From Oscillospiraceae bacterium (GTDB lineage Bacteria; Bacillota; Clostridia; Oscillospirales; Acutalibacteraceae), in assembly GCA_015066565.1 (NCBI GenBank), contig SVOB01000003.1, positions 2,291 through 66,290 on the forward strand: a stretch of DNA of 64,000 bases, in the 5' to 3' direction. Shown one piece after another: positions 1 through 64,000 of the stretch (its first letter is position 1; the number at the start of each line of letters is the position of its first letter). The notes beneath the pieces were generated by a model. The model did not search any database, was not told the origin of the DNA, and saw only the letters and a program-made list of their open reading frames with translations. A program made the position numbers and the translations under genes.

Positions 1-1
1 G

Positions 2-514
2 ATGCGGGAAATCTGCATTGAAACGTCTTCAATGTCTTTGAGAGACGATAAAGACAGGAAGCTACTGCTTCTTATGTTCTGCGATTCGTATATGCAATAT
101 GCGGATTGCTTTGTTGCGGTTGATGAAGCCGACCGTCCTGTCGGGTATACCCTTTGTGCTCTGAATACACGTGAATTCTTTATAAATTTTAGAAAAAATA
201 TTCTTCCCGAAATTACAAAGCTCGGTTTCAGATACTCCGCAACGGCTTACGGAATAATCTTTCTGCACAGGCTTTGTGTGATTTTTGCACCTTCGCATCT
301 TCACATTGATTTAACCGAAGCAGTCCGTCGACAGGGAGTTGGGACCGCGCTGATGAACACAGTTAAAAGCCATCTTGCCGAAAAGGGTATAAAAAGCGTT
401 CAACTGACCTGCGGAAGTTCTAATAAATCCGCAATAAGCTTTTATAAGAAAAACGGATTCAAAACCGTTTTCAGGGGATTCGGTTCATGCGTAATGCGGG
501 CGAATACAAAATGA
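2..514 (+). CDS. GNAT-family N-acetyltransferase (start at or beyond window edge)
   Basis: C-terminal acetyl-CoA binding signature RRQGVGTALM...AISFYKKNGF typical of the GNAT fold. Confidence 0.7.
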   Translation: MREICIETSSMSLRDDKDRKLLLLMFCDSYMQYADCFVAVDEADRPVGYTLCALNTREFFINFRKNILPEITKLGFRYSATAYGIIFLHRLCVIFAPSHLHIDLTEAVRRQGVGTALMNTVKSHLAEKGIKSVQLTCGSSNKSAISFYKKNGFKTVFRGFGSCVMRANTK

Positions 515-579
515 TATTGTTATCTTTAATTTTTTGTGATAAGATTTAGTAAAGTTAATTGATAAAAGCAGGTGATAAA

Positions 580-1308
580 ATGTTCAACGCTGAAAAGGTG
601 AAAAACGACTGTGTTCAGTGGATAAGGGATTTTTTTGAGGAAAACGGAAAGGGCTGTAACGCCGTTGTCGGTATTTCGGGCGGAAAGGACAGCTCGATTG
701 TTGCGGCGCTTTGCGTTGAGGCTCTCGGGAAGGACAGGGTCATAGGCGTGCTTATGCCGAACGGCGAGCAGGCTGACATTGATATGGCGAAGCTTCTTGT
801 CGGGCACCTCGGAATAAAGCATTACATTATAAATATAAAGGACGCGGTTGACGGACTTAAAAAGAATATTCCGTTTGAGCTTTCGGAGCAGTCCGTTGTG
901 AATCTTCCGCCGAGAATAAGAATGTCAACCCTCTACGCCGTATCTCAGAGCCATAACGGCAGGGTTGCGAATACCTGTAATCTTTCGGAGGATTGGGTCG
1001 GCTATTCGACAAGATACGGCGACAGCGTAGGCGATTTCAGCCCGTGCTCACACCTGACTGTTCAGGAAATGAAACAAATCGGCAGGCTTTTAGGGCTTCC
1101 GGACGTGCTTGTCGATAAGGTCCCGATTGACGGGTTGAGCGGAAAAACTGACGAGGATAACCTCGGCTTCACCTATGCCGAGCTTGACAGATATATCCGC
1201 GAGGGAGTTATTACCGATATGGAGAAAAAGGCGAGAATTGACTATCTTCACAGGATAAATCAGTTCAAATTAAAGCTAATGCCCTCGTTTAAGCCCAAGG
1301 AGATATAA
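580..1308 (+). CDS. nadE: NH3-dependent NAD+ synthetase
   Basis: PP-loop GISGGKDSS. ATG 580 follows an AGGTG RBS; the ORF-track TTG at 559 is probably an over-extension. Confidence 0.9.
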   Translation: MFNAEKVKNDCVQWIRDFFEENGKGCNAVVGISGGKDSSIVAALCVEALGKDRVIGVLMPNGEQADIDMAKLLVGHLGIKHYIINIKDAVDGLKKNIPFELSEQSVVNLPPRIRMSTLYAVSQSHNGRVANTCNLSEDWVGYSTRYGDSVGDFSPCSHLTVQEMKQIGRLLGLPDVLVDKVPIDGLSGKTDEDNLGFTYAELDRYIREGVITDMEKKARIDYLHRINQFKLKLMPSFKPKEI

Positions 1309-1796
1309 TGTCAGAAGAAAAAACGAATGTAATGCGAATACTCGAACAGAAAAAGGTTGAGTTTTGTTCGCACTGTTATCTTGAAAGCGGGGCTGTCGGT
1401 GGAGTTGAGGTCGCCGAAGCGCTCGGCGAAAAGAAGGAAAACGTATTCAAAACCCTTGTGACTGTCGGGAAAAGCAAGCAACACTATGTCTTTATGGTAC
1501 CCGTTGCCGAGGAACTGGATTTGAAAAAGGCGGCAAAGGCGGTAGGGGAAAAGAGCGTTGAAATGATTAAACAAGCCGAGCTTTTACCTCTTACGGGCTA
1601 TGTTCACGGCGGCTGTTCGCCGATAGGGATGAAGAAAAGCTTCAAGACGACAATAGATATAAGCGCAGAGCGGCTTGACAGGCTGTTCTTCAGCGCGGGG
1701 AAAATCGGATATCAGATTGAAACCACGCTTGACGGATTAAAGCGGGTTGTAAGGCTGAACACAGCCGACATAATAAAGGACGGGCGGGAAGATTAA
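1308..1796 (+). CDS. ybaK: Cys-tRNA(Pro)/Cys-tRNA(Cys) deacylase, YbaK/EbsC family
   Basis: YbaK signature GYVHGGCSPIGMKK. Start overlaps the nadE stop (TAATG). Confidence 0.85.
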   Translation: MSEEKTNVMRILEQKKVEFCSHCYLESGAVGGVEVAEALGEKKENVFKTLVTVGKSKQHYVFMVPVAEELDLKKAAKAVGEKSVEMIKQAELLPLTGYVHGGCSPIGMKKSFKTTIDISAERLDRLFFSAGKIGYQIETTLDGLKRVVRLNTADIIKDGRED

Positions 1797-1820
1797 CTTC
1801 CGTCCGTCCTTTTTATTTTA
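1777..1820 (+). terminator. Terminator overlapping the ybaK stop
   Basis: AGGACGGGCGGGAAG-atta-ACTTCCGTCCGTCCTTTTT (imperfect stem). Confidence 0.6.
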
Positions 1821-1975
1821 TTCCCTTTATTATTTACCGTTAAAGTGATAGAATATTATATGAATTATTAAGCGAAACGCTATTCTTTACCACCTTTTAA
1901 CTTTTCCTTTACCTTGGATTTGAAAAGGAATGGTATTTTTTGTATAACGGATTATGAGGAAACGGAGAAAAAGAT

Positions 1976-2665
1976 ATGTACAATGTGCTTGTGTGCGATG
2001 ACGACAGTGCGATACTTGAATCAATTCGGATTTATCTCGACAATGAGGGCTACAACGTTATTACTGCAGTTGACGGCGAACAGGCGCTCGAAAGAATAAA
2101 CGGGAACGAAATTCACTGTGTTGTGCTTGATATTATGATGCCGAAGCTCGACGGACTAAAAACAACGCTGAAAATCAGGGAAGAGCATAACTTCCCGATT
2201 ATTCTTCTTTCTGCAAAAAGCGAGGACACCGATAAGATAACCGGTCTTAGCTTCGGCGCGGACGACTATGTTACAAAGCCGTTTAATCCGCTTGAGCTTG
2301 TGGCGAGAGTTAAGTCGCAGATAAGACGATATGTCAGTCTCGGCTCGCTCGAATTAAAAAAGAGCCAGCTTATAACAGGCGGAATAATTCTCGATACCGA
2401 CGCGAAAACCGTAACGGTTGACGGAAGCGAGGTAAAGTTTACGGCGATGGAATTTAAAATCCTCGAATATCTTATGCAGAATATGGGCAGGGTGCTTTCC
2501 TCCTCTCAGATTTATGAGGCGGTATGGAACGAGCCGTCATATTCAAGCGAGAAAACAGTTACCGTGCATATCAAAAACATCCGTGATAAAATTGAAATCA
2601 ATCCGAAAAATCCGAAATACTTGAAGGTGGTGTACGGACTTGGATACAAATGTGAAAAGATTTAA
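1976..2665 (+). CDS. OmpR-family response regulator
   Basis: Receiver domain (VLVCDDD...LDIMMPKLDG...SAKS) plus C-terminal winged helix (YLKVVYGLGYK). Confidence 0.9.
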   Translation: MYNVLVCDDDSAILESIRIYLDNEGYNVITAVDGEQALERINGNEIHCVVLDIMMPKLDGLKTTLKIREEHNFPIILLSAKSEDTDKITGLSFGADDYVTKPFNPLELVARVKSQIRRYVSLGSLELKKSQLITGGIILDTDAKTVTVDGSEVKFTAMEFKILEYLMQNMGRVLSSSQIYEAVWNEPSYSSEKTVTVHIKNIRDKIEINPKNPKYLKVVYGLGYKCEKI

Positions 2666-5075
2666 ATACTCAATAGTTTTTAAGCTTCTGTGCGTTATTA
2701 TCAGCTTCGCAAGCTTTTTTGTTGCGCTGAAAATCGGCTTGACTGCGGCTTTTACTGCGATTTATATTAACAATGCCTATTCTCCAAACGGTACTTTTTC
2801 CGAGGCAAACGAAGCGGTGGACTGGACTGCAAACAACAGTTTTCTGAACGTTTTCAGCTCGGATGTCCGTTCGGTCAGGCAAGCGGTAATGTATGACACG
2901 GATGTCGCTCAAATGCGTAAACTGCTTGCCGATTCAAGACAAGATTATATTGATAAGGCGGTGGAAATTTCCGAGAGGCTCGCGAAAGAAAAAGCCGAGG
3001 ATGAGAAAAAATACAGAGAGCACGAAACTTCGACCGAGTATTACGGCGACGAAGACGGCGAATACTATGAAGATTATGAGACAACCTATGTTAATGACGG
3101 AGAGTATACCTTTGAAATGCCTGTGCAAATAGGTAACTCGTCATTCGCCGATATGCTGATTAGGGCGGGTGAAACCGAAGAAGAAATCGCCGCAGATTAT
3201 GATTCACACGTAAATAATTGGATAGATGCTGAGTTTACCTATAACCCATACAGAATTTCAGCGGAACTTAATTATTATGTAAGCTACGGGGAAAACGAGA
3301 GCAGCTCTGTCAAGGATTTCTCAGAAGAAAACGCCTATTCGGCAGATACTTATTTTATAGTCAAGGACGGCGTTCTTGAGTCGAAGGGCATTTCTCAGGA
3401 AGCAGTTGAATCGGTTTATAATGAAATCAAGGATTTAGCGGGCTTCAAAGGGCTTAAGCTCTATGTTTATCTCGATACGGGCAAGCTTTCGACAGTAACC
3501 GCAGAGGAAATTATAAACAGCGGAATAAAGGGTAAAGACCTTACCTATTCCGAGCTTTTCGATATGTTTAAACGCTCGCAGGGAGCATATAAAAACACGG
3601 CGAGAAGCTTTATCTTCGCCGCTGTGCTTCTTATTGTCAGTATCGCCTTTGCGCTCGTATACTTTGAGATAACAGGTAAGAAAAACAAGGATGAGCCTTC
3701 TAAGACGTTTATATATGACTTTGTTCCGTTTGAGCTTGGACTAACGGTTGTCGGGGCAATAATAACGGGCTTGGTGTTTGCAACGGCAGAAATACTTGAC
3801 GATACGGGCGCCAATGAAATAACAATAACAGCGGTCTATGCGGTTATGGCGGTTGCGGTATTAAGCTGGATTTGCCTGTTTATGTTCTGCGCTTCAAACG
3901 CAAGGTATTTCCGTTCGGATAAAAAGGCGAGAACACATTTTCTTATCTATTGGTTATTTTTAGGCGTTTGCAAGGTTGTTCTGGCGTTCTGGCACGGCAT
4001 AGTTTTTGTCGCAACAAAGCTCAGTAATGCCGTAAAAAGGATTTTCAGCGCGGTAGCGTATAAGCCGAAAAAGTTTAAAAGAAACGTTATTCTTCTCCTG
4101 ATACTTCTGGCGGTAATGAATATTGCGTTTTTAAGCATTATAGTTTCGGCTGGTGTTTACAGAGAGCCTGTATTATTTATTATATTCTTCTTCCCGTTGG
4201 TTGTTATTGACGGTTATGTTCTTTATAGAACATGCAGATATATCAGGTATCTTGACGAAATTATAGACGCAAGCTCAAGACACGAGGATATTTTAACCCC
4301 GCTTGAAAAGCTGGACAATTCGCTTCGTGTACTCGCGCTGAATATGAAATACTCTAACGCTCAGCTTCAGGCGGCGATAAACAAGGCTGTCAAGGATGAG
4401 CGTCTCAGAACGGAATTAATAACTAACGTTTCCCACGACCTCAAAACTCCGCTTACGTCAATTATTCTTTATGTCGATATGCTTTCAAAGTGCGATATAA
4501 ACGACGAAAAGGCGAAGGAATATATTGAGGTGCTTAACGAAAAGGGAAATAAGCTCAAAAAGCTAATCGACGATTTAATCGAGGCTTCAAAGGTCACCTC
4601 GGGTAATGTTACGGTGAACCCTACCAATATTAATCTTTCCGAGCTGTGTCTTCAGGCGACGGTTGACGCCCAAGCCGATTTTGAAAAGGCGGGGCTTGAG
4701 CTTGTTGTCAAGTCGGGAACAAAGCAAACTGCAGTCTATGCTGACGGAACAAAGACGAACAGGATTATCGAAAACCTGCTGTCAAATGCCCGTAAGTATT
4801 CTGCAAAAGGTTCAAGGGTATATGTGAGTGTTTATGAGAAAAACGGCAGAGGTGTTTTTGAAATTAAAAATGTTTCCGCCCAGCCGCTTGACATTACGCC
4901 CGACGAATTGACTGAGCGCTTTGTCAGGGGCGACAAATCCAGAAATCAGGAGGGCAACGGACTCGGGCTTTCAATAGCCAAGGAGCTTTGCACTCTTCAG
5001 AACGGAGAGCTTGAAATACAGATTGACGGCGATTTGTTTAAAGCGAGGGTTTGTCTTCCTCAAAGAAGCTCATAA
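2640..5075 (+). CDS. Sensor histidine kinase with large N-terminal sensor region and multi-TM block
   Basis: H-box SHDLKTPLTSI, N box NLLSNARKY, G box GNGLGLSIAKE. Overlaps the regulator gene by 26 nt; the TTG start is uncertain. Confidence 0.85.
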   Translation: MDTNVKRFKYSIVFKLLCVIISFASFFVALKIGLTAAFTAIYINNAYSPNGTFSEANEAVDWTANNSFLNVFSSDVRSVRQAVMYDTDVAQMRKLLADSRQDYIDKAVEISERLAKEKAEDEKKYREHETSTEYYGDEDGEYYEDYETTYVNDGEYTFEMPVQIGNSSFADMLIRAGETEEEIAADYDSHVNNWIDAEFTYNPYRISAELNYYVSYGENESSSVKDFSEENAYSADTYFIVKDGVLESKGISQEAVESVYNEIKDLAGFKGLKLYVYLDTGKLSTVTAEEIINSGIKGKDLTYSELFDMFKRSQGAYKNTARSFIFAAVLLIVSIAFALVYFEITGKKNKDEPSKTFIYDFVPFELGLTVVGAIITGLVFATAEILDDTGANEITITAVYAVMAVAVLSWICLFMFCASNARYFRSDKKARTHFLIYWLFLGVCKVVLAFWHGIVFVATKLSNAVKRIFSAVAYKPKKFKRNVILLLILLAVMNIAFLSIIVSAGVYREPVLFIIFFFPLVVIDGYVLYRTCRYIRYLDEIIDASSRHEDILTPLEKLDNSLRVLALNMKYSNAQLQAAINKAVKDERLRTELITNVSHDLKTPLTSIILYVDMLSKCDINDEKAKEYIEVLNEKGNKLKKLIDDLIEASKVTSGNVTVNPTNINLSELCLQATVDAQADFEKAGLELVVKSGTKQTAVYADGTKTNRIIENLLSNARKYSAKGSRVYVSVYEKNGRGVFEIKNVSAQPLDITPDELTERFVRGDKSRNQEGNGLGLSIAKELCTLQNGELEIQIDGDLFKARVCLPQRSS

Positions 5076-5078
5076 TTA

Positions 5079-5107
5079 AAAAGGACAGGCAATTTGCCTG
5101 TCCTTTA
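5079..5107. terminator. Bidirectional terminator
   Basis: AAAAGGACAGGC-aatt-TGCCTGTCCTTT between convergent genes. Confidence 0.8.
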
Positions 5108-5119
5108 GTTTTATTAAAA

Positions 5120-5608
5120 TTAAAAAATTCCGTATGTCAGAAGCGACATTATAAGTCCCGCTACGAAAACGCCCAGGGCGATTATCGGCAGGGCTTTTTT
5201 CATTCTCAAATCGAGAAGAGCCGCTATGAGCGCGCCCGTCCAGCCGCCTGTACCCGGGATAGGAATTGCGACAAAGGTCAGAAGCCCCCAAGCCTTATAG
5301 CGAAGAACTTTTTCACGGTTCTTTTCACCCTTAGATTCAAGGCGGTCAATGATTTTGTTCATAAAATCGAATCGTCTTAAAAACTTGAAAATCCGCCTGA
5401 TAAAAAGAAGAATGAACGGAATCGGCAGCATATTACCCGCATAGCAGATAATAAACGCCTTAAGAAAATCGACCTCAAGAAGCCTCGCGGCAATCATTCC
5501 GCCCCTGATTTCAAGAACGGGGAAAAGCGAGATGATGAAGATAGTCAGTTCCTCGGGTATTCTGTTTTTAAAAAGCTCAACAAAAAAATTAACTATCTGT
5601 TCAGCCAT
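5120..5608 (-). CDS. Small membrane protein of the putative small multidrug export family
   Basis: 4-5 hydrophobic segments; N-terminal LFPVLEIRGG motif recalled for this family; overlaps the upstream Nudix gene by 8 nt. Confidence 0.55.
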   Translation of the reverse strand: MAEQIVNFFVELFKNRIPEELTIFIISLFPVLEIRGGMIAARLLEVDFLKAFIICYAGNMLPIPFILLFIRRIFKFLRRFDFMNKIIDRLESKGEKNREKVLRYKAWGLLTFVAIPIPGTGGWTGALIAALLDLRMKKALPIIALGVFVAGLIMSLLTYGIF

Positions 5609-6347
5609 TTACTTCCTCCGTATAATGATTTTCTATAAATCTCTTTGCACGGTAAAGAATATCCTTGTCGTTTGCGTAACGGAGCCGCTTTATAGCCTTG
5701 TCGTAATCAAGCCAGACGTAGTCCTCAATCTCTTCGGGCTGAATAATTGTTTTGACGTCGTCTGTCGTCGCAAGAAAAAGCGCAACGCTTTTTTCGATTC
5801 TGCCCTGAATTGTGTATTCGCTCTTGTAGCGGAAGCCGTCAAGAATATCGATATGTATTCCGGTTTCTTCAAGAACCTCACGGCGGGCTGTGGTCTTTTC
5901 GTCCTCGCCCTTTTCCATGTGGCCTTTAGGGAAGCCCCAGTTGGTGCTTCGCTTGTTCTTTATAAGAAGAAAACGCCTTTCGCCCATAATGTCGCGGAAA
6001 ACGATTGCACCGCAGCTTCTTTCATAAAGACATTCAACCGAATAACCGTAAACGCTTTCGGTGTCGTCAATTCCGTCTTTTACGTCGTTAATAATAAAAC
6101 GCTGGCTTTTAGGCGAAACAACAAGCACAACGCCCTTTTTATTTTTTCTTCTGACAACGGCGATAACCCTGCCGTCAAAATTCCTGACGGGATGGGAAAT
6201 GCCGATAATGTAGGCTCCCTTGATATGGGAGTGAGGGTCAACGGGCGTTTCGACTGAGCCGAAATTGAGCTTGAACTCGTTGCCCGACACCTCGTCCAGA
6301 GAGCCCTTGGGGTTAGTAACCCTGACTCTTATACTTTTTCCGAGCAT
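5601..6347 (-). CDS. NUDIX hydrolase with extra N-terminal domain
   Basis: Nudix box GFPKGHMEKGEDEKTTARREVLEETG. ATG 6347 follows an AAGGGA RBS; the ORF-track TTG 6362 is less likely. Confidence 0.8.
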   Translation of the reverse strand: MLGKSIRVRVTNPKGSLDEVSGNEFKLNFGSVETPVDPHSHIKGAYIIGISHPVRNFDGRVIAVVRRKNKKGVVLVVSPKSQRFIINDVKDGIDDTESVYGYSVECLYERSCGAIVFRDIMGERRFLLIKNKRSTNWGFPKGHMEKGEDEKTTARREVLEETGIHIDILDGFRYKSEYTIQGRIEKSVALFLATTDDVKTIIQPEEIEDYVWLDYDKAIKRLRYANDKDILYRAKRFIENHYTEEVNG

Positions 6348-6592
6348 AGTTTTCCCTTTCAATCACTTTGTCGCCCCTCTGATTTACCCTCGGTATAACG
6401 GGCGACTGACACATTACCCATTATTATAGCCGAAATGGATTTCTGTTTCAAGACTTAAGTTGCTTTTGGTCAAAAAAATCATCTTTTTTTATAAAAAGCA
6501 TTGTATAAATTCCCGTTTTGCTGTAAAATAGATTGGCATATACTTTCCGATAACCTGTTTGTTTATCGGTTTGTGGATTTTCGGAGGTGCAT

Positions 6593-9434
<2,842 letters not shown>

Positions 9435-9446
9435 AGGACTGATATT

Positions 9447-10268
9447 ATGGCAAAGTGTCCTAAATGCGGCAAGGAATTAACTATACTCAATTTCAGGGCT
9501 GAATGTCCTCAGTGCGGCGTTAATATTCCCAATTACGACTGGGAAAGACGTCTTGAGGAGGACGCGGATCAGGCTGAAATGGCTTTCGCAAGGCTTCATT
9601 ACAAGACGGCGAACTTTAAAAGCGCAACCGTCGGAAGTCCTCTTCGTATAGTAAGGCTTGTCTGCACGTTTTTGCCTCTTATAGCTCTTGTGCTTCCGCT
9701 TGCGAGCTTTTCGATAGAATTGCCTTATCTTTCAAAAAGCGGAACGCTCAGCTTTCTTAATATCGTTTTAAAAATATTCGGCGACACCTCACTTATAGGT
9801 AATATGCTCGCCATGATGAAGGGCGAGGTTTTAGGCGAAATCACAACCGACCTGTTTTTATCAATTGTCGGTATGCTTCTCGCCGTGGTCTTCGGCGTTC
9901 TGAATTTCTTTGTGCTTCTTATAGCGGCGTTCAATCTTCACTGGCGGGTTAACGTAATTCTCAACGCGCTTGCTGCGGCGTGCTTCGGTGCGGGTTACTA
10001 TTTTATGAATTCGTTTTTCGCTCTTAACTCTGTTTCGGGAGTTCCCGCTGTCAGCGGCTCGATGAAATACGCTTTCTTTGTCGGTATCGCCCTTTTCTTA
10101 CTTAATATGATACTCAATATTGTTGTCGGCGTCGGCTTTTCAAAACAGAAAAAGGAACAGCCGACTATCGACGAGGCGGCGGCTGTTGAGATTGAAAAAT
10201 TACATACTCTCGGCTACGGCTATAAGGAAGAAAAGCCCAAGAAGGAAAAGAAGAACAGGAAGAAATAA
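9447..10268 (+). CDS. Zinc-ribbon membrane protein, unknown function
   Basis: N-terminal CPKCG...CPQCG ribbon, about 5 TM segments, lysine-rich tail. Confidence 0.5.
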   Translation: MAKCPKCGKELTILNFRAECPQCGVNIPNYDWERRLEEDADQAEMAFARLHYKTANFKSATVGSPLRIVRLVCTFLPLIALVLPLASFSIELPYLSKSGTLSFLNIVLKIFGDTSLIGNMLAMMKGEVLGEITTDLFLSIVGMLLAVVFGVLNFFVLLIAAFNLHWRVNVILNALAAACFGAGYYFMNSFFALNSVSGVPAVSGSMKYAFFVGIALFLLNMILNIVVGVGFSKQKKEQPTIDEAAAVEIEKLHTLGYGYKEEKPKKEKKNRKK

Positions 10269-10275
10269 AATTTTC

Positions 10276-10305
10276 TTGACAGGTTGGTATTTACTGTGAT
10301 ATAAT
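10276..10305 (+). promoter_or_regulatory. Sigma-A type promoter of the rplU operon
   Basis: TTGACA (10276-10281), 18-nt spacer, extended -10 TGATATAAT (10297-10305). Confidence 0.7.
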
Positions 10306-10400
10306 GCCATTTGCCGCATAATAAGGGCGTGCGAAAAAGCACACAATAAACCCCGGTTTAGCCCGACTTAGCGAGACCGTAATGAAGGAAGGAAAAAAGA
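10306..10400 (+). ncRNA. Candidate L21 ribosomal-protein leader (5' UTR of rplU-prp-rpmA)
   Basis: About 95-nt untranslated leader between the promoter and rplU, in the position where the Bacillota L21 leader is known. Structure was not verified. Confidence 0.4.
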
Positions 10401-10712
10401 ATGTACGCAGTCATCGAAACAGGCGGTAAGCAGTATAAGGTAGAAGCGGGCGATAAGCTCTATATCGAAAAGCTTGCTGTCGAGGCTGAAAGTGACGTCA
10501 CCTTTGACAAGGTTGTAGCCGTTGGTACTGATAAGGGCTTTAAAGCAGGCACACCTTACGTTGAAGGCGCTTCTGTAGCCGCTAAGGTCGTTAAGAACGG
10601 CAAGGCGAAGAAGGTAACAGTTTTCACCTACAAGCCCAAGAAGAACGAAAAGCGCAAGATGGGTCATCGTCAGCCTTACACAATGGTTGAGATTACCGCT
10701 ATTAACGCTTAA
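10401..10712 (+). CDS. rplU: 50S ribosomal protein L21
   Basis: [14 protein letters not shown]... canonical L21 N-terminus. Confidence 0.97.
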
Positions 10713-10714
10713 TT

Positions 10715-11029
10715 ATGATTAACGCAGATTTTTACGTCGGAAAGGACGGCGTTTTAACGGGCTTTACCGTATCGGGTCATTCGGGTTATGCCGAAGAGGG
10801 TTCCGATATAGTATGCGCGGCGGTTTCTTCAATGGCTTATCTCACAGCCAATACCGTGACCGAGGTTATAAAGGCTTCGCCCGAAATTAAGGTTGAGGAC
10901 GGCTTTATTTCACTTAAGGTTAAAAACGGCGAAGAAGAAAAATGTCTTGTTCCGTTAAAAGGTTTTTATCTGCAGATGAAAGAGCTTGTAAAGCAATATC
11001 CCGAGTATATTAGGATAAAAGAGGTGTAA
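10715..11029 (+). CDS. prp: Ribosomal-processing cysteine protease Prp
   Basis: Conserved position between rplU and rpmA; SGHSGYAE...DIVCAAVS His/Cys dyad context. Confidence 0.9.
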   Translation: MINADFYVGKDGVLTGFTVSGHSGYAEEGSDIVCAAVSSMAYLTANTVTEVIKASPEIKVEDGFISLKVKNGEEEKCLVPLKGFYLQMKELVKQYPEYIRIKEV

Positions 11030-11032
11030 AAA

Positions 11033-11317
11033 ATGCTTAAAATTAACATTCAGTTATTCGCTCATAAAAAAGGTATGGGTTCAACCCGTAACGGCCGTGA
11101 TTCTGAGTCAAAGCGTCTCGGCGCTAAGCGCGCTGACGGACAGTTTGTACTTGCGGGCAACGTTCTCGTAAGACAGAGAGGCACTCATATCCATCCCGGT
11201 AACAACGTAGGCAAGGGCTCTGACGACACACTCTTCGCTCTTATCGACGGAACAGTTAAGTTCGAAAGATACGGCAAGGATCGTAAAAAGGTCAGTGTTT
11301 ACGCTGTTGAGCAGTAA
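11033..11317 (+). CDS. rpmA: 50S ribosomal protein L27 with cleavable N-terminal extension
   Basis: [24 protein letters not shown]: Firmicutes-type propeptide followed by the conserved L27 core. Confidence 0.97.
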
Positions 11318-11336
11318 TCTTATTTAAAAGAGATTT

Positions 11337-11365
11337 AAAACCCCGTTATAGACGGGGTTTTTCTT
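11337..11365 (+). terminator. Rho-independent terminator of the rplU operon
   Basis: AAAACCCCGT-tatag-ACGGGGTTTTT. Confidence 0.85.
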
Positions 11366-11434
11366 TATTTGACATAATTCGATATATGTTTTATAATTAA
11401 ATTACGAAAATGAAAAAAATTTGGAGGTTTTATT

Positions 11435-11857
11435 ATGAATTGTCCTAATTGCGGCGCTCCCGTTTCCGAAGGCGCTTCCTTCTGCGGTAACTGCGGCGCT
11501 TCCTTCAGCGCACCCCAGCCTCAGCCCGTTGCACCCCAGCCTGTTCAGCAGAGCTCCTATAACACTTATCCTCAGACTCCGTCTTATCCCGTAAGCGGTT
11601 CCGTTCCGCCCGAGAATAAGCCGTTGAGCCCGTGGGCGTATTTCGGCTATACTCTTCTTTTCTCTTTGCCGGTTATAGGTTTTATCTGCCTTATAATCTT
11701 CTCGGTTGATAACGGCAATATTAACCGCCGTAACTTCGCCCGTTCTTACTGGATATGGTTCGTTCTTGCAATTGTTATAGGCACTGTTGTCGGAATTCTC
11801 TTTGCGATTTTCGGCACCTCAATTGCGAACGAGGTAAGCAACTTCAGATATTATTGA
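11435..11857 (+). CDS. Zinc-ribbon membrane protein with P/Q-rich linker
   Basis: CPNCG...CGNCG ribbon, PQPQPVAPQPVQQ linker, 2-3 TM segments. Confidence 0.5.
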   Translation: MNCPNCGAPVSEGASFCGNCGASFSAPQPQPVAPQPVQQSSYNTYPQTPSYPVSGSVPPENKPLSPWAYFGYTLLFSLPVIGFICLIIFSVDNGNINRRNFARSYWIWFVLAIVIGTVVGILFAIFGTSIANEVSNFRYY

Positions 11858-11870
11858 TTAACTGAATAAT

Positions 11871-11908
11871 AAAGCGGTATGCAGATTGTCTGCATACCGC
11901 TTTTTCTT
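11871..11908. terminator. Bidirectional terminator
   Basis: AAAGCGGTATGCAGA-ttg-TCTGCATACCGCTTTTT between convergent genes. Confidence 0.85.
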
Positions 11909-11913
11909 TTTTA

Positions 11914-12492
11914 TCAAAGCTGGTCGAGTGTCAGTTCATAAGCGGGAATGAATTCCTCTAAAAATACGCTACATTCCTCACAGCCGAGCTTATTTATATT
12001 CTGCAAGGTGCTTTTTTCAGCCATTTTGAACTCGGTGTTGCCCGCTTTTCTTTCTTCAATACATTTTATAAGAGCGCTCAGCTTGTCCGCCGCTTTCACG
12101 AGCTTCCACAAATCTTCGTCCTCGTCCTTTTTGAAAAACATCGGCGAATACTCTTCCTTTAAGTCGTCGGGAAGCATATCGAGAAGTCGGTTGCAGGCGT
12201 TGTCCTCGATTTTCTGAAATTCCTTGCGCATTTCGTCGCTGTTGTATTTTACGGGGGTAGGCATATCGCCCGTTATAATTTCGGGAGTATCGTGATAAAG
12301 CGCGAGAACAGCGGCTCTTTCGGCGTTATAGCTTTTGCCGAAGCGCTTGTTTCCGATTACTGCGAGAGCGTGGGCGAGAGAGGCGACCTCGAGCGTATGC
12401 TCGGCAAGACTTTCGCGTTCGGTGTTTCTCATAAGCGCCCAGCGGTAGATATATTTTGTTCTCGAGGAGAACGCAAAAAACGAGTTATTCAT
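11914..12492 (-). CDS. HD-domain 5'-deoxynucleotidase (YfbR-like)
   Basis: HD motifs ESLAEHT...LYHDTPEIITGDMPTPVKY. Confidence 0.75.
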   Translation of the reverse strand: MNNSFFAFSSRTKYIYRWALMRNTERESLAEHTLEVASLAHALAVIGNKRFGKSYNAERAAVLALYHDTPEIITGDMPTPVKYNSDEMRKEFQKIEDNACNRLLDMLPDDLKEEYSPMFFKKDEDEDLWKLVKAADKLSALIKCIEERKAGNTEFKMAEKSTLQNINKLGCEECSVFLEEFIPAYELTLDQL

Positions 12493-12497
12493 TTTAA

Positions 12498-13370
12498 TTA
12501 CCTGTCCTTTTTATAGTTATAAACAGCGTCGGCGATTCTTTCAAAATCCTTTAAGGTGAATTTTTCCGCCCTGATATTTTCGTCAAAACCCAAATCGGTT
12601 AAAATCTGTAACACGGCGGATTTTTCAATCGAAAGTCCCGAACTTAAAGAGTTGACGGCAGTCTTTCTTCTCTGGGCAAAGGCGGATTTTACAACCTGCC
12701 AAAAGAGCTTTTCGTCCTTGGGATTGACGGGGTTTTCCTTTAAGAGCTTAAGCGAAATTACCTCGCTGTCAACCTTTGGCGAGGGCAAAAAGCATCCTCT
12801 CGGAACAAAGAAGAGCTTTTCGGCGGTTGAATAGTAGTTTACCGCTGCCGTAAGAGCGCCCGAATCCCTGTCGCCGACTGAAGCGCAGATTCTGTCAGCG
12901 GCTTCCTTCTGAACCATTACGATAATTTTTTCTATCGGAAGCCTGCTTTCAAGAAGCTTCATAATAACGGGCGAGGTGATGTAATAGGGGAGGTTTGCGC
13001 AGACCGAAACCTTTCTGTCACCGAAATTTTCTTTAATAAGCGAGTGCAAATCAACCTTGAGAATATCGTCGTTTACTATTTCGATATTGTCAAATCCGTT
13101 AAGCGTTTGGGAAAGAACGGGAAGAAGCCTTGTGTCAAGCTCAATTGACACTACCTTTTCGGCTCTTTCGGCAAGCTCGCTTGTGAGAACGCCTACGCCC
13201 GCGCCTATTTCAATTATACCCGTTTCGCCGTCCGAAACTGCCTCGTCAGCCATTCTCGGACAAACGGAGGGGTCAATGAGAAAATTCTGCCCGAGCTTCT
13301 TTGAAAAATGAAAGCCGTTTTGCTCAAGCAGGCGTTTAACGGTATTAATATCGGACAGATTATACATCAT
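12498..13370 (-). CDS. rsmA: 16S rRNA (adenine1518/1519-N6)-dimethyltransferase
   Basis: KKLGQNFL, IEIGAGVGVLT SAM motif, NLPYYITSPV. Confidence 0.95.
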   Translation of the reverse strand: MMYNLSDINTVKRLLEQNGFHFSKKLGQNFLIDPSVCPRMADEAVSDGETGIIEIGAGVGVLTSELAERAEKVVSIELDTRLLPVLSQTLNGFDNIEIVNDDILKVDLHSLIKENFGDRKVSVCANLPYYITSPVIMKLLESRLPIEKIIVMVQKEAADRICASVGDRDSGALTAAVNYYSTAEKLFFVPRGCFLPSPKVDSEVISLKLLKENPVNPKDEKLFWQVVKSAFAQRRKTAVNSLSSGLSIEKSAVLQILTDLGFDENIRAEKFTLKDFERIADAVYNYKKDR

Positions 13371-13543
13371 TTCACCTCTTTAAAATCAACTGACTGCTAT
13401 TTTATCACATAATTTCCGTTTTAACAATATGTTAAACTGTGAGAAAAGCCAAAATACTGTCCGAAAGGTTGAAATTGAACTTGAATTGGTATAAAATAAT
13501 CATAATAATTTATGATTGATTTTTAAGTTTTCGGAGGATATAT

Positions 13544-15958
13544 ATGAACTATCGTTTAACTAAAGCTCAGGCAAAGGAATTGCTTGAAAACAAGCTCTCG
13601 CATTTTATCGGCGTCGAGCCGCAGAATGCGACTGACGAGCAGTATTATAAGGCAGTTGCGCTTGTGCTTCGCGATTTAATGAGCAGAGGACGCACGGAGT
13701 TCTTTGAAAAGGGCGAAAAGAACGGCTCAAAGACCGTTTATTACCTTTGCATGGAATTTCTTATGGGTCGTTCTCTTAAGAACACGCTTTATAACCTTAA
13801 TCTTACGAACACCTTCAAGAATGTTCTTAAGGATTATGACGTTAAGCTTGAAAAGCTTTATGAATGTGAGCCTGACGCGGGTCTCGGCAACGGCGGTCTC
13901 GGCAGACTTGCCGCCTGTTATTTGGACGGACTTGCAACCGACGGCTATCCCGCAAGAGGTTATTCAATTCTTTACGAAGCGGGTATTTTCAAGCAGAAGC
14001 TTATTGACGGCTGGCAGACCGAGCTTCCCGATTTCTGGCTTCCCGGCGGCGAGGTATGGCTTGTTCCCCACGAGGAATGGGCGCTCGACGTCTCCTTTGA
14101 GGGCGAGGTTAAGGATTCGTGGGAGGGCTCGTTCCACCACGTTGAAATAGTTAATTCAAAGCCCGTTAAGGCCGTGCCCTACGATATGTATGTTGCAGGT
14201 AAGGACGGCAAGGGAATTTCGGTTCTCCGTCTCTGGTCCGCAAAGGCGGCTTCGCTTGATATGAACCTGTTTAACCAGGGCGACTATCTCAGAGCGCTTG
14301 AACAGAACGCTATGGCAGAGGTTATTTCAAAGGTTCTTTACCCTGCTGACAATCATCCCGAGGGTAAATCGCTTCGCCTCCGCCAGCAGTATTTCCTCGT
14401 TTCCGCTTCTGTTCAGGATATAGTAAGACGTCATCTCCGTCATTATAACACGGTTGATAATTTTGCCCAGAAGGTCGCTATCCATATTAACGACACCCAT
14501 CCGACAATGGCTATTCCCGAGCTTATGAGAATTCTTCTTGACGAGTGCGGCTACGGCTGGGATGAGGCTTGGAACATTGTCACAAGCACTGTCGCTTACA
14601 CTAACCATACGGTTATGAAAGAGGCGCTTGAATGTTGGCCCGAGGATTTGTTCAAGAGACTTCTTCCGAGAATTTATCAGATTACAAAGGAAATTGACAA
14701 CCGCTTCAGAGCTTTTGTCTGGAACGCAACGGGCAACGGCGACACGGTTGAAAGAATGGCTATAATTTCTAACGGCGTAGTAAGAATGGCTAACCTCTGC
14801 GTAGCGGGAAGCCACTGCGTCAACGGCGTTTCGGCTCTTCACAGTGAAATCCTTAAGAATACCGTTTTCAGCGATTTCTATGCTCTTACGCCCTCAAAGT
14901 TCACTAACGTAACTAACGGCATCGCTCACAGACGTTGGCTCTGTCAGTCAAACCCCGAGCTTTCTTCTCTTATCAAGGAATTAATCGGCGACGGCTATGT
15001 TCTTAACGCAAGTGAGCTTGAAAGATTAAAGGCGTTTAAAGACGACAAGGCTGTTCTTGAAAAAATTGCCGAGGTCAAGTATAAGAATAAGGTCGATTTC
15101 TCTAACTATATTAAAAAGACAACGGGTGTTTCTCTTGACCCCGAGTCAATATTTGACGTTCAGGTTAAGCGACTTCACGAGTATAAGCGTCAGCATCTTA
15201 ACGCTCTTAACATTGTTGCCGAGTATCTTAAGATTAAGGAAAACCCGAACGGAGACTATACTCCCCATACCTATATTTTCGGCGCAAAGGCGGCGGCAGG
15301 CTACTTTATGGCTAAAAAGATTATCAGCTTTATCTGCGCGATCTCCGAAATGATTAACAACGACCCCGATGTAAACAAGTACCTCAAGGTGTTCTACGTT
15401 GAGGACTACAACGTAACAAAGGCCGAAAGACTTATTCCCACAGCCGATATTTCAGAGCAGATTTCACTTGCGGGAACCGAAGCGAGCGGAACGAGCAATA
15501 TGAAGTTTATGATTAACGGCGCGGTAACGCTCGGAACTCTTGACGGCGCAAACGTTGAAATTCACGATGCAGTGGGCGACGACAATATTGTTATCTTCGG
15601 TATGACAACGCCCGAGGTTGAACAGCTTAAGCACAGGGGATATAACCCGCAGACATATTATGATAACAACGAGGAAATAAGAAAGGTTCTTGATTTCCTT
15701 AACCGTAACGGCGTAAACGGTAAGTTCTTCCCCGAAATCACTTCGGGTATTCTCTACAATGACCCGTATATGGTACTTGCCGATTTCCAGGATTATCATA
15801 ACGCTCAGCAGACAATCACTTCTCTCTGGAACGATAAAAAGAAATTCGCTCAGATGTCACTTATGAATACCGCTAACGCGGGAATTTTCGCCGCAGACCG
15901 TTCAATAAGGGAATATGCAGAAAATATCTGGCACACAAAATCAGCTTTTAAGAAGTAA
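13544..15958 (+). CDS. glgP: Glycogen/maltodextrin phosphorylase (GT35)
   Basis: GLGNGGLGRLAAC and the PLP site EASGTSNMKF. Confidence 0.95.
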   Translation: MNYRLTKAQAKELLENKLSHFIGVEPQNATDEQYYKAVALVLRDLMSRGRTEFFEKGEKNGSKTVYYLCMEFLMGRSLKNTLYNLNLTNTFKNVLKDYDVKLEKLYECEPDAGLGNGGLGRLAACYLDGLATDGYPARGYSILYEAGIFKQKLIDGWQTELPDFWLPGGEVWLVPHEEWALDVSFEGEVKDSWEGSFHHVEIVNSKPVKAVPYDMYVAGKDGKGISVLRLWSAKAASLDMNLFNQGDYLRALEQNAMAEVISKVLYPADNHPEGKSLRLRQQYFLVSASVQDIVRRHLRHYNTVDNFAQKVAIHINDTHPTMAIPELMRILLDECGYGWDEAWNIVTSTVAYTNHTVMKEALECWPEDLFKRLLPRIYQITKEIDNRFRAFVWNATGNGDTVERMAIISNGVVRMANLCVAGSHCVNGVSALHSEILKNTVFSDFYALTPSKFTNVTNGIAHRRWLCQSNPELSSLIKELIGDGYVLNASELERLKAFKDDKAVLEKIAEVKYKNKVDFSNYIKKTTGVSLDPESIFDVQVKRLHEYKRQHLNALNIVAEYLKIKENPNGDYTPHTYIFGAKAAAGYFMAKKIISFICAISEMINNDPDVNKYLKVFYVEDYNVTKAERLIPTADISEQISLAGTEASGTSNMKFMINGAVTLGTLDGANVEIHDAVGDDNIVIFGMTTPEVEQLKHRGYNPQTYYDNNEEIRKVLDFLNRNGVNGKFFPEITSGILYNDPYMVLADFQDYHNAQQTITSLWNDKKKFAQMSLMNTANAGIFAADRSIREYAENIWHTKSAFKK

Positions 15959-15963
15959 TTTTT

Positions 15964-17814
15964 ATGGATTTTTGTTTTTATTCTTCACGCAACAGCTTTT
16001 ATAAGAATAAATTCGGTGCTATAGCCGCAGGGGATACTCTGCGGCTTTGTCTTCTTATGCCAAGGTCGTTTTTTGTTCACAGCGCAAGCCTTGCCATAAA
16101 CAAGGACGGAGAGGAAATAAAACAGCTTCCGATGTACTGGGCAGGAATGCACGGTGACGGGTGCGAGGTCTGGGATATTAATTTCACCCTTGACGAGCCG
16201 GGGCTTTATTGGTATTACTTTGAGTATTCAACCGATTTCGGAACCGCTTCAATAAAGAATTTAGGCAACGATAAATGCGCTGTTAATTTCGGCGAGGGTT
16301 GGCAACTGACGGTTTATTCGCCCGATTTCAAGACTCCCGATTGGCTCAAGGGCGGTATTATTTATCAGATTTTTCCCGACAGATTTTATTTTTCGGGCGA
16401 GAAGAAGAAAAACGTTCCCTCCGACAGAATTATCCGAAGCGACTGGGGGGCTGAGCCTTACTGGAAGCCCGACAAAAACGGAAAGGTTCTCAATAACGAT
16501 TATTTTTGCGGCGACCTTAAGGGAATAGAAGAAAAACTCGGCTATTTAAGCGAGCTTGGAGTAACCTGTATTTATCTCAACCCGATTTTTGAAGCCCATT
16601 CAAATCACAGGTACAATACCGCCGATTACCTTAAAATTGACCCGCTTCTCGGAACAAAGGCGGATTTCGTTTCGCTTTGTAAAAAGGCTGAGGAAAAGGG
16701 AATAAAAATAATTCTTGACGGCGTGTTTTCCCATACGGGCGACGACAGCGTTTATTTCAATAAATATAAAAGATATCAAAGCGTCGGCGCATACAACTCG
16801 GAAAAATCGCCCTATTTTGACTGGTATAAATTCGATGTTTTCCCCGACGAATACAAAAGCTGGTGGGGGTTTGAAACTCTTCCCGAGGTCAGGAAGGAAA
16901 ACGAAAGCTATCAGCAGTTTATCACCGGCAAAAACGGGGTTATAGAAACGTGGCTGAAAGCAGGCGCAAGCGGTTTTCGGCTTGACGTTGCGGATGAATT
17001 GCCCGACTGCTTTATGGACGTTCTTCGTAAAAGCGTTAAAAGGACAGACAAAAACGCCGTTTTAATCGGCGAGGTCTGGGAGGACGCAACAAACAAGGAA
17101 AGCTACGGCGAAAGACGGCGCTATCTTTTGGGCGACCAGCTTGACAGCGTTATGAACTATCCGTTTGCAAACGCAATTCTTGACTTTGTCCGCTTCGGTA
17201 ATGCCGAGGAATTTTATGAAAGAGTAATTTCGGTTGTTGAAAACTATCCGCCCGAAGCGATAAATGTTCTTATGAACCATATCGGAACCCACGACACCGA
17301 AAGGGCAATAACAAAAATTGCGGGCGAAAGCTGTGAAAACAGGGGCAGACCGTGGCAGGCTTCTCATAAGCTAAGCGACGAAGAGTATGAAAGGGGCGTA
17401 AGGCTTTTAAAGCTGGCGGCTGTTTTACAGTTTACTCTTCCGGGCGTTCCGTCCGTTTATTACGGCGACGAAGCGGGTATGCAGGGCTACAAGGACCCGT
17501 TCAACCGAGGCTGTTACCCCTGGGGAAACGAGAACAAGGAGCTTATTTCTTTCTATAAAAAACTCGCTTCCTTAAGAAAGGGTATACCCGCCTTAAAGGA
17601 CGGTCAGCTTCGTTTTGTTTCAAATATTCTTTCGTGCGTCGCCTTTGAAAGAAGAAGCGGTAACAGCCGTCTTCTCGTTATAGCCAATAAAAACGGGGAA
17701 GAAATAACCTATACTCTTCCGCCCGAGTGGTTCGGCGCAAGCGAGATAAACGGCCTTGAAACAGACGGTTGTAATGTTAAAATTCCGCCCGATACGGCGG
17801 CGATATTCAGATAA
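15964..17814 (+). CDS. GH13 alpha-amylase-family enzyme (neopullulanase/cyclomaltodextrinase-like)
   Basis: GH13 regions DGVFSHTG, GFRLDVADEL, IGEVWED, NHIGTHDT. Confidence 0.85.
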   Translation: MDFCFYSSRNSFYKNKFGAIAAGDTLRLCLLMPRSFFVHSASLAINKDGEEIKQLPMYWAGMHGDGCEVWDINFTLDEPGLYWYYFEYSTDFGTASIKNLGNDKCAVNFGEGWQLTVYSPDFKTPDWLKGGIIYQIFPDRFYFSGEKKKNVPSDRIIRSDWGAEPYWKPDKNGKVLNNDYFCGDLKGIEEKLGYLSELGVTCIYLNPIFEAHSNHRYNTADYLKIDPLLGTKADFVSLCKKAEEKGIKIILDGVFSHTGDDSVYFNKYKRYQSVGAYNSEKSPYFDWYKFDVFPDEYKSWWGFETLPEVRKENESYQQFITGKNGVIETWLKAGASGFRLDVADELPDCFMDVLRKSVKRTDKNAVLIGEVWEDATNKESYGERRRYLLGDQLDSVMNYPFANAILDFVRFGNAEEFYERVISVVENYPPEAINVLMNHIGTHDTERAITKIAGESCENRGRPWQASHKLSDEEYERGVRLLKLAAVLQFTLPGVPSVYYGDEAGMQGYKDPFNRGCYPWGNENKELISFYKKLASLRKGIPALKDGQLRFVSNILSCVAFERRSGNSRLLVIANKNGEEITYTLPPEWFGASEINGLETDGCNVKIPPDTAAIFR

Positions 17815-17825
17815 TTATACTATTT

Positions 17826-17859
17826 AATCCCCGATAATAATTCGGGGATTATTTTTTTT
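17826..17859 (+). terminator. Rho-independent terminator
   Basis: AATCCCCGA-taataa-TTCGGGGATT followed by a T8 run. Confidence 0.85.
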
Positions 17860-17870
17860 GCTTTTAAGCC

Positions 17871-17926
17871 TTGACAATACTGTTTTTTTATACTAAAATT
17901 GAAAACGGTTTTCATTTTCAAAATGA
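17871..17926 (+). promoter_or_regulatory. zur-znu promoter with two overlapping 7-1-7 Fur-family operator palindromes
   Basis: TTGACA (17871-76), 17 nt, TAAAAT (17894-99). Then TGAAAACgGTTTTCA (17900-14) and TCATTTTcAAAATGA (17912-26). Confidence 0.65.
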
Positions 17927-17936
17927 GGGTGAAGAA

Positions 17937-18341
17937 ATGGGTTATAATACAAAACAGCAGGATGCTATTCTCTCTGTTCTTAAAAGCACGAAGGGCAAGC
18001 ACATAACTGCTGACGAAATTTATTTAAAACTTATTCATCAGGGCAAGGCGGTAGGCAAGACTACTATCTACCGACACCTTGAAAAACTGACAGCCGACGG
18101 AACGGTCCGCCGCTTCGCTACGGGCGACAATTCCGGCGCCTGTTATCAGCTTTCCTCGTCCCACTGTAACGAGCATTACCATCTTAAATGCTCCGAATGC
18201 GGAAAACTGATACACGTTGAATGCGATTTTCTTGACGAACTGGCGAAGCACCTTATGACTGACCACAGCTTCGAGCTTGATAAATGCAAGACCGTTCTTT
18301 ACGGAAAATGCAAGGATTGCAGGGAGGGAAAAGAAGAATGA
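17937..18341 (+). CDS. zur: Fur-family metalloregulator, probably Zur
   Basis: Winged helix plus CxxC pairs (CSECGK, CKDC). Overlaps the znuA-like gene; ATG 17937 follows GAGGGTGAAG. Confidence 0.8.
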   Translation: MGYNTKQQDAILSVLKSTKGKHITADEIYLKLIHQGKAVGKTTIYRHLEKLTADGTVRRFATGDNSGACYQLSSSHCNEHYHLKCSECGKLIHVECDFLDELAKHLMTDHSFELDKCKTVLYGKCKDCREGKEE

Positions 18342-19294
18342 AAAAAATCATAAGTGTTTTACTTGCGCTTTCTTTAGTGCTTACGCTTTTTGCCGCCTGC
18401 AGTAATAAGCAGGGCAAAACGGATAATTCTGACGGCAAAATCAAAATAATTACAACTATTTTCCCGCCTTACGATTTCACGAAGAATATAGTTTCGGATA
18501 AGGCGGATGTCAAAATGCTTCTTCCCTTGGGCAGTGAGTCACATTCGTTTGAACCCGGCACGCAGGATATTCTGTCAATTCAGAGTTGCGATATTTTTAT
18601 CTGTATCGGCGGAGAAAGTGAAAAATGGGTTGAAAAGGTACTCGATTCCGTTGATTCAAAAAAGGTTAAGGTCATTTCACTTCTCGACATTGTTGACCCT
18701 AAGGAAGAGGAAATAGTTGAGGGAATGGAAGAAGAGAAAGAAGACGAAGAAGGCGGCGCGGTTATTGAATATGACGAGCACGTCTGGACCTCGCCCGTAA
18801 ATGCGGCTAAAATTACTCAGGCGATTTGCGACGCGGTTTGCGAAAAGGACAGCGCAAACGCCGAAGCCTATAAACAGAACGCCGCTTCTTATATTGAAAA
18901 GCTCAATTCTCTCGATAAGGCGTTCAGGGATATGGTTTCTTCTTCAAAGCGCGATCGAATTGTTGTCGCCGACCGTTTCCCGTTCAGGTATCTTTGCGAC
19001 GAATACGGACTTAAGTATTCAGCGGCTTTTGCGGGTTGTTCGGCTTCTACCGACCCGAGCGCAAACACGGTAAAATATCTTATAAACAAGGTTAATGACG
19101 AAAAAATCCCCGTAATTTTCTATATCGAATTTTCACAGCAGACAGTTGCGAACACTGTTCTTCAGTCAACGAAGGCAAAGGCTCTGGAACTTCATTCGTG
19201 CCACAACGTTTCAAAAGAGGATTTTGACAACGGCGTAGGCTATATCGAACTGATGAACAGAAATCTTGAGGCTTTAAGGGAGGCGCTTAACTGA
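18338..19294 (+). CDS. znuA: Metal (zinc) ABC transporter substrate-binding lipoprotein
   Basis: Lipobox LFAAC, cluster A-I SBP layout, acidic loop EEEIVEGMEEEKEDEEGG. Confidence 0.85.
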   Translation: MKKIISVLLALSLVLTLFAACSNKQGKTDNSDGKIKIITTIFPPYDFTKNIVSDKADVKMLLPLGSESHSFEPGTQDILSIQSCDIFICIGGESEKWVEKVLDSVDSKKVKVISLLDIVDPKEEEIVEGMEEEKEDEEGGAVIEYDEHVWTSPVNAAKITQAICDAVCEKDSANAEAYKQNAASYIEKLNSLDKAFRDMVSSSKRDRIVVADRFPFRYLCDEYGLKYSAAFAGCSASTDPSANTVKYLINKVNDEKIPVIFYIEFSQQTVANTVLQSTKAKALELHSCHNVSKEDFDNGVGYIELMNRNLEALREALN

Positions 19295-19995
19295 TGGCGC
19301 AGGTTAAATGCGAAAACGTTTCACTCGCTTATGACGGGATGAAAATTGTTTCGGATCTTAATTTCGAGGTAAATAAGGGCGACTATCTTTGTATAGTCGG
19401 TGAAAACGGCTCGGGCAAGAGTACGCTTATTAAAACCCTTCTCGGACTGAAAACTCCGAATGACGGGTCAATCAACTTCGGAGACGGTCTTACTCAGGAT
19501 GAAATAGGCTATCTTCCCCAGCAGACGAGCGCCCAGAAGGATTTTCCCGCCTCGGTTTATGAGGTCGTTCTTTCGGGCTGTCTTAACAAAATCGGTAAGA
19601 AGCCGTTTTTCTCAAAGGCGGATAAGAAAAGAGCCGAAATGAATATCGAGCGACTTGGAATTTCCGACCTTAAAAAGCGTTGCTACAGAGAGCTTTCGGG
19701 CGGTCAGCAGCAAAGGGTGTTGCTTGCAAGGGCGCTTTGCGCAACGGAAAAGCTTCTTCTTCTTGACGAGCCTACGGCAGGCCTTGACCCGAAGGTAACA
19801 ATGGATTTCTATGCGCTTATTTCTTCGCTTAACAAAAGCGGAATTACAATAATTATGGTTTCTCACGATATAAACGCGGCGGTTGAGTATTCAAGTCATA
19901 TTCTCCATATGAGCCACAAACCGCTTTTCTTCGGAAAAACCTCGGATTATGTTCAGAGCCCTATCGGCAGGGCGTTCATAGGGGGTGACGAATAA
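19294..19995 (+). CDS. znuC: Metal ABC transporter ATP-binding protein
   Basis: Walker A GENGSGKST, signature LSGGQQQR, Walker B LLLLDEP. Confidence 0.9.
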   Translation: MAQVKCENVSLAYDGMKIVSDLNFEVNKGDYLCIVGENGSGKSTLIKTLLGLKTPNDGSINFGDGLTQDEIGYLPQQTSAQKDFPASVYEVVLSGCLNKIGKKPFFSKADKKRAEMNIERLGISDLKKRCYRELSGGQQQRVLLARALCATEKLLLLDEPTAGLDPKVTMDFYALISSLNKSGITIIMVSHDINAAVEYSSHILHMSHKPLFFGKTSDYVQSPIGRAFIGGDE

Positions 19996-20843
19996 TGGAT
20001 ATGACCTTTGCTCAGTTTCTCGATTATTTTAAATTACCCTTTATTCAGTATGCGTTTATAGTCGGAATTATAGTTTCGCTTTGTTCGTCGCTTCTGGGAG
20101 TGAGCCTTGTTTTAAAGCGTTATTCAATGATAGGCGACGGGCTTTCGCACGTCGGCTTCGGAACACTCGCCGTAGCTTCAGCGTTAAACCTCACGAATCA
20201 GTCAATGTTTATTTCAATTCCCGTTGTTGTGCTTTCGGCTTTTCTGCTTTTAAGACTTAACGAAAACAGCAAAATCAAGGGCGACTCGGCTATTGCGCTT
20301 ATATCTACAAGCGCGCTTGCAATCGGTTACACAATGTCCTATACCTCGACGAATTCGTCAAGCGTTGACGTCTGTAACTTTATGTTCGGCTCGCTTCTGA
20401 CTATAAAAAAGGCAGAGGTGCTTCCGTCGATTCTTCTTTCGGTAGTAGTTCTTGTTATTTTCGTTTTCTTCTACAACCGCATTTTCGCCGTTACGTTTGA
20501 CGAAACCTTCGCCAAGGCGACGGGAACTAAAAGCGGACTTTACAATATGCTTATAGCTTTTCTTACGGCGGTAACAATAGTTATGGGTATGAAGATAATG
20601 GGTACTCTTCTTATTTCTGCTCTCATTATTTTCCCTGCGCTTACGTCAATGAGACTTTGTAAGAGCTTTAAGGGAGTTGTTGTCCTTTCGGCGATTATTT
20701 CGATTATATGCTGTATAGCGGGTATTGTTGCGGGTATCATTCTCGGTACGCCCACAGGCTCGTCGATAGTTCTTTGCAACCTGGTTCTGTTCCTTATTTT
20801 CAGCGTGATTGCATCTTGCATTAAAAGAAAAAAAGCGGTATAA
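19995..20843 (+). CDS. znuB: Metal ABC transporter permease (ABC-3 family)
   Basis: 8-9 TM segments; translationally coupled to znuC (TAATG). Confidence 0.9.
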   Translation: MDMTFAQFLDYFKLPFIQYAFIVGIIVSLCSSLLGVSLVLKRYSMIGDGLSHVGFGTLAVASALNLTNQSMFISIPVVVLSAFLLLRLNENSKIKGDSAIALISTSALAIGYTMSYTSTNSSSVDVCNFMFGSLLTIKKAEVLPSILLSVVVLVIFVFFYNRIFAVTFDETFAKATGTKSGLYNMLIAFLTAVTIVMGMKIMGTLLISALIIFPALTSMRLCKSFKGVVVLSAIISIICCIAGIVAGIILGTPTGSSIVLCNLVLFLIFSVIASCIKRKKAV

Positions 20844-20876
20844 TCCAGTTGAATCGGGTTTAAAAGAGGTGTATTT

Positions 20877-21431
20877 ATGAAAAAAATTATTTCTCTTGTT
20901 CTTTGCGGCGTAATGCTTTTTGCGTTTTCTTCCTGTGGGAATAAGCAGAGCGTTATTGATAACGCCAGAAAGCAGAGGGAAACAACAACGGAAACGCTTG
21001 AAAACGTTTTCTCGATTCGTGAGGAGATTTTTGTCGCAACTGTTGACAATATTTACAGAGAAACCCAGAAATATATTGACGACTACAGCTATGTAAAATA
21101 TGTCGGCTTTGTTCTTACTCAGGAGGACCCGTCTGACAGCAAGGTTAAATATCCCTGGGTTTGCCGTTACGGCCCCGGTTGCTGCGGAAGCGGAACAACA
21201 CCCGGCTTCGTAGTTGTTTACGACGGCGAGCTTCCCGCGGAAAAAACCTGGGTTGAGGTTACGGGTAAGCTTAAGATTGCCAAGGAGGGCGACGACATTT
21301 ATAACTATCTCCACGACCTTTTAGGCACTCTTTACAACGAGGATAATACGGCTATTGCGACCTACGCTTATTTTGAAATCGAGCGTGTTGTTCCCGCAAA
21401 GCCCGGACTTGAAACGGTAGGTATTACCTGA
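20877..21431 (+). CDS. Lipoprotein with CC-motif beta-rich domain resembling the DUF1980 C-terminal domain
   Basis: Signal peptide plus lipobox FSSCG. VGFVLTQ...WVCRYGPGCCGSGTTPGFVVVYDG...TWVEVTGKL resembles DUF1980/TIGR03943-type C-termini as recalled. Last gene of the Zur-controlled cluster. Confidence 0.5.
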   Translation: MKKIISLVLCGVMLFAFSSCGNKQSVIDNARKQRETTTETLENVFSIREEIFVATVDNIYRETQKYIDDYSYVKYVGFVLTQEDPSDSKVKYPWVCRYGPGCCGSGTTPGFVVVYDGELPAEKTWVEVTGKLKIAKEGDDIYNYLHDLLGTLYNEDNTAIATYAYFEIERVVPAKPGLETVGIT

Positions 21432-21580
21432 TAAAAATGAGAAAAATAAATTTGTTCACAATTTGTTCATATTTTTGTGTAGAGTTTGACAAAAATGGTT
21501 GATATTATGAAATTGACAAAAGGAGATATGTAGATCTCCTAAAAGCCAATCCAAATATTCTTTATTTTTCTCTTTCCAGG

Positions 21581-21612
21581 AAAAAGCCGACACAGAGGTG
21601 TCGGCTTTTTCT
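21581..21612 (+). terminator. Rho-independent terminator
   Basis: AAAAAGCCGACAC-agag-GTGTCGGCTTTTT. Confidence 0.85.
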
Positions 21613-21635
21613 TTTGTTCTGAAAATCGGCATAAT

Positions 21636-21666
21636 AAAAACCCCTGAATTATTCAGGGGTTTTGCG
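21636..21666. terminator. Bidirectional terminator downstream of the prepilin peptidase gene
   Basis: AAAAACCCCTGAAT-ta-TTCAGGGGTTTTG. Confidence 0.8.
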
Positions 21667-21676
21667 GTTTTATTTT

Positions 21677-22708
21677 TTATTTCATAAGTCCGTCAACGAC
21701 CATATCGAAATACCAGGTGAGTATTCTCTGACCGAAGAAAAGAGCGAAGGCAATTCCGAGAGCGAGGTGAGGACCAAAGGGAACCTCTCTTCCAGTATCC
21801 TCTTCTTCAATTGCCTCTTCAGCGGCTTCTTCAGCCGTTTCTTCGTTGCCTGCGTTTTCGAGCGCTCTCTTAGCCTTGACCTTTTGAGCGATTTTGTTCG
21901 TAGGCTCGGCTAAAGCGGCTTCCTGCTTAGCCTTTGCCTTTTCTTCCTTCGCCTTTTTCTTTTCAGCCTTCGGGTCAACGCCCTTTTCTTTCTGTTCCTT
22001 TTTATAGATGATTGAAAGATAAATAACGGTGAAAATAAGACCGACGACGGTTCCGACTACGGTGGCGAGAACAGTGGACTGCCAGCCGAGAACAAAGCCT
22101 GCCGCAGCCATAAGCTTTATGTCGCCGCCGCCTATAGCGTCAACGCCCTTGAGCTTGGTGAAGATAAGACCGAGAATAAGAAGAATTCCCGAAACGAGAA
22201 CAAGACCGATAAGCTTTGAAATAAGCGTATCAAGGTTAAAGCCGTTCTTTATTATGTCACAGACATAAATTTCAACGCCGCCGATTAAAATGCAAATCCA
22301 CATTGAATCGGGGATGATATTGTGCTGAAAGTCCGTCCAGGAAAGAACGATAAGGCACGAAAGAATCATACAGTAGCCTAAAAGCTCGGGCTTTAAGGTT
22401 CCGTCGCAAAGGAAAAGGAACGCGAGCACATACATAATTCCGTTAAGCGATTCGACTATCGGATACTGGGGCGAAATTCTCGCCTTGCAGTAACGGCATT
22501 TTCCGCCTAAGAAAATGTATGAGAAAAGCGGAATGAGGTCATACCATTTAAGGTCGTGGTTGCATTTCGGGCAGAAGGACGAGCCCTTTTTGAAATCAAG
22601 ACCTATCGGCAAACGGTAAATAAGCACGTTTAAGAAACTGCCTATTACAATTCCGAAGAGGAAAATGACTACGGACAGATAAATTTTCTGAATAATTAAA
22701 AAGTCCAT
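21677..22708 (-). CDS. Type IV prepilin peptidase (A24 family) with K/E-rich insertion
   Basis: CPKCNH...CRYCK zinc knuckle; Asp motifs WTDFQHNIIPD and GGGDIKLM. Confidence 0.85.
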   Translation of the reverse strand: MDFLIIQKIYLSVVIFLFGIVIGSFLNVLIYRLPIGLDFKKGSSFCPKCNHDLKWYDLIPLFSYIFLGGKCRYCKARISPQYPIVESLNGIMYVLAFLFLCDGTLKPELLGYCMILSCLIVLSWTDFQHNIIPDSMWICILIGGVEIYVCDIIKNGFNLDTLISKLIGLVLVSGILLILGLIFTKLKGVDAIGGGDIKLMAAAGFVLGWQSTVLATVVGTVVGLIFTVIYLSIIYKKEQKEKGVDPKAEKKKAKEEKAKAKQEAALAEPTNKIAQKVKAKRALENAGNEETAEEAAEEAIEEEDTGREVPFGPHLALGIAFALFFGQRILTWYFDMVVDGLMK

Positions 22709-23469
22709 TATTTAAATCTCCTTTGTGAAAGAATGAAATTCGGATTTCTTGTAGTGATATTATCCGGCGAAAGGGTCAGGGTAAAATCAAGCTCGGTTTC
22801 GCTGTCGGGAGTGAAAACAGAAACGAGAAGCGAATTCTTTTTGCAGATTTCAACTCCCTTTTTCGAGATGGATTTGAAGCTGCAGTTGACGCCTATTCCG
22901 CCGAGAGCGTTTACCTTTGAAGCGGTTTCTATCCAGTAATCCTCGCTGTTTCTGTCTTTGAACGAGGGATGAACATTGACGTAATACGGAATACTCGACG
23001 TTGACGCAATAAGGGGAACGTCCTTTTCGTCAACGCCTGTGAAAAAGCATCTGTCGGTCATACCGAGAGAACGGATTATTTCGTCAGCCGCATAGGAAAT
23101 ATGGTTTCGCTTAAGGTCGATATTCATTTTAACCGTGTCGGAATGTTCCTTAACGAATTTCAGCGCCTCTTCAAACGTCGGACACTGCTTTCCCTCTTCA
23201 AAATCGTGAGATAAAATCAGGGTGCCGTTACTGTCGTCAAGCAGGTCAAATTCAATTATGTCGGCGCCGCTGTTAATGCCCGCTTCAATGCTTTCGAGCG
23301 TGTTCGCTTCGGTGTCGTTACAGCCCGTATGGGCGGTGACGGTAAAGTATTCGGGCAAAAGATACGCCGATTTCAAAGCCTCGCTTTCAAGCTTCCTTTT
23401 TGCGGCTGAAACAACGGCGGAAGCAACTGTTCCGACGACTATAAGCCGTTTTATCGGTTTTAAATTCAT
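22708..23469 (-). CDS. Glycerophosphodiester phosphodiesterase-family protein
   Basis: N-terminal TM; GDPD motif HTGCND...SGADIIEFDL. Confidence 0.7.
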   Translation of the reverse strand: MNLKPIKRLIVVGTVASAVVSAAKRKLESEALKSAYLLPEYFTVTAHTGCNDTEANTLESIEAGINSGADIIEFDLLDDSNGTLILSHDFEEGKQCPTFEEALKFVKEHSDTVKMNIDLKRNHISYAADEIIRSLGMTDRCFFTGVDEKDVPLIASTSSIPYYVNVHPSFKDRNSEDYWIETASKVNALGGIGVNCSFKSISKKGVEICKKNSLLVSVFTPDSETELDFTLTLSPDNITTRNPNFILSQRRFK

Positions 23470-23476
23470 TTTTTTA

Positions 23477-24856
23477 TCACCTCGGAAGAATTACATTCCA
23501 GTCGGCAGGCGGGGCGTCATACAGAACGCCGTCTTTAACGACCGAGAGTATTTCACGGATTTTTTTGGTTTTGGGAATCGGCTTTGTCAGAGCCGATATT
23601 CTGTCAATAATTGCCGAAACGGATTTATACATAGGCGTGTCGGGCGTGTAAGGCTCGTCGCCGTAAAAGACGTTGTCAACAAGTTCAAGAAGAAAATCCT
23701 TAACGGTAATATCCTTTACGCTTTCGTCAATTTTTCTTCCTACGCCGAGCCTTTTGCCGAGTGAGCCGAGAGTCCGGCTGTTAAGCCTTTTTCCGAAAAA
23801 GAGAATCGGCTTTTTATACTTATAGAAAAACTCTTTCTTCAGCGAAGCCGCCTGACCTAACTCGGCGGCAAGGTCAATATCGTTGGCAACGGCGTAGAAA
23901 ACGTCGTTCATAAAGCCGTTGAAATGGTCTTTAACATATTCGCCTGCGGTCTTTCCCTTGAAATCCCAGTCAAAATCGTCAACGGTAAGGGTTTGAATTT
24001 TAACCTCGTTTTCAGTGAATTCGACCTTTCTGTACGGGCAGGGGTAAGCCACGAGCGCGCCGGTGTTTACGTCGTAAATCGTGTTGCCCTTTTCGGTTGT
24101 CTTTTGGGCAATATTTGTCATATGGGTATGACCCGTGAAAATATATTTTACGCCGTTGTCGGCAAAAAGAGTTGTGATTTCGTCATGGTTTCCGAGCATA
24201 TCACGCTTGGAAAATACGGGATAAATCGGAGAGGGCGGAAGCGCGGGGTGATGGGTCATAACAATAACATATTCGTTGTTTTTCTTCGCCTCTTCAAGCT
24301 GACCCTTTATCCATTCAACACAGTCGTCAAAGTAGCCGCAAAAATCCGACCCGCCGCCCGTGCCGTCATCGTTCATACAAAGAAGCCTTGTCTTTTCGTC
24401 GAGCATAACGGAATAAGAATGGCTCTTTTTGTTTTCCGAAATGGCTTCGTTCCGACCGAATTCGTTATAGAGGCTATAAAGCTCTTTCCTTCGGGTTCTG
24501 GTCGCAATTCCGACGTTATCACCCTCGCATTTAAGGGGCTTGTCGTGGTAATCGTGGGTGGCGGTAATGGCGAATACCCGTTTGCCCGCGTCTTTCAGAC
24601 GGCGAAGCATCGGTATGATTTCGTCGTGAGCCTCCCTTGCGCCGTCGGCGGTAATATCGCCCGCAACGAGAACAATGCCGACCTCTTTGTCGGCGATTAT
24701 TCTGTCAATGGCCGAATTAATAATAGCGCCTGTTTCCGCAAGACAGCGGTGCTCGGCTTTATATACCCTTTCGTAACCCTTGCCCTCTGTTCCCTGAGCC
24801 TTTGCCCAGTGGTGAAGGTCGGTTATGAGATAGAATTTCAAATTCTTTTCAGCCAT
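23477..24856 (-). CDS. Calcineurin-like metallophosphoesterase
   Basis: Motifs TDLHH, AGDITADG, MTHHP, FTGHTH. Confidence 0.75.
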   Translation of the reverse strand: MAEKNLKFYLITDLHHWAKAQGTEGKGYERVYKAEHRCLAETGAIINSAIDRIIADKEVGIVLVAGDITADGAREAHDEIIPMLRRLKDAGKRVFAITATHDYHDKPLKCEGDNVGIATRTRRKELYSLYNEFGRNEAISENKKSHSYSVMLDEKTRLLCMNDDGTGGGSDFCGYFDDCVEWIKGQLEEAKKNNEYVIVMTHHPALPPSPIYPVFSKRDMLGNHDEITTLFADNGVKYIFTGHTHMTNIAQKTTEKGNTIYDVNTGALVAYPCPYRKVEFTENEVKIQTLTVDDFDWDFKGKTAGEYVKDHFNGFMNDVFYAVANDIDLAAELGQAASLKKEFFYKYKKPILFFGKRLNSRTLGSLGKRLGVGRKIDESVKDITVKDFLLELVDNVFYGDEPYTPDTPMYKSVSAIIDRISALTKPIPKTKKIREILSVVKDGVLYDAPPADWNVILPR

Positions 24857-24980
24857 TTTTTGCCTCCGAAAAAACCTATACTATAATATTAAGATACCAA
24901 AAGCTAAAAGTCAATAAAAAATCCCTTTTAAAAAGGGCTTTAGTGTGCTAAAATAGTTAAAAACGAAAGGCGGTGAGCGA

Positions 24981-26204
24981 ATGAAAGGAAAATTCGGTTT
25001 AATCGGAAAGAATATAAGCATAAGTCTGTCGCCCAAAATTCATAAAAGCTTTTTCGACTATGAGTATAAGCTGATGTCCCTTGAAAACGAAGAAGAGGTC
25101 GAAAAGAAATTAAGGGCAAAGGATTTTGACGGACTTAACGTGACAATTCCCTATAAAAAGACGGTTATGCCCTTTCTTGATGAGATTTCGCCCCTTGCCG
25201 AAAAAATCGGAAGCGTGAACACCGTTGTAAACCGAAACGGTTATCTTTTCGGCGATAATACCGATTATTACGGCTTTATAAAAACGCTTGAAAAGGTCGC
25301 CTTTTCGCCGGAAGACAAAAAAGTTCTCGTCCTCGGCTCGGGCGGCGCTTCGCTGAGTATTAAACAGGCGCTTTACGACCTTAAGGCAGGCGAGGTTATT
25401 ACCGTTTCAAGAAGCGGGGAAGATAATTACGAAAATCTTTCAAAGCATTCCGACGCTTCGCTCATAGTAAACACTACCCCTGTCGGAAAGTATCCGGATA
25501 ATCAGAAAACACCTTTGTCGCTTGAGGGCTTTTCGGGGCTTGAAGCGGTAATAGATATTAACTATAATCCCGTTAAATCAAGGCTTTTAATCGAAGCCGA
25601 AAAGAAAAACCTCCGTGTTTCGGGCGGGCTTACTATGCTTGTCTGGCAGGCGAAGAAAAGCGCCGAGCTTTTCACGGGTGAAAGGGTAGAGGACGAAACG
25701 GCGGAAAAAACCGAAAAAGCACTCCTTTTAAAAATGAAAAATGTTGTCTTTATCGGTATGCCGTCCTGTGGAAAATCAACCGTGGGAAGGGTTTTTGCCG
25801 AAAAGACGGGAAGAGCCTTTTTCGATACGGACAGGCTGATTGAAGAAAGGTATTCAAAAAAGCCGTCCGAGATAATAACCGAAAACGGAGAAGAGTATTT
25901 CAGAAAGCTCGAAACCGAGGTTATAACCGATATTTCGAGGAATACGGGAGTTGTTATTTCAGTCGGCGGCGGCGCGGTTTTAAAAGAGGAAAACATTGAC
26001 GCATTAAGACAGAACGGCGTTCTTGTCTATCTTGACAGACCGCTCGACGAGCTTGTTTCGGTTGACAGACCCCTTTCAAAGAACATCAGCGCTCTTTTTG
26101 AAAAGAGAAAGCCGTTTTATGACAAGGCGGCGGACATTAAAATAAAAAGTCAGCCGACAGCCGAAATGACTGCCGATGAGGTGATAAAAAAACTGGGATT
26201 GTGA
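24981..26204 (+). CDS. aroE: Bifunctional shikimate dehydrogenase / shikimate kinase fusion
   Basis: N-terminal AroE (SLSPKIH, NVTIPYK, GSGGAS) fused to AroK (P-loop GMPSCGKST, GGGAV). Confidence 0.85.
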   Translation: MKGKFGLIGKNISISLSPKIHKSFFDYEYKLMSLENEEEVEKKLRAKDFDGLNVTIPYKKTVMPFLDEISPLAEKIGSVNTVVNRNGYLFGDNTDYYGFIKTLEKVAFSPEDKKVLVLGSGGASLSIKQALYDLKAGEVITVSRSGEDNYENLSKHSDASLIVNTTPVGKYPDNQKTPLSLEGFSGLEAVIDINYNPVKSRLLIEAEKKNLRVSGGLTMLVWQAKKSAELFTGERVEDETAEKTEKALLLKMKNVVFIGMPSCGKSTVGRVFAEKTGRAFFDTDRLIEERYSKKPSEIITENGEEYFRKLETEVITDISRNTGVVISVGGGAVLKEENIDALRQNGVLVYLDRPLDELVSVDRPLSKNISALFEKRKPFYDKAADIKIKSQPTAEMTADEVIKKLGL

Positions 26205-26207
26205 TAA

Positions 26208-26234
26208 AGGGCGATACCGATAAGGATGTTTAGG
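26208..26234 (-). repeat. Family A palindromic unit, copy 1 (inverted relative to copies 2 and 3, truncated)
   Basis: AGGGCGATACCGATAAGGATGTTTAGG is the reverse complement of most of the 26457-26487 unit (24/26). Confidence 0.8.
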
Positions 26235-26270
26235 TTTTGGCTTTGTCATTTTGTCCCTAAAGCAATTAAA

Positions 26271-26304
26271 AATCCCCCGAATACGAAAGTATGCAGGGGA
26301 TTTT
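26271..26304 (+). terminator. Hairpin plus T-run, probable aroE-aroK terminator
   Basis: AATCCCC-18 nt-GGGGATTTT. Confidence 0.55.
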
Positions 26305-26387
26305 GTAATCACTTTATGAACTAAAACTACTTTGCCAAAACTGATTCGCACCCTAAAATGAGGCAATTTTTCGTTAGAACAATGAAT

Positions 26388-26425
26388 AAAACGGGGTTAA
26401 TGCTTTGTGCCTTAACCCCGTTTTT
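26388..26425. terminator. Strong bidirectional terminator
   Basis: AAAACGGGGTTAA-tgctttgtgcc-TTAACCCCGTTTTT. Confidence 0.85.
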
Positions 26426-26456
26426 GAAGCCGTTATAGCGGAAAAGTGTCCGTTTT

Positions 26457-26487
26457 AGGGCTTAAACCTCCTTATCGGTATCGCCCT
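26457..26487 (+). repeat. Family A palindromic unit, copy 2
   Basis: AGGGCTTAAACCTCCTTATCGGTATCGCCCT; 29/31 identical to 44561-44591. Confidence 0.85.
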
Positions 26488-26504
26488 AAGGACAATCCCG
26501 CTTT

Positions 26505-27497
26505 TTATTTAATCTCAATGTCGGTGTAGTAGTGCTTGAGAATTTCGTCATACTTAAAACCCTGCTTTGCCATATAGTCGGCGCCGTACTGGCTCATCCC
26601 GACAAAATGACCGTAACCGTCGGCGGTTATTATGAAAGAGCCGTCCTTAAAGCCTATGTCAAAAGCCGAGCTTTTTAATGAAAGGGCCGCGCGAAGCTGT
26701 TCTCCCGCGAGAACCTTGTTACAGATTTTTATTTCGGTTACGGTGCCCGCAGGCGAGCGTTTTATTTCACCTATATAGTCTTTCGCCTTACCCGAAAACT
26801 CAAGTCCGTCAACGGTTGAAAGCAGTTTTTCAAATTCTTCGGTCGAAAGAACGAGGGTTGAAGAGAAGGCGGGAGAAAGCCTGTCGCCCTCGCTTGAAAC
26901 GCTTTTGAGGTAGGGAATTTTTTTGCCCCAGACTACCTCTGCGTCCTCGGTTTTGCCTGCGCTTAAGGCGTGAAAAACAGCCATTATCGGTTCGTTTTCA
27001 TAGGTGATTGTCTTCCCGTAAACGCTTTCAACGGCGGAAGAGAGCTTTTTATAGTATTTTTCAAAGCCGTCGCCCCATTTTTCCTTCATTTGTTCCTTTG
27101 TCATAAAGGTCTGGTCGTTTTCGCTGTTTTCAATGTCTGCGCCGTTTTTACCTTCGCCGTTATTCTGATTCTGTTTCCATTTCAGAAAGGTGTAGCACGC
27201 CACAGCCTGAGCCTTCAGGGCTTCTTCGTCGTATGTAATCGGCATTTCAGCCGCAACCGAGCCTATTATATAGTCCTTTTCGCTTACGGAGGAAACGCTG
27301 TTGTCCGAAGGCGAAAAAACCTTTACCGTAACCTCCTTTTCTTCCTTTGACGCGGCTTCGGAGACGGCTGCCGCTTCTTCCTTTTTTGTCTCGCTTTTTA
27401 TCTCAATCAGCGGCCCGTCGCTGTCGGGCAGGGCTATAAGCGGCGCGGATACGGTGAAAATCGCTATAATAAGGCATAAACTTAAAAATCTTTTCAT
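26505..27497 (-). CDS. spoIID: Stage II sporulation protein D (SpoIID/LytB domain)
   Basis: Signal/TM segment, FHALSAGKTE and GHFVGMSQYGA motifs. Confidence 0.85.
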   Translation of the reverse strand: MKRFLSLCLIIAIFTVSAPLIALPDSDGPLIEIKSETKKEEAAAVSEAASKEEKEVTVKVFSPSDNSVSSVSEKDYIIGSVAAEMPITYDEEALKAQAVACYTFLKWKQNQNNGEGKNGADIENSENDQTFMTKEQMKEKWGDGFEKYYKKLSSAVESVYGKTITYENEPIMAVFHALSAGKTEDAEVVWGKKIPYLKSVSSEGDRLSPAFSSTLVLSTEEFEKLLSTVDGLEFSGKAKDYIGEIKRSPAGTVTEIKICNKVLAGEQLRAALSLKSSAFDIGFKDGSFIITADGYGHFVGMSQYGADYMAKQGFKYDEILKHYYTDIEIK

Positions 27498-27594
27498 TTT
27501 TATTGGTCCTTTCGTTTGACATTGATATTAAATTATAGTAAAATATTAAGTTGAATAAGTTTAGTTTATTATAAAAAATCAGGGAGGAAATAAT

Positions 27595-29007
27595 ATGTCG
27601 GTTATTGCGCCTATTTCCAGTAATTCCCTTAACAGTTTATGGTCGGAAATTAAAAAAAATAACTATATAAATCCCGAGTATTACTCCCGTTTTGACGTCA
27701 AAAGAGGGCTGAGAAATGCCGACGACACGGGCGTTATGGCGGGACTTACGAGAATATGCAGTGTTGAGGGTTATTACCTTTCTGACGGCGAGCGTGTTCC
27801 GAAAGAGGGCAAGCTCGTTTACAGGGGAATAAATATTGAGGAAATCGTTGATAATTGTATTAAAGAAAACCGCTTCGGCTTTGAAGAGGTTGCGTGGCTT
27901 CTGATTTTAGGTCAGCTTCCTACGGAAAATCAGCTTAAGGAGTTTAACGATATTCTCGGCTCGTGCAGGGAACTGCCCGACGATTTTATTGAGGATATGA
28001 TTATGAAGGCTCCGTCGCCGAACGTTATGAATAAGGCGGCGAGAAGCGTTCTTGCTCTTTATTCGTTTGACGAGGACCCCGAATCGACGGATATTGAAAA
28101 CGTAACGCGTCAGTGCGTTCAGCTGATAGCCCAGATTCCGTCAATAGTGTCATACGCCTACCAGGTTAAAAGAAGGGTTTATGACCATAAGAGTATGTAT
28201 ATTCATCAGGTTGACCCGTCAATGACGACGGCGCAGTCGATTCTTCACTATATCCGTTCGGACAAAAAGTTCACCGACGAGGAAGCGAAGCTTCTCGATA
28301 TAGCGCTTATCGTTCACGCCGAGCACGGCGGCGGTAACAACTCGACCTTTTCGACGAGGTGCTTAACCTCAAGCGGAACCGATACATACTCGGCATTTGC
28401 GGCGGGTATAGGCGCTCTTAAGGGCCCGAAGCACGGCGGAGCGAATATAAAGGTCCGCAGGATGCTCAACGATATGAAAAACAGTATTGAGGACATAACC
28501 GACGCGGATCAGGTTGCTTCGTATCTTACAAAGGTGATAAGAAAAGAGGCGAACGACGGCTCGGGTCTTGTCTACGGAATGGGTCACGCGGTTTACACCC
28601 TGTCTGACCCGAGGGCGAAAATCCTTAAATCCTGCGCCTCAAGATATGCCGGAAATTACGGACTTGAAAAGGAATTCACCGCTTTGAGCCTTATTGAAAG
28701 CCTTACCCCTCAGGTCTTTGAACAGGTTAAGGGCTCGAAGAAGAAAATGTGCGCTAACGTTGACCTGTATTCAGGGCTTATTTACGATATTTTAAGAATT
28801 CCCGAGGATTTGTTTACGCCTATGTTCCTTTGCGCAAGAAGCGCGGGCTGGGCGGCGCACAGAATTGAAGAGCTGTTAACGAACAACAGGATAATCCGCC
28901 CCGCGTTCAAAAACGTGGCTCAGCCGAGGGACTACGTTCCCATCAACGAAAGAACAAGCGACTTTGAGTTAAATCAGAGAGATTATATTCCGCAGGACGA
29001 AAGATAA
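27595..29007 (+). CDS. Citrate synthase
   Basis: HAEHGGGNNSTF and GMGHAVY citrate synthase signatures. Confidence 0.9.
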   Translation: MSVIAPISSNSLNSLWSEIKKNNYINPEYYSRFDVKRGLRNADDTGVMAGLTRICSVEGYYLSDGERVPKEGKLVYRGINIEEIVDNCIKENRFGFEEVAWLLILGQLPTENQLKEFNDILGSCRELPDDFIEDMIMKAPSPNVMNKAARSVLALYSFDEDPESTDIENVTRQCVQLIAQIPSIVSYAYQVKRRVYDHKSMYIHQVDPSMTTAQSILHYIRSDKKFTDEEAKLLDIALIVHAEHGGGNNSTFSTRCLTSSGTDTYSAFAAGIGALKGPKHGGANIKVRRMLNDMKNSIEDITDADQVASYLTKVIRKEANDGSGLVYGMGHAVYTLSDPRAKILKSCASRYAGNYGLEKEFTALSLIESLTPQVFEQVKGSKKKMCANVDLYSGLIYDILRIPEDLFTPMFLCARSAGWAAHRIEELLTNNRIIRPAFKNVAQPRDYVPINERTSDFELNQRDYIPQDER

Positions 29008-29021
29008 GGAGTTAAGATAAA

Positions 29022-29966
29022 ATGAAAGGTAAATTGGATTTTATTAAAGTAAAGGGTCTTCTGGTGCTGTTTGCAATAACGTTCGCTTTTGCGGCTCCGA
29101 TAAGACTTTATCAGTATTTTACGGTTATTGCGCCCTCAACGGGCTTCTATACGTCGCTTTCGTGGGCGGTATATGCGCTCTATATAATTGTCGGCGTGTT
29201 TTCACTCGCTGTTATTATCTGTTCGTTCCTGTCAACCGAAACGGTACAGAGTAAAATGCCCGAGGGAAAAAGTAAACTCCTCGGCGTTATTTCGATTGCT
29301 TATGCGGTATGCTTCCTTATCGACGCAATAATGAGAATAAGCTCGTTCGCGATTGCTTTTGTCGGTTATGCGTCGGGCTCGGTAAGACCCGGACTCTGGA
29401 GATACATTTCGACTAACGGCTATCTTCCCGTTATTCTTCAGGCGGTTTTCGCTCTTTTTGCGGCGATTTACTTTATCGTTTTCGGTATGTCTTACCTTGC
29501 GGGCAAAAACACCTTCCAGGACAGCAAGCTGCTCGCTCTTTCGCCTATGCTCTGGGCTGTGGCGAGAATGATTACGGGACTTATGAAGCCCATAAGCTAC
29601 GTTAAGGTCAGCGAGCTCCTTTTAGAGCTTTTCTCAATGATGTTCTTAATGCTTACGTTCCTTTCCTTCGCAAGAATTTCCTCTCAGCTTAGCGAAAAAG
29701 GCGAAATGAGAAAGATTTTTGCGTTCGGACTTCCCGCTGCGCTTTTCTGCCTTGTCTGCGCAGTTCCGAGAGTTGTTCTTACCGTTATCGGTCAGTCCTC
29801 AAGACTCGCCGACGGATACGGCTTTGACGTAATGCTTCTTTCGAGCGCAGTTTTTCTTATAGTCTATATCGCTTCGGTTATGTATATGGGCAATAAGGAA
29901 ATCGCAGAGGAAAAGCAGGAAGAATTTGAAGAAACCGTTATTGACGACAATTTCCTTTCGGAATAA
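29022..29966 (+). CDS. Polytopic membrane protein, unknown function
   Basis: About 8 hydrophobic segments, acidic C-terminal tail; no motif recognised. Confidence 0.45.
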   Translation: MKGKLDFIKVKGLLVLFAITFAFAAPIRLYQYFTVIAPSTGFYTSLSWAVYALYIIVGVFSLAVIICSFLSTETVQSKMPEGKSKLLGVISIAYAVCFLIDAIMRISSFAIAFVGYASGSVRPGLWRYISTNGYLPVILQAVFALFAAIYFIVFGMSYLAGKNTFQDSKLLALSPMLWAVARMITGLMKPISYVKVSELLLELFSMMFLMLTFLSFARISSQLSEKGEMRKIFAFGLPAALFCLVCAVPRVVLTVIGQSSRLADGYGFDVMLLSSAVFLIVYIASVMYMGNKEIAEEKQEEFEETVIDDNFLSE

Positions 29967-29996
29967 TTTTTAAAAATCGGGTCTGGAGAGAAAAGA

Positions 29997-30944
29997 GTGG
30001 AGTTATTTTTAGGTAATGCCCTTGTTGCGGCGAAGCAGGTGCTCATTTTATATATAATGGTCGCAGTCGGCTTTATCTGTGACAAAACCGGGCTCTTTAC
30101 CGAGAAAACGGCGAGGGGTACGAATTCGCTTCTGTTTTTCGTAACAACCCCTGCGGTTATCATTCAGTCCTTTCTCAAAACCGAATTTTCAAAGGACGGC
30201 GCCATAAAGCTTCTTATAGCCTTCGGCGGCGCGGTTGCAATTCACCTGATCGGCATTGCTATTTCGTCCTTCCTTTTCAAAAAGACCGAAATTGATAAAA
30301 GGGTAGTTTACAGGTTTGCCTGCGTTTACGGAAACGTCGGTTATATGGCGTTGCCTCTGGCTCAGGAAATTCTCGGTTCGGAGGGAGTTTTCTACTGCTC
30401 GGTAGGCGTAATCGCCTTTAACATTTTCTGCTTTACCCACGGCTCGTTTATAATGACGAAAAAGGAAAAGGGCGAAAAGAGCTTTAAATTCAAAAAGCTT
30501 GTTTTAAACCCCGGGGTTATTTCGGTTCTTATCGGTCTTCCGCTGTTTCTGTTTTCGGTCAAGCTTCCCGAAATTATTGAAACCCCGTTGTATTCGGTAG
30601 CGGCGTGTAACACTCCGCTGGCTATGATAGTTTTCGGTACTTACCTTGCGAACGCCGATTTCAAAAGCGTTTTCAAGGATAAAAATATTTTTCTTACGGC
30701 GTTTGTCAAGCTTATCTGTATGCCGCTTATAATCTTCGGTGTTTACCGTCTTTTCGGCTTTTCGGGCGCGTTTCTCGTTGCGGCGATGATAACCGCTTCT
30801 GCTCCGTCGGCGAATAACACGGTTATCTTTACCGCCCAGTATGACAGAGATCTCAATACCGCTTCGAGAACGGTAACGGCGGTCAGCGTGCTTTCGGTTA
30901 TCACTATGCCGCTGATTATAGCTTTGGCTCAGCAGATGAAATAG
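29997..30944 (+). CDS. AEC (auxin efflux carrier) family transporter
   Basis: About 10 TM segments with AEC-like organisation. GTG start 8 nt after GGAG. Confidence 0.75.
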   Translation: MELFLGNALVAAKQVLILYIMVAVGFICDKTGLFTEKTARGTNSLLFFVTTPAVIIQSFLKTEFSKDGAIKLLIAFGGAVAIHLIGIAISSFLFKKTEIDKRVVYRFACVYGNVGYMALPLAQEILGSEGVFYCSVGVIAFNIFCFTHGSFIMTKKEKGEKSFKFKKLVLNPGVISVLIGLPLFLFSVKLPEIIETPLYSVAACNTPLAMIVFGTYLANADFKSVFKDKNIFLTAFVKLICMPLIIFGVYRLFGFSGAFLVAAMITASAPSANNTVIFTAQYDRDLNTASRTVTAVSVLSVITMPLIIALAQQMK

Positions 30945-30967
30945 TTTAAATAAAGCGGTGATAAAAA

Positions 30968-31300
30968 ATGAAATTAATAATTGCGGTAGTTAATTATGAC
31001 GATTCCCAGGCTGTTCTTTCAGAGCTTACAAGAACGGGTTTTTTAGTCACCAATCTTTCAACATCGGGAGCCTTCCTCAAGACCAAAAACGTCACTCTTC
31101 TCATAGGAACGGAGGACGAAAAGGTCAGCCAGGCGATTGAAATAATCAGCCAGTTCAGCTCAAAAAGAAATCAGCCCGTGCCTAAAAACGCAACGGATTT
31201 TATGAGCGAGGGCTTTATGAACGCAGTATCCAGAAATGAAATCACGGTCGGAGGCGCAACCGTTTTCGTTATGGATGTAGAACAGTTTTATAAATTATGA
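30968..31300 (+). CDS. darA: PII-like cyclic-di-AMP receptor (DarA/PstA, DUF970)
   Basis: MKLIIAVVNYDD...LSTSGAFLK...TLLIGTED; conserved position upstream of holB-ricT. Confidence 0.8.
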   Translation: MKLIIAVVNYDDSQAVLSELTRTGFLVTNLSTSGAFLKTKNVTLLIGTEDEKVSQAIEIISQFSSKRNQPVPKNATDFMSEGFMNAVSRNEITVGGATVFVMDVEQFYKL

Positions 31301-32151
31301 TGAATTTTAAGGATGTATCGCTTCCCGAAAGCACTCTGTCGGCTTTTGAAAGACTTATCGGGTCGGGAACCTTTCCCCATTCGACGTTGCTTACGGGAAA
31401 TGACGAGGGAAAACTCAAAACTGTCGCCGACGAATTGGCTTCGGCTCTTGTCTGCGAAAATAAGGACGCGCCCTGCGGGGTCTGTTCTCACTGTATAAAG
31501 AGCATGAAGAACGTTCACCCCGATATAAAAACGGTATCTCCCCGTGAAAAACGCAAGAGCGTCAATATGGAAGAATGCCGTGAAATGATTATGGACACCT
31601 TTGTTCTTCCCAACGAGGCGCAAAGAAAAATCTATATTATAATGAGCGCCCAGACGCTGGATGAAAAGGTGCAGAACGCTCTGCTTAAAATTCTTGAAGA
31701 GCCGCCGGAGTATGTTTACTTTATTCTGCTCTGCACCAATCCGAGCGCTATGCTCGGTACCGTTATGTCGAGAGTGAGTACGTTTTCGGTAGGCAACGGC
31801 GAAGAGGACGAAGCCGACGAAGAAGCGAAAAAGATTGCGCTTGAGCTTGTTTCGGCGTTACAGAGTATTAACGAAATTGATTTAATAAGGGCAACCGTCC
31901 CGCTTGACAGGGACAGAAAGCTTGTCAAAAAGACAATGGAAAGCTTTAAATCGCTCGTGAATACGGCTTTCAAAGCGCGTCAGGGCTTCGGCAGGGATGA
32001 AACGGGGCTTTCGGGAAGGTTTACGGGCGAAGAGCTTATGAACCTTAATAACAGCGCCGACGAAATTATTTCGGCGTGCGACAGAAACGCTAACGAAAAG
32101 CTTTTAATTACATTAATCAGCGCTTCCCTGAGGCGCTCAATCGGAGGATAA
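31297..32151 (+). CDS. holB: DNA polymerase III delta-prime subunit
   Basis: Zinc module CGVCSHC, LKILEEPP; synteny with darA and ricT. Confidence 0.8.
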   Translation: MMNFKDVSLPESTLSAFERLIGSGTFPHSTLLTGNDEGKLKTVADELASALVCENKDAPCGVCSHCIKSMKNVHPDIKTVSPREKRKSVNMEECREMIMDTFVLPNEAQRKIYIIMSAQTLDEKVQNALLKILEEPPEYVYFILLCTNPSAMLGTVMSRVSTFSVGNGEEDEADEEAKKIALELVSALQSINEIDLIRATVPLDRDRKLVKKTMESFKSLVNTAFKARQGFGRDETGLSGRFTGEELMNLNNSADEIISACDRNANEKLLITLISASLRRSIGG

Positions 32152-32152
32152 A

Positions 32153-33019
32153 ATGGCCAAGGTTGTTGGAATAAGATTTAAACAGGTCGGCAAGATTTAT
32201 TACTTTGACCCCGAGGATAAAGAATATAACGAGGGTGATTTCGCCATAGTTGAGACCGCCCGCGGAGTCGAGTGCGGCGAGATCGCTCTGTCTAACCGTG
32301 AGGTTGACGACGAGACAATCGTAAAGCCGCTTAAAACGGTTATAAGAAAGGCTACGGAAGAGGACCTCAAAACCGTTGAGGAAAACCGTGAAAAAGAAAA
32401 AAAGGCGTTTGACATCTGCCTTCAGAAAATAAAAAACCACGGGCTTGACATGAAGCTTGTCGAGGTTGAATATACATTTGATAACAGCAAAATTCTTTTC
32501 TATTTTACCGCTGACGGAAGAGTCGATTTCAGAGAGCTTGTCAAGGATCTGGCTTCGGTTTTCAGAACGAGAATTGAGCTTCGCCAGATAGGCGTAAGGG
32601 ACGAAAGCAAAATGCTCGGCGGCTTCGGCGTTTGCGGAAGACCGTTCTGCTGTAAAACATTTTTAGGTGAATTTCAGCCGGTTTCTATAAAGATGGCTAA
32701 GGAGCAGGGCTTGTCCCTCAATCCCGTTAAAATCAGCGGAACCTGCGGAAGACTTATGTGCTGTCTTAAATACGAGCAGGATTCTTATGAGCATCTTCTC
32801 AGGGTTACTCCCAAGGTCGGTGCTATAGTCGAAACTCAGGAGGGCAGGGGTACGGTAGTTGAGAACAACCTGCTTACAGGCGTTGTCAAGGTTCAGCTTG
32901 AAAGACGTCCCGAGGCCGCGCCGGCAATTTATGACAGACGCCAGGTGAAGATTATCCGTGACGCTAAAATCCAGATTGACGACAGTGAAATCGCCGAATT
33001 CAAGGATTTGAGCGATTAA
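32153..33019 (+). CDS. ricT: PSP1-domain regulator RicT (YaaT)
   Basis: PSP1 C-terminal domain with CGRPFCC and CGRLMCCL cysteine clusters. Confidence 0.9.
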   Translation: MAKVVGIRFKQVGKIYYFDPEDKEYNEGDFAIVETARGVECGEIALSNREVDDETIVKPLKTVIRKATEEDLKTVEENREKEKKAFDICLQKIKNHGLDMKLVEVEYTFDNSKILFYFTADGRVDFRELVKDLASVFRTRIELRQIGVRDESKMLGGFGVCGRPFCCKTFLGEFQPVSIKMAKEQGLSLNPVKISGTCGRLMCCLKYEQDSYEHLLRVTPKVGAIVETQEGRGTVVENNLLTGVVKVQLERRPEAAPAIYDRRQVKIIRDAKIQIDDSEIAEFKDLSD

Positions 33020-33112
33020 AAAAATTAGCAGAGGCTAACCGAAAAATATCTTGCAATTGCATATCGTGTTTGTTACAATGTGTTTGAAATTATTAAAGAG
33101 GAGGTAATTGTA

Positions 33113-33283
33113 ATGGCATATAAGATTTCTGACGATTGCATCTCCTGTGGTGCATGCGCAGCTGAATGCCCTGTTGAGGCTATTTCAGAGGGCGATTCAA
33201 AGTACGTTATTGACGAAAATGCTTGCATTTCCTGCGGTAACTGTGCTGATGTCTGCCCCGTAGGCGCTCCTGCAGAGGACTAA
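33113..33283 (+). CDS. 2x[4Fe-4S] ferredoxin
   Basis: CISCGACAAECP and CISCGNCADVCP. ATG 33113 follows AGGAGG. Confidence 0.9.
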   Translation: MAYKISDDCISCGACAAECPVEAISEGDSKYVIDENACISCGNCADVCPVGAPAED

Positions 33284-33296
33284 TTACATAAGATTT

Positions 33297-33328
33297 AAGG
33301 ACCGTTCACAAGAACGGTCCTTTTTTCT
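33297..33328. terminator. Bidirectional terminator
   Basis: AAGGACCGTTC-acaa-GAACGGTCCTTTTTT. Confidence 0.9.
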
Positions 33329-33335
33329 TTTTAAC

Positions 33336-34157
33336 CTACATTGAGCAACCGCAGGAGGGATTGTTCGGCTCGCTTCTGTCAAGCTCTCTCTCGTTGGGAG
33401 GGAAGAACTCGTTAAGCGGAAAGTCGATTTTCCTGAAGGTTTCGCACGGGTCGTCAGTTTCGCAGGTACATTCCTTATCCGGAATACAGAAGTCGTAAGC
33501 GGGAATAAGCATCTGGACGTCACGCTCAAGCTGAATTATGGTGAAAAGACCGAGCGTTACGGCTACGGCTCTGTCAGCCTGAAGTGTGATTTCGCCGTCA
33601 AAGCAACGGCAGATTGAGCGGGGCAAAGCTCTGTTTGACGAGAAAAGATTATCGCAGCACTCGTTTCTTGAGCAGAGCTTGGCGTCAAGACAAATCGGGT
33701 CAACCGTCTGAACCTTGGCTCTCGGGTTATTTGAAATAACGGGCAGCTGCTCGTCAATTTCGTCGGCGGCGTATTCCGAAGAGAATACTCTTACGTCGCC
33801 CTCGCTTCCGTAGAGAATACATTTCTTTGAGTATGTTGAAAGACCGCTTACGGTCACGGGCGGCGCCATGGGCGAAGAAAATGCGTCAAGCGTAACCCTG
33901 AAGAAAAACGTTACGTCAACCGAATAACAACCCCTGTTAAACGGAACTCTTTCGACCTCAACAAAGGCGTTGAGAATTTCGCATCCTCTGCAACGGATGC
34001 TCGTTGCGTTGTTTATAATTCCCTGTGTGTTCTCGGTGAAATAGACTCTTAAATCGGCAAGACAGTCCTTATCGGCGCAGGAGTCATAGACTCTGTTGGT
34101 GTCAATACAGACCGCTTCGCGGATTTGTCTTTTACCGCAATTTTTGTTGTCGGGCAT
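33336..34157 (-). CDS. Cysteine-rich hypothetical protein (20 Cys in 273 aa)
   Basis: Long ORF with its own terminator; motifs VCIDTNRVYDSCADKDC, CC, CRC, CTC and C-terminal CGC. Family not recognised. Confidence 0.5.
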   Translation of the reverse strand: MPDNKNCGKRQIREAVCIDTNRVYDSCADKDCLADLRVYFTENTQGIINNATSIRCRGCEILNAFVEVERVPFNRGCYSVDVTFFFRVTLDAFSSPMAPPVTVSGLSTYSKKCILYGSEGDVRVFSSEYAADEIDEQLPVISNNPRAKVQTVDPICLDAKLCSRNECCDNLFSSNRALPRSICRCFDGEITLQADRAVAVTLGLFTIIQLERDVQMLIPAYDFCIPDKECTCETDDPCETFRKIDFPLNEFFPPNERELDRSEPNNPSCGCSM

Positions 34158-34335
34158 TAAAACTCCTCCTGAAAAATATTCAAAGTTAAAAACTTCAATA
34201 ACATTTTATGTATAACGTTCCTTTAGGTTACACTTTAACAAAAATAGCCTTATTTTTTCATTAATATTGATATTTGAATAATGGCAGGATTTGCTATATA
34301 ATTAAAAGGTAATATATTTTCGGGAGGGCGTTATT

Positions 34336-36012
34336 ATGGCAAATAATCAATGGTATAAAGAACTGGCGGTTTATCAGATCTGGCCGAGGTCATTTAAGGA
34401 CGGCAACGGCGACGGAATAGGCGACCTCTGGGGCGTTCTTGAAGAGCTTGACTACATAAAGAGCCTCGGCGTTGACGCAATCTGGTTTTCGCCGCTTTAC
34501 TGCTCGCCGAACGCAGACTACGGCTACGATATTTCGGATTACAGAAAAATCAGCCCCGAATACGGCGATAACGAGTTATTTAAAAAGGTTCTTGACGAAG
34601 CCCATAAGAGAGGGCTTAAAATCATTATGGACCTTGTTATAAACCACACCTCGGACGAGCACGAATGGTTTATCGAGAGTAAAAAGAGTAAGGATAACCC
34701 GTATCACGACTACTATTTCTGGCGTGACGGCAAGGGCAAGGACGGCAAAAAGCCCCCGAACAACTGGCTTAGCGTTTTTGAGGGCGGCGCCTGGGAATAC
34801 AACGAGGATTTAAAGCAGTATTACCTTCACGTCTTCGCCAAAAAGCAGGTTGACTTAAATATGGATAATCCGAAGGTCAGGGAAGAAGTTAAGGATATTA
34901 TGCGTTTCTGGCTCGATATGGGCGTTGACGGCTTCAGAGAGGACGTTATTACGTTTATTTCAAAGGCAGAGGGACTTCCCAACGGCTTCCCGCTTCCGAT
35001 AGGCACGGGACTTGAGCACTATAAAAAGGGACCGCATATTCACGAGTATCTTTCGGAATTCCGTCATGACGTGCTTGATAAATACGATTGCTTCGTAGTC
35101 GGCGAGTCACCTATGACTAACGCTAAAACGGCGCTCGAATTTACCGACGAGCACGGCGATAAGGAGCTTGATATGATGTTCCTTTTCGACCATATGGAAG
35201 CGGACTGCTTTATGACGGACACTATCCATATGCCCTTTAACCTCAAGAGAATGAAAAAGGCTTTCACGGGCTGGCATAAGACACTTGACGGCAAGGGCTG
35301 GCCTGCGCTTTACCTTGAAAATCACGACCACCCGAGAATTGTTGACCGTTACGGCGACCTCAATTACAGGGTTGAGAGCGCTAAGATGCTCGCTACAATG
35401 TGCTATATGCAAAGCGGTACGGTTTTCATCTATCAGGGTCAGGAAATCGGTATGACGAATTTCCACCTCGACAGCCTTGACCAGTTCAAGGACGTTGTTA
35501 CCTTCAACAACTATAAGCTGTTTAAAAAGCTCGGCTTCTCGGATAATTTCTATCTTAAGGTAGCAAATAAGACCAGCCGTGAAAACGGAAGAACTCCCGT
35601 TCAGTGGACGGACGACAAATACGCAGGCTTCTCAACTGTTGAGCCGTGGTTCCACCTTAACCCGAATTATAAGCAGATTAACGTAAAGCAGGCTGAGGCG
35701 GACGAGAACTCGATTCTCAATTATTACAGAAAGCTTCTCAAATTCCGTAAGGAAAATCCGATTGTCATTTACGGCGATTATAAGGAGCATTACGCTTCAA
35801 GCGATAAGATGTATGTTTATGAGAGGAACTATGAGGGCAAGAGAATGCTCGTTGTTTCCTCGTTCTCGGACAAGGCGCTTCGCTTCGACGCTCCCGAAGG
35901 ATTTAATCTTTCAGAGGGTAAAAAGGTTCTCGGCAACTATTCAACCGAAAAGATTATTGACAATGGCTTTATTATGAATCCGTATGAAACAAGGGTTTAT
36001 CTGTTTGAATAA
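34336..36012 (+). CDS. GH13 oligo-1,6-glucosidase / alpha-glucosidase
   Basis: DLVINHTSDEH, GVDGFREDVI, VGESP, ENHDHPR. Confidence 0.9.
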   Translation: MANNQWYKELAVYQIWPRSFKDGNGDGIGDLWGVLEELDYIKSLGVDAIWFSPLYCSPNADYGYDISDYRKISPEYGDNELFKKVLDEAHKRGLKIIMDLVINHTSDEHEWFIESKKSKDNPYHDYYFWRDGKGKDGKKPPNNWLSVFEGGAWEYNEDLKQYYLHVFAKKQVDLNMDNPKVREEVKDIMRFWLDMGVDGFREDVITFISKAEGLPNGFPLPIGTGLEHYKKGPHIHEYLSEFRHDVLDKYDCFVVGESPMTNAKTALEFTDEHGDKELDMMFLFDHMEADCFMTDTIHMPFNLKRMKKAFTGWHKTLDGKGWPALYLENHDHPRIVDRYGDLNYRVESAKMLATMCYMQSGTVFIYQGQEIGMTNFHLDSLDQFKDVVTFNNYKLFKKLGFSDNFYLKVANKTSRENGRTPVQWTDDKYAGFSTVEPWFHLNPNYKQINVKQAEADENSILNYYRKLLKFRKENPIVIYGDYKEHYASSDKMYVYERNYEGKRMLVVSSFSDKALRFDAPEGFNLSEGKKVLGNYSTEKIIDNGFIMNPYETRVYLFE

Positions 36013-36044
36013 ATTTTTTTAAAGCGTTGAAAATAACCGTAGAA

Positions 36045-36176
36045 GCCTTCTCCTTGAGGAGAAGGTGGCGGCGAAGCCGACGGATGAGGTGTAGCCACGA
36101 AGTGGCGTTATAATATATATTCCACCTCATCAGTTTCGCCGCTTTGCTCCTCAACAGCTTCCCCTCAAGGGGAAGC
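36045..36176. mobile_element. MITE-like, protein-less relative of the DUF559 element (family B)
   Basis: 47-54 nt inverted arms. Each has a hairpin CCTTCTCC/GGAGAAGG or CTTCCCC/GGGGAAG, then a TGGCGGCG...GACGGATGAGGTG-type segment. They flank a 31-nt core. Imperfect flanking repeat AAAATAACCG / AAAAAACCG. Confidence 0.55.
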
Positions 36177-36178
36177 CG

Positions 36179-36214
36179 AAAAAACCGACATTCCAAAACG
36201 GAATGTCGGTTTTA
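36179..36214. terminator. Bidirectional terminator
   Basis: AAAAAACCGACATTCC-aaaac-GGAATGTCGGTTTT. Confidence 0.85.
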
Positions 36215-36219
36215 TTATT

Positions 36220-36783
36220 CTATTCTTCCCAGCTTTTAATGTCAATCACAATCGGTTTGTGGTGGACGCGGGGGAGGTATTTTTCAAAAATATCGCTTGT
36301 TTTGATTTTAAGGGTCGAGGTGTTTATGCACGGGTGACAGCGGATGAACTCGCTGTCGTAAATATCCTTGTCAACAACAAGCTGAACACGGTTGTTCTTA
36401 TCGTTCATAAGCCCCATAATGCTCACCGAGCCGGGCGTAATATCAAGAAATTCTTCCATATATTCGGGCTTTCCGAACGAAAGACGCGAAACGCCTAAAA
36501 GCTTTGAAACAACCGCCGTGCGAAAGGGTTTGAGGGCGGGCATAAGAAGAACATAGAAAACAGTTTCCTGCCTGTTACAGAGAAAAAGGTTTTTGCAAAT
36601 CTGAACGCCTATGACCTCTTCGATTTTCTGACAGTCCTCAATCGTGTCGGCGTGGGAGTGGTCGGCTCGCTGGTATTCAATCCCGAGCTCGTCGAGCAAA
36701 TCGTAAACACGCTCTTCCTTATCTATTCTCTTTTCTTCGGGTCGCCCGTCGTAAAGCACGGGGTCAACATAAAATTCACTCAT
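36220..36783 (-). CDS. YbaK/ProX-like aminoacyl-tRNA editing domain protein
   Basis: Prolyl-tRNA synthetase associated domain layout (CKNLFLCNRQ..., ITPGSVSIMGL). Confidence 0.7.
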   Translation of the reverse strand: MSEFYVDPVLYDGRPEEKRIDKEERVYDLLDELGIEYQRADHSHADTIEDCQKIEEVIGVQICKNLFLCNRQETVFYVLLMPALKPFRTAVVSKLLGVSRLSFGKPEYMEEFLDITPGSVSIMGLMNDKNNRVQLVVDKDIYDSEFIRCHPCINTSTLKIKTSDIFEKYLPRVHHKPIVIDIKSWEE

Positions 36784-37724
36784 TTTTCCGTTTTCACTTT
36801 CGTCTTTTCTTTTTTGTTTTCAACCATATAGGACCTGAAAAACTCGGTCATTTCGTCGTTGGTTTCCTTGCTCTGAGGGAATTCGGGATTCGTTACGTTA
36901 AAAACGTGGGGAAGCGCCCTTTCCTTGATTTTACCCCAATAGCGGAACATATGCTCCCTGTTGTTTTCGGTTAAAACCCTGTCGAGATGAAGCGACTGGA
37001 AGTTATAAATATCCTGCTTACTGCTCACAAGATAGAACGGCGGAAGATTTTTTACCGACACAAGGTTCTTGAACGAGGTGTAATAGAGCCTTCTGTCCCT
37101 TAAATTCTTGCCGAACATCATTTTTCCGTACTGGCGAAGAAGCGGAACAGGGGATTTTAAGAACATATCCATATTCGTTACCGCGCAGATACAGCCGACG
37201 GCTCTTATCGGGAACAAAACGGGTTTAACGTCATAAACTGCGCTGTATTCCTTTGAGAGATTGACGGCGGTTGTAAGCGAAGCGAGATGACCGCCCGCCG
37301 AGTCGCCGACAAGGAAAACGTTATTCATATCAAGGGGATATTTTGAAGCGTTTTCTTCGATAAAATGAAGCGCCGCAAAAATATCCTGAACCTGACCGAA
37401 AACGGTTGCGTCGGGTACAAGTCGGTAACTTATATTTACTACTGCAAAGCCGCGTGAAGCAATATCAAGACAGAAATATTTATTCAGCTCCTTGTCGCCG
37501 TAAACCCAGCCTCCGCCGTGAATATCAATAATCACGGGCAGTTTTTCCTTTGTGCCCTCGGGGTAATAAATGTCAAGCAGGTGCATTCTTTCTCCGTCGT
37601 CAATATAGGCGAGGTTGTTTATTTCTTCAATGCCCTTTGTCGGGGTCTGCTTCGATTTTCTCTCGGCGTCGCCCTCGCGTATCATATTCCACATTTTGAA
37701 AATGAGCTTTCTGTGAATGTTCAT
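36780..37724 (-). CDS. Alpha/beta hydrolase (HSL-type esterase/lipase)
   Basis: Oxyanion HGGGW and nucleophile elbow GDSAGG. Confidence 0.8.
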   Translation of the reverse strand: MNIHRKLIFKMWNMIREGDAERKSKQTPTKGIEEINNLAYIDDGERMHLLDIYYPEGTKEKLPVIIDIHGGGWVYGDKELNKYFCLDIASRGFAVVNISYRLVPDATVFGQVQDIFAALHFIEENASKYPLDMNNVFLVGDSAGGHLASLTTAVNLSKEYSAVYDVKPVLFPIRAVGCICAVTNMDMFLKSPVPLLRQYGKMMFGKNLRDRRLYYTSFKNLVSVKNLPPFYLVSSKQDIYNFQSLHLDRVLTENNREHMFRYWGKIKERALPHVFNVTNPEFPQSKETNDEMTEFFRSYMVENKKEKTKVKTEK

Positions 37725-37855
37725 AACAGCACCCCCGTTTTTTATTAGTTTTAATATAACACAAAATACCGAAAAATAAAAGTGTTCGATTTAACGGATT
37801 GTAAATATAAGCCGATTATGTTAAAATAAATTATCTTTTTTGTGAGGAAAAAGCT

Positions 37856-39148
37856 ATGTTCAGTCATTTTGAAAATATCGACCTGACCTTTCTTTTCGAT
37901 AAGGAGGGCTCGCTTTCGGGCTTCGTTTCAAAGGTGCTTGATTCGTCAAGAATTATAAGCGGCTACGGCGGTTTTTATCTTTATTCAAGCATAGGCGACC
38001 CGGAATTTGAAATCATTTCCGATATCGACGAGAAAAATAAGGAATTACAGCTCGCTTCAATGGAAACCCATATCTGCGGCGACAACGTATGGGAAATGGC
38101 GGTTGCAACCGACATTACCGACAAAAACGCCCATAAAATGAAAAGAAGTCTTGTTTTCCGCAACGCCGAAACGGGCGAGGGACTTGTTCCAATAGGGCTT
38201 CGGTTTTCGGACGTCGTTCCGTCGTTTCTTCCCGACGATATTATAAAAATGCAGGTTGTTGCGTTTGCGGAGTCAATTGACCTTTACAAAACCGAGGAAG
38301 ATTATTTTTCCGCCTGTGAAAAGGATGAAAACGGAAACGTTGTCGAGCCGGGCAACGGCGTGATTTTTCCGTCGGGACTTGTTCATAACCATACCCGTTC
38401 GGCCGAAACGGGCGACGGCTCAAATGATACGGCTGTTTCGGATTTGTATGTCGTTCTTCGCTCAAAAATCAAAAGGATTTCAAGGGGCGGAATGACTAAC
38501 TGGTGGAAAACCGACGACGAGCCCGAACAGAGCTTTCACACCTTTTATTCAGTCACTGTTGACACACTCTACGGCGAAATCGACATTATTGTCGGTGTAA
38601 GCCAGCTGACCGAGGAACAGAAGCCGCTTTTAAAGGAAGGCTCGGTTATTTATACGGTCTGTACCTTGAGCGGCGACGTAGTCCTCGACGAATTTGAAAA
38701 CGGCGCTTTATATAACGAGGAATGTGATTTAAGGCTTATCCGTCAGGGGCTTGTAAGCGGAGAAATTGACAGGACATTTGAGGCATTTGACGAAAACGCC
38801 TCGTTTGAATTTTCCTCCGAAAATATTGAGGCAAGCGGAAAAGCCGAAGCCTTTAAGGAACTGAAAAAATACTGTTCTTCAAAGGAGAGGTTTATTACGG
38901 CTCTCGCTTCGGCTTCGGTTGTTTTTGATGACGGAAGCGTCGATTATACAAGCACAAGGCGGTGCGTCGCCGTTTCCTACGGGAACGAAATCGCCGAGCA
39001 TCTGATTTTTATCGACACTGATGAAAAGGGAAAAATCGCCCGTCTGAAAATTGTTTCGGCTCTCGGTTATGAACTGAGAATTGACAAGCCTGAATACGAA
39101 TATGACGACGACCTCTACGGCGAGGACGGCTTCGGAGATATGAATTAA
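37856..39148 (+). CDS. Hypothetical acidic cytoplasmic protein
   Basis: 430-aa ORF preceded by GAGGAAAAAGCT; no recognisable motif. Confidence 0.45.
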   Translation: MFSHFENIDLTFLFDKEGSLSGFVSKVLDSSRIISGYGGFYLYSSIGDPEFEIISDIDEKNKELQLASMETHICGDNVWEMAVATDITDKNAHKMKRSLVFRNAETGEGLVPIGLRFSDVVPSFLPDDIIKMQVVAFAESIDLYKTEEDYFSACEKDENGNVVEPGNGVIFPSGLVHNHTRSAETGDGSNDTAVSDLYVVLRSKIKRISRGGMTNWWKTDDEPEQSFHTFYSVTVDTLYGEIDIIVGVSQLTEEQKPLLKEGSVIYTVCTLSGDVVLDEFENGALYNEECDLRLIRQGLVSGEIDRTFEAFDENASFEFSSENIEASGKAEAFKELKKYCSSKERFITALASASVVFDDGSVDYTSTRRCVAVSYGNEIAEHLIFIDTDEKGKIARLKIVSALGYELRIDKPEYEYDDDLYGEDGFGDMN

Positions 39149-39160
39149 AAAAACAGTAAG

Positions 39161-39604
39161 CCTCCCTTGTGTAAAGGGAGGTGCCGAGGAACGAGGCGGA
39201 GGGATTGTCAAATGGATAGGAAACACAATAAAAATCTTGTGGCATATGCAAGAGAACTGAGAAATAATATGACAAAAGAGGAAAGACATTTGTGGTATGA
39301 CTTTTTACGTGATTATCCTGTTCGTTTTTCCCGTCAAAAGATACTCGGTAAATATATAGTTGACTTTTATTCTGCATCGGCAAAAATAATCATTGAACTT
39401 GACGGCTCTCAGCATTATGGAGATATTGGAAAGGAATATGATGGCAGACGGGATAAGTATCTTGAGGAATACGGGATGAAAATTATTCGTATTCCAAATA
39501 ATGAAATAAACGAGAATTTTTACGGAGTTTGTGAATATTTGGACAATGAAATAAAACAATCCCTCAGTCAGCTGCGCTGACAGCTCCCTTTACACAAAGG
39601 AGCC
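39161..39604 (+). mobile_element. DUF559-endonuclease mini-element bounded by 47-nt inverted arms (family B)
   Basis: Arms 39161-39207 and 39557-39604 (outer 20/22, inner 9/9 identical as reverse complements). Flanking direct repeat AAAAAAACAG at 39147-56 and 39606-15. Confidence 0.6.
39212..39580 (+). CDS. DUF559 (Vsr-like) endonuclease-domain protein
   Basis: LRNNMTKEERHLW...VDFY...IIELDGSQH...D..RDKYLEEYGMKIIRIPNNEI. The ORF-track start 39167 lies inside the left arm. Confidence 0.8.
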   Translation: MDRKHNKNLVAYARELRNNMTKEERHLWYDFLRDYPVRFSRQKILGKYIVDFYSASAKIIIELDGSQHYGDIGKEYDGRRDKYLEEYGMKIIRIPNNEINENFYGVCEYLDNEIKQSLSQLR

Positions 39605-39636
39605 AAAAAAAACAGACCTTTGCAGGTCTGTTTTTT
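39605..39636. terminator. Bidirectional terminator
   Basis: AAAAAAAACAGACCT-ttg-CAGGTCTGTTTTTT. Confidence 0.85.
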
Positions 39637-39641
39637 AGTTA

Positions 39642-41105
39642 TCAGTTATCCGAAAGCTTATAGCCGTTTTTCATATTCTTGCTCGCTTCTTCAAGAACTC
39701 TTGTCAGGGTGAAGGAGGTCTGTTCCTTTGCCATTTTGCTGATTTCCTCGTTCGCCTTTTCGGTAAGCGACCAGTCGCCGCTTTCAGCCATCTTTTTGTC
39801 GTATTCGCGGATAATCGCTCTGCCCTTTGTCATAACGGCGTCCTCGTATCTTTCGATATGCTGAACGCAGTCGGAGTAGTTTTGGTCGGCGAGAGCGCCT
39901 ATAAGACGGCTGTTCCAGTAAAGATTTTCGGTTGAGGCTTCAAGACCGACGTTACTGAAATACTTCGGCGCCTTTGAAACCGCCGTGTAAAGCGGAACAA
40001 CGGGATTGAACGCCGTTGAGCCGAAGCACACCCATTCAATTCCCTTTAACGCTTCGGGGACGTCAGTTCTTATCTGACAGATTGACGAAACGCCCGTGCG
40101 GTTGATTCCGATTGAACGGTACATACCTCTTTTGCCCGTGTCCTTACTTGTATAGGGGTTGTATTCGGTACCCTGATAGTGACCTGAAATGAGGTATTTT
40201 ACATCTTCGACCGACACCTTCCTGTCGGGAACAAGACACCAGGGGATGTTGTCGCTCTCGGGAGTGAACTCGGCGTTTTCGCCGTCCCAGCGGTGCGAAT
40301 ACGGGGTTAAATATCTTCCCATAAACCAGGCTCTCGGGGTGTTGTAGATATGGTCCATATCGCTGTGCGAGCCGAAAATATCGCGGGGATTGAATTTACC
40401 GTTCTGATTTAAATCGAGGTTGTTTTCCTTAATGAATGTTTTTAAATCAGCCGAACAGAGATGGTTTTTCTTTTTGCCGAAAGCGTCGTCAAGGTCAAAG
40501 GAATCCATAGCGAACTGATTAGGCGCAAGAACAACCGCTTCGTCGGGAACTCTTTTAGCCATCCAGTGATGTCCGCCGATTGTTTCGAGCCACCAGACCT
40601 CGTTTTCGTCGTTGAAGGCTATTCCGTTTGATTCGTATGTACCGTATTTTTCAAGCAGCTCGGCAAGACGGAGAACGCCCTCCCTTGCGCTTTTTATATA
40701 GGGAAGAACGAGAACGACTATGTCCTCCTCGCCTATACCGCCGATAACGTCCTTTTCGCCGCGCTTGGTCGCTTTTTTATATTCAACCAGCGGGTCGGCG
40801 GCAAGAACTCTCGGGTTTGAGGTAATCGTTTCGGTTGCCGTCATGCCGACATTCGCTTCGTTAATGCCTGTTGCCGCCCAGATTCCCTTTGCGTCGTCAA
40901 CGCTCGGGCAGGAGGTGTATCTCATCGGGTTATCGGGCAGCTCGATTTCAACGTGAGAAATCTTGCTCTTATATTTTCTCGGCTGTTTTTCAGGCTCAAC
41001 AACAATGAGCTTTTTGACGTCAAAATGACCGTCGTCCGTTCTTGCAATCATTGTTGAATTGTCGTTTGTCGCTTTTTTACCTACTAAAACTGTTGTGCAG
41101 GGCAT
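39642..41105 (-). CDS. C69-family dipeptidase
   Basis: N-terminal nucleophile context MPCTTVLVGKKATNDNSTMIARTDD. Confidence 0.85.
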   Translation of the reverse strand: MPCTTVLVGKKATNDNSTMIARTDDGHFDVKKLIVVEPEKQPRKYKSKISHVEIELPDNPMRYTSCPSVDDAKGIWAATGINEANVGMTATETITSNPRVLAADPLVEYKKATKRGEKDVIGGIGEEDIVVLVLPYIKSAREGVLRLAELLEKYGTYESNGIAFNDENEVWWLETIGGHHWMAKRVPDEAVVLAPNQFAMDSFDLDDAFGKKKNHLCSADLKTFIKENNLDLNQNGKFNPRDIFGSHSDMDHIYNTPRAWFMGRYLTPYSHRWDGENAEFTPESDNIPWCLVPDRKVSVEDVKYLISGHYQGTEYNPYTSKDTGKRGMYRSIGINRTGVSSICQIRTDVPEALKGIEWVCFGSTAFNPVVPLYTAVSKAPKYFSNVGLEASTENLYWNSRLIGALADQNYSDCVQHIERYEDAVMTKGRAIIREYDKKMAESGDWSLTEKANEEISKMAKEQTSFTLTRVLEEASKNMKNGYKLSDN

Positions 41106-41273
41106 AAATAATAACTCCTTGAACTAAAATATTGCGCTATCATTATATCACAAACAAGTTTTATTTCAACCGGATTTTTGCTTTTTCATTACCCGCTTTA
41201 TCTTGACGGAGAGGGGATTTTAAGCGTATAATTAATTTATTCTTTCACTTTTCAGCGAATGGGGGAACTCATT

Positions 41274-42638
41274 ATGAAACTTGCGGTTATCGGCGGCGGC
41301 GGAGTACGCTCTCTTTTTCTTGCAAAAAGTCTTGCTCAAAAATCGGAAGAGCTTGGAATTACTGCTCTCGCCTTTATGGATAACGACGAAACGAAGCTCA
41401 ATATTTACGGCAAAATGGCTAAGCACACGGCTTTGAAAATCAATCCGTCGCTTGAGTTCAACCTGACAACGGACGCAAAAGAAGCCGTGGAGGGCGCTTC
41501 ATACGTTATAACGACTATCCGTGAGGGCGGCGACGAAATGAGAGTCAGGGACGAAAGAATTGCCCTTTCTCTCGGAGTTCTCGGTCAGGAAACCACCGGT
41601 GCGGCGGGGCTTTCGTTCGCAATAAGAAGCGTAAATGTGCTCGCAGCTTACTGTGAGCTTATAAAAGAATATGCTCTTCCCGGTTGCAAGGTATTTAATT
41701 TCACTAATCCCGCAGGCGTAGTAAGCCAGACGCTTCGCGATATGGGTTACGATTTCACTTACGGAATCTGTGACGCGCCCTCGGGCATGCTTCACTCGTT
41801 CGCAAAGCTTTACAACGCCGAGGCAAACCGTATAAAAGGCGAGGTTTACGGGCTTAATCATCTCTCTTATTTTTCGTCAATAACTCTTGACGGAAAAGAG
41901 ATTATGCCCGAACTGATTGAAAATGACGAAGCATACGAAAAAACCGATATGCGCTATTTTGAAAAGGACCTTTTAAGAGAACGGGGCGGAGTTTTAAACG
42001 AATATCTCTATTATTTCTATTACAGGGAAAAGGCGCTTGCGAATATTCTTAAAGCCGAAAAAACCCGCGGCGAACAGATTTGCGAAATAAACAAATCCAT
42101 GACAGAGGAATTAAAGGGGATTGATATTGATAACGATTTCGATACCGCCCTGAAAATCTTTGAAAAGTGGTACGGAATAAGGGAAAACAACTATATGGCG
42201 AGCGAAACGGGCGTTAAGAGAACTGTTCCGTGGTCGTTCGATATTAATAAAAAGGATGACGGCGGGTATGCGGGCGTTGCGCTCAAATTCATTGAAATTG
42301 CAAAAAGCGGCAACCAAGACAGTATGATTCTCTGTGTGCCGAATAACGGCGCTATTCCCTCTTTAAAGGATACCGATGTGGTTGAAATAACCTGCGATAT
42401 AACAAAGGACGGCGCCGTTCCCCATAAATTTGAAGAGGTTGACGAAGAAAACCTTGAGCTTATCAGACGTGTTAAGATTTACGAGCGTCTCGCTTCAAAG
42501 GCTATCAGGGAAAAATCGGTTACTGTGGCAGTTGAGGCTTTAACTCTTCACCCGCTTGTAAATTCCTACTCGCTCGCAAAGGAACTGATAAAACAGTACC
42601 TTGAATTGAATAAGGATTACACAAAGGACTGGAAATAA
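41274..42638 (+). CDS. GH4 NAD-dependent 6-phospho-glucosidase family enzyme
   Basis: MKLAVIGGGGVRS Rossmann start, NFTNPAG, CDAPSG; ATG 41274 follows GGGGGAA. Confidence 0.85.
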   Translation: MKLAVIGGGGVRSLFLAKSLAQKSEELGITALAFMDNDETKLNIYGKMAKHTALKINPSLEFNLTTDAKEAVEGASYVITTIREGGDEMRVRDERIALSLGVLGQETTGAAGLSFAIRSVNVLAAYCELIKEYALPGCKVFNFTNPAGVVSQTLRDMGYDFTYGICDAPSGMLHSFAKLYNAEANRIKGEVYGLNHLSYFSSITLDGKEIMPELIENDEAYEKTDMRYFEKDLLRERGGVLNEYLYYFYYREKALANILKAEKTRGEQICEINKSMTEELKGIDIDNDFDTALKIFEKWYGIRENNYMASETGVKRTVPWSFDINKKDDGGYAGVALKFIEIAKSGNQDSMILCVPNNGAIPSLKDTDVVEITCDITKDGAVPHKFEEVDEENLELIRRVKIYERLASKAIREKSVTVAVEALTLHPLVNSYSLAKELIKQYLELNKDYTKDWK

Positions 42639-42644
42639 AAATAA

Positions 42645-42682
42645 CCCCTGCGTGCTTCCGTAAAGCGCGCAGGGGATTTTTG
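42645..42682. terminator. Bidirectional terminator
   Basis: CCCCTGCG-15 nt-CGCAGGGG followed by TTTTT. Confidence 0.75.
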
Positions 42683-42689
42683 TCTTTAT

Positions 42690-44456
42690 TCAGTTTATGT
42701 TTCTGAACTGTAAATCGTAAAGGTCTTTGTAAATTCCGCCTTTTTCGATAAGCTCTGCATGTGTGCCGAATTCGGCGATTTTTCCCTCGGTGACAACGGC
42801 GATTTTGTCAGCGTTTCTTATTGTCGAGAGCCTGTGGGCGACTACAAGAGTTGTTCTTCCCTCGCAAAGCTCGTCAAGCGAGCGCTGAATAAGAACCTCG
42901 GTGCTGTTGTCAAGGGCGCTTGTCGCCTCGTCAAGAATAAGTATGGCGGGGTTTTTGAGGAAAACCCTTGCGATTGAAATTCGCTGCTTCTGTCCGCCCG
43001 AAAGCTTAATTCCGCGTTCGCCGATTTCGGTGTCGTAGCCGTCGGGGAGGGTCAAGACGAATTCGTGCATATTAGCTCTCTTTGAAGCCGAGATAATCTC
43101 TTCCTCCGTAGCGTCTGGACAGCCGTAACGGATGTTGTCACGGATAGTGCCTGAGAAAAGAAAAACATCCTGCTGAACAATGCCTATATTCTTTCTTAGC
43201 GATTCCATCGTGACCTTTTTTATATTTTTGCCGTCAACAAGAATTTCGCCCGAGCCGTCTTCGAGCTTATAGAAATTCGGAATAAGGTGACAGATTGTCG
43301 TTTTTCCTCCGCCCGACGGGCCGACGAGAGCCATCTTTGTTCCCTTTTCGATTTTGAGCGAAATATGGTCGAGAACGCCCTTTTCGTCGTCTTCGGTATA
43401 TGAAAAGCAAACGTCGCGAAGCTCGATTTCTCCGTCAACCTTTCCTATATCGACTGCGTCGGGGTCGTCCTTTTCTTCCTCAACGTCCATAATTTCAATA
43501 AAACGCCTGAAACCCGTTGCGCCGTTCTGCCACTGTTCCATAAAGCCTATGAGCGTCTGAACGGGTGAAATGAAGAGGTTTACCGAAACGATAAAGGTTG
43601 AGTATTCGCCGAAATTGATTTTGCCCGAATAAAGATAAAGACCGCCTGCAATAAGAATAATAACATTGAAAACCTCGGTTACAAACGAGGTCGAGGAATG
43701 GAATTTACCCATAGCCTTGTATGAAAGGGCGCTCGCCTTTGTGAACATTTTATTGCCGACCTCGAATTTTTCAAGCTCCCTGTCGGCGTTGGTATAAGCC
43801 TTAGTCACGCGCACGCCCGTAATTGAGCTTTCAAGCGAAGCGTTTATGACGGCGTTGCTCTTTCTTCTTTCGTTAAACGCCTCGCGCATTTTTCTTCTGT
43901 AATGGCCCGAAACATAAATAAGAATGGGCACGCACGCAAAAATCATAAGCGTAAGCGGAACGTTTATAGTACAAAGATAAACAAAGCTGAGAATAATCAT
44001 CACCGAGCTTGTCAGAAGGTTTTCGGGGCCGTGGTGAGCGAGCTCGCTGACCTCAAACAAATCGTTCGTCATTCTTGTCATTATTGCGCCTGTTTCGTGG
44101 TCGTCAAAAAATGAAAACGGAAGCTTTTCAAGGTGAACGAAAAGCTCTGTTCTCATCTGCGCCTGCATATAGGTTCCGACCATATGGCCCTGATACTGAA
44201 CAAAATAGCGAAGAAACATTCTCGCAACATAAAGAACAAGTACCGACAGGCCCGCTATAATAATTGAACGGTACGCCTTGTTGGGAATATAGTCGTTCAA
44301 CATTCTGTTGGTCATAACGGGGTAAATCATACCCAGAAGGGAAATGAGCATTGACGCCGCCATATCGAGCGAAAACATTAATTTATGGGGCTTGTAGTAG
44401 GAAATAAATCGCTTTAAGAGCCCGCCTGCGCCGACATTGCTTTTTTCAATTTCCAT
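42690..44456 (-). CDS. ABC exporter, fused permease/ATPase (MsbA-like)
   Basis: 6 TM segments plus Walker A GPSGGGKTT, LSGGQKQR, ILILDEATSALD. Confidence 0.9.
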   Translation of the reverse strand: MEIEKSNVGAGGLLKRFISYYKPHKLMFSLDMAASMLISLLGMIYPVMTNRMLNDYIPNKAYRSIIIAGLSVLVLYVARMFLRYFVQYQGHMVGTYMQAQMRTELFVHLEKLPFSFFDDHETGAIMTRMTNDLFEVSELAHHGPENLLTSSVMIILSFVYLCTINVPLTLMIFACVPILIYVSGHYRRKMREAFNERRKSNAVINASLESSITGVRVTKAYTNADRELEKFEVGNKMFTKASALSYKAMGKFHSSTSFVTEVFNVIILIAGGLYLYSGKINFGEYSTFIVSVNLFISPVQTLIGFMEQWQNGATGFRRFIEIMDVEEEKDDPDAVDIGKVDGEIELRDVCFSYTEDDEKGVLDHISLKIEKGTKMALVGPSGGGKTTICHLIPNFYKLEDGSGEILVDGKNIKKVTMESLRKNIGIVQQDVFLFSGTIRDNIRYGCPDATEEEIISASKRANMHEFVLTLPDGYDTEIGERGIKLSGGQKQRISIARVFLKNPAILILDEATSALDNSTEVLIQRSLDELCEGRTTLVVAHRLSTIRNADKIAVVTEGKIAEFGTHAELIEKGGIYKDLYDLQFRNIN

Positions 44457-44546
44457 GGTGTTTGTCCTCTTTACGTATAATTATTCAATATTATACACTA
44501 TAAACCAATTAAGTGCTTTGGTCAAGAAAAAGAATTGCATAAAAAG

Positions 44547-44606
44547 AAAAGAGAGCCTTTAGGGCTTAAACATCCTTATCGGTGTCGCCCTTTCGACTCT
44601 CTTTTT
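44547..44606 (-). terminator. Terminator-like hairpin whose loop contains family A unit copy 3
   Basis: AAAAGAGAG...CTCTCTTTTT enclosing 44561-44591. Confidence 0.55.
44561..44591 (+). repeat. Family A palindromic unit, copy 3
   Basis: AGGGCTTAAACATCCTTATCGGTGTCGCCCT. Confidence 0.85.
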
Positions 44607-44610
44607 GCTT

Positions 44611-45525
44611 TTACTGATTATTAGGATTGTCTGTATCCTGCGTGTTCGGATACGGAATATTGTTATTATCCTGATTCTGTTCGGCAGCCTGCTCGGAGCC
44701 CTGATTCTGACTATTCGGAACATCCTGGGCGCTGTTCAGGTTCTGAGGAATATAGTTGAAATTAGGATCATTGGCTACGGGAACGCCCTTTTTCTTGTTT
44801 TTTCTCCTGATTCCTATACCGCCTATGGCGCTGACAAGAACTGCGCCCGCGCCGATAAGAAAACGTACTAAAACTCTCTGACCGATGCCTTTTCCTGCAT
44901 TTTTGACCGTTTTTTCAAAGTCGGTCTGCGTTTTGTTTGAACCCTTTTCATTTTCAAAAACAACGGTGCTTACAATTGATTGAGCGTCTTCTTCGTCAAG
45001 TACGGGCTCGTATGTTTCGTATCTGTAATATGTTGCGTAGCCGTCGTATAAATGACAGTAAACCACAACGGTTTCAATTTCGCCCGACCCGTCATCCTGA
45101 TTGAAGTTGAGCTTGAAAAAGCTGTTGTTTGCAACCTTTGCAGCCTCAACGGTAAGGTTGGTTATGCCGTCTTCCTCTTTAAGCTCGTCGCTCATGAGCT
45201 TTTTGAACTCTTCAACCGTCATCGAAGAGTTGTTGATATCCTGACGTGAAATTTCTGAGTTGCCGGTACCTTCAATATTGGCTGCATACAAGTCGAAAAC
45301 CGAATAAACAAAATATGTTCCCGCTTCGCTTGAATCCTTTACAAATATGTATTTTATTGAGTCTGACGTAAAGTCTTCATACCGTGTCCAGCCGTCGGGT
45401 ATAGTAAAGCTTATACCGAGACTGTCGTCACGATAGGTGTTTTCGCTTCCCTCTGCAAAAGCAAATACGGAAAACGAGGATAACAGAATAATCGCCATTA
45501 AAACTGAAATAATCGTCTTTTTCAT
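44611..45525 (-). CDS. Secreted/membrane-anchored hypothetical protein with Q/N-rich tail
   Basis: Signal peptide, about 200-aa ectodomain, one TM, C-terminal N/Q/P-rich low-complexity tail. Confidence 0.5.
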   Translation of the reverse strand: MKKTIISVLMAIILLSSFSVFAFAEGSENTYRDDSLGISFTIPDGWTRYEDFTSDSIKYIFVKDSSEAGTYFVYSVFDLYAANIEGTGNSEISRQDINNSSMTVEEFKKLMSDELKEEDGITNLTVEAAKVANNSFFKLNFNQDDGSGEIETVVVYCHLYDGYATYYRYETYEPVLDEEDAQSIVSTVVFENEKGSNKTQTDFEKTVKNAGKGIGQRVLVRFLIGAGAVLVSAIGGIGIRRKNKKKGVPVANDPNFNYIPQNLNSAQDVPNSQNQGSEQAAEQNQDNNNIPYPNTQDTDNPNNQ

Positions 45526-45782
45526 TTTAATTCCCCCTTATAAGTTATAATAACATAATAAGTATTTACGGTCAAGTAAACGGAAAGTGCGCTGTACTTT
45601 ACGCCTGTTTAACCTGAAAATAAAGGCTCGGCAGTGTGCGCGGAAAAAGGAATAGAAAGGTTCTGACTGCGTTTTCGCCTAAAACAGAGGGCGTTTTCCG
45701 TAAAATATGACGATTGACGGAATAAAGTAAAAGTTATAAAATTAAATGTGGTAAAGTTTCCTTTTGTAAGGAGGGTTTTAAG

Positions 45783-47834
45783 ATGAAAAAAATTCTTGCA
45801 GTTTTTCTTTCGCTTGTTATTGTAATGTCGTCGCTCGCTTTAGCGGCGTCGGCGGCTGAATACAACGATATGCCGTGCGTAATTGTTCCGGGTATCGGTC
45901 AGTCGAGAGCGTGGCTTGTTGATGATAACGGCGAATATGTTCTCAACGACAAGGGTGAAAAAATTCACTGCTTCCCGGGTAATTTTGACGTTCAGAAAAT
46001 TCTTTCCGATATTGCGGGTCCGCTTGCAACGTCGGTTGCTACCCAGAGTGACGCGGGTCTTTCGGACGCTTTGTGCGACGCGCTTGAAAAGGCGTTTTAT
46101 ATGAACAAAACGGACGATAACGGCGTTCCCTGCGGCTACGTCAACGTTGAAACCTATCCCCATTCGCTCGCCGAATGTACCGAGGAGCAGAGACAGTATA
46201 TCTTTGACTGTATCCCGATGCAGCGTATGGGCGAAACGGTAGGCTTTGAAAATATGTATTACTATGCCTATAACTCGTTCGGAAACGCGATTGATATGAT
46301 TAACGGGCTTTACGATTTTATTCAGCTCGTTAAGGAACAGACGGGTAAGGATAAGGTCAATATCATTCCGATTTCAATGGGCGGAGCTATCTTCAACGGG
46401 CTTATGGAGCTTCATCCCGAGGTTGCAAACGACCTTCACAGAATTGTTTTCGTTGTTCCCGCTCTTAACGGCTCGCTTATAGTTTCGGATATTTATCAGC
46501 GCGAGCTTACCTTCCTTGACGCCGACTATCTTTACAGCGATTTCTTTGACGGGATTTTAGGCGAAACGAACGCAAGCGCAATTGAAATCGCCATAAGGGT
46601 TTTGCCCAAGGACGTGCTTATGTCGGCTCTTAACAAGGCGGTTGATATGCTTATAAATAAAGTCTTTGCAAATTGCACGGGACTCTGGATGCTCGTTCCG
46701 AACGACCAGTATAATAAATGCGTAAAGGCTACTCTGTCGGGTAAGGATAAGGCTGAAATCCGCCGTCAGACAGATATTTACCATAAAGCTCAGACTAATT
46801 CAAACAGGAATATTCTTGCGTTCAGGGATAAGGGCGTTGAAATTTTTGACGTTCTCGGCTATGACGTACCGCTTTACAACGTCGGCAACTCCTGGAACAA
46901 GCAGAACGCCGACGGAGTTATACATACTTATTCTACGTCCATAGGCGCTTATATGGCTAATGTCGGCGAAACGCTTCCCGACGGTTACGTTCAGAAGAAT
47001 ACCTACTGCAATAAAAAGAAGCTTGTCGGCTTTTTCAATAAAATTATGGGCGTTCCGTCCGCATCGGTTGCCCAGTGCACAGACCCGACTCACAACCATA
47101 TTTCACCCGACAACGTTGTTGACGCTTCAACGGGACTTCTTCCCGACCATACGTTCTATTTCGACAATCAGGCCCACGCTACGGCAAACCAGAACGATAT
47201 TATTATGAAGCTATGCTGCGAGCTTGTTGAAACCGACAGAATAAAGGACGTTTTCTCGGATGAAAATTACCCGCAGTTCAATGTCGGCAGGGCGACAAAG
47301 ACGCTCAGAGAAGAGCTTCTTCCCGCAGCCGAGGGCGTTGACAAATCCTCGTTGAGCGAAGAGGACAGAAACGAGCTTGAACAGGCGGTAAACGAGGCGA
47401 ACGAAATGCTTTCGCGTACAATTGCGGTTGAGGGCGAGGCTCCCGCGGTTGAACAAAGACTGCGTTCAATTCTCGAAAAGGTCGGCGCGGTCGAGGCTTC
47501 TCAGGGCGCTCTGGATTCAATTTCTCCCATTGTAAAAACCATAAGCGATACTCTGCTTTCGGTCGGCGGTGCGAACGGATATACGGATATGGTTAAAAAC
47601 CTTGTTCCCTCGCAGTCCGGAGAAAACGACGGTTCGTCGGATTCGGGCGAAAACGCAAATCCCGCCGGTAACAATACGCCTGCGGTAACGCCGACAAATA
47701 CGAATTCGTCAGTAAATGTAAATATTCCTAAAACTACGGGCGGAACGGGAAAATACGCTGTCGCTCCCGTTACGGCTCTCGCTGTGTTCTCTGTTTTAGC
47801 GGCGGTTAAAATCAAAAAGAAAAAAGAGGACTGA
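45783..47834 (+). CDS. Secreted lipase-like alpha/beta hydrolase with LPXTG-like C-terminal anchor
   Basis: Signal peptide, nucleophile elbow IPISMGG, C-terminal IPKTTGG plus hydrophobic segment plus KKKKED. Confidence 0.6.
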   Translation: MKKILAVFLSLVIVMSSLALAASAAEYNDMPCVIVPGIGQSRAWLVDDNGEYVLNDKGEKIHCFPGNFDVQKILSDIAGPLATSVATQSDAGLSDALCDALEKAFYMNKTDDNGVPCGYVNVETYPHSLAECTEEQRQYIFDCIPMQRMGETVGFENMYYYAYNSFGNAIDMINGLYDFIQLVKEQTGKDKVNIIPISMGGAIFNGLMELHPEVANDLHRIVFVVPALNGSLIVSDIYQRELTFLDADYLYSDFFDGILGETNASAIEIAIRVLPKDVLMSALNKAVDMLINKVFANCTGLWMLVPNDQYNKCVKATLSGKDKAEIRRQTDIYHKAQTNSNRNILAFRDKGVEIFDVLGYDVPLYNVGNSWNKQNADGVIHTYSTSIGAYMANVGETLPDGYVQKNTYCNKKKLVGFFNKIMGVPSASVAQCTDPTHNHISPDNVVDASTGLLPDHTFYFDNQAHATANQNDIIMKLCCELVETDRIKDVFSDENYPQFNVGRATKTLREELLPAAEGVDKSSLSEEDRNELEQAVNEANEMLSRTIAVEGEAPAVEQRLRSILEKVGAVEASQGALDSISPIVKTISDTLLSVGGANGYTDMVKNLVPSQSGENDGSSDSGENANPAGNNTPAVTPTNTNSSVNVNIPKTTGGTGKYAVAPVTALAVFSVLAAVKIKKKKED

Positions 47835-47840
47835 AAAATA

Positions 47841-47878
47841 AAAAGCTCTGTGGAGTAATCCACAGAGCTTAATTTTTT
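47841..47878. terminator. Bidirectional terminator
   Basis: AAAAGCTCTGTGGA-gtaa-TCCACAGAGCTT followed by a T run. Confidence 0.85.
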
Positions 47879-47882
47879 ATCT

Positions 47883-48863
47883 TCAGTTTTTACACTGGAA
47901 ATCCTGCCAGCTGCCGTCGGTTGAAAGCTTTCCGCCGTTTTCAAACACCGCTTTGGCAGTTGAATCGTTTTTGAGATATGCGTCAAACCAGCTTATCGCA
48001 TAGCCTGAAACCTTTTCGGGATTTGTCATACAGGTTGTATGTATTCCGCCTTTGAGAGAAGCGTAAGCGGCTCTTCCCGAAACTGCGTCATAGGACGGTT
48101 TGCACCACTGAGAAGAAACTACAACCAGGTCGCTTGTACCCGTAAGAAAAAGGCTCGGTGTTTTAAGCCCTCTTGCTTCTTCGGCGCTTGAAGCGCCCGA
48201 AATTGAAACGATACAGCGTATTCTGTTGTCAGCCTGAGCGGCGTTGACGCTGCTTCGTCCGCCCTGGGAATGTCCGCAGGCGCCTATTGCAGAGGAATTG
48301 ACTTTGTTATAAAAAACGCTCGATGAATCGTTACCCTTATTTATAATGTAGTTAATCGAATCAATCTGGCTTGTTCCGTCGGCTGTCATTACGTTCGAGT
48401 CGGCTACAACTATGTATCCGCCGTTTGCAAGCGCAGAGAGCAGCGACAGGTAGGCTTGGGTCGGGCAACCCGTTCCGTTAGCCCATACAATGACGGGATA
48501 TTTTGACTGAGAAGCGTTTAATGCGGACGGAAAAACAACCGTTTTGTTCCCGTCAGTTACAGTTTGGGTTCCCGTTACAACAACAGCGTCGGTGACGGGC
48601 TGTGTTATCGGCTCGGTAACCGTGGATTCAGTCGGCTGTTCGGTAACGGCGGGGGACTGTGTTGTTTCGGTGACCGATTCGGCTGTTTCGCTCGCTTCAG
48701 TTTCGCTTTGCGTAACGCTAACGGTTTCGCTCGTTACGGTTGCGGATTCGGAACCTGAAACAGTTTTGTCCCCGTTCTTTTTCTTACAGGAGCAAAGGCT
48801 GAAAACCAGTATTGCGGTAAGAAGTATAACCGATATGTTTTTAATTTTTTCTGATCTTTTCAT
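47883..48863 (-). CDS. Lipoprotein alpha/beta hydrolase (dienelactone hydrolase/cutinase-like)
   Basis: Lipobox LCSC, T/E/S-rich linker, nucleophile GHSQGG. Confidence 0.7.
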   Translation of the reverse strand: MKRSEKIKNISVILLTAILVFSLCSCKKKNGDKTVSGSESATVTSETVSVTQSETEASETAESVTETTQSPAVTEQPTESTVTEPITQPVTDAVVVTGTQTVTDGNKTVVFPSALNASQSKYPVIVWANGTGCPTQAYLSLLSALANGGYIVVADSNVMTADGTSQIDSINYIINKGNDSSSVFYNKVNSSAIGACGHSQGGRSSVNAAQADNRIRCIVSISGASSAEEARGLKTPSLFLTGTSDLVVVSSQWCKPSYDAVSGRAAYASLKGGIHTTCMTNPEKVSGYAISWFDAYLKNDSTAKAVFENGGKLSTDGSWQDFQCKN

Positions 48864-48884
48864 TTCGCACTCCGATAACCTATA

Positions 48885-50033
48885 TCAATACCCGAAAACC
48901 TCGGTTGCCTTTTGCATATTATTTCGGATTTCCACTCCGAACGGACAGCGCGTTTCACAGGCGCCGCACTTGATACATTCGCCTGCGTGGTGTTCGAGAG
49001 CTTTATAATGCTCCCTTACCGTTTCGGGAGTTTCGCTTTGGGCAAGCGAGAGATTTAAAAATTTAGTAACGTCGGCAACGCTTATGTTTACGGGACACGG
49101 CGCGCAGTGACTGCAGTACATACAGTGGCCGTTCCAACTGATTTTCGGAAAGGAAGCTAAAGCCGTTGCGTAGTCCTTTTCTTTTTCTGTTGCGGTTTCG
49201 TATTTAAGGCTCGCCCTTAACTGTTCGACGTTATGAGCGCCTGCGAGAACACAGCTGACGGCGGGGCGGGTCAAATCATAGTGAATACACTGTTCCGCCG
49301 TCAGAGCAACGCCTGCGGGTGAAAGTTCGGCGTTTAATAAATCACCGCCTGCAAACGCTTTCATAACCGTTATTCCGACGCCCTTTGTCTGACAGAGTTC
49401 ATACAGCTTCTGTCTGTCGGGATCCATATTTTCATAGGTGTTAGTGTAGGTTTCGTCCGCCCATAAATCCTCAACGTTTTCACTCGGCGGTTGAAGGTCA
49501 TAGACGGGATTCACGCTGAACATAAGAACCTCTATAAAGCCGGTTTCAACCGCTTTCGCCGCAACAACGGGGTTGTGAGAGCTAAGCCCGATATGCTTTA
49601 TTTTCCCCTGAGCCTTCAGCTCCTTAGCGTAGTCAAGAATTCCGTTATCAACTATTTTTTGCCAGTCGCCAAGGGCGTCGCAATAGTGAATCATACCTAC
49701 GTCAATGTAATCGGTCTGTAAGAGCGAAAGCATTTCTTCAAAGCCATTTTTGGTTTCGTCAAGGTTTCTTGTCCGTAAATACTGACCGTTTTTCCAGACC
49801 GAGCAGATATGCGACTGGATAATAAATTTTTCGCGTCTGCCCTTGAGCGCTTCGCCTACAGCGGACCTTAACTTCGGGTCGGAAGCATAGAGGTCAAAAT
49901 AATTTATGCCTGCTTTTTCCGCTTCGTCAAAAAGCTCTTTTGCCATTTTATAATTGTTTTCACTGAAGCCCTCGCAGCCGAGCCCTATCTCGCTGACCGA
50001 AAGAGACGTGTTACCGAGTTTTCTGTAATTCAT
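48885..50033 (-). CDS. Aldo/keto reductase with C-terminal 4Fe-4S binding domain
   Basis: AKR N-terminus MNYRKLGNTSLSVSEIGLGC; C-terminal CxxCxxC..CP clusters. ATG 50033 follows AAAGGGG. Confidence 0.85.
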   Translation of the reverse strand: MNYRKLGNTSLSVSEIGLGCEGFSENNYKMAKELFDEAEKAGINYFDLYASDPKLRSAVGEALKGRREKFIIQSHICSVWKNGQYLRTRNLDETKNGFEEMLSLLQTDYIDVGMIHYCDALGDWQKIVDNGILDYAKELKAQGKIKHIGLSSHNPVVAAKAVETGFIEVLMFSVNPVYDLQPPSENVEDLWADETYTNTYENMDPDRQKLYELCQTKGVGITVMKAFAGGDLLNAELSPAGVALTAEQCIHYDLTRPAVSCVLAGAHNVEQLRASLKYETATEKEKDYATALASFPKISWNGHCMYCSHCAPCPVNISVADVTKFLNLSLAQSETPETVREHYKALEHHAGECIKCGACETRCPFGVEIRNNMQKATEVFGY

Positions 50034-50189
50034 ATATGCCCCTTTAAAAGAATAATTTATTATATTATACATTATACAATAAAAAGAGCTTTAAAACAAC
50101 CGATAAAATCAGCCTTTCTTTATCCGTTTACAACGGCAAACGCTTATGCTATACTGAAAAAAGCAACCTTTATAAAGAGGGTGGAAAAA

Positions 50190-52619
50190 ATGGATTATAA
50201 AATTCACATTGCGTTCGGATTTCACGTCAACTGTTATCACTCTTACAGGGGCGACACGAATGACGAACAGGGCTTCGGCTCAGACTTAAGAATAATTCGC
50301 AAAATCATAGAAACGCTCGACAGGTTAAACAGAGAGGGAATTCCCGTCAAAGGCACCTGGGACAGCGAAAACTTTTTCTCGCTTGAGCAAATCCTGCCCG
50401 AGTATGCGCCCGATATAATTGAGGGAATGAAGCGTAGGGCCAACGAGAACGGCGACGAAAATATAATAATGGGCTATTCAAACGGCGCTCTTTCGGCTAT
50501 GCAGGAGGACGAGCTTGAGGCTTCAATTAAGCTTGCAGTAAAAAATGAACAGAAATCGGGACTTGAGGATATTTTCGGCAGGTGTGAAATGATAGTCAGA
50601 CCTCAGGAGGTAATGTTTACGCCGTCTCAGGTCCATACCTATAACAAGCTCGGCGTTAAGGCGCTTTGCCTTTATTATTCGTGCGTTCCGTTTGACGCTT
50701 TTAAAACGCTTATTCCTCTTCTTGACGACGAAAAGGCGTTCAATCCGCTGACCTTTGAATATAAGGGCGAGGGACTGACGGTAATTCCGACCTATTCAAA
50801 CGCCGATATCTGCGACGCAGGCTGTCTGAGGGCGTGGGTTAAGGATTTAAGGAAAAAACAGGTTTCCGGTGAAATAAAAAACGACCTGTTCCTGTTTGTG
50901 AATATGGACGCGGACGCGATTTTCTGGGAGTCGCTGAATTTACCCGTAATCGGCAACAGAATAGCAAATACCGACGGAATAAACGGGCTTGTCCGTGAGA
51001 TAGCCGACCTTGATTTTATCGTGTTCGACACTCCCGGCGGCTATCTTAAAAATCATAAGCCCGTCGGTAAAATTCAGTTTACTCAGGACACCGCCGACGG
51101 AAATTTCACGGGTTACGCCTCGTGGGCTGAAAAGCCTTATAACCGAAAAATCTGGACTGCGATTGAACGAAGCAGAACGGCGGGAAGAATAAATAAAAAC
51201 AGCGAAGATTTTTTGAACAGGGTTAAGCTTCTTTCGACAACCCATTTCGGACTTGCAACGCCCGTTCTTAATATTCAGCGTGAAGAAGCGGCGAACGCGC
51301 TTTCTCAAAAACTGATTAAAGCGTCAACGGATAAAAACGGTAAGCTTATTATCCATAACACCGCCAAAAGCCGTCTTCAGTGTTTACAGCTTTCCTGCAA
51401 GACGAACAGCGGTATCGTTATTTCTGCCGACGGGCTTGAAAAACAGACGGTTGTCCCTCTGGGCGATAACAGCGTGTTTGTAATGCTTCGTTTTTCCGAA
51501 ATTAAGGACGAATATGAGATAACGGCAACCGAATGTGAGAACACTGACATATCGGACGAGAGATTTCTTGAAAGCGGAAAAGCAAAGCTGACCGTGGAAA
51601 ATGACTGCATAGCTCTCTTTTACGACGGCGAACTGCTCGGTGAATTAAGTACATATATTACATACGAAGATTGGCCTTGGGTTTTTAATACTGAAGAAAT
51701 TTACCGCGTCGCCGTTACGGGCGGAAAATGTATCGAGGCGAGAGGAAGAATCAATCTTCCGAATGAAATTGAGGCAGGCTCGTTCAGTTATAGGTTTTTC
51801 ACTGCCGACGCGGTTGAGGGCATATTCGTCATAACCGACGTGAAATATCCTTACACACCAGAAAAAGACGCAATTTCAACCGAAAACTCAACTCTCGGAA
51901 GATATACCGATATGAAGTGGAGTGAAGCGGTGCCCTTCGGTATTACGTTTAAAAACGGGGGCGAGGTTTCGGTTATAAAACGGAACTTCGAGGGCGATAT
52001 TTCAACGTTCAGAACCGCGTCATACGGCGAGGCGGACGAGAAAAACAAAGCGCTTGACTCCTTTAACAACCAGCTTACTGCCGGACTTGTCGGACTTAAG
52101 GATGAGAAAAGGGGACTGCTCGTTTTCAACGCGAGAAATGTTCTTTCATCTATGGCGTTTTGCCCGATGAGGTTATACGAAGACGGCTCGGTAACAATGA
52201 ATCCCTTCGGAACGTTTTTCGGAAAACAACGTCATCACAATAATCGCTCGGGCGACAGGATTCCGCTGACCTACACCCTTATTGCGCCCCAGGGAAAAAG
52301 CCTTGCGCCGTCTTATAACGGAAGCCGTGAAAGTGCAGTTATCTGCCTTTTGCCGTTTGAAAAAGAAATGCCCAAGGACGAAAAGCTTAACGAGCTTCTC
52401 GCTTTCTCGGACGGAGCTTTCGCCACGGGAAGCGACAGGTTGCTTTCGCCGTTTGAGGACGAAAACGTTTCTGTCCGTAAGGTTGATAAAAAGCCCGAAA
52501 ACGTCAAAATCCATTCGCCGCTGATGAGTTCATTCAAGGGAAACCTCGGAAAATACATTGTCAGGGGAACAAGGGCTTTAAGCTATATTATCCGCCGTCA
52601 GAAAAAGGCGAAAAAATAA
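50190..52619 (+). CDS. Large hypothetical protein, possibly a glycoside-hydrolase-like (beta/alpha)7 barrel enzyme
   Basis: 809-aa ORF. N-terminal HIAFGFHVNCYHSYRGD is reminiscent of GH57/GH38-type barrels, but this is not secure. Confidence 0.4.
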   Translation: MDYKIHIAFGFHVNCYHSYRGDTNDEQGFGSDLRIIRKIIETLDRLNREGIPVKGTWDSENFFSLEQILPEYAPDIIEGMKRRANENGDENIIMGYSNGALSAMQEDELEASIKLAVKNEQKSGLEDIFGRCEMIVRPQEVMFTPSQVHTYNKLGVKALCLYYSCVPFDAFKTLIPLLDDEKAFNPLTFEYKGEGLTVIPTYSNADICDAGCLRAWVKDLRKKQVSGEIKNDLFLFVNMDADAIFWESLNLPVIGNRIANTDGINGLVREIADLDFIVFDTPGGYLKNHKPVGKIQFTQDTADGNFTGYASWAEKPYNRKIWTAIERSRTAGRINKNSEDFLNRVKLLSTTHFGLATPVLNIQREEAANALSQKLIKASTDKNGKLIIHNTAKSRLQCLQLSCKTNSGIVISADGLEKQTVVPLGDNSVFVMLRFSEIKDEYEITATECENTDISDERFLESGKAKLTVENDCIALFYDGELLGELSTYITYEDWPWVFNTEEIYRVAVTGGKCIEARGRINLPNEIEAGSFSYRFFTADAVEGIFVITDVKYPYTPEKDAISTENSTLGRYTDMKWSEAVPFGITFKNGGEVSVIKRNFEGDISTFRTASYGEADEKNKALDSFNNQLTAGLVGLKDEKRGLLVFNARNVLSSMAFCPMRLYEDGSVTMNPFGTFFGKQRHHNNRSGDRIPLTYTLIAPQGKSLAPSYNGSRESAVICLLPFEKEMPKDEKLNELLAFSDGAFATGSDRLLSPFEDENVSVRKVDKKPENVKIHSPLMSSFKGNLGKYIVRGTRALSYIIRRQKKAKK

Positions 52620-52666
52620 AAACAGAGCATCAAAATCGCTTTTCAGCTTTTTTGATGCTCTTTATT
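52619..52666. terminator. Bidirectional terminator that is also copy I of the TTGATGCT repeat family
   Basis: AGAGCATCAAAA-14 nt-TTTTGATGCTCT; about 40/46 identical to 57175-57222. Confidence 0.8.
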
Positions 52667-52702
52667 CTCTGTTATGAAACGGCTTGTTAAACCAATCCGA
52701 AG

Positions 52703-54514
52703 CTATTTATAAAGCAACGGCATTTCTGTCATTCTTAGCTTTGCGCAGCCGTAAGGGCAAAGTTCGATTTCCTGAATTTCGCTTATCGGCGCTCTCGATT
52801 TAGGCGTTTTTCTTGCGATAGTTCTGTAAGGGAATTTAAGTCCCCATTCAATCTGTTGCATTTTAGCCTTTACCGTTACGGGCGGATGGCTCTGTGAAAA
52901 CGGAATGTCGCCCGAGCCGTGCCAACCGACTTCAAAGCTATTGCTTGAAAAGCCGTAATTCCAGGGTGTTTTGGGGATGAACTGATAGTCACAGTAAGGG
53001 TACTTGCGTTCAATGCCTCTTTTTGTATATTCGCGCATCTGCTTTTCAAAAGAAACGGGAACTGAGAAAAGCAGCGAACCCATTTGTAAAGCATAAAGGT
53101 CGTCAGGCCTTTTTTTAAGATACGGAGCCGTTTCAAAAACCACTTCGATTTCTGCTTTACCCGCGCGGATTGAAAATTCAAGGTCTTTTGTATCGGTAAT
53201 TTCGCCGTTGACCCTCAGATTTTTTGCAAAAGACGGAATACGGATTTTAAAAGTAAAATCCTTTTTTGCGTCTATGTAATAATTCATTTTATTATTGAAC
53301 GGATAATCAGTTTCAAGCCTTATTGAAAAGTCCTTATCAGTCAGAACAGAAGGCAGCATAACTGAATTTATGACGGAATTGTCCTTGTGCATAAATGCCG
53401 AAAGCGCAAATTTAGGCCAGCCCTGATTGAAATTTGCGGTACAGCAACCGAAATTCGGCTCAAGACCGAAGGTGTTAGCATAAGGGCCGTTAGTACTCCA
53501 CGGCGCCATAAGCATTGTTTTCTGACAGGCAATCTGATTTACCTGCTGAACATACTGGTGAGTCCACATATCCTCGCTGAGAGTTGCGGGAAGGGCATTG
53601 AAGCCGAGAACTTCAAGCCGTTGCGCCCATTTATTATCGCCGGTACGGGCAAACAACTCTTCGTAGGAATACATCTGCTCCACTATTGCGCAACATTCGG
53701 TGCCCCTTGTAGGGTCAAGTCCCGAAAGCACCTCGTCGCCCGTAAAGCCTTCAAAAGCGGTTCCATTATAACGGTCAAGTATTTCGCGAAGTTTTTCCGC
53801 CATATCGGTATATTCTTCACCCAGCAATTCGTGGGAAACCGCTTCGCTTTTCAGCATCATGGCAATATTTACTATATGCGTTTTGAACCGCCACATATGG
53901 CTCGGCTTTTTCCATTTTTCTGTCGCAGAATTGTAATCAAACCCCTGCTCTTTTATTATTTTTGCAAGGTCTTTTATCCACTCCTCATTATATCTTTCAT
54001 ATAAGAAATTGAGTGAGATAAAGGTTTCAAACCATCTGAATTTTGCCCATCCGAAGAGCCTGATTTCGCCTTTTTTGAGCAGTTCGTAATAGTTTTTAAG
54101 CACCCTGTAAATTACATCGGGTATTCTTTCATCTCCCGAGCAATCGTAGTAAACCTTCAGGGTCTTACAAATAAGCTCAATTGCCCAGGTGTCATATCTT
54201 TCTCTTTTCTCTTTCGGGCAGGGACAAATCCAGCCGTCCTCCTCCTGAGCGTCAATGATGGCGTCAATATATTTTTTTACTGTAGCAATCATATCTTCCC
54301 GTTCAAGAAGATAAGCAAGAGGAATAAAACCGTCAAGCCAGTAAGGAACTCTTTCCCAGCCCTCACGCTCACCGCCTATCCATTTGCTGTCACGGATATC
54401 GGGCCATACCTTATGAAGATTACCGCTTAAACCCTCCGCCTGAATAACAAGCTGACGCTTAAGCCAGCCCTCGGGCTTTATTTCTTTTGATGTATAAAAT
54501 TTCCATTTATCCAT
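52703..54514 (-). CDS. DUF1680/GH127-family beta-L-arabinofuranosidase-like glycoside hydrolase
   Basis: WLKRQL..QAEGL...WERVPYWLDGFIPLAYLL N-terminus and the FGCCTANFNQGWPKF Cys-Cys motif. Confidence 0.6.
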   Translation of the reverse strand: MDKWKFYTSKEIKPEGWLKRQLVIQAEGLSGNLHKVWPDIRDSKWIGGEREGWERVPYWLDGFIPLAYLLEREDMIATVKKYIDAIIDAQEEDGWICPCPKEKRERYDTWAIELICKTLKVYYDCSGDERIPDVIYRVLKNYYELLKKGEIRLFGWAKFRWFETFISLNFLYERYNEEWIKDLAKIIKEQGFDYNSATEKWKKPSHMWRFKTHIVNIAMMLKSEAVSHELLGEEYTDMAEKLREILDRYNGTAFEGFTGDEVLSGLDPTRGTECCAIVEQMYSYEELFARTGDNKWAQRLEVLGFNALPATLSEDMWTHQYVQQVNQIACQKTMLMAPWSTNGPYANTFGLEPNFGCCTANFNQGWPKFALSAFMHKDNSVINSVMLPSVLTDKDFSIRLETDYPFNNKMNYYIDAKKDFTFKIRIPSFAKNLRVNGEITDTKDLEFSIRAGKAEIEVVFETAPYLKKRPDDLYALQMGSLLFSVPVSFEKQMREYTKRGIERKYPYCDYQFIPKTPWNYGFSSNSFEVGWHGSGDIPFSQSHPPVTVKAKMQQIEWGLKFPYRTIARKTPKSRAPISEIQEIELCPYGCAKLRMTEMPLLYK

Positions 54515-54920
54515 TTTATCACCTTTTTATTTCGGATTTGTTCAAGCGTCATTCAACTTTCAACTGCTAAAAAATCATACGGCTTCATCTGCGACTTCCT
54601 GCGGCTTTTCAATTAAATCAACGCCCTTTCTGACAAGGAAATACAGGGGAATCAACGCCAGCACGGCAACTGCGCCCGCCCATAAAGCAGAACAGGAAAA
54701 TAATAAACCGGTTTTTCTTTATTATACAGTAACCGAGCGTTCAATACAACAAAAAAATCACCGGCATAATCCGGTGATGCAACGGGAATTCTTTTTATTT
54801 GTGCGGAATAAGTACCGATACTGAAAAACGCTGTTGAATAAATGATTACAATTAAACAATATTTAAATTTGCTTTAGATTTTTTAGGGGTATAGATTTAG
54901 ATGTACCGTTTTAAAAAAAC

Positions 54921-54992
54921 CCTGAAAGCCCTTGATGCTTTTTTGATGCTCTTGAATAATTTACTATAATTATTGCTTTTGATGCTTTTTTG
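54921..54992 (+). repeat. TTGATGCT repeat family, copy II (contains promoter-like TTGATG-16-TATAAT at 54943-54970)
   Basis: Collinear with 57127-57144 plus 57197-57252; three TTGATGCT octamers. Confidence 0.8.
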
Positions 54993-55198
54993 CCGCTATT
55001 TCGGAAACGAGTAAAGTTATTTCTATGACAGTATTTATTAAAGAGGCTGAGAGTGATGAAACATTCTATAGCTATAAATGGGCTGAATAACAGCAATAAA
55101 ATCTGACACGGTTAAAGATTTTCAGAGGATTTGAAAACAAGCAAAAGATGTGTTAATATTTAAACGATATTTTAATTTGTTTCAGGGAGACAGTGAAA

Positions 55199-55822
55199 AT
55201 GAAAAAGGTTCTTGTCGGAGTTATCGTGCTGAGTGTGGCAATACTCATATTTATAAAACTCAATGTCGGCAGTTCAAACAGGAGTGTGCCCGGAATTCCC
55301 GCGCCGACACAGACTGCGGCAACAGGCAGCACTTCATTTGAAAAGGACGGCTATAAGATTACGATTGATTATAAAGCGGCATATACGGTAGAGGCGCTTG
55401 TGCTCAGCAGCCGAAAATACAGCCCGATAGATATCGACGGCAAGCTTATGCCAAAGGATGTGGCATTAGGGTGGGGTACTGTTGCCGAATATAACGACAG
55501 AATAAATTTTCATTGGCGGCAAAGCGGCAGATGGTATTTCTGGAAGGTAAACAGTTATTCCGAGCTTTCGCCTGTCGGCAACGAATCGGATGTCGGCAGA
55601 CAGTCTGCAAACAATCATCTTGTTCCGTCAAATGACGAAATCAGAAAACAGATTGCAAAAATAAAAACCGGCGACCATGTCATAATAACCGGCTACCTTG
55701 TCGATATCAGGGCGGAAAAAGATAACGGTGACTATAAAATCTGGAAAACAAGTACCTCGCGCGAGGATGTGGGAGGCGGCTCGTGTGAAATAATATATGT
55801 TACGGGAATTCAAATTCTTTAA
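55199..55822 (+). CDS. Membrane-anchored hypothetical protein
   Basis: N-terminal TM anchor then about 170-aa domain ending STSREDVGGGSCEIIYV. ATG 55199 lies 9 nt after GGGAG. Confidence 0.5.
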   Translation: MKKVLVGVIVLSVAILIFIKLNVGSSNRSVPGIPAPTQTAATGSTSFEKDGYKITIDYKAAYTVEALVLSSRKYSPIDIDGKLMPKDVALGWGTVAEYNDRINFHWRQSGRWYFWKVNSYSELSPVGNESDVGRQSANNHLVPSNDEIRKQIAKIKTGDHVIITGYLVDIRAEKDNGDYKIWKTSTSREDVGGGSCEIIYVTGIQIL

Positions 55823-55827
55823 CTAAC

Positions 55828-55870
55828 GATTTTGAGGGGATTTGAAAAAGCGTGATGCTTTTATGATGCT
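55828..55870 (+). repeat. TTGATGCT repeat family, copy III (degenerate)
   Basis: GATTTTGAGGGGATTTGAAAAAGCGTGATGCTTTTATGATGCT. Confidence 0.6.
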
Positions 55871-55968
55871 GTACGGTCCGAATTCGTCGGATTATTGACC
55901 ACAAAACGGGCAATTTTCAATAAATCCAGTCGGAAAAGATGCTTGAATAATTGATGCTCAAAACAACG

Positions 55969-56011
55969 AAAAAAGCCTTGAAACGCAGTCGTTTCAAGGC
56001 TTAGCTTTTTT
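55969..56011. terminator. Bidirectional terminator
   Basis: GCCTTGAAAC-gcagtc-GTTTCAAGGC flanked by A and T runs. Confidence 0.85.
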
Positions 56012-56602
56012 ATTCTTTATTTTTATGATTGCAATAATTATGGTTACGACTATGACCGGAAGAAAAATACCGATGAATTCGGTAACTGCATTTTCTTTCG
56101 CAGTTGGATTTGTTCTTATGTATTCGGGAACAAGAGTAAAGGCCTTTTTGAAATCGATTAAAACACCTTGTACTTTTAAGCCTTTTTGAATAACCACAGC
56201 CTTTGAAAGCCAGAGCGTGACGGCAAGATTTAGTACTGTAATAACGGCAGATATGACAAGTCCTTTGAGTGATATTTCAAAACTGCTGTTTTTAGGGTTT
56301 GAAAAGCCTGTAAACACAGCGGCAATATAATAGAACCATAAAACAGAGATACCGAAAATAATTACCGGATGCTTACTGAAGGATAAACTAATAAAACAAA
56401 TCGCACACGGTATAATACTTGATATAATTGCGGCGACGGTTCCCCTTAATACCCTTTTGCCGTTTAATTTGCTGTTGTCGGCCGGGTTTGGAATATTATG
56501 ATTTGAGCTTTTTTTTGGGGATATAATCTTTGCGCCGCAATATGGACAAACGGATAAAGAGTTGTTATTAGTAAACTCTTTATTGCATTCGGGACAAATC
56601 AT
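55994..56602 (-). CDS. Zinc-ribbon membrane protein, unknown function
   Basis: CPECN...CPYCG ribbon followed by about 5 TM segments. Confidence 0.5.
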   Translation of the reverse strand: MICPECNKEFTNNNSLSVCPYCGAKIISPKKSSNHNIPNPADNSKLNGKRVLRGTVAAIISSIIPCAICFISLSFSKHPVIIFGISVLWFYYIAAVFTGFSNPKNSSFEISLKGLVISAVITVLNLAVTLWLSKAVVIQKGLKVQGVLIDFKKAFTLVPEYIRTNPTAKENAVTEFIGIFLPVIVVTIIIAIIKIKNKKAKP

Positions 56603-56737
56603 AAGTGTACTCCTAATTATACAATAGATATAGAAATTTTATACCTACGCACTAAAAAAGTCAACAATCGGATTTCAGGGAGTTCATCTATAACTCGAAA
56701 AACGTGATCAGTTATCTGCCTGATTTCGCTTTTTACG

Positions 56738-56754
56738 GGGGCAGAAGGACTTGA
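56738..56754 (-). repeat. 17-nt copy of the tRNA-Trp T-loop/acceptor 3' segment
   Basis: GGGGCAGAAGGACTTGA, identical to 57074-57090. Confidence 0.75.
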
Positions 56755-56788
56755 CAAAGAATTGTTTACACAATTCTTTGGGTGCTCG
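56747..56788 (+). repeat. Hairpin repeat, copy 1
   Basis: GGACTTGA-CAAAGAATTG-tttaca-CAATTCTTTG-GGTGCTCG; near-identical to 56891-56931. Confidence 0.8.
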
Positions 56789-56801
56789 TCGACCGAAACA
56801 G

Positions 56802-56851
56802 CCTCCCTTGTGCAAAGGGAGGTGGCAGCCGTCAGGCTGACGGAGGGATTG
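56802..56851 (+). repeat. Solo family B (DUF559-element) arm
   Basis: CCTCCCTTGTGCAAAGGGAGG-TGGCAGCCGTCAGGCTGACGG-AGGGATTG matches the arms at 39161-39207 and 39557-39604. Confidence 0.7.
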
Positions 56852-56890
56852 TAATAACGCCCTCAACAACTGACATATAAATCCAACCAC

Positions 56891-56931
56891 GGACTTGACA
56901 AAGAATTGTTTCACAATTCTTTGCGTGCTCG
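56891..56931 (+). repeat. Hairpin repeat, copy 2
   Basis: GGACTTGA-CAAAGAATTG-tttca-CAATTCTTTG-CGTGCTCG. Confidence 0.8.
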
Positions 56932-57030
56932 GCTTACGCCTTCGCACATTTGAGCTGAAAACAGTCCACCGAACTGTTTTCTTAACGCTCAAATCCTTCG
57001 GTTCAAGTCCTTCTTAATATTTCATACAAA

Positions 57031-57068
57031 AATAAAGGACGGATACCTTACGGTACCCGTCTTTATTT
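57031..57068 (-). terminator. Terminator immediately 3' of the tRNA-Trp fragment
   Basis: Minus strand: CCA-AAATAAAGACGGGTACC-gtaa-GGTATCCGTCCTTTATTTTT. Confidence 0.7.
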
Positions 57069-57115
57069 TGGCAGGGGCAGAAGGACTTGAACCCTCGGCA
57101 CGCGGTTTTGGAGCG
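57069..57115 (-). pseudogene. Displaced 3' portion of tRNA-Trp(CCA): anticodon loop to CCA end, no 5' half
   Basis: Minus strand reads CGCTCCAAAACCGCGTGCCGAGGGTTCAAGTCCTTCTGCCCCTGCCA. It has the CTCCAAA anticodon loop, T arm GAGGG-TTCAAGT-CCTTC, acceptor TGCCCCT and G-CCA. Upstream sequence cannot form the D arm or the acceptor 5' strand. Confidence 0.75.
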
Positions 57116-57126
57116 ATAATGAAAAG

Positions 57127-57267
57127 CCTGAAAACCCTTGATACTATTGGGATTTAGAGCCTTTTGTGAATATAAAAACAGAGCATCAAAATCGCTTTGA
57201 TGCTTTTTTGATGCTCTTGAAAATTTTACTATAATTGTTGTTTTTGATGCTTTTTTGAGGCTGAGAG
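57127..57267 (+). repeat. TTGATGCT repeat family, copy V (longest; contains promoter-like TTGATG-16-TATAAT at 57208-57235)
   Basis: Three direct TTGATGCT (57197, 57208, 57244), one inverted AGCATCAA (57182) and one variant (57137). Ends with GAGGCTGAGAG, shared with 55043-55053. Confidence 0.8.
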
Positions 57268-57294
57268 ATTTTCTTACCATATATACAAAAAAAT

Positions 57295-58374
57295 CTAAAA
57301 CGCCTCAACCAGTACTTCCCACTCGCCATTACGCTTGCCGTTTTTGCGCCTTATAAGACCTTTTTCTTGCATTTCGTCCATATATCTTTTTACTGTTCTG
57401 TCTGACTTTCCAATAATACCTGCAAGTTGCATTTGTGTAATTTTAGGATTGGTTTTTATAGCATTAACAATAGCCAGTTCCTCCAAAGTGACATTTTGGC
57501 ACTTTGAAATGTCACTTTTGTCACTTTGAATTGCACTTTGGTCAAAATCTATATGCAGATATCTGTTCTTTAGTTCATTGCTACTGCCAAGCAAAAGGTT
57601 CTCAAAGAACAGTTCGAGATACTTTGTTGTGGCAACTATTCCGTTTTTAAGGTTGTTGTAATTTGCTCTTACAAGTGCATTTCTGAAATACCATGAGTTA
57701 TCAGCAAAGATATCATTGCTGACATCAAAACCAAATGACTTAAGGTATTTGATTACAAAAACCGCAGTTGCTCTCGTATTGCCTTCTCCAAAGGGATGAA
57801 TTTGCCAGATGTCCGAAGCAAATTTTGCGATATGCTTAACGGAATCTTTAACGGAAATGCCGGAATAATCAAATCCTTTTTCAACTCCGAAATCGTAGTC
57901 AAGCGTTGCGTTTATACTGTCGAATGAAGCATAGGTTACGGTATCCCCGTTTAACACCCATTCTTTTTTTGTAATGTTGTATGTCCTTATTTTACCGGCA
58001 TGGTCAAATACGCCTTCAAACAGACGACGGTGAATTTCCTTGTATTCAGCGGGAGAAAACTGAAATGTCTTTTCACCGAGCAATGCGGCAATTCTTGCGG
58101 AAACAATATCAGCTTCCTTGGTATTCTGTTCAATCTGCTTGCGACTGTCACTTTGTTGATAGTAACTCTCAATTCGCTTTTGAGCATCGGCAATATTGAT
58201 TTTACCTTCAATATGCTCTTTGGCAGTATCAAGCAGATAGTCAGAGGTTGTCAGCCCGTCAACATCCTGTAACCCGATGGCTGTTTTCCAGGCATCGCTG
58301 CGCTCGGCTTTTGACGGTTCTCCTTGCTTAATATACTCATCCAATTCATTCTGCCAGTATCTGTTTCCGGACAT
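57295..58374 (-). CDS. Fic-family protein with VbhA-like N-terminal region and C-terminal winged HTH
   Basis: Fic motif variant HPFGEGNTRATA (57763-57798). C-terminal KITQMQLAGIIGKSDRTVKRYMDEMQEKGLIRR. Promoter TTGAAG-17-TGGTATAAT on the minus strand at 58412-58440. Confidence 0.85.
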   Translation of the reverse strand: MSGNRYWQNELDEYIKQGEPSKAERSDAWKTAIGLQDVDGLTTSDYLLDTAKEHIEGKINIADAQKRIESYYQQSDSRKQIEQNTKEADIVSARIAALLGEKTFQFSPAEYKEIHRRLFEGVFDHAGKIRTYNITKKEWVLNGDTVTYASFDSINATLDYDFGVEKGFDYSGISVKDSVKHIAKFASDIWQIHPFGEGNTRATAVFVIKYLKSFGFDVSNDIFADNSWYFRNALVRANYNNLKNGIVATTKYLELFFENLLLGSSNELKNRYLHIDFDQSAIQSDKSDISKCQNVTLEELAIVNAIKTNPKITQMQLAGIIGKSDRTVKRYMDEMQEKGLIRRKNGKRNGEWEVLVEAF

Positions 58375-58743
58375 TTTTTTACTCCCTTTTTTGAATTAAA
58401 TCTGCATTTATATTATACCATAAAATGCATTATTCTTCAACATATAATCGGTGCTTATAAGATAAGCAAATAAACCCGTGACAGATTATCGGTGGACGGT
58501 ATGCGATCTGTTGATACACGATAAGCGATCCGGGATACCGCTGTCTCATGGACCGCGTGCTTGGGATTTCATACATAGTGTTAAATATTAAATTAAATCA
58601 ATAGCCCTTTTATTCAGTCGCTGGGGATATATAATAACAAGATGAAGATTAACAAATTCAGCATGTTCTACTTGGGCAGAATTTCTTCTGGACTTTTGCA
58701 AACTTGTGTGGTATTTGTTTGTGTTACAAAGGAGGTAATGCAA

Positions 58744-59010
58744 ATGAGTATTATAGATGAGCTTTGGAACGGCAATATAATTCCGTGTGCTGAAATCAAA
58801 GTCAAGGGAGATCCCGAATATGATCACGCACTGTTCTGCTATGGGGAATCACAGGAAAAACTAACGAAATCAATGACAGATGAACAGAAAGCACTTTGTG
58901 ATAAGTTTATTAAAGACAGCGAATTGTTATCAACTGTACTTGAAAGAGCCGCATTCAGAAAAGGATTCTGTCTCGGAATAAAGATTATGACAGAAGTCCC
59001 GAATGAATAA
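58744..59010 (+). CDS. Small conserved mobile-element protein (ELWNGNI... family)
   Basis: MSIIDELWNGNIIPCAE...AFRKGFCLGIKIM resembles small proteins seen in Firmicutes conjugative/mobilizable elements. ATG 58744 lies 8 nt after GGAGG. Confidence 0.5.
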   Translation: MSIIDELWNGNIIPCAEIKVKGDPEYDHALFCYGESQEKLTKSMTDEQKALCDKFIKDSELLSTVLERAAFRKGFCLGIKIMTEVPNE

Positions 59011-59034
59011 AAACACAAGCACGGTCAAAAACCC

Positions 59035-59062
59035 TTGACAAATAATTCTATTATGTTATAAT
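59035..59062 (+). promoter_or_regulatory. Strong sigma-A type promoter inside the IME
   Basis: TTGACA (59035-40), 16 nt, extended -10 TGTTATAAT (59054-62). Confidence 0.65.
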
Positions 59063-59419
59063 CAACACACAAGGTGAATATCGGTCCGTTGTATTAACGG
59101 AAATATTAACCCCTTATCCGTTTCGGACGAGGGGTTTATTGTACCCGAAAAAAAGAGAATAATAACGGAAAGATGAAAGCCACTTGAGCGAGCGTAAACA
59201 AAGCGCTTGTGAAGGTGGCTTTCGGCATTCCTTCAAACCGAATTTACCGAGTGAAAAACAAAACCGATAAAGGATGATTAATGAATTAAGTTAAATAAAA
59301 AGCCGAGACAATTTAATAGTGCCGTTGGTAAACGGAGGGTTTAGCGTCGAATTAGCGCAGGTCCCCAAAGTAGTCTGTCCTTTTTTAAAAAGTGAGAAAT
59401 AAAAACAGGAGTGATAAAG

Positions 59420-59632
59420 ATGAAAGAACAGGAATTTAATTCCTTCGAAGATATGCCGATGACGATATCGGTTTCTCAGTTGGCGAAGGCGCTTTCCATT
59501 TCAAGAACAAGCGCCTATCAGCTGACAGAAGAAAAAGATTTTCCGAGTATAAAAATAAAAGGTCGCACGGTGATATTCCGTGATGAACTTATCAAATGGA
59601 AGAACAGAAAACTGGAGGAGAAAAAGAAGTGA
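59420..59632 (+). CDS. Excisionase-like helix-turn-helix DNA-binding protein
   Basis: ISVSQLAKALSISRTSAYQL...RTVIFRDELIKW (MerR/Xis-type HTH). ATG 59420 lies 8 nt after AGGAG. Confidence 0.7.
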   Translation: MKEQEFNSFEDMPMTISVSQLAKALSISRTSAYQLTEEKDFPSIKIKGRTVIFRDELIKWKNRKLEEKKK

Positions 59633-59976
59633 AAAACTTTTATACGATGGATAATAACATTTTTAATTTGGGGCTGGATGCGTATGAATTTCAGATTTAT
59701 TCCTACCTCGTTTCATGTGCAGGAAAGGATGCGGTTTGCTGGCCCAGCTTAAATACAATCGCAGGGCTGCTCGGTATGTCCACCAATACCGTAATCCGTA
59801 AAATTGATTTGCTCATACGCAAGGGCTTCATAGAAAAGGAAGGAACCACAAGCTTGTGCAAAAACGGTAAAATTCGGACAAGTAATAACCGATATTATAT
59901 TCAGCCGTTTGAGGAAGTCTGGGACAGGTATTTCAGATTTAATCCTGTCGGAAGAGATAACACCCGTGCAAGCTGA
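59629..59976 (+). CDS. Winged-helix DNA-binding protein (replication/maintenance-like)
   Basis: YSYLVSCAGKDAVCWPSLNTIAGLLGMSTNTVIRKIDLLIRKGFIEKEG. GTG 59629 overlaps the xis stop (GTGA); the alternative ATG is at 59647. Confidence 0.55.
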   Translation: MKNFYTMDNNIFNLGLDAYEFQIYSYLVSCAGKDAVCWPSLNTIAGLLGMSTNTVIRKIDLLIRKGFIEKEGTTSLCKNGKIRTSNNRYYIQPFEEVWDRYFRFNPVGRDNTRAS

Positions 59977-60207
59977 AAAATCTATTACAGGGGCATTTGT
60001 GAGCGTTTTACGGAAAATCGTTTCACGGCTCTACAGACGGACGGATGTGCGCATTCTCCGATATTATCGGAAGCAGGATAAAGGCAAGGCGTCTGTGCCG
60101 ACACCTTTCCGCATCACATCAGACGGCAGAGCCGACTGTTACGGGGGTTCCGAAAGCGACAAAAGTGAGTCTCTGTATTTCAACTAAGAAAAAGGAGGTT
60201 TTACAAA

Positions 60208-60615
60208 ATGTATGAAAAGAGAATAAGAAAAACATACAATATCGAACCCTCGGTTTATGAAGATATGGGAAACTATCTCAAAAAAGCGGGAGTGGAAGAT
60301 AAAGCAAGTTTTGTCAGAAAGGCGATTGATTTTTACATCAACTATCTTCGGGTGAATGAGAGCGTGGATTTCATAGCGCCTCTCATAAATGATGTGATTA
60401 AAAACAATCTTAACTACTTTGAAACAAATATGAGTGAAATGCTTTTCAAGGTGGCAGTTGAGGTCTCAAAACAGAATATTACACTCGCCCGTGCAGCCGA
60501 ATTCAGTTACGATGAACGGAAAGAAATCAACAAGGAAGCGTGCAAAGTTGTATCGGAAAACAACGGTATCCTTGATTATGAAAATGCGTTTTATTACTAC
60601 GGAGATGATGACTGA
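60208..60615 (+). CDS. Ribbon-helix-helix relaxosome accessory protein (MobC-like role)
   Basis: N-terminal RHH pattern KRIRKTYNIEPSVYEDMGNYLKK...FVRKAIDFYI. Stop overlaps the relaxase start. Confidence 0.45.
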   Translation: MYEKRIRKTYNIEPSVYEDMGNYLKKAGVEDKASFVRKAIDFYINYLRVNESVDFIAPLINDVIKNNLNYFETNMSEMLFKVAVEVSKQNITLARAAEFSYDERKEINKEACKVVSENNGILDYENAFYYYGDDD

Positions 60616-61982
60616 TGGCAAAGTTTATTCTGAAAACTCTGTACTACAGGAACCATTCTTCCTTCGGTAAATTCGTTCAGTATATCGGTACGAGGGAGGG
60701 CGTTGAGAAACTGCCTGAGGGCAAGGATATGAATCCTGCGACAAAGAAACAGCAGGAGCTTGTTAACAGCATTGTGAATCGTTTCCCCGAAACAAAAAAG
60801 TATCCCGAATACGCTGAGTATAAACTGAAAAGCACAAAGTCAAACGCCGCCGAGTTCATTGAAACGGTGATAGAAAATGACTTTGAAGGCGCGGAAAATC
60901 TCAAAGGGCTTATGAACTATATTGCAGAGCGACCGGGCGTTGAAAAACTCGGTTCTCACGGTTTGTTTTCACAGAGGGATGAGAAGATTGATCTCAAAAA
61001 GACCGCCGAAAGAGTCGCCGAGCATAACGGTATTGTCTGGAGTCATGTGTTGAGTCTTAACCGTGAAGATGCAGAGCGATTGGGATACAACAAAGCACAA
61101 GCGTGGAAAAGAATGTTACGAAGAAATATGATTGAGATTGCAAGAGCGCATCAGATTAAGCCGACAGACCTTGAGTGGTATGCGGCGTATCATGGCACAG
61201 CCTATCATCCGCATGTGCATCTGATTGTTTTCTCAAAAGACGGTCAGGGATTCCTGAAAAAGGACGATATAAAGAAACTGAAAAAGCTCTTTGCAAATGA
61301 CATTTTCAGAGAAGAGCAACACAAGCTGTTTGTTGATCAGACTCAGGTTCGTGATGAACTTAAGGATGAAGCAAACGAGTATATTGATAAGATACTTCAC
61401 AATCCCGATTACACATATTTCACCCCGAAACTGCAGGAACTGTTTCCGATTCTCAAAGAACAGTTATCACAGCTTGACGGCAAGAAAAGCTACGGTTATC
61501 TTCCGAAAAGTGTTAAGAAAACGGTTGACGAAATCCTTGATGAAGTGCTAAAAAGCAATGAGAATTTGAAGAATCTTTATCATAAGTGGAATGAAATAAA
61601 CCGTGAAAAGCTCTCACTCTACTACGACAGCAGTAAGGATGAGGATATCCCGATAACCGAGAATAAGGAATTCCGTTCGGTAAAGAATGCAATAATCAAA
61701 CTTGCTTTGAGTACCGATATGTCAAAAGACTATTGGTGGGAAGAGTATCATACGGGAAGTGAAGGTTATGATTATTCCGAGCGTATTACAACAGGAATAA
61801 TCGGTATGATAATGGGCATTATTGCTTCGAGTGCCTCGAATAAACTGAAAAATCTCGGTCTTCAGAGCCGAAAGCACAGCACCGATAAAAAGCAGAGACA
61901 GAAGATACGGGAAAAGAAAATGGCAATGGGGCATCACCCGAAAGACGAGGACGAAGATGATGGGTTTACAATGTCAATGTAA
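60615..61982 (+). CDS. MobL-type (MOBP-like) relaxase
   Basis: N-terminal YIGTREGVEKL, ERPGVEKLGSHGLFS, histidine triad YHGTAYHPHVHLIVFS. Confidence 0.8.
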   Translation: MAKFILKTLYYRNHSSFGKFVQYIGTREGVEKLPEGKDMNPATKKQQELVNSIVNRFPETKKYPEYAEYKLKSTKSNAAEFIETVIENDFEGAENLKGLMNYIAERPGVEKLGSHGLFSQRDEKIDLKKTAERVAEHNGIVWSHVLSLNREDAERLGYNKAQAWKRMLRRNMIEIARAHQIKPTDLEWYAAYHGTAYHPHVHLIVFSKDGQGFLKKDDIKKLKKLFANDIFREEQHKLFVDQTQVRDELKDEANEYIDKILHNPDYTYFTPKLQELFPILKEQLSQLDGKKSYGYLPKSVKKTVDEILDEVLKSNENLKNLYHKWNEINREKLSLYYDSSKDEDIPITENKEFRSVKNAIIKLALSTDMSKDYWWEEYHTGSEGYDYSERITTGIIGMIMGIIASSASNKLKNLGLQSRKHSTDKKQRQKIREKKMAMGHHPKDEDEDDGFTMSM

Positions 61983-62051
61983 ATTAAATAATATTTGTCT
62001 GGATATTCTCAAAAACGTGTGGTATTGTGTGTGCTTGAAAGGGGTGATAAA

Positions 62052-63266
62052 ATGCAAAGAAAACTACTGACAAGCGGAAATGTATTCAAACGGACAGACG
62101 GTCGCTGGGGAGGTGTTGTATGGTATCTGGACGAAGACGGAGAACGCAAAAGAAAATCGTTCTCAGGCACAACCAAATCAGAGGTCAACGGAAAAATAAC
62201 CGACTATATAGCACTGTTTCAAGCCGAGCTTGAAAACTCCAAAGTGATAAACCAAAAGCTGTCAGTTGCAATAACCGAATGGCTTGAAGTATTTAAGTTT
62301 CCTGCCGTTGAGCGTGTAACATATGACCGATGCGAACAGATATTCCAAAATCAGATTGAACCGTATCTCGGAAACAAAATCGTATCGAATATAACTGCCG
62401 CAGATATCAAAAAACTCATTACAGAGCTTACGAACAAAGGTTATTCATACTCAACTGTCAAACAGTCGCATAATCTTCTGAAAGAATTCTTCAGATATCT
62501 TGAATATGAGGAGCTGCTTGCAAAGAATCCTATGAGGCATGTGAATATGCCGAAGAAACAGAATTTTCTATCCTCACAGGGCAAGAAGTATCAGCCGACT
62601 TGTGAAACGGTTACAGTGTTTACTCACGAAGAAATAGAACTGTTTAAGGCGGAAGCGTACAAGTGTTATCCAACGGGAACGCCGAAACACGAATTACCGG
62701 GCGTATATATTCTGATGCTGAATACAGGCTTGAGAACGGGCGAAGTGCTTGGACTGCGCAACAGTGACATAGACCTTGCGAACAAAGTGCTGCATATTGA
62801 ACAGGCTGTCAAAGAGCAGAATAAGCGTGAAGGCACAAAGAAAATCGACGGCAGAGAACTTGCAGTCGGGAGACCGAAAACAAAGACGAGCATAAGAACA
62901 GTTCCGTTAAATGATGCTGCAATTAAGGCAATAAATGAAATCCGCACAGAACGGTATTTCGGAGAGAACGCTCCTCTTGTAGCCGATAATAATGGCGGAT
63001 ACACAAGACCTGTCAACCTGAGAAAGCGTTTCGGCAGAATCCTTGAACAGGCAGGTATTGAAAGGAAAGGACTACATGCTTTGCGACACACCTTCGCAAC
63101 TACGCTCATAAACGGCATAAAACAACCTGACGGAACAATCAAATCCCTCTCACCAAAAGAGGTGGCAGACATTCTCGGACACACCACATCGGAGATAACC
63201 GAAATGTACTATGTTCGCAAAGACACCTCCCGATTAGTCGGCATAACAGACGGATTTGAGATGTGA
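62052..63266 (+). CDS. Tyrosine site-specific integrase
   Basis: Catalytic residues in context (TGLRTGEVLGLR, HALRHTFAT, LGHTTSEITEMYY). ATG 62052 follows GGGGTGA. Confidence 0.9.
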   Translation: MQRKLLTSGNVFKRTDGRWGGVVWYLDEDGERKRKSFSGTTKSEVNGKITDYIALFQAELENSKVINQKLSVAITEWLEVFKFPAVERVTYDRCEQIFQNQIEPYLGNKIVSNITAADIKKLITELTNKGYSYSTVKQSHNLLKEFFRYLEYEELLAKNPMRHVNMPKKQNFLSSQGKKYQPTCETVTVFTHEEIELFKAEAYKCYPTGTPKHELPGVYILMLNTGLRTGEVLGLRNSDIDLANKVLHIEQAVKEQNKREGTKKIDGRELAVGRPKTKTSIRTVPLNDAAIKAINEIRTERYFGENAPLVADNNGGYTRPVNLRKRFGRILEQAGIERKGLHALRHTFATTLINGIKQPDGTIKSLSPKEVADILGHTTSEITEMYYVRKDTSRLVGITDGFEM

Positions 63267-63298
63267 AAATCAAACGGAAAACTTAATAAAAATAAATG

Positions 63299-63347
63299 AT
63301 CCCCACCCCGAATTACACAATTTGGGGTGGGGTTTTGTCTTTTTTTG
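63299..63347 (+). terminator. Integrase terminator
   Basis: CCCCACCCCGAATT-acaca-ATTTGGGGTGGGG followed by T runs. Confidence 0.8.
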
Positions 63348-63530
63348 TACCTAATTATGTCGAATTTTGCAATAACACTTGACAATAAATTAATCACTGG
63401 TAGTTTAAAAGTCGGTGTAAAGTCCGACAATTGGTACATAGCAAGGGCTTAAGCGATTTTCGTGTTGTAAAATGTTGAAAATTATGGTATTATAATAAGT
63501 TGAAAAGTTATAGTTCATTGGAGGCACATT

Positions 63531-64000
63531 ATGGCTGAAAAAACACAGGCAAATATAGGATTTGAAAATAAACTCTGGGATGCTGCATGTCTTCTTTGGG
63601 GACACATCCCGGCTACCGAATATCGTAATGTTATTACTGGATTGATTTTCTTAAGATATATATCAAATGCATTCGATAAGAAGTATAACGAGCTTGTCGC
63701 TGAAGGCGATGGATTCGAAGATGACAGAGATGCATACGAAGAAGACAATATTTTCTTCGTTCCTGCTGAGGCTAGGTGGTCTGTGATTTCAGATGCAGCT
63801 CATACACCTGAAATCGGTAAGGTTATAGATAATGCCATGAGAGCCATTGAAAGCGAGAACAAATCGCTGAAAAATGTTCTTCCCAAAAACTATGCTCAGG
63901 AAGATTTAGATAAAAATATCCTTGGTGATGTCGTTGACCTTTTCTCAAATATCGATATGGATAGCACAGAAAACAGCCAGGATCTTTTAGGCAGAACTTA
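63531..64000 (+). CDS. hsdM: Type I restriction-modification methyltransferase subunit (N-terminal part; continues beyond window)
   Basis: Own translation from ATG 63531, 7 nt after GGAGG: MAEKTQANIGFENKLWDAACLLWGHIPATEYRNVITGLIFLRYISNAFDKKY... This is the classic HsdM N-terminal domain. The frame is open to the window end and is absent from the ORF track. Confidence 0.85.
   Translation, partial: MAEKTQANIGFENKLWDAACLLWGHIPATEYRNVITGLIFLRYISNAFDKKYNELVAEGDGFEDDRDAYEEDNIFFVPAEARWSVISDAAHTPEIGKVIDNAMRAIESENKSLKNVLPKNYAQEDLDKNILGDVVDLFSNIDMDSTENSQDLLGRT

Follow-up and report, generated by a model that had tools for sequence, protein, structure and literature searches.

The DUF559 locus and its terminator

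The window analysed here, a stretch of 64,000 nucleotides from contig SVOB01000003.1 of an Oscillospiraceae bacterium, holds a small DUF559 gene enclosed by two inverted repeat arms and placed between two convergent genes. The features of the locus are the following:

37856–39148, plus strand: upstream gene for a hypothetical protein of 430 aa (from the ORF list), stop codon TAA at 39146–39148
39147–39156, plus strand: left direct repeat AAAAAAACAG, made up of the original A-run and the first 3 nt of the terminator stem
39160–39207, plus strand: left arm, type-1 unit
39212–39580, plus strand: DUF559/YcjD-like gene, 122 aa, for a predicted Vsr-fold PD-(D/E)XK nuclease (Pfam, NCBIfam, PDB, Foldseek)
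39557–39604, minus strand: right arm, type-2 unit
39606–39615, plus strand: right direct repeat AAAAAAACAG, running on into the terminator stem
39607–39636, no strand assigned: bidirectional intrinsic terminator AAAAAACAGACCT TTGC AGGTCTGTTTTTT, with 13-nt arms that are 100% complementary
39642–41105, minus strand: convergent downstream gene for a Peptidase_C69 family protein

The TAA of the upstream gene and the left direct repeat overlap, and the terminator hairpin, flanked by A and T runs, is shared with the convergent C69 peptidase gene. The ORF, the arms, the 10-nt repeat and the restorable terminator all lie within 1 nt of where the preliminary description of this DNA had placed them. 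Its proposal that the DUF559 gene and its arms form a discrete insertion between the stop codon and the bidirectional terminator is borne out by empty orthologous sites, recognised by orthologues of the flanking genes in three related species (loci L085/86/87, L088, and L271). There, orthologues of the upstream gene end straight at the terminator, and the predicted restored sequence of stop codon, A-run, hairpin and T-run is present, with the compact architecture of the window terminator recurring at L085, L088, and L271. These bare sites in relatives show that the insertion is real. The terminator at 39607–39636 is older than the insertion, and the whole module has been inserted here between it and the stop codon, with a 10-bp duplication. 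Within the species, no empty site was found when the DUF559 protein and the 430-aa protein were checked by exact sequence; each occurs on 12 contigs, in one arrangement among the matches listed. No promoter-like site was found between the 430-aa gene and the DUF559 ORF, which is probably co-transcribed with the upstream gene by read-through.

The 10-nt direct repeat flanking the window element is confirmed, but it does not extend to the family as a target-site duplication. The longest flanking direct repeats of 77 other DUF559 elements have the same lengths as those of mismatched flank pairs, and a repeat longer than 7 nt is found in one of 78 elements, the window copy. A general target-site duplication is thus rejected, and the confinement of the duplication to this copy leaves the family without a consistent transposition signature; it also counts against the reading favoured below. 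A tRNA- or rRNA-linked insertion site was likewise rejected, no tRNA having been found for the flank group 'GCACCGCACCAAAGCC'. The same holds for an invertible segment, as the arms are heterotypic here and a single orientation is seen among the places listed for the 12 contigs. DUF559 genes have been reported to be enriched among predicted targets of programmed inversion (PMC9881135), probably because of these inverted repeats.

The DUF559 nuclease

The ORF matches the Pfam family DUF559 (PF04480) over residues 8–111 with an E-value of 1e-29 and 103 bits, against a cutoff of 20.6, which secures the family assignment made from the letters alone. The NCBIfam YcjD model NF007294 matches over positions 7–112 of 117 (E 2.8e-21, under its equivalog cutoff), and PDB entry 3HRL is matched by sequence at E 2.4e-10. 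The best Foldseek matches of an AF2 model of the protein (pLDDT 80) are I-Bth0305I, NGO0050, and Vsr (PDB 3R3P, 3HRL, 1CW0, and 1VSR), with just 14–19% identity to the I-Bth0305I and Vsr proteins. Residues D51, E62, D64, Q67, and H68 do not vary among 36 homologues; the acidic/His motif D...E-x-D-x3-H is therefore present with its catalytic D/E/D/H intact, and the modelled protein has a Vsr-like fold. The protein is thus predicted to be a Vsr-fold PD-(D/E)XK nuclease. Small size is typical of EDxHD/Vsr-like nucleases, whose nicks or cuts fall at specific sites or distortions in DNA. The protein resembles I-Bth0305I (PDB 3R3P) and Vsr (1CW0, 1VSR) in its predicted catalytic fold and acidic/His motif, which is EDxHD/Vsr-like; unlike these enzymes, its gene is not found in an intron or intein and carries no extra DNA-binding domain, and unlike that of Vsr it does not lie beside a cytosine methyltransferase gene.

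The protein has no Y1_Tnp match, and the DUF559 gene is the sole ORF of the element, in which no recognised transposase (DDE, HUH, serine or tyrosine recombinase) was found. PADLOC returns weak matches to DpdF and to a methyl-directed REase (E 1e-6 and 1e-4), limited to the shared nuclease core. Gene and arms are physically interlocked: the Shine-Dalgarno sequence of the ORF is the GGAGG of the left-arm tail, 8 nt before the ATG, while its last seven codons (QSLSQLR) and stop codon come from the right arm.

Arms as members of a dispersed two-type unit family

The inverted arms are confirmed over 47 nt (39162–39208 and 39556–39602, 74% complementary). Each follows a plan that reads, on one strand, as an 8-nt pyrimidine strand, a loop, an 8-nt purine strand, a T, a hairpin (hairpin B) and a purine tail that mirrors the purine strand, to give a unit of about 50 nt. 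The parts of both arms and the further members in the window are as follows:

39161–39168, plus strand: left arm, pyrimidine strand CCTCCCTT
39169–39173, plus strand: left arm, loop GTGTA
39174–39181, plus strand: left arm, purine strand AAGGGAGG, followed by the linker T at 39182
39183–39197, plus strand: left arm, hairpin B
39198–39207, plus strand: left arm, mirror-repeat tail GGAGGGATTG (unpaired in the DNA fold of the arm, −10.2 kcal/mol, z −3.0)
39603–39596, minus strand: right arm, pyrimidine strand GCTCCTTT, with the loop at 39595–39591
39590–39583, minus strand: right arm, purine strand AAGGGAGC, followed by T at 39582
39581–39567, minus strand: right arm, hairpin B GTCAGCGCAGCTGAC
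39566–39557, minus strand: right arm, tail TGAGGGATTG (DNA fold of the arm −10.4 kcal/mol, z −3.45)
36045–36176, no strand assigned: ORF-less inverted doublet, of another unit variant than the DUF559 arms
56801–56851, plus strand: solo type-1 unit, GCCTCCCTTGTGCAAAGGGAGG T GGCAGCCGTCAGGCTGAC GGAGGGATTG (fold −14.7 kcal/mol, z −4.4)

The outer hairpin CTCCCTTGTGTAAAGGGAG occurs three times in the window at no more than one mismatch, against 0.02 expected. The inner motif GAGGGATTG is common to both arms (9/9); its count as a bare 10-mer (4 found, 2.95 expected) does not reach significance, and the occurrence of GGAGGGATTG at 33354 was rejected as a unit, being a chance 10-mer. What had been described as a divergent 15-nt middle is a second hairpin, which reads GCC-GA-G[GAA]C-GA-GGC in the left arm and GTCAGC[GCA]GCTGAC in the right arm. 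The two further family members announced for the window both exist, but neither is a DUF559 element. The doublet at 36045–36176 is composed of a left unit with CCTTCTCC/GGAGAAGG and tail GGATGAGG and, on the minus strand, a right unit with GCTTCCCC/GGGGAAGC and tail TGATGAGG, separated by a 35-nt spacer; the two genes around it are convergent, and a further bidirectional terminator follows just 3′ of the doublet. The solo unit is of the same variant as the DUF559 arms.

The view of the arms as terminal repeats private to one element does not hold, since they are copies of a dispersed two-type unit also found solo, in ORF-less doublets and in tandem arrays. A regular-expression search of the window and the DUF559 loci retrieved 207 units; in 80 IMG/VR viral contigs it retrieved a further 139, none of these with a DUF559 gene nearby. 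Heterotypic doublets of type 1 and type 2 with their tails inward account for 25 of about 28 convergent pairs, and occur with or without the ORF; spacers of the ORF-less doublets measure 1–60 nt, and some spacer families are multi-copy within one contig.

A mirror covariation consistent with intrastrand triplexes

When the tail position was fixed without reference to its sequence, mirror consistency at seven or more of the eight positions was seen in 253 of 430 candidates; every hairpin is counted on both strands in this test, so that this fraction corresponds to practically the full set of real units. The distinct variants of the purine strand number at least 14, each with a matching, covarying tail. 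A direct repeat of the purine strand was rejected as the origin of the tail, because asymmetric variants fit the mirror register alone (GGGGAGAG with GAGAGGGG, AAGGAGGG with GGGAGGAT, and GGAGAAGG with GGATGAGG). Hairpin B is represented by 242 distinct sequences of 13–26 nt, whose pairs 4–6 are 85–88% Watson-Crick, using all four pair types, compared to 29–32% with shuffled partners; type-1 hairpins B retain a G.A or G.T mismatch at the second pair. Type-2 units hold a T opposite the closing C, and a relative at L258 without hairpin B reads Y8-loop5-R8-TGA-R8.

Judged from the aligned units, this mirror covariation is the pattern characteristic of a class II purine-motif intrastrand DNA triplex. 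The strand order of this class is seen in each of the two arms, in the solo unit and in the doublet, and the tail stays unpaired in the DNA folds. As single-stranded DNA, the unit would fold into such a triplex through G*G-C, A*A-T and T*A-T triads, and its second loop would be hairpin B. An RNA element was rejected: Rfam gives no match in the window and just unrelated T-box, tRNA, and SRP RNA in 12 related loci, the arms are oppositely oriented relative to the transcript, and purine-motif triplexes do not form in RNA (Semerad and Maher 1994, as cited in PMC4666352). For these reasons the structure is read as a DNA-level feature.

Linkage of gene and units among relatives

The same arms flank about 76 of 80 relatives of the DUF559 gene, which come from many species and share 65–78% aa identity. 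The arms are far better conserved than the ORF: nucleotide identity of the latter averages 70%, and 49% at third codon positions, whereas the 21-nt hairpin A is exact in 39–42 and the tails in 44–50 of 52 elements. With a dN/dS of about 0.1 for the ORF, purifying selection acts on the protein, and it acts on the arms as well. DUF559 subfamilies are tightly linked to matching unit variants. Subfamily 2, formed by relatives of the second copy in L019 (70–89% identity), has CCTCCCTC...GGAGGGAGAGA arms on both sides, and other subfamilies have their own unit variants. Such parallel divergence need not stem from recognition; arms and ORF could instead have descended together as one replicating block.

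Thirteen species have a copy in synteny, equipped with a conserved promoter and terminator of its own, which suggests vertical descent; many copies have the look of genes that are expressed and have been passed down vertically over long times, not of active transposons. However, more than one DUF559 copy is present in several MAGs (L022/L046 and L051/L069, and two each in L019, L021, and L045), and the window locus is a new insertion. Near-identical elements (91–94% at the nucleotide level) turn up amid unrelated flanks in different species, and DUF559 genes often lie at contig ends or on very short contigs. Besides the stop codon, the right arm provides a hairpin with a T-run after it in many loci, and terminator-like sites are present within 100 nt 3′ of it in 14 of 75 elements, compared to 3 of 66 control positions.

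Recurrence in other phyla

The pairing of gene and repeat recurs in five phyla. Triplex motifs within 250 bp of DUF559 genes number two in Deinococcus psychrotolerans (0.05 expected), one in Deinococcus sp. NW-56 (0.05 expected), seven in Sphingomonas (0.21 expected), two in Synechocystis (0.12 expected), and one in E. coli K-12 (0.11 expected). In E. coli, the sole intact BoxC lies 168 nt 3′ of the DUF559 gene ycjD, in the orientation of the gene, and is listed as TMECO no. 9 in Table 1 of Holder et al. (PMC4666352). Because the pairing recurs across phyla, the DUF559 family may be the missing partner enzyme of the repeats. The orientation of the units relative to the gene varies by phylum, with tails inward in Oscillospirales and outward in Deinococcus, a difference that counts against the reading favoured below.

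Comparison with known repeat systems

The closest counterparts of the units are the BoxC/PIT/TMECO elements of E. coli and further bacteria (Holder et al. 2015, PMC4666352; Hoyne et al. 2000, as cited there). Known since the 1990s, they mark unstable loci, and their origin and partner protein are not known (PMC4666352). They are of two types, always A plus B in inverted doublets, and form triplexes in vitro, with no mobility enzyme known (PMC4666352). Like the units here, they carry a pyrimidine strand, loop, purine strand, second loop and mirror purine strand on one strand, they are intergenic, dispersed and arranged as heterotypic inverted doublets, and no transposase is known for either. 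The stems differ in sequence (CCTCCCTT/AAGGGAGG/GGAGGGAT here, CCCTCNCCC/GGGNGAGGG in BoxC/TMECO) and in length (8 nt compared to 9 nt), and the 3-nt second loop of BoxC/TMECO contrasts with the covarying hairpin B of 13–26 nt. The units here consequently deviate from the TMECO consensus CCCTCNCCC N3-6 GGGNGAGGG N3 GGGNGAGGG, with loops of 1–6 nt, and the ITxF loop limit of ≤6 nt would cause units with a second loop of 13–26 nt to be missed. Their hosts are Oscillospirales (Firmicutes), a group absent from PMC4666352, and they systematically bracket a nuclease gene; that paper draws no such link and mentions neither ycjD nor DUF.

The organisation of the module, in turn, resembles that of REPIN-RAYT systems (Bertels and Rainey 2011, PMC3116915; PMC3337134). 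In both cases short structured intergenic repeats, often near the 3′ ends of genes, form inverted doublets with a spacer, an enzyme gene is flanked by inverted repeats while ORF-less inverted doublets are dispersed, and enzyme subfamilies match repeat variants, with signs of long vertical residence. However, RAYTs are HUH/Y1 (IS200/IS605-like) tyrosine transposases and not Vsr-fold PD-(D/E)XK nucleases as predicted here, and REP palindromes carry a GTAG/CGTC tag, compared to the triplex-capable two-hairpin units of this family. Unlike RAYTs, the module often has more than one gene copy per genome, and it has moved as a whole at least once; the multi-copy DUF559 genes of MAGs, unlike the single-copy RAYTs, count against the reading favoured below. 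Finally, MITEs with their parent insertion sequences, and IS200/IS605 with its palindrome-associated derivatives, share with the module the existence of versions with and without an ORF that have the same structured ends, the latter more numerous, as well as insertion near hairpins and terminators. Unlike them, the module has no recognised transposase family and no consistent target-site duplication, and its ends are heterotypic triplex-capable units that also occur single and in tandem arrays.

A candidate REPIN/RAYT-like module

With moderate confidence, the locus is interpreted as a REPIN/RAYT-like module in which the predicted Vsr-fold nuclease would be the cognate enzyme of the repeat units. 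The nuclease gene is enclosed by one forward type-1 and one reverse type-2 unit, a heterotypic inverted pair whose tails point inward. Its product would recognise and nick cognate units, either folded or duplex, and this nicking would drive the spread of units as solo copies and doublets, as is thought for RAYTs acting on REP and REPIN sequences. The gene itself would be carried along now and then because it lies inside a doublet. We infer a mobility function for DUF559 on this basis; since units are abundant in viral contigs that hold no DUF559 gene, it would have to act in trans, or another enzyme would be needed. The preliminary description had stated that DUF559 proteins are not known to have been described as the mobility enzyme of an element bounded by terminal inverted repeats, and in the literature searched no paper was found that links DUF559 to such elements. 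A broader proposal, possible and put forward tentatively, is that YcjD-like DUF559 nucleases are the missing partners of BoxC/PIT/TM triplex repeats throughout bacteria, as triplex-specific enzymes that mobilise REPIN-like doublets.

It is rather unlikely, by comparison with this module, that DUF559 is a free-standing homing endonuclease gene parasitising the doublets, which would cut ORF-less doublets at or near the tail-to-tail junction and be copied in by repair while the units spread by other means. Structurally, the modelled protein is best matched by the catalytic domain of I-Bth0305I, a homing endonuclease, and the ORF lies exactly where the ORF-less doublets, the candidate targets, have their 1–60-nt spacers. 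Some MAGs contain more than one copy of the gene, which often lies at contig ends or on very short contigs, as expected for an assembly-breaking repeat; elements of 91–94% nucleotide identity occur in different species with unrelated flanks, and the match of subfamily to variant would also be expected of a target-specific homing enzyme. However, the empty sites in relatives are without any doublet, so that a prior, unseen doublet insertion would be required; the syntenic copy of 13 species, with its own promoter and terminator, points to long vertical residence; the Deinococcus units point the opposite way relative to the gene; and the mobility of the units is left unexplained.

A role of DUF559 as a host caretaker or passenger, that is, a Vsr-like repair or structure-processing nickase, or a defence nuclease, trapped in and regulated by the repeats, is improbable. 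The strong purifying selection and the syntenic copies with their own promoter would suit such a role, as would the supply of a ribosome-binding site (GGAGG), stop codon and terminator by the repeats. Polymerases stall at TMECO motifs, which have also been linked to genome instability (PMC4666352), and the G.A/G.T mismatch at the second pair of type-1 hairpin B would be a plausible Vsr-type substrate. The weak PADLOC matches to DpdF and a methyl-directed REase also point in this direction, but they are marginal (E 1e-6 and 1e-4) and limited to the shared nuclease core. Moreover, a host role explains neither why almost all copies, in different phyla, have the gene placed exactly within an inverted pair of units nor why the whole block moved to a new site here.

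The autonomous transposon of the preliminary description, with the arms as terminal inverted repeats, DUF559 as transposase, a 10-bp duplication and a preference for terminator shoulders, is likewise improbable: the perfect 10-nt duplication and restorable terminator of the window copy, the empty sites in relatives, the terminator-like sites 3′ of the right arm (14/75 elements against 3/66 controls) and the terminator A-run that also adjoins the doublet at 36045–36176 speak for it, but the flank repeats of the 77 other elements are no longer than those of mismatched pairs, the arms are far commoner without the gene (solo and in tandem arrays) than private terminal repeats would be, they are heterotypic and highly structured rather than simple terminal repeats, and we know of no PD-(D/E)XK protein of such size that carries out complete transposition alone, TnsA acting only together with TnsB.

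Implications

To our knowledge, the mirror covariation of the units is unusually clean comparative evidence of in vivo selection on non-B DNA. In practical terms, the units break metagenome assemblies and give rise to spurious N- or C-terminal protein extensions in gut Clostridia. DUF559 is a very large family without an assigned function, with more than 8000 cluster representatives among the matches listed, and its cross-phylum pairing with triplex repeats gives each partner a testable function, which ycjD and BoxC of E. coli K-12 bring within reach of a model organism. If the proposed relationship is true, it would represent a second symbiosis between a repeat and a domesticated nuclease beside REP/RAYT, mechanistically unrelated to it, and DUF559 would be the first enzyme family with a DNA triple helix as its natural substrate.

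The DUF559 locus

At this locus, carried by a Ruminococcaceae/Oscillospiraceae MAG, a gene for a DUF559/YcjD-like nuclease and two BoxC-like units form a module. The units, which are triplex-capable and of different types (heterotypic), are inverted relative to one another, with the gene between them. Each unit is a dispersed repeat of about 50 nt, consisting of hairpin A (pyrimidine strand, loop, and purine strand), a T linker, hairpin B, and a purine tail. The features concerned are as follows (window positions):

39147-39156: left copy of the direct repeat AAAAAAACAG
39162-39208: left arm (T1 unit, tail inward), 47 nt
39212-39580 (+): DUF559 ORF, 122 aa
39556-39602: right arm (T2 unit, tail inward), 47 nt
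39606-39615: right copy of AAAAAAACAG
39607-39636: terminator, hairpin with perfect 13-nt arms flanked by A and T runs
36045-36176: doublet (inverted unit pair lacking the ORF) of a different variant
56801-56851: solo arm-like unit

The preliminary description, which presented this block as a DUF559 gene bounded by terminal inverted repeats (TIRs) and inserted in a terminator, is borne out in most of its particulars. The ORF matches Pfam DUF559 in an HMM search (E 1e-29), the arms are 74% complementary, and the window has three copies of the outer hairpin sequence CTCCCTTGTGTAAAGGGAG, where 0.02 would be expected. The middle of the arms, described as divergent, is so in sequence, yet its hairpin is maintained by compensatory change. 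Both further family members exist, the one as a doublet and the other as a solo unit. An exact GGAGGGATTG at 33354-33363 was rejected as a unit, being a chance match devoid of hairpins. Gene callers push ORFs into the arms, as in a 137-aa TTG-start version at 39167.

Orthologues of the upstream 430-aa gene (68–75% identity) were traced in three other species. In the empty sites of relatives (L085, L086, L087, L088, and L271), the stop codon leads directly into an A-run, after which come a GC-rich hairpin and a T-run, the architecture predicted for the terminator restored by deletion of the block; in the first three, the end of a convergent C69 peptidase gene lies 30 nt off. The window block is thus an insertion. 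Since the left AAAAAAACAG copy adjoins the stop codon, in the same place as the A-run of the empty sites, and the right copy runs uninterrupted into the terminator stem, the duplication is genuine at the window copy. The exact DUF559 protein is found on 12 contigs, as is the exact upstream protein, with the same arrangement at every place listed. No promoter-like site was found in the window between the upstream gene and the ORF, which is therefore probably expressed by read-through from that gene.

Arms and dispersed units

Relatives of the window protein (65–78% amino acid identity) from many Oscillospirales species were fetched as 80 loci, nearly all of which carry the same arms. The left one is GCCTCCCTTGTGTAAAGGGAGG-T-hairpin-GGAGGGATTG, with the ATG a few nucleotides further on and GGAGG in the tail as the ribosome-binding site, and the right one, CAATCCCTCAG-hairpin-AGCTCCCTTTACACAAGGGAGCC, supplies the codons of the conserved C-terminus QSLSQLR as well as the stop codon. 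Conservation is much stronger in the arms than in the gene (dN/dS ~0.10): mean nucleotide identity is 70% across 52 gapless ORFs and 49% at third codon positions, while the 21-nt hairpin sequences are exact in 39–42 of the 52 elements and the tails in 44–50.

These arms are not private TIRs, since units also occur without the gene. Pattern search recovered 207 units in the window and DUF559 loci, and 139 more, none of them anywhere near a DUF559 gene, in 80 IMG/VR contigs. They are arranged as solo units, tandem arrays (seven in the relative L053, for example), and convergent doublets, and fall into two types, T1 (closing pair C-G, tail GGAGGG) and T2 (closing pair G-C, tail TGAGGG). Among the convergent pairs, about 28 in number, 25 are heterotypic (T1+T2), their tails facing inward across a spacer of 1–60 nt; some spacer families are multi-copy inside a single contig. 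The DUF559 element is a T1+T2 doublet with the spacer replaced by the ORF.

Several right arms (L003, L019 at 3360-3470, L023, L189, L213, and L219) hold 55–90 extra nt, all at one point, where hairpin B ends on one side (…GACAGC) and the stem of hairpin A lies on the other (CCCTTTACAC…). These inserts themselves hold pyrimidine/purine hairpins, which suggests that the unit has an internal hotspot for nested insertion of related small elements. In the window, a 43–44-bp direct repeat (56747-56788 and 56891-56931; GGACTTGACAAAGAATTGTTT[A]CACAATTCTTTG[G/C]GTGCTCG), which includes a TTGACA box and a AAAGAATTGT/ACAATTCTTT palindrome, encloses the solo type-1 unit together with some 40 nt more. The repeat may represent a promoter/operator that was duplicated, or else a long duplication tied to arrival of the unit. 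A distinct small repeat (…TTGAGCTGAAAACAGTCCACCGAACTGTTTTCTTAACGCTCAAATCC…) adjoins this unit at 56936-57000, and similar sequence is nested in the right arm of the L023 element (~3400-3500).

Residence and mobility

The 10-nt duplication is no family trait: in 77 other DUF559 elements, the longest flank direct repeats are distributed like those of mismatched flank pairs, the window 10-mer being the sole outlier. The usual flanks read AAA|GCC...GCC|TTT, lengthening the inverted repeat. Just 3' of the right arm, terminator-like sites are over-represented (14/75 elements versus 3/66 control positions), in agreement with the window, where the DUF559 element and the 36045-36176 doublet both adjoin a terminator A-run.

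Evidence of residence comes from thirteen species (L035, L037, L039, L042, L050, L054, L059, L061, L064, L069, L070, L078, and L079) in which the copy is syntenic and has a terminator and a conserved promoter, TTGACT-17-TAATAT. They have in common ~145 bp upstream (promoter) and ~200 bp downstream (terminator), and the element is more alike (90–96% identical) than the non-coding flanks (76–94%). Besides the window insertion, four observations speak for mobility. Elements 91–94% identical occur in different species within unrelated flanks, and some MAGs hold several copies. In two Deinococcus strains, the gene sits in different operon gaps (paaD-paaZ in one, hpaE-oxidoreductase in the other), the hpaE gap being empty in the strain with the paaD-paaZ copy. 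Many copies lie on 0.5–1.5 kb contigs or no more than a few hundred bp from a contig end; short-read metagenome assemblies apparently break at the units. A classical transposon is a less probable rival reading. The block is not a simple TIR transposon that makes a duplication of fixed length: the arms are dispersed units and the duplication is confined to the window copy.

Structure of the unit

Among 242 distinct hairpin B sequences, pairs 4–6 are 85–88% Watson-Crick (29–32% with shuffled partners), with all four pair types. The loops are chiefly GAA, GCA, GTA, or GNRA-like, and the second pair is retained as G.A or G.T in T1 and T-A in T2. The tail mirrors the purine strand of hairpin A and covaries with it in at least 14 variants. 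With the tail position fixed without use of sequence, mirror scores are bimodal, real units scoring 7–8 of 8, and asymmetric variants rule out a direct repeat.

Table. Purine strands of hairpin A and their tails.
Purine strand, tail
AAGGGAGG, GGAGGGAT
AGGGGAGG, GGAGGGGT
GAGGGAGG, GGAGGGAG
AAGGGAGC, TGAGGGAT
AAGGGGGC, TGGGGGAT
GGAGAAGG, GGATGAGG
GGGGAGAG, GAGAGGGG
AAGGAGGG, GGGAGGAT

The rule for antiparallel purine-motif triplexes is a mirror purine repeat, with G facing G and A or T facing A. DNA folding of the unit predicts two hairpins and an unpaired tail. The strand order is that of the class II intrastrand triplex, namely pyrimidine strand, loop, purine strand, linker, and third strand (Holder et al. 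2015, PMC4666352), and in a distant relative (L258) hairpin B is absent, which gives the textbook form, CCCCCCTT-TAGAA-AAGGGGGG-TGA-GGGGGGAT. We infer from these patterns that the units may form a triplex. As RNA reportedly does not form purine-motif triplexes (work cited in PMC4666352) and the arms are opposed in the transcript, the structure is taken as DNA-level.

The nuclease and its units

Across 36 homologues, residues D51, E62, D64, Q67, and H68 do not vary. Among solved structures, NGO0050 (3HRL) is the closest by sequence (E 2.4e-10), and the AlphaFold model (pLDDT 80) matches 3HRL, the catalytic domain of the homing endonuclease I-Bth0305I, the PvuRts1I/AbaSI nuclease domains, Vsr, and the R2 restriction-like endonuclease. 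The NCBIfam YcjD model matches over its full length, under the equivalog cutoff. Together, these residues and matches point to a protein under purifying selection that is very probably, by prediction, a nuclease or nickase of the Vsr fold with an active catalytic site. Given the I-Bth0305I match and the ORF in the place of a doublet spacer, a less probable rival explanation is a homing endonuclease that invades doublets.

L019 has a second DUF559 copy, with 52% identity to the window protein and a different arm variant on both sides (stem CTCCCTC, loop TGAC, tail GGAGGGAGAGA), and relatives of this copy (80, metagenomic) keep that variant at about 70% identity or more. Remoter subfamilies hold other variants, such as CCCCCCTT/GGGGGGATA and CTCTCC/GGAGAGGTTG, and some return to the window's variant. 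This correspondence fits specific recognition by each nuclease subfamily of its own units, and it would also arise if ORF and arms descended jointly as one block. A caretaker or passenger gene is a further, less probable rival.

Other phyla

Large replicons from other phyla were scanned for triplex motifs around their DUF559 genes, the expectation being the number within 250 bp of the gene at the uniform density of the scanned region.

Table. Triplex motifs at DUF559 genes of other phyla.
Deinococcus psychrotolerans: 3 motifs in 49 kb; 2 at gene (both flanks); expected 0.05
Deinococcus sp. NW-56: 3 in 49 kb; 1 at gene; expected 0.05
Sphingomonas parapaucimobilis: 12 in 49 kb; 7 at gene; expected 0.21
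Synechocystis sp. B12 plasmid: 6 in 49 kb; 2 at gene; expected 0.12
E. coli K-12: 1 in 8 kb; 1 at gene; expected 0.11

Taken jointly, these five counts have a chance of order 1e-5 or below. Some Sphingomonas units hold hairpin B in the same design as in the window (GG-T-GGCAGGCCGAAGGCCTGAC-GGAGGGG). An inverted pair at 41900 (+) and 42026 (-) of the same locus (L267), 17 kb from the gene, also has this design (…GGGGAGGT GGCAGGCCGAAGGCCTGA CGGAGGGG), so the two-hairpin form, present in an alphaproteobacterium, is not restricted to Firmicutes. Triplex motifs flank the genes on the Deinococcus plasmids (L266, 24380-24810; L269, 23987-24380), where the units point away from the gene, whereas those of Oscillospirales point the opposite way. 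This variation in orientation between phyla weakens any single mechanistic picture.

BoxC and ycjD

The BoxC (TMECO) repeat of E. coli is a class II triplex repeat with 23 copies in K-12, which forms a triplex as judged by CD and NMR and is associated with unstable loci; its types A and B always pair as A+B inverted doublets (Holder et al., PMC4666352). The T1+T2 units follow the same heterotypic rule. The DUF559 gene of K-12 is ycjD (L259, NC_000913.3 1351040-1351830), and TMECO no. 9 (1351239-1351204) is found 168 nt beyond its stop codon on the 3' side; with 23 TMECOs in 4.6 Mb, such proximity to a given gene has an estimated chance of ~0.002–0.004. The YcjD C-terminus is encoded by a degenerate BoxC-like sequence (CACCCTCTCCCTGA), and a 45-nt copy of the ycjD 3' end lies between this sequence and TMECO no. 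9. A 16-bp-stem hairpin (CACCTCATTCTGACAA…TTGTCAGAATGAGGTG) spans the GTG start. The gene is polymorphic: of 5426 complete E. coli genomes, 3346 have ycjD in the sapF-fabI gap, and the rest have the eefRABCD operon there (PMC12817139). The literature searched, whose coverage is incomplete, yielded no paper that connects DUF559 or YcjD with BoxC or with triplex repeats.

A nuclease and its repeats

The preferred reading, to which we give a roughly even chance, is that the DUF559 nuclease would act on its units. The closest working analogy for such a module is the relationship between REPINs and RAYTs, although both the enzyme fold and the DNA structure differ. The finding of the preliminary description is real, and more interesting than stated, but the account of it differs.
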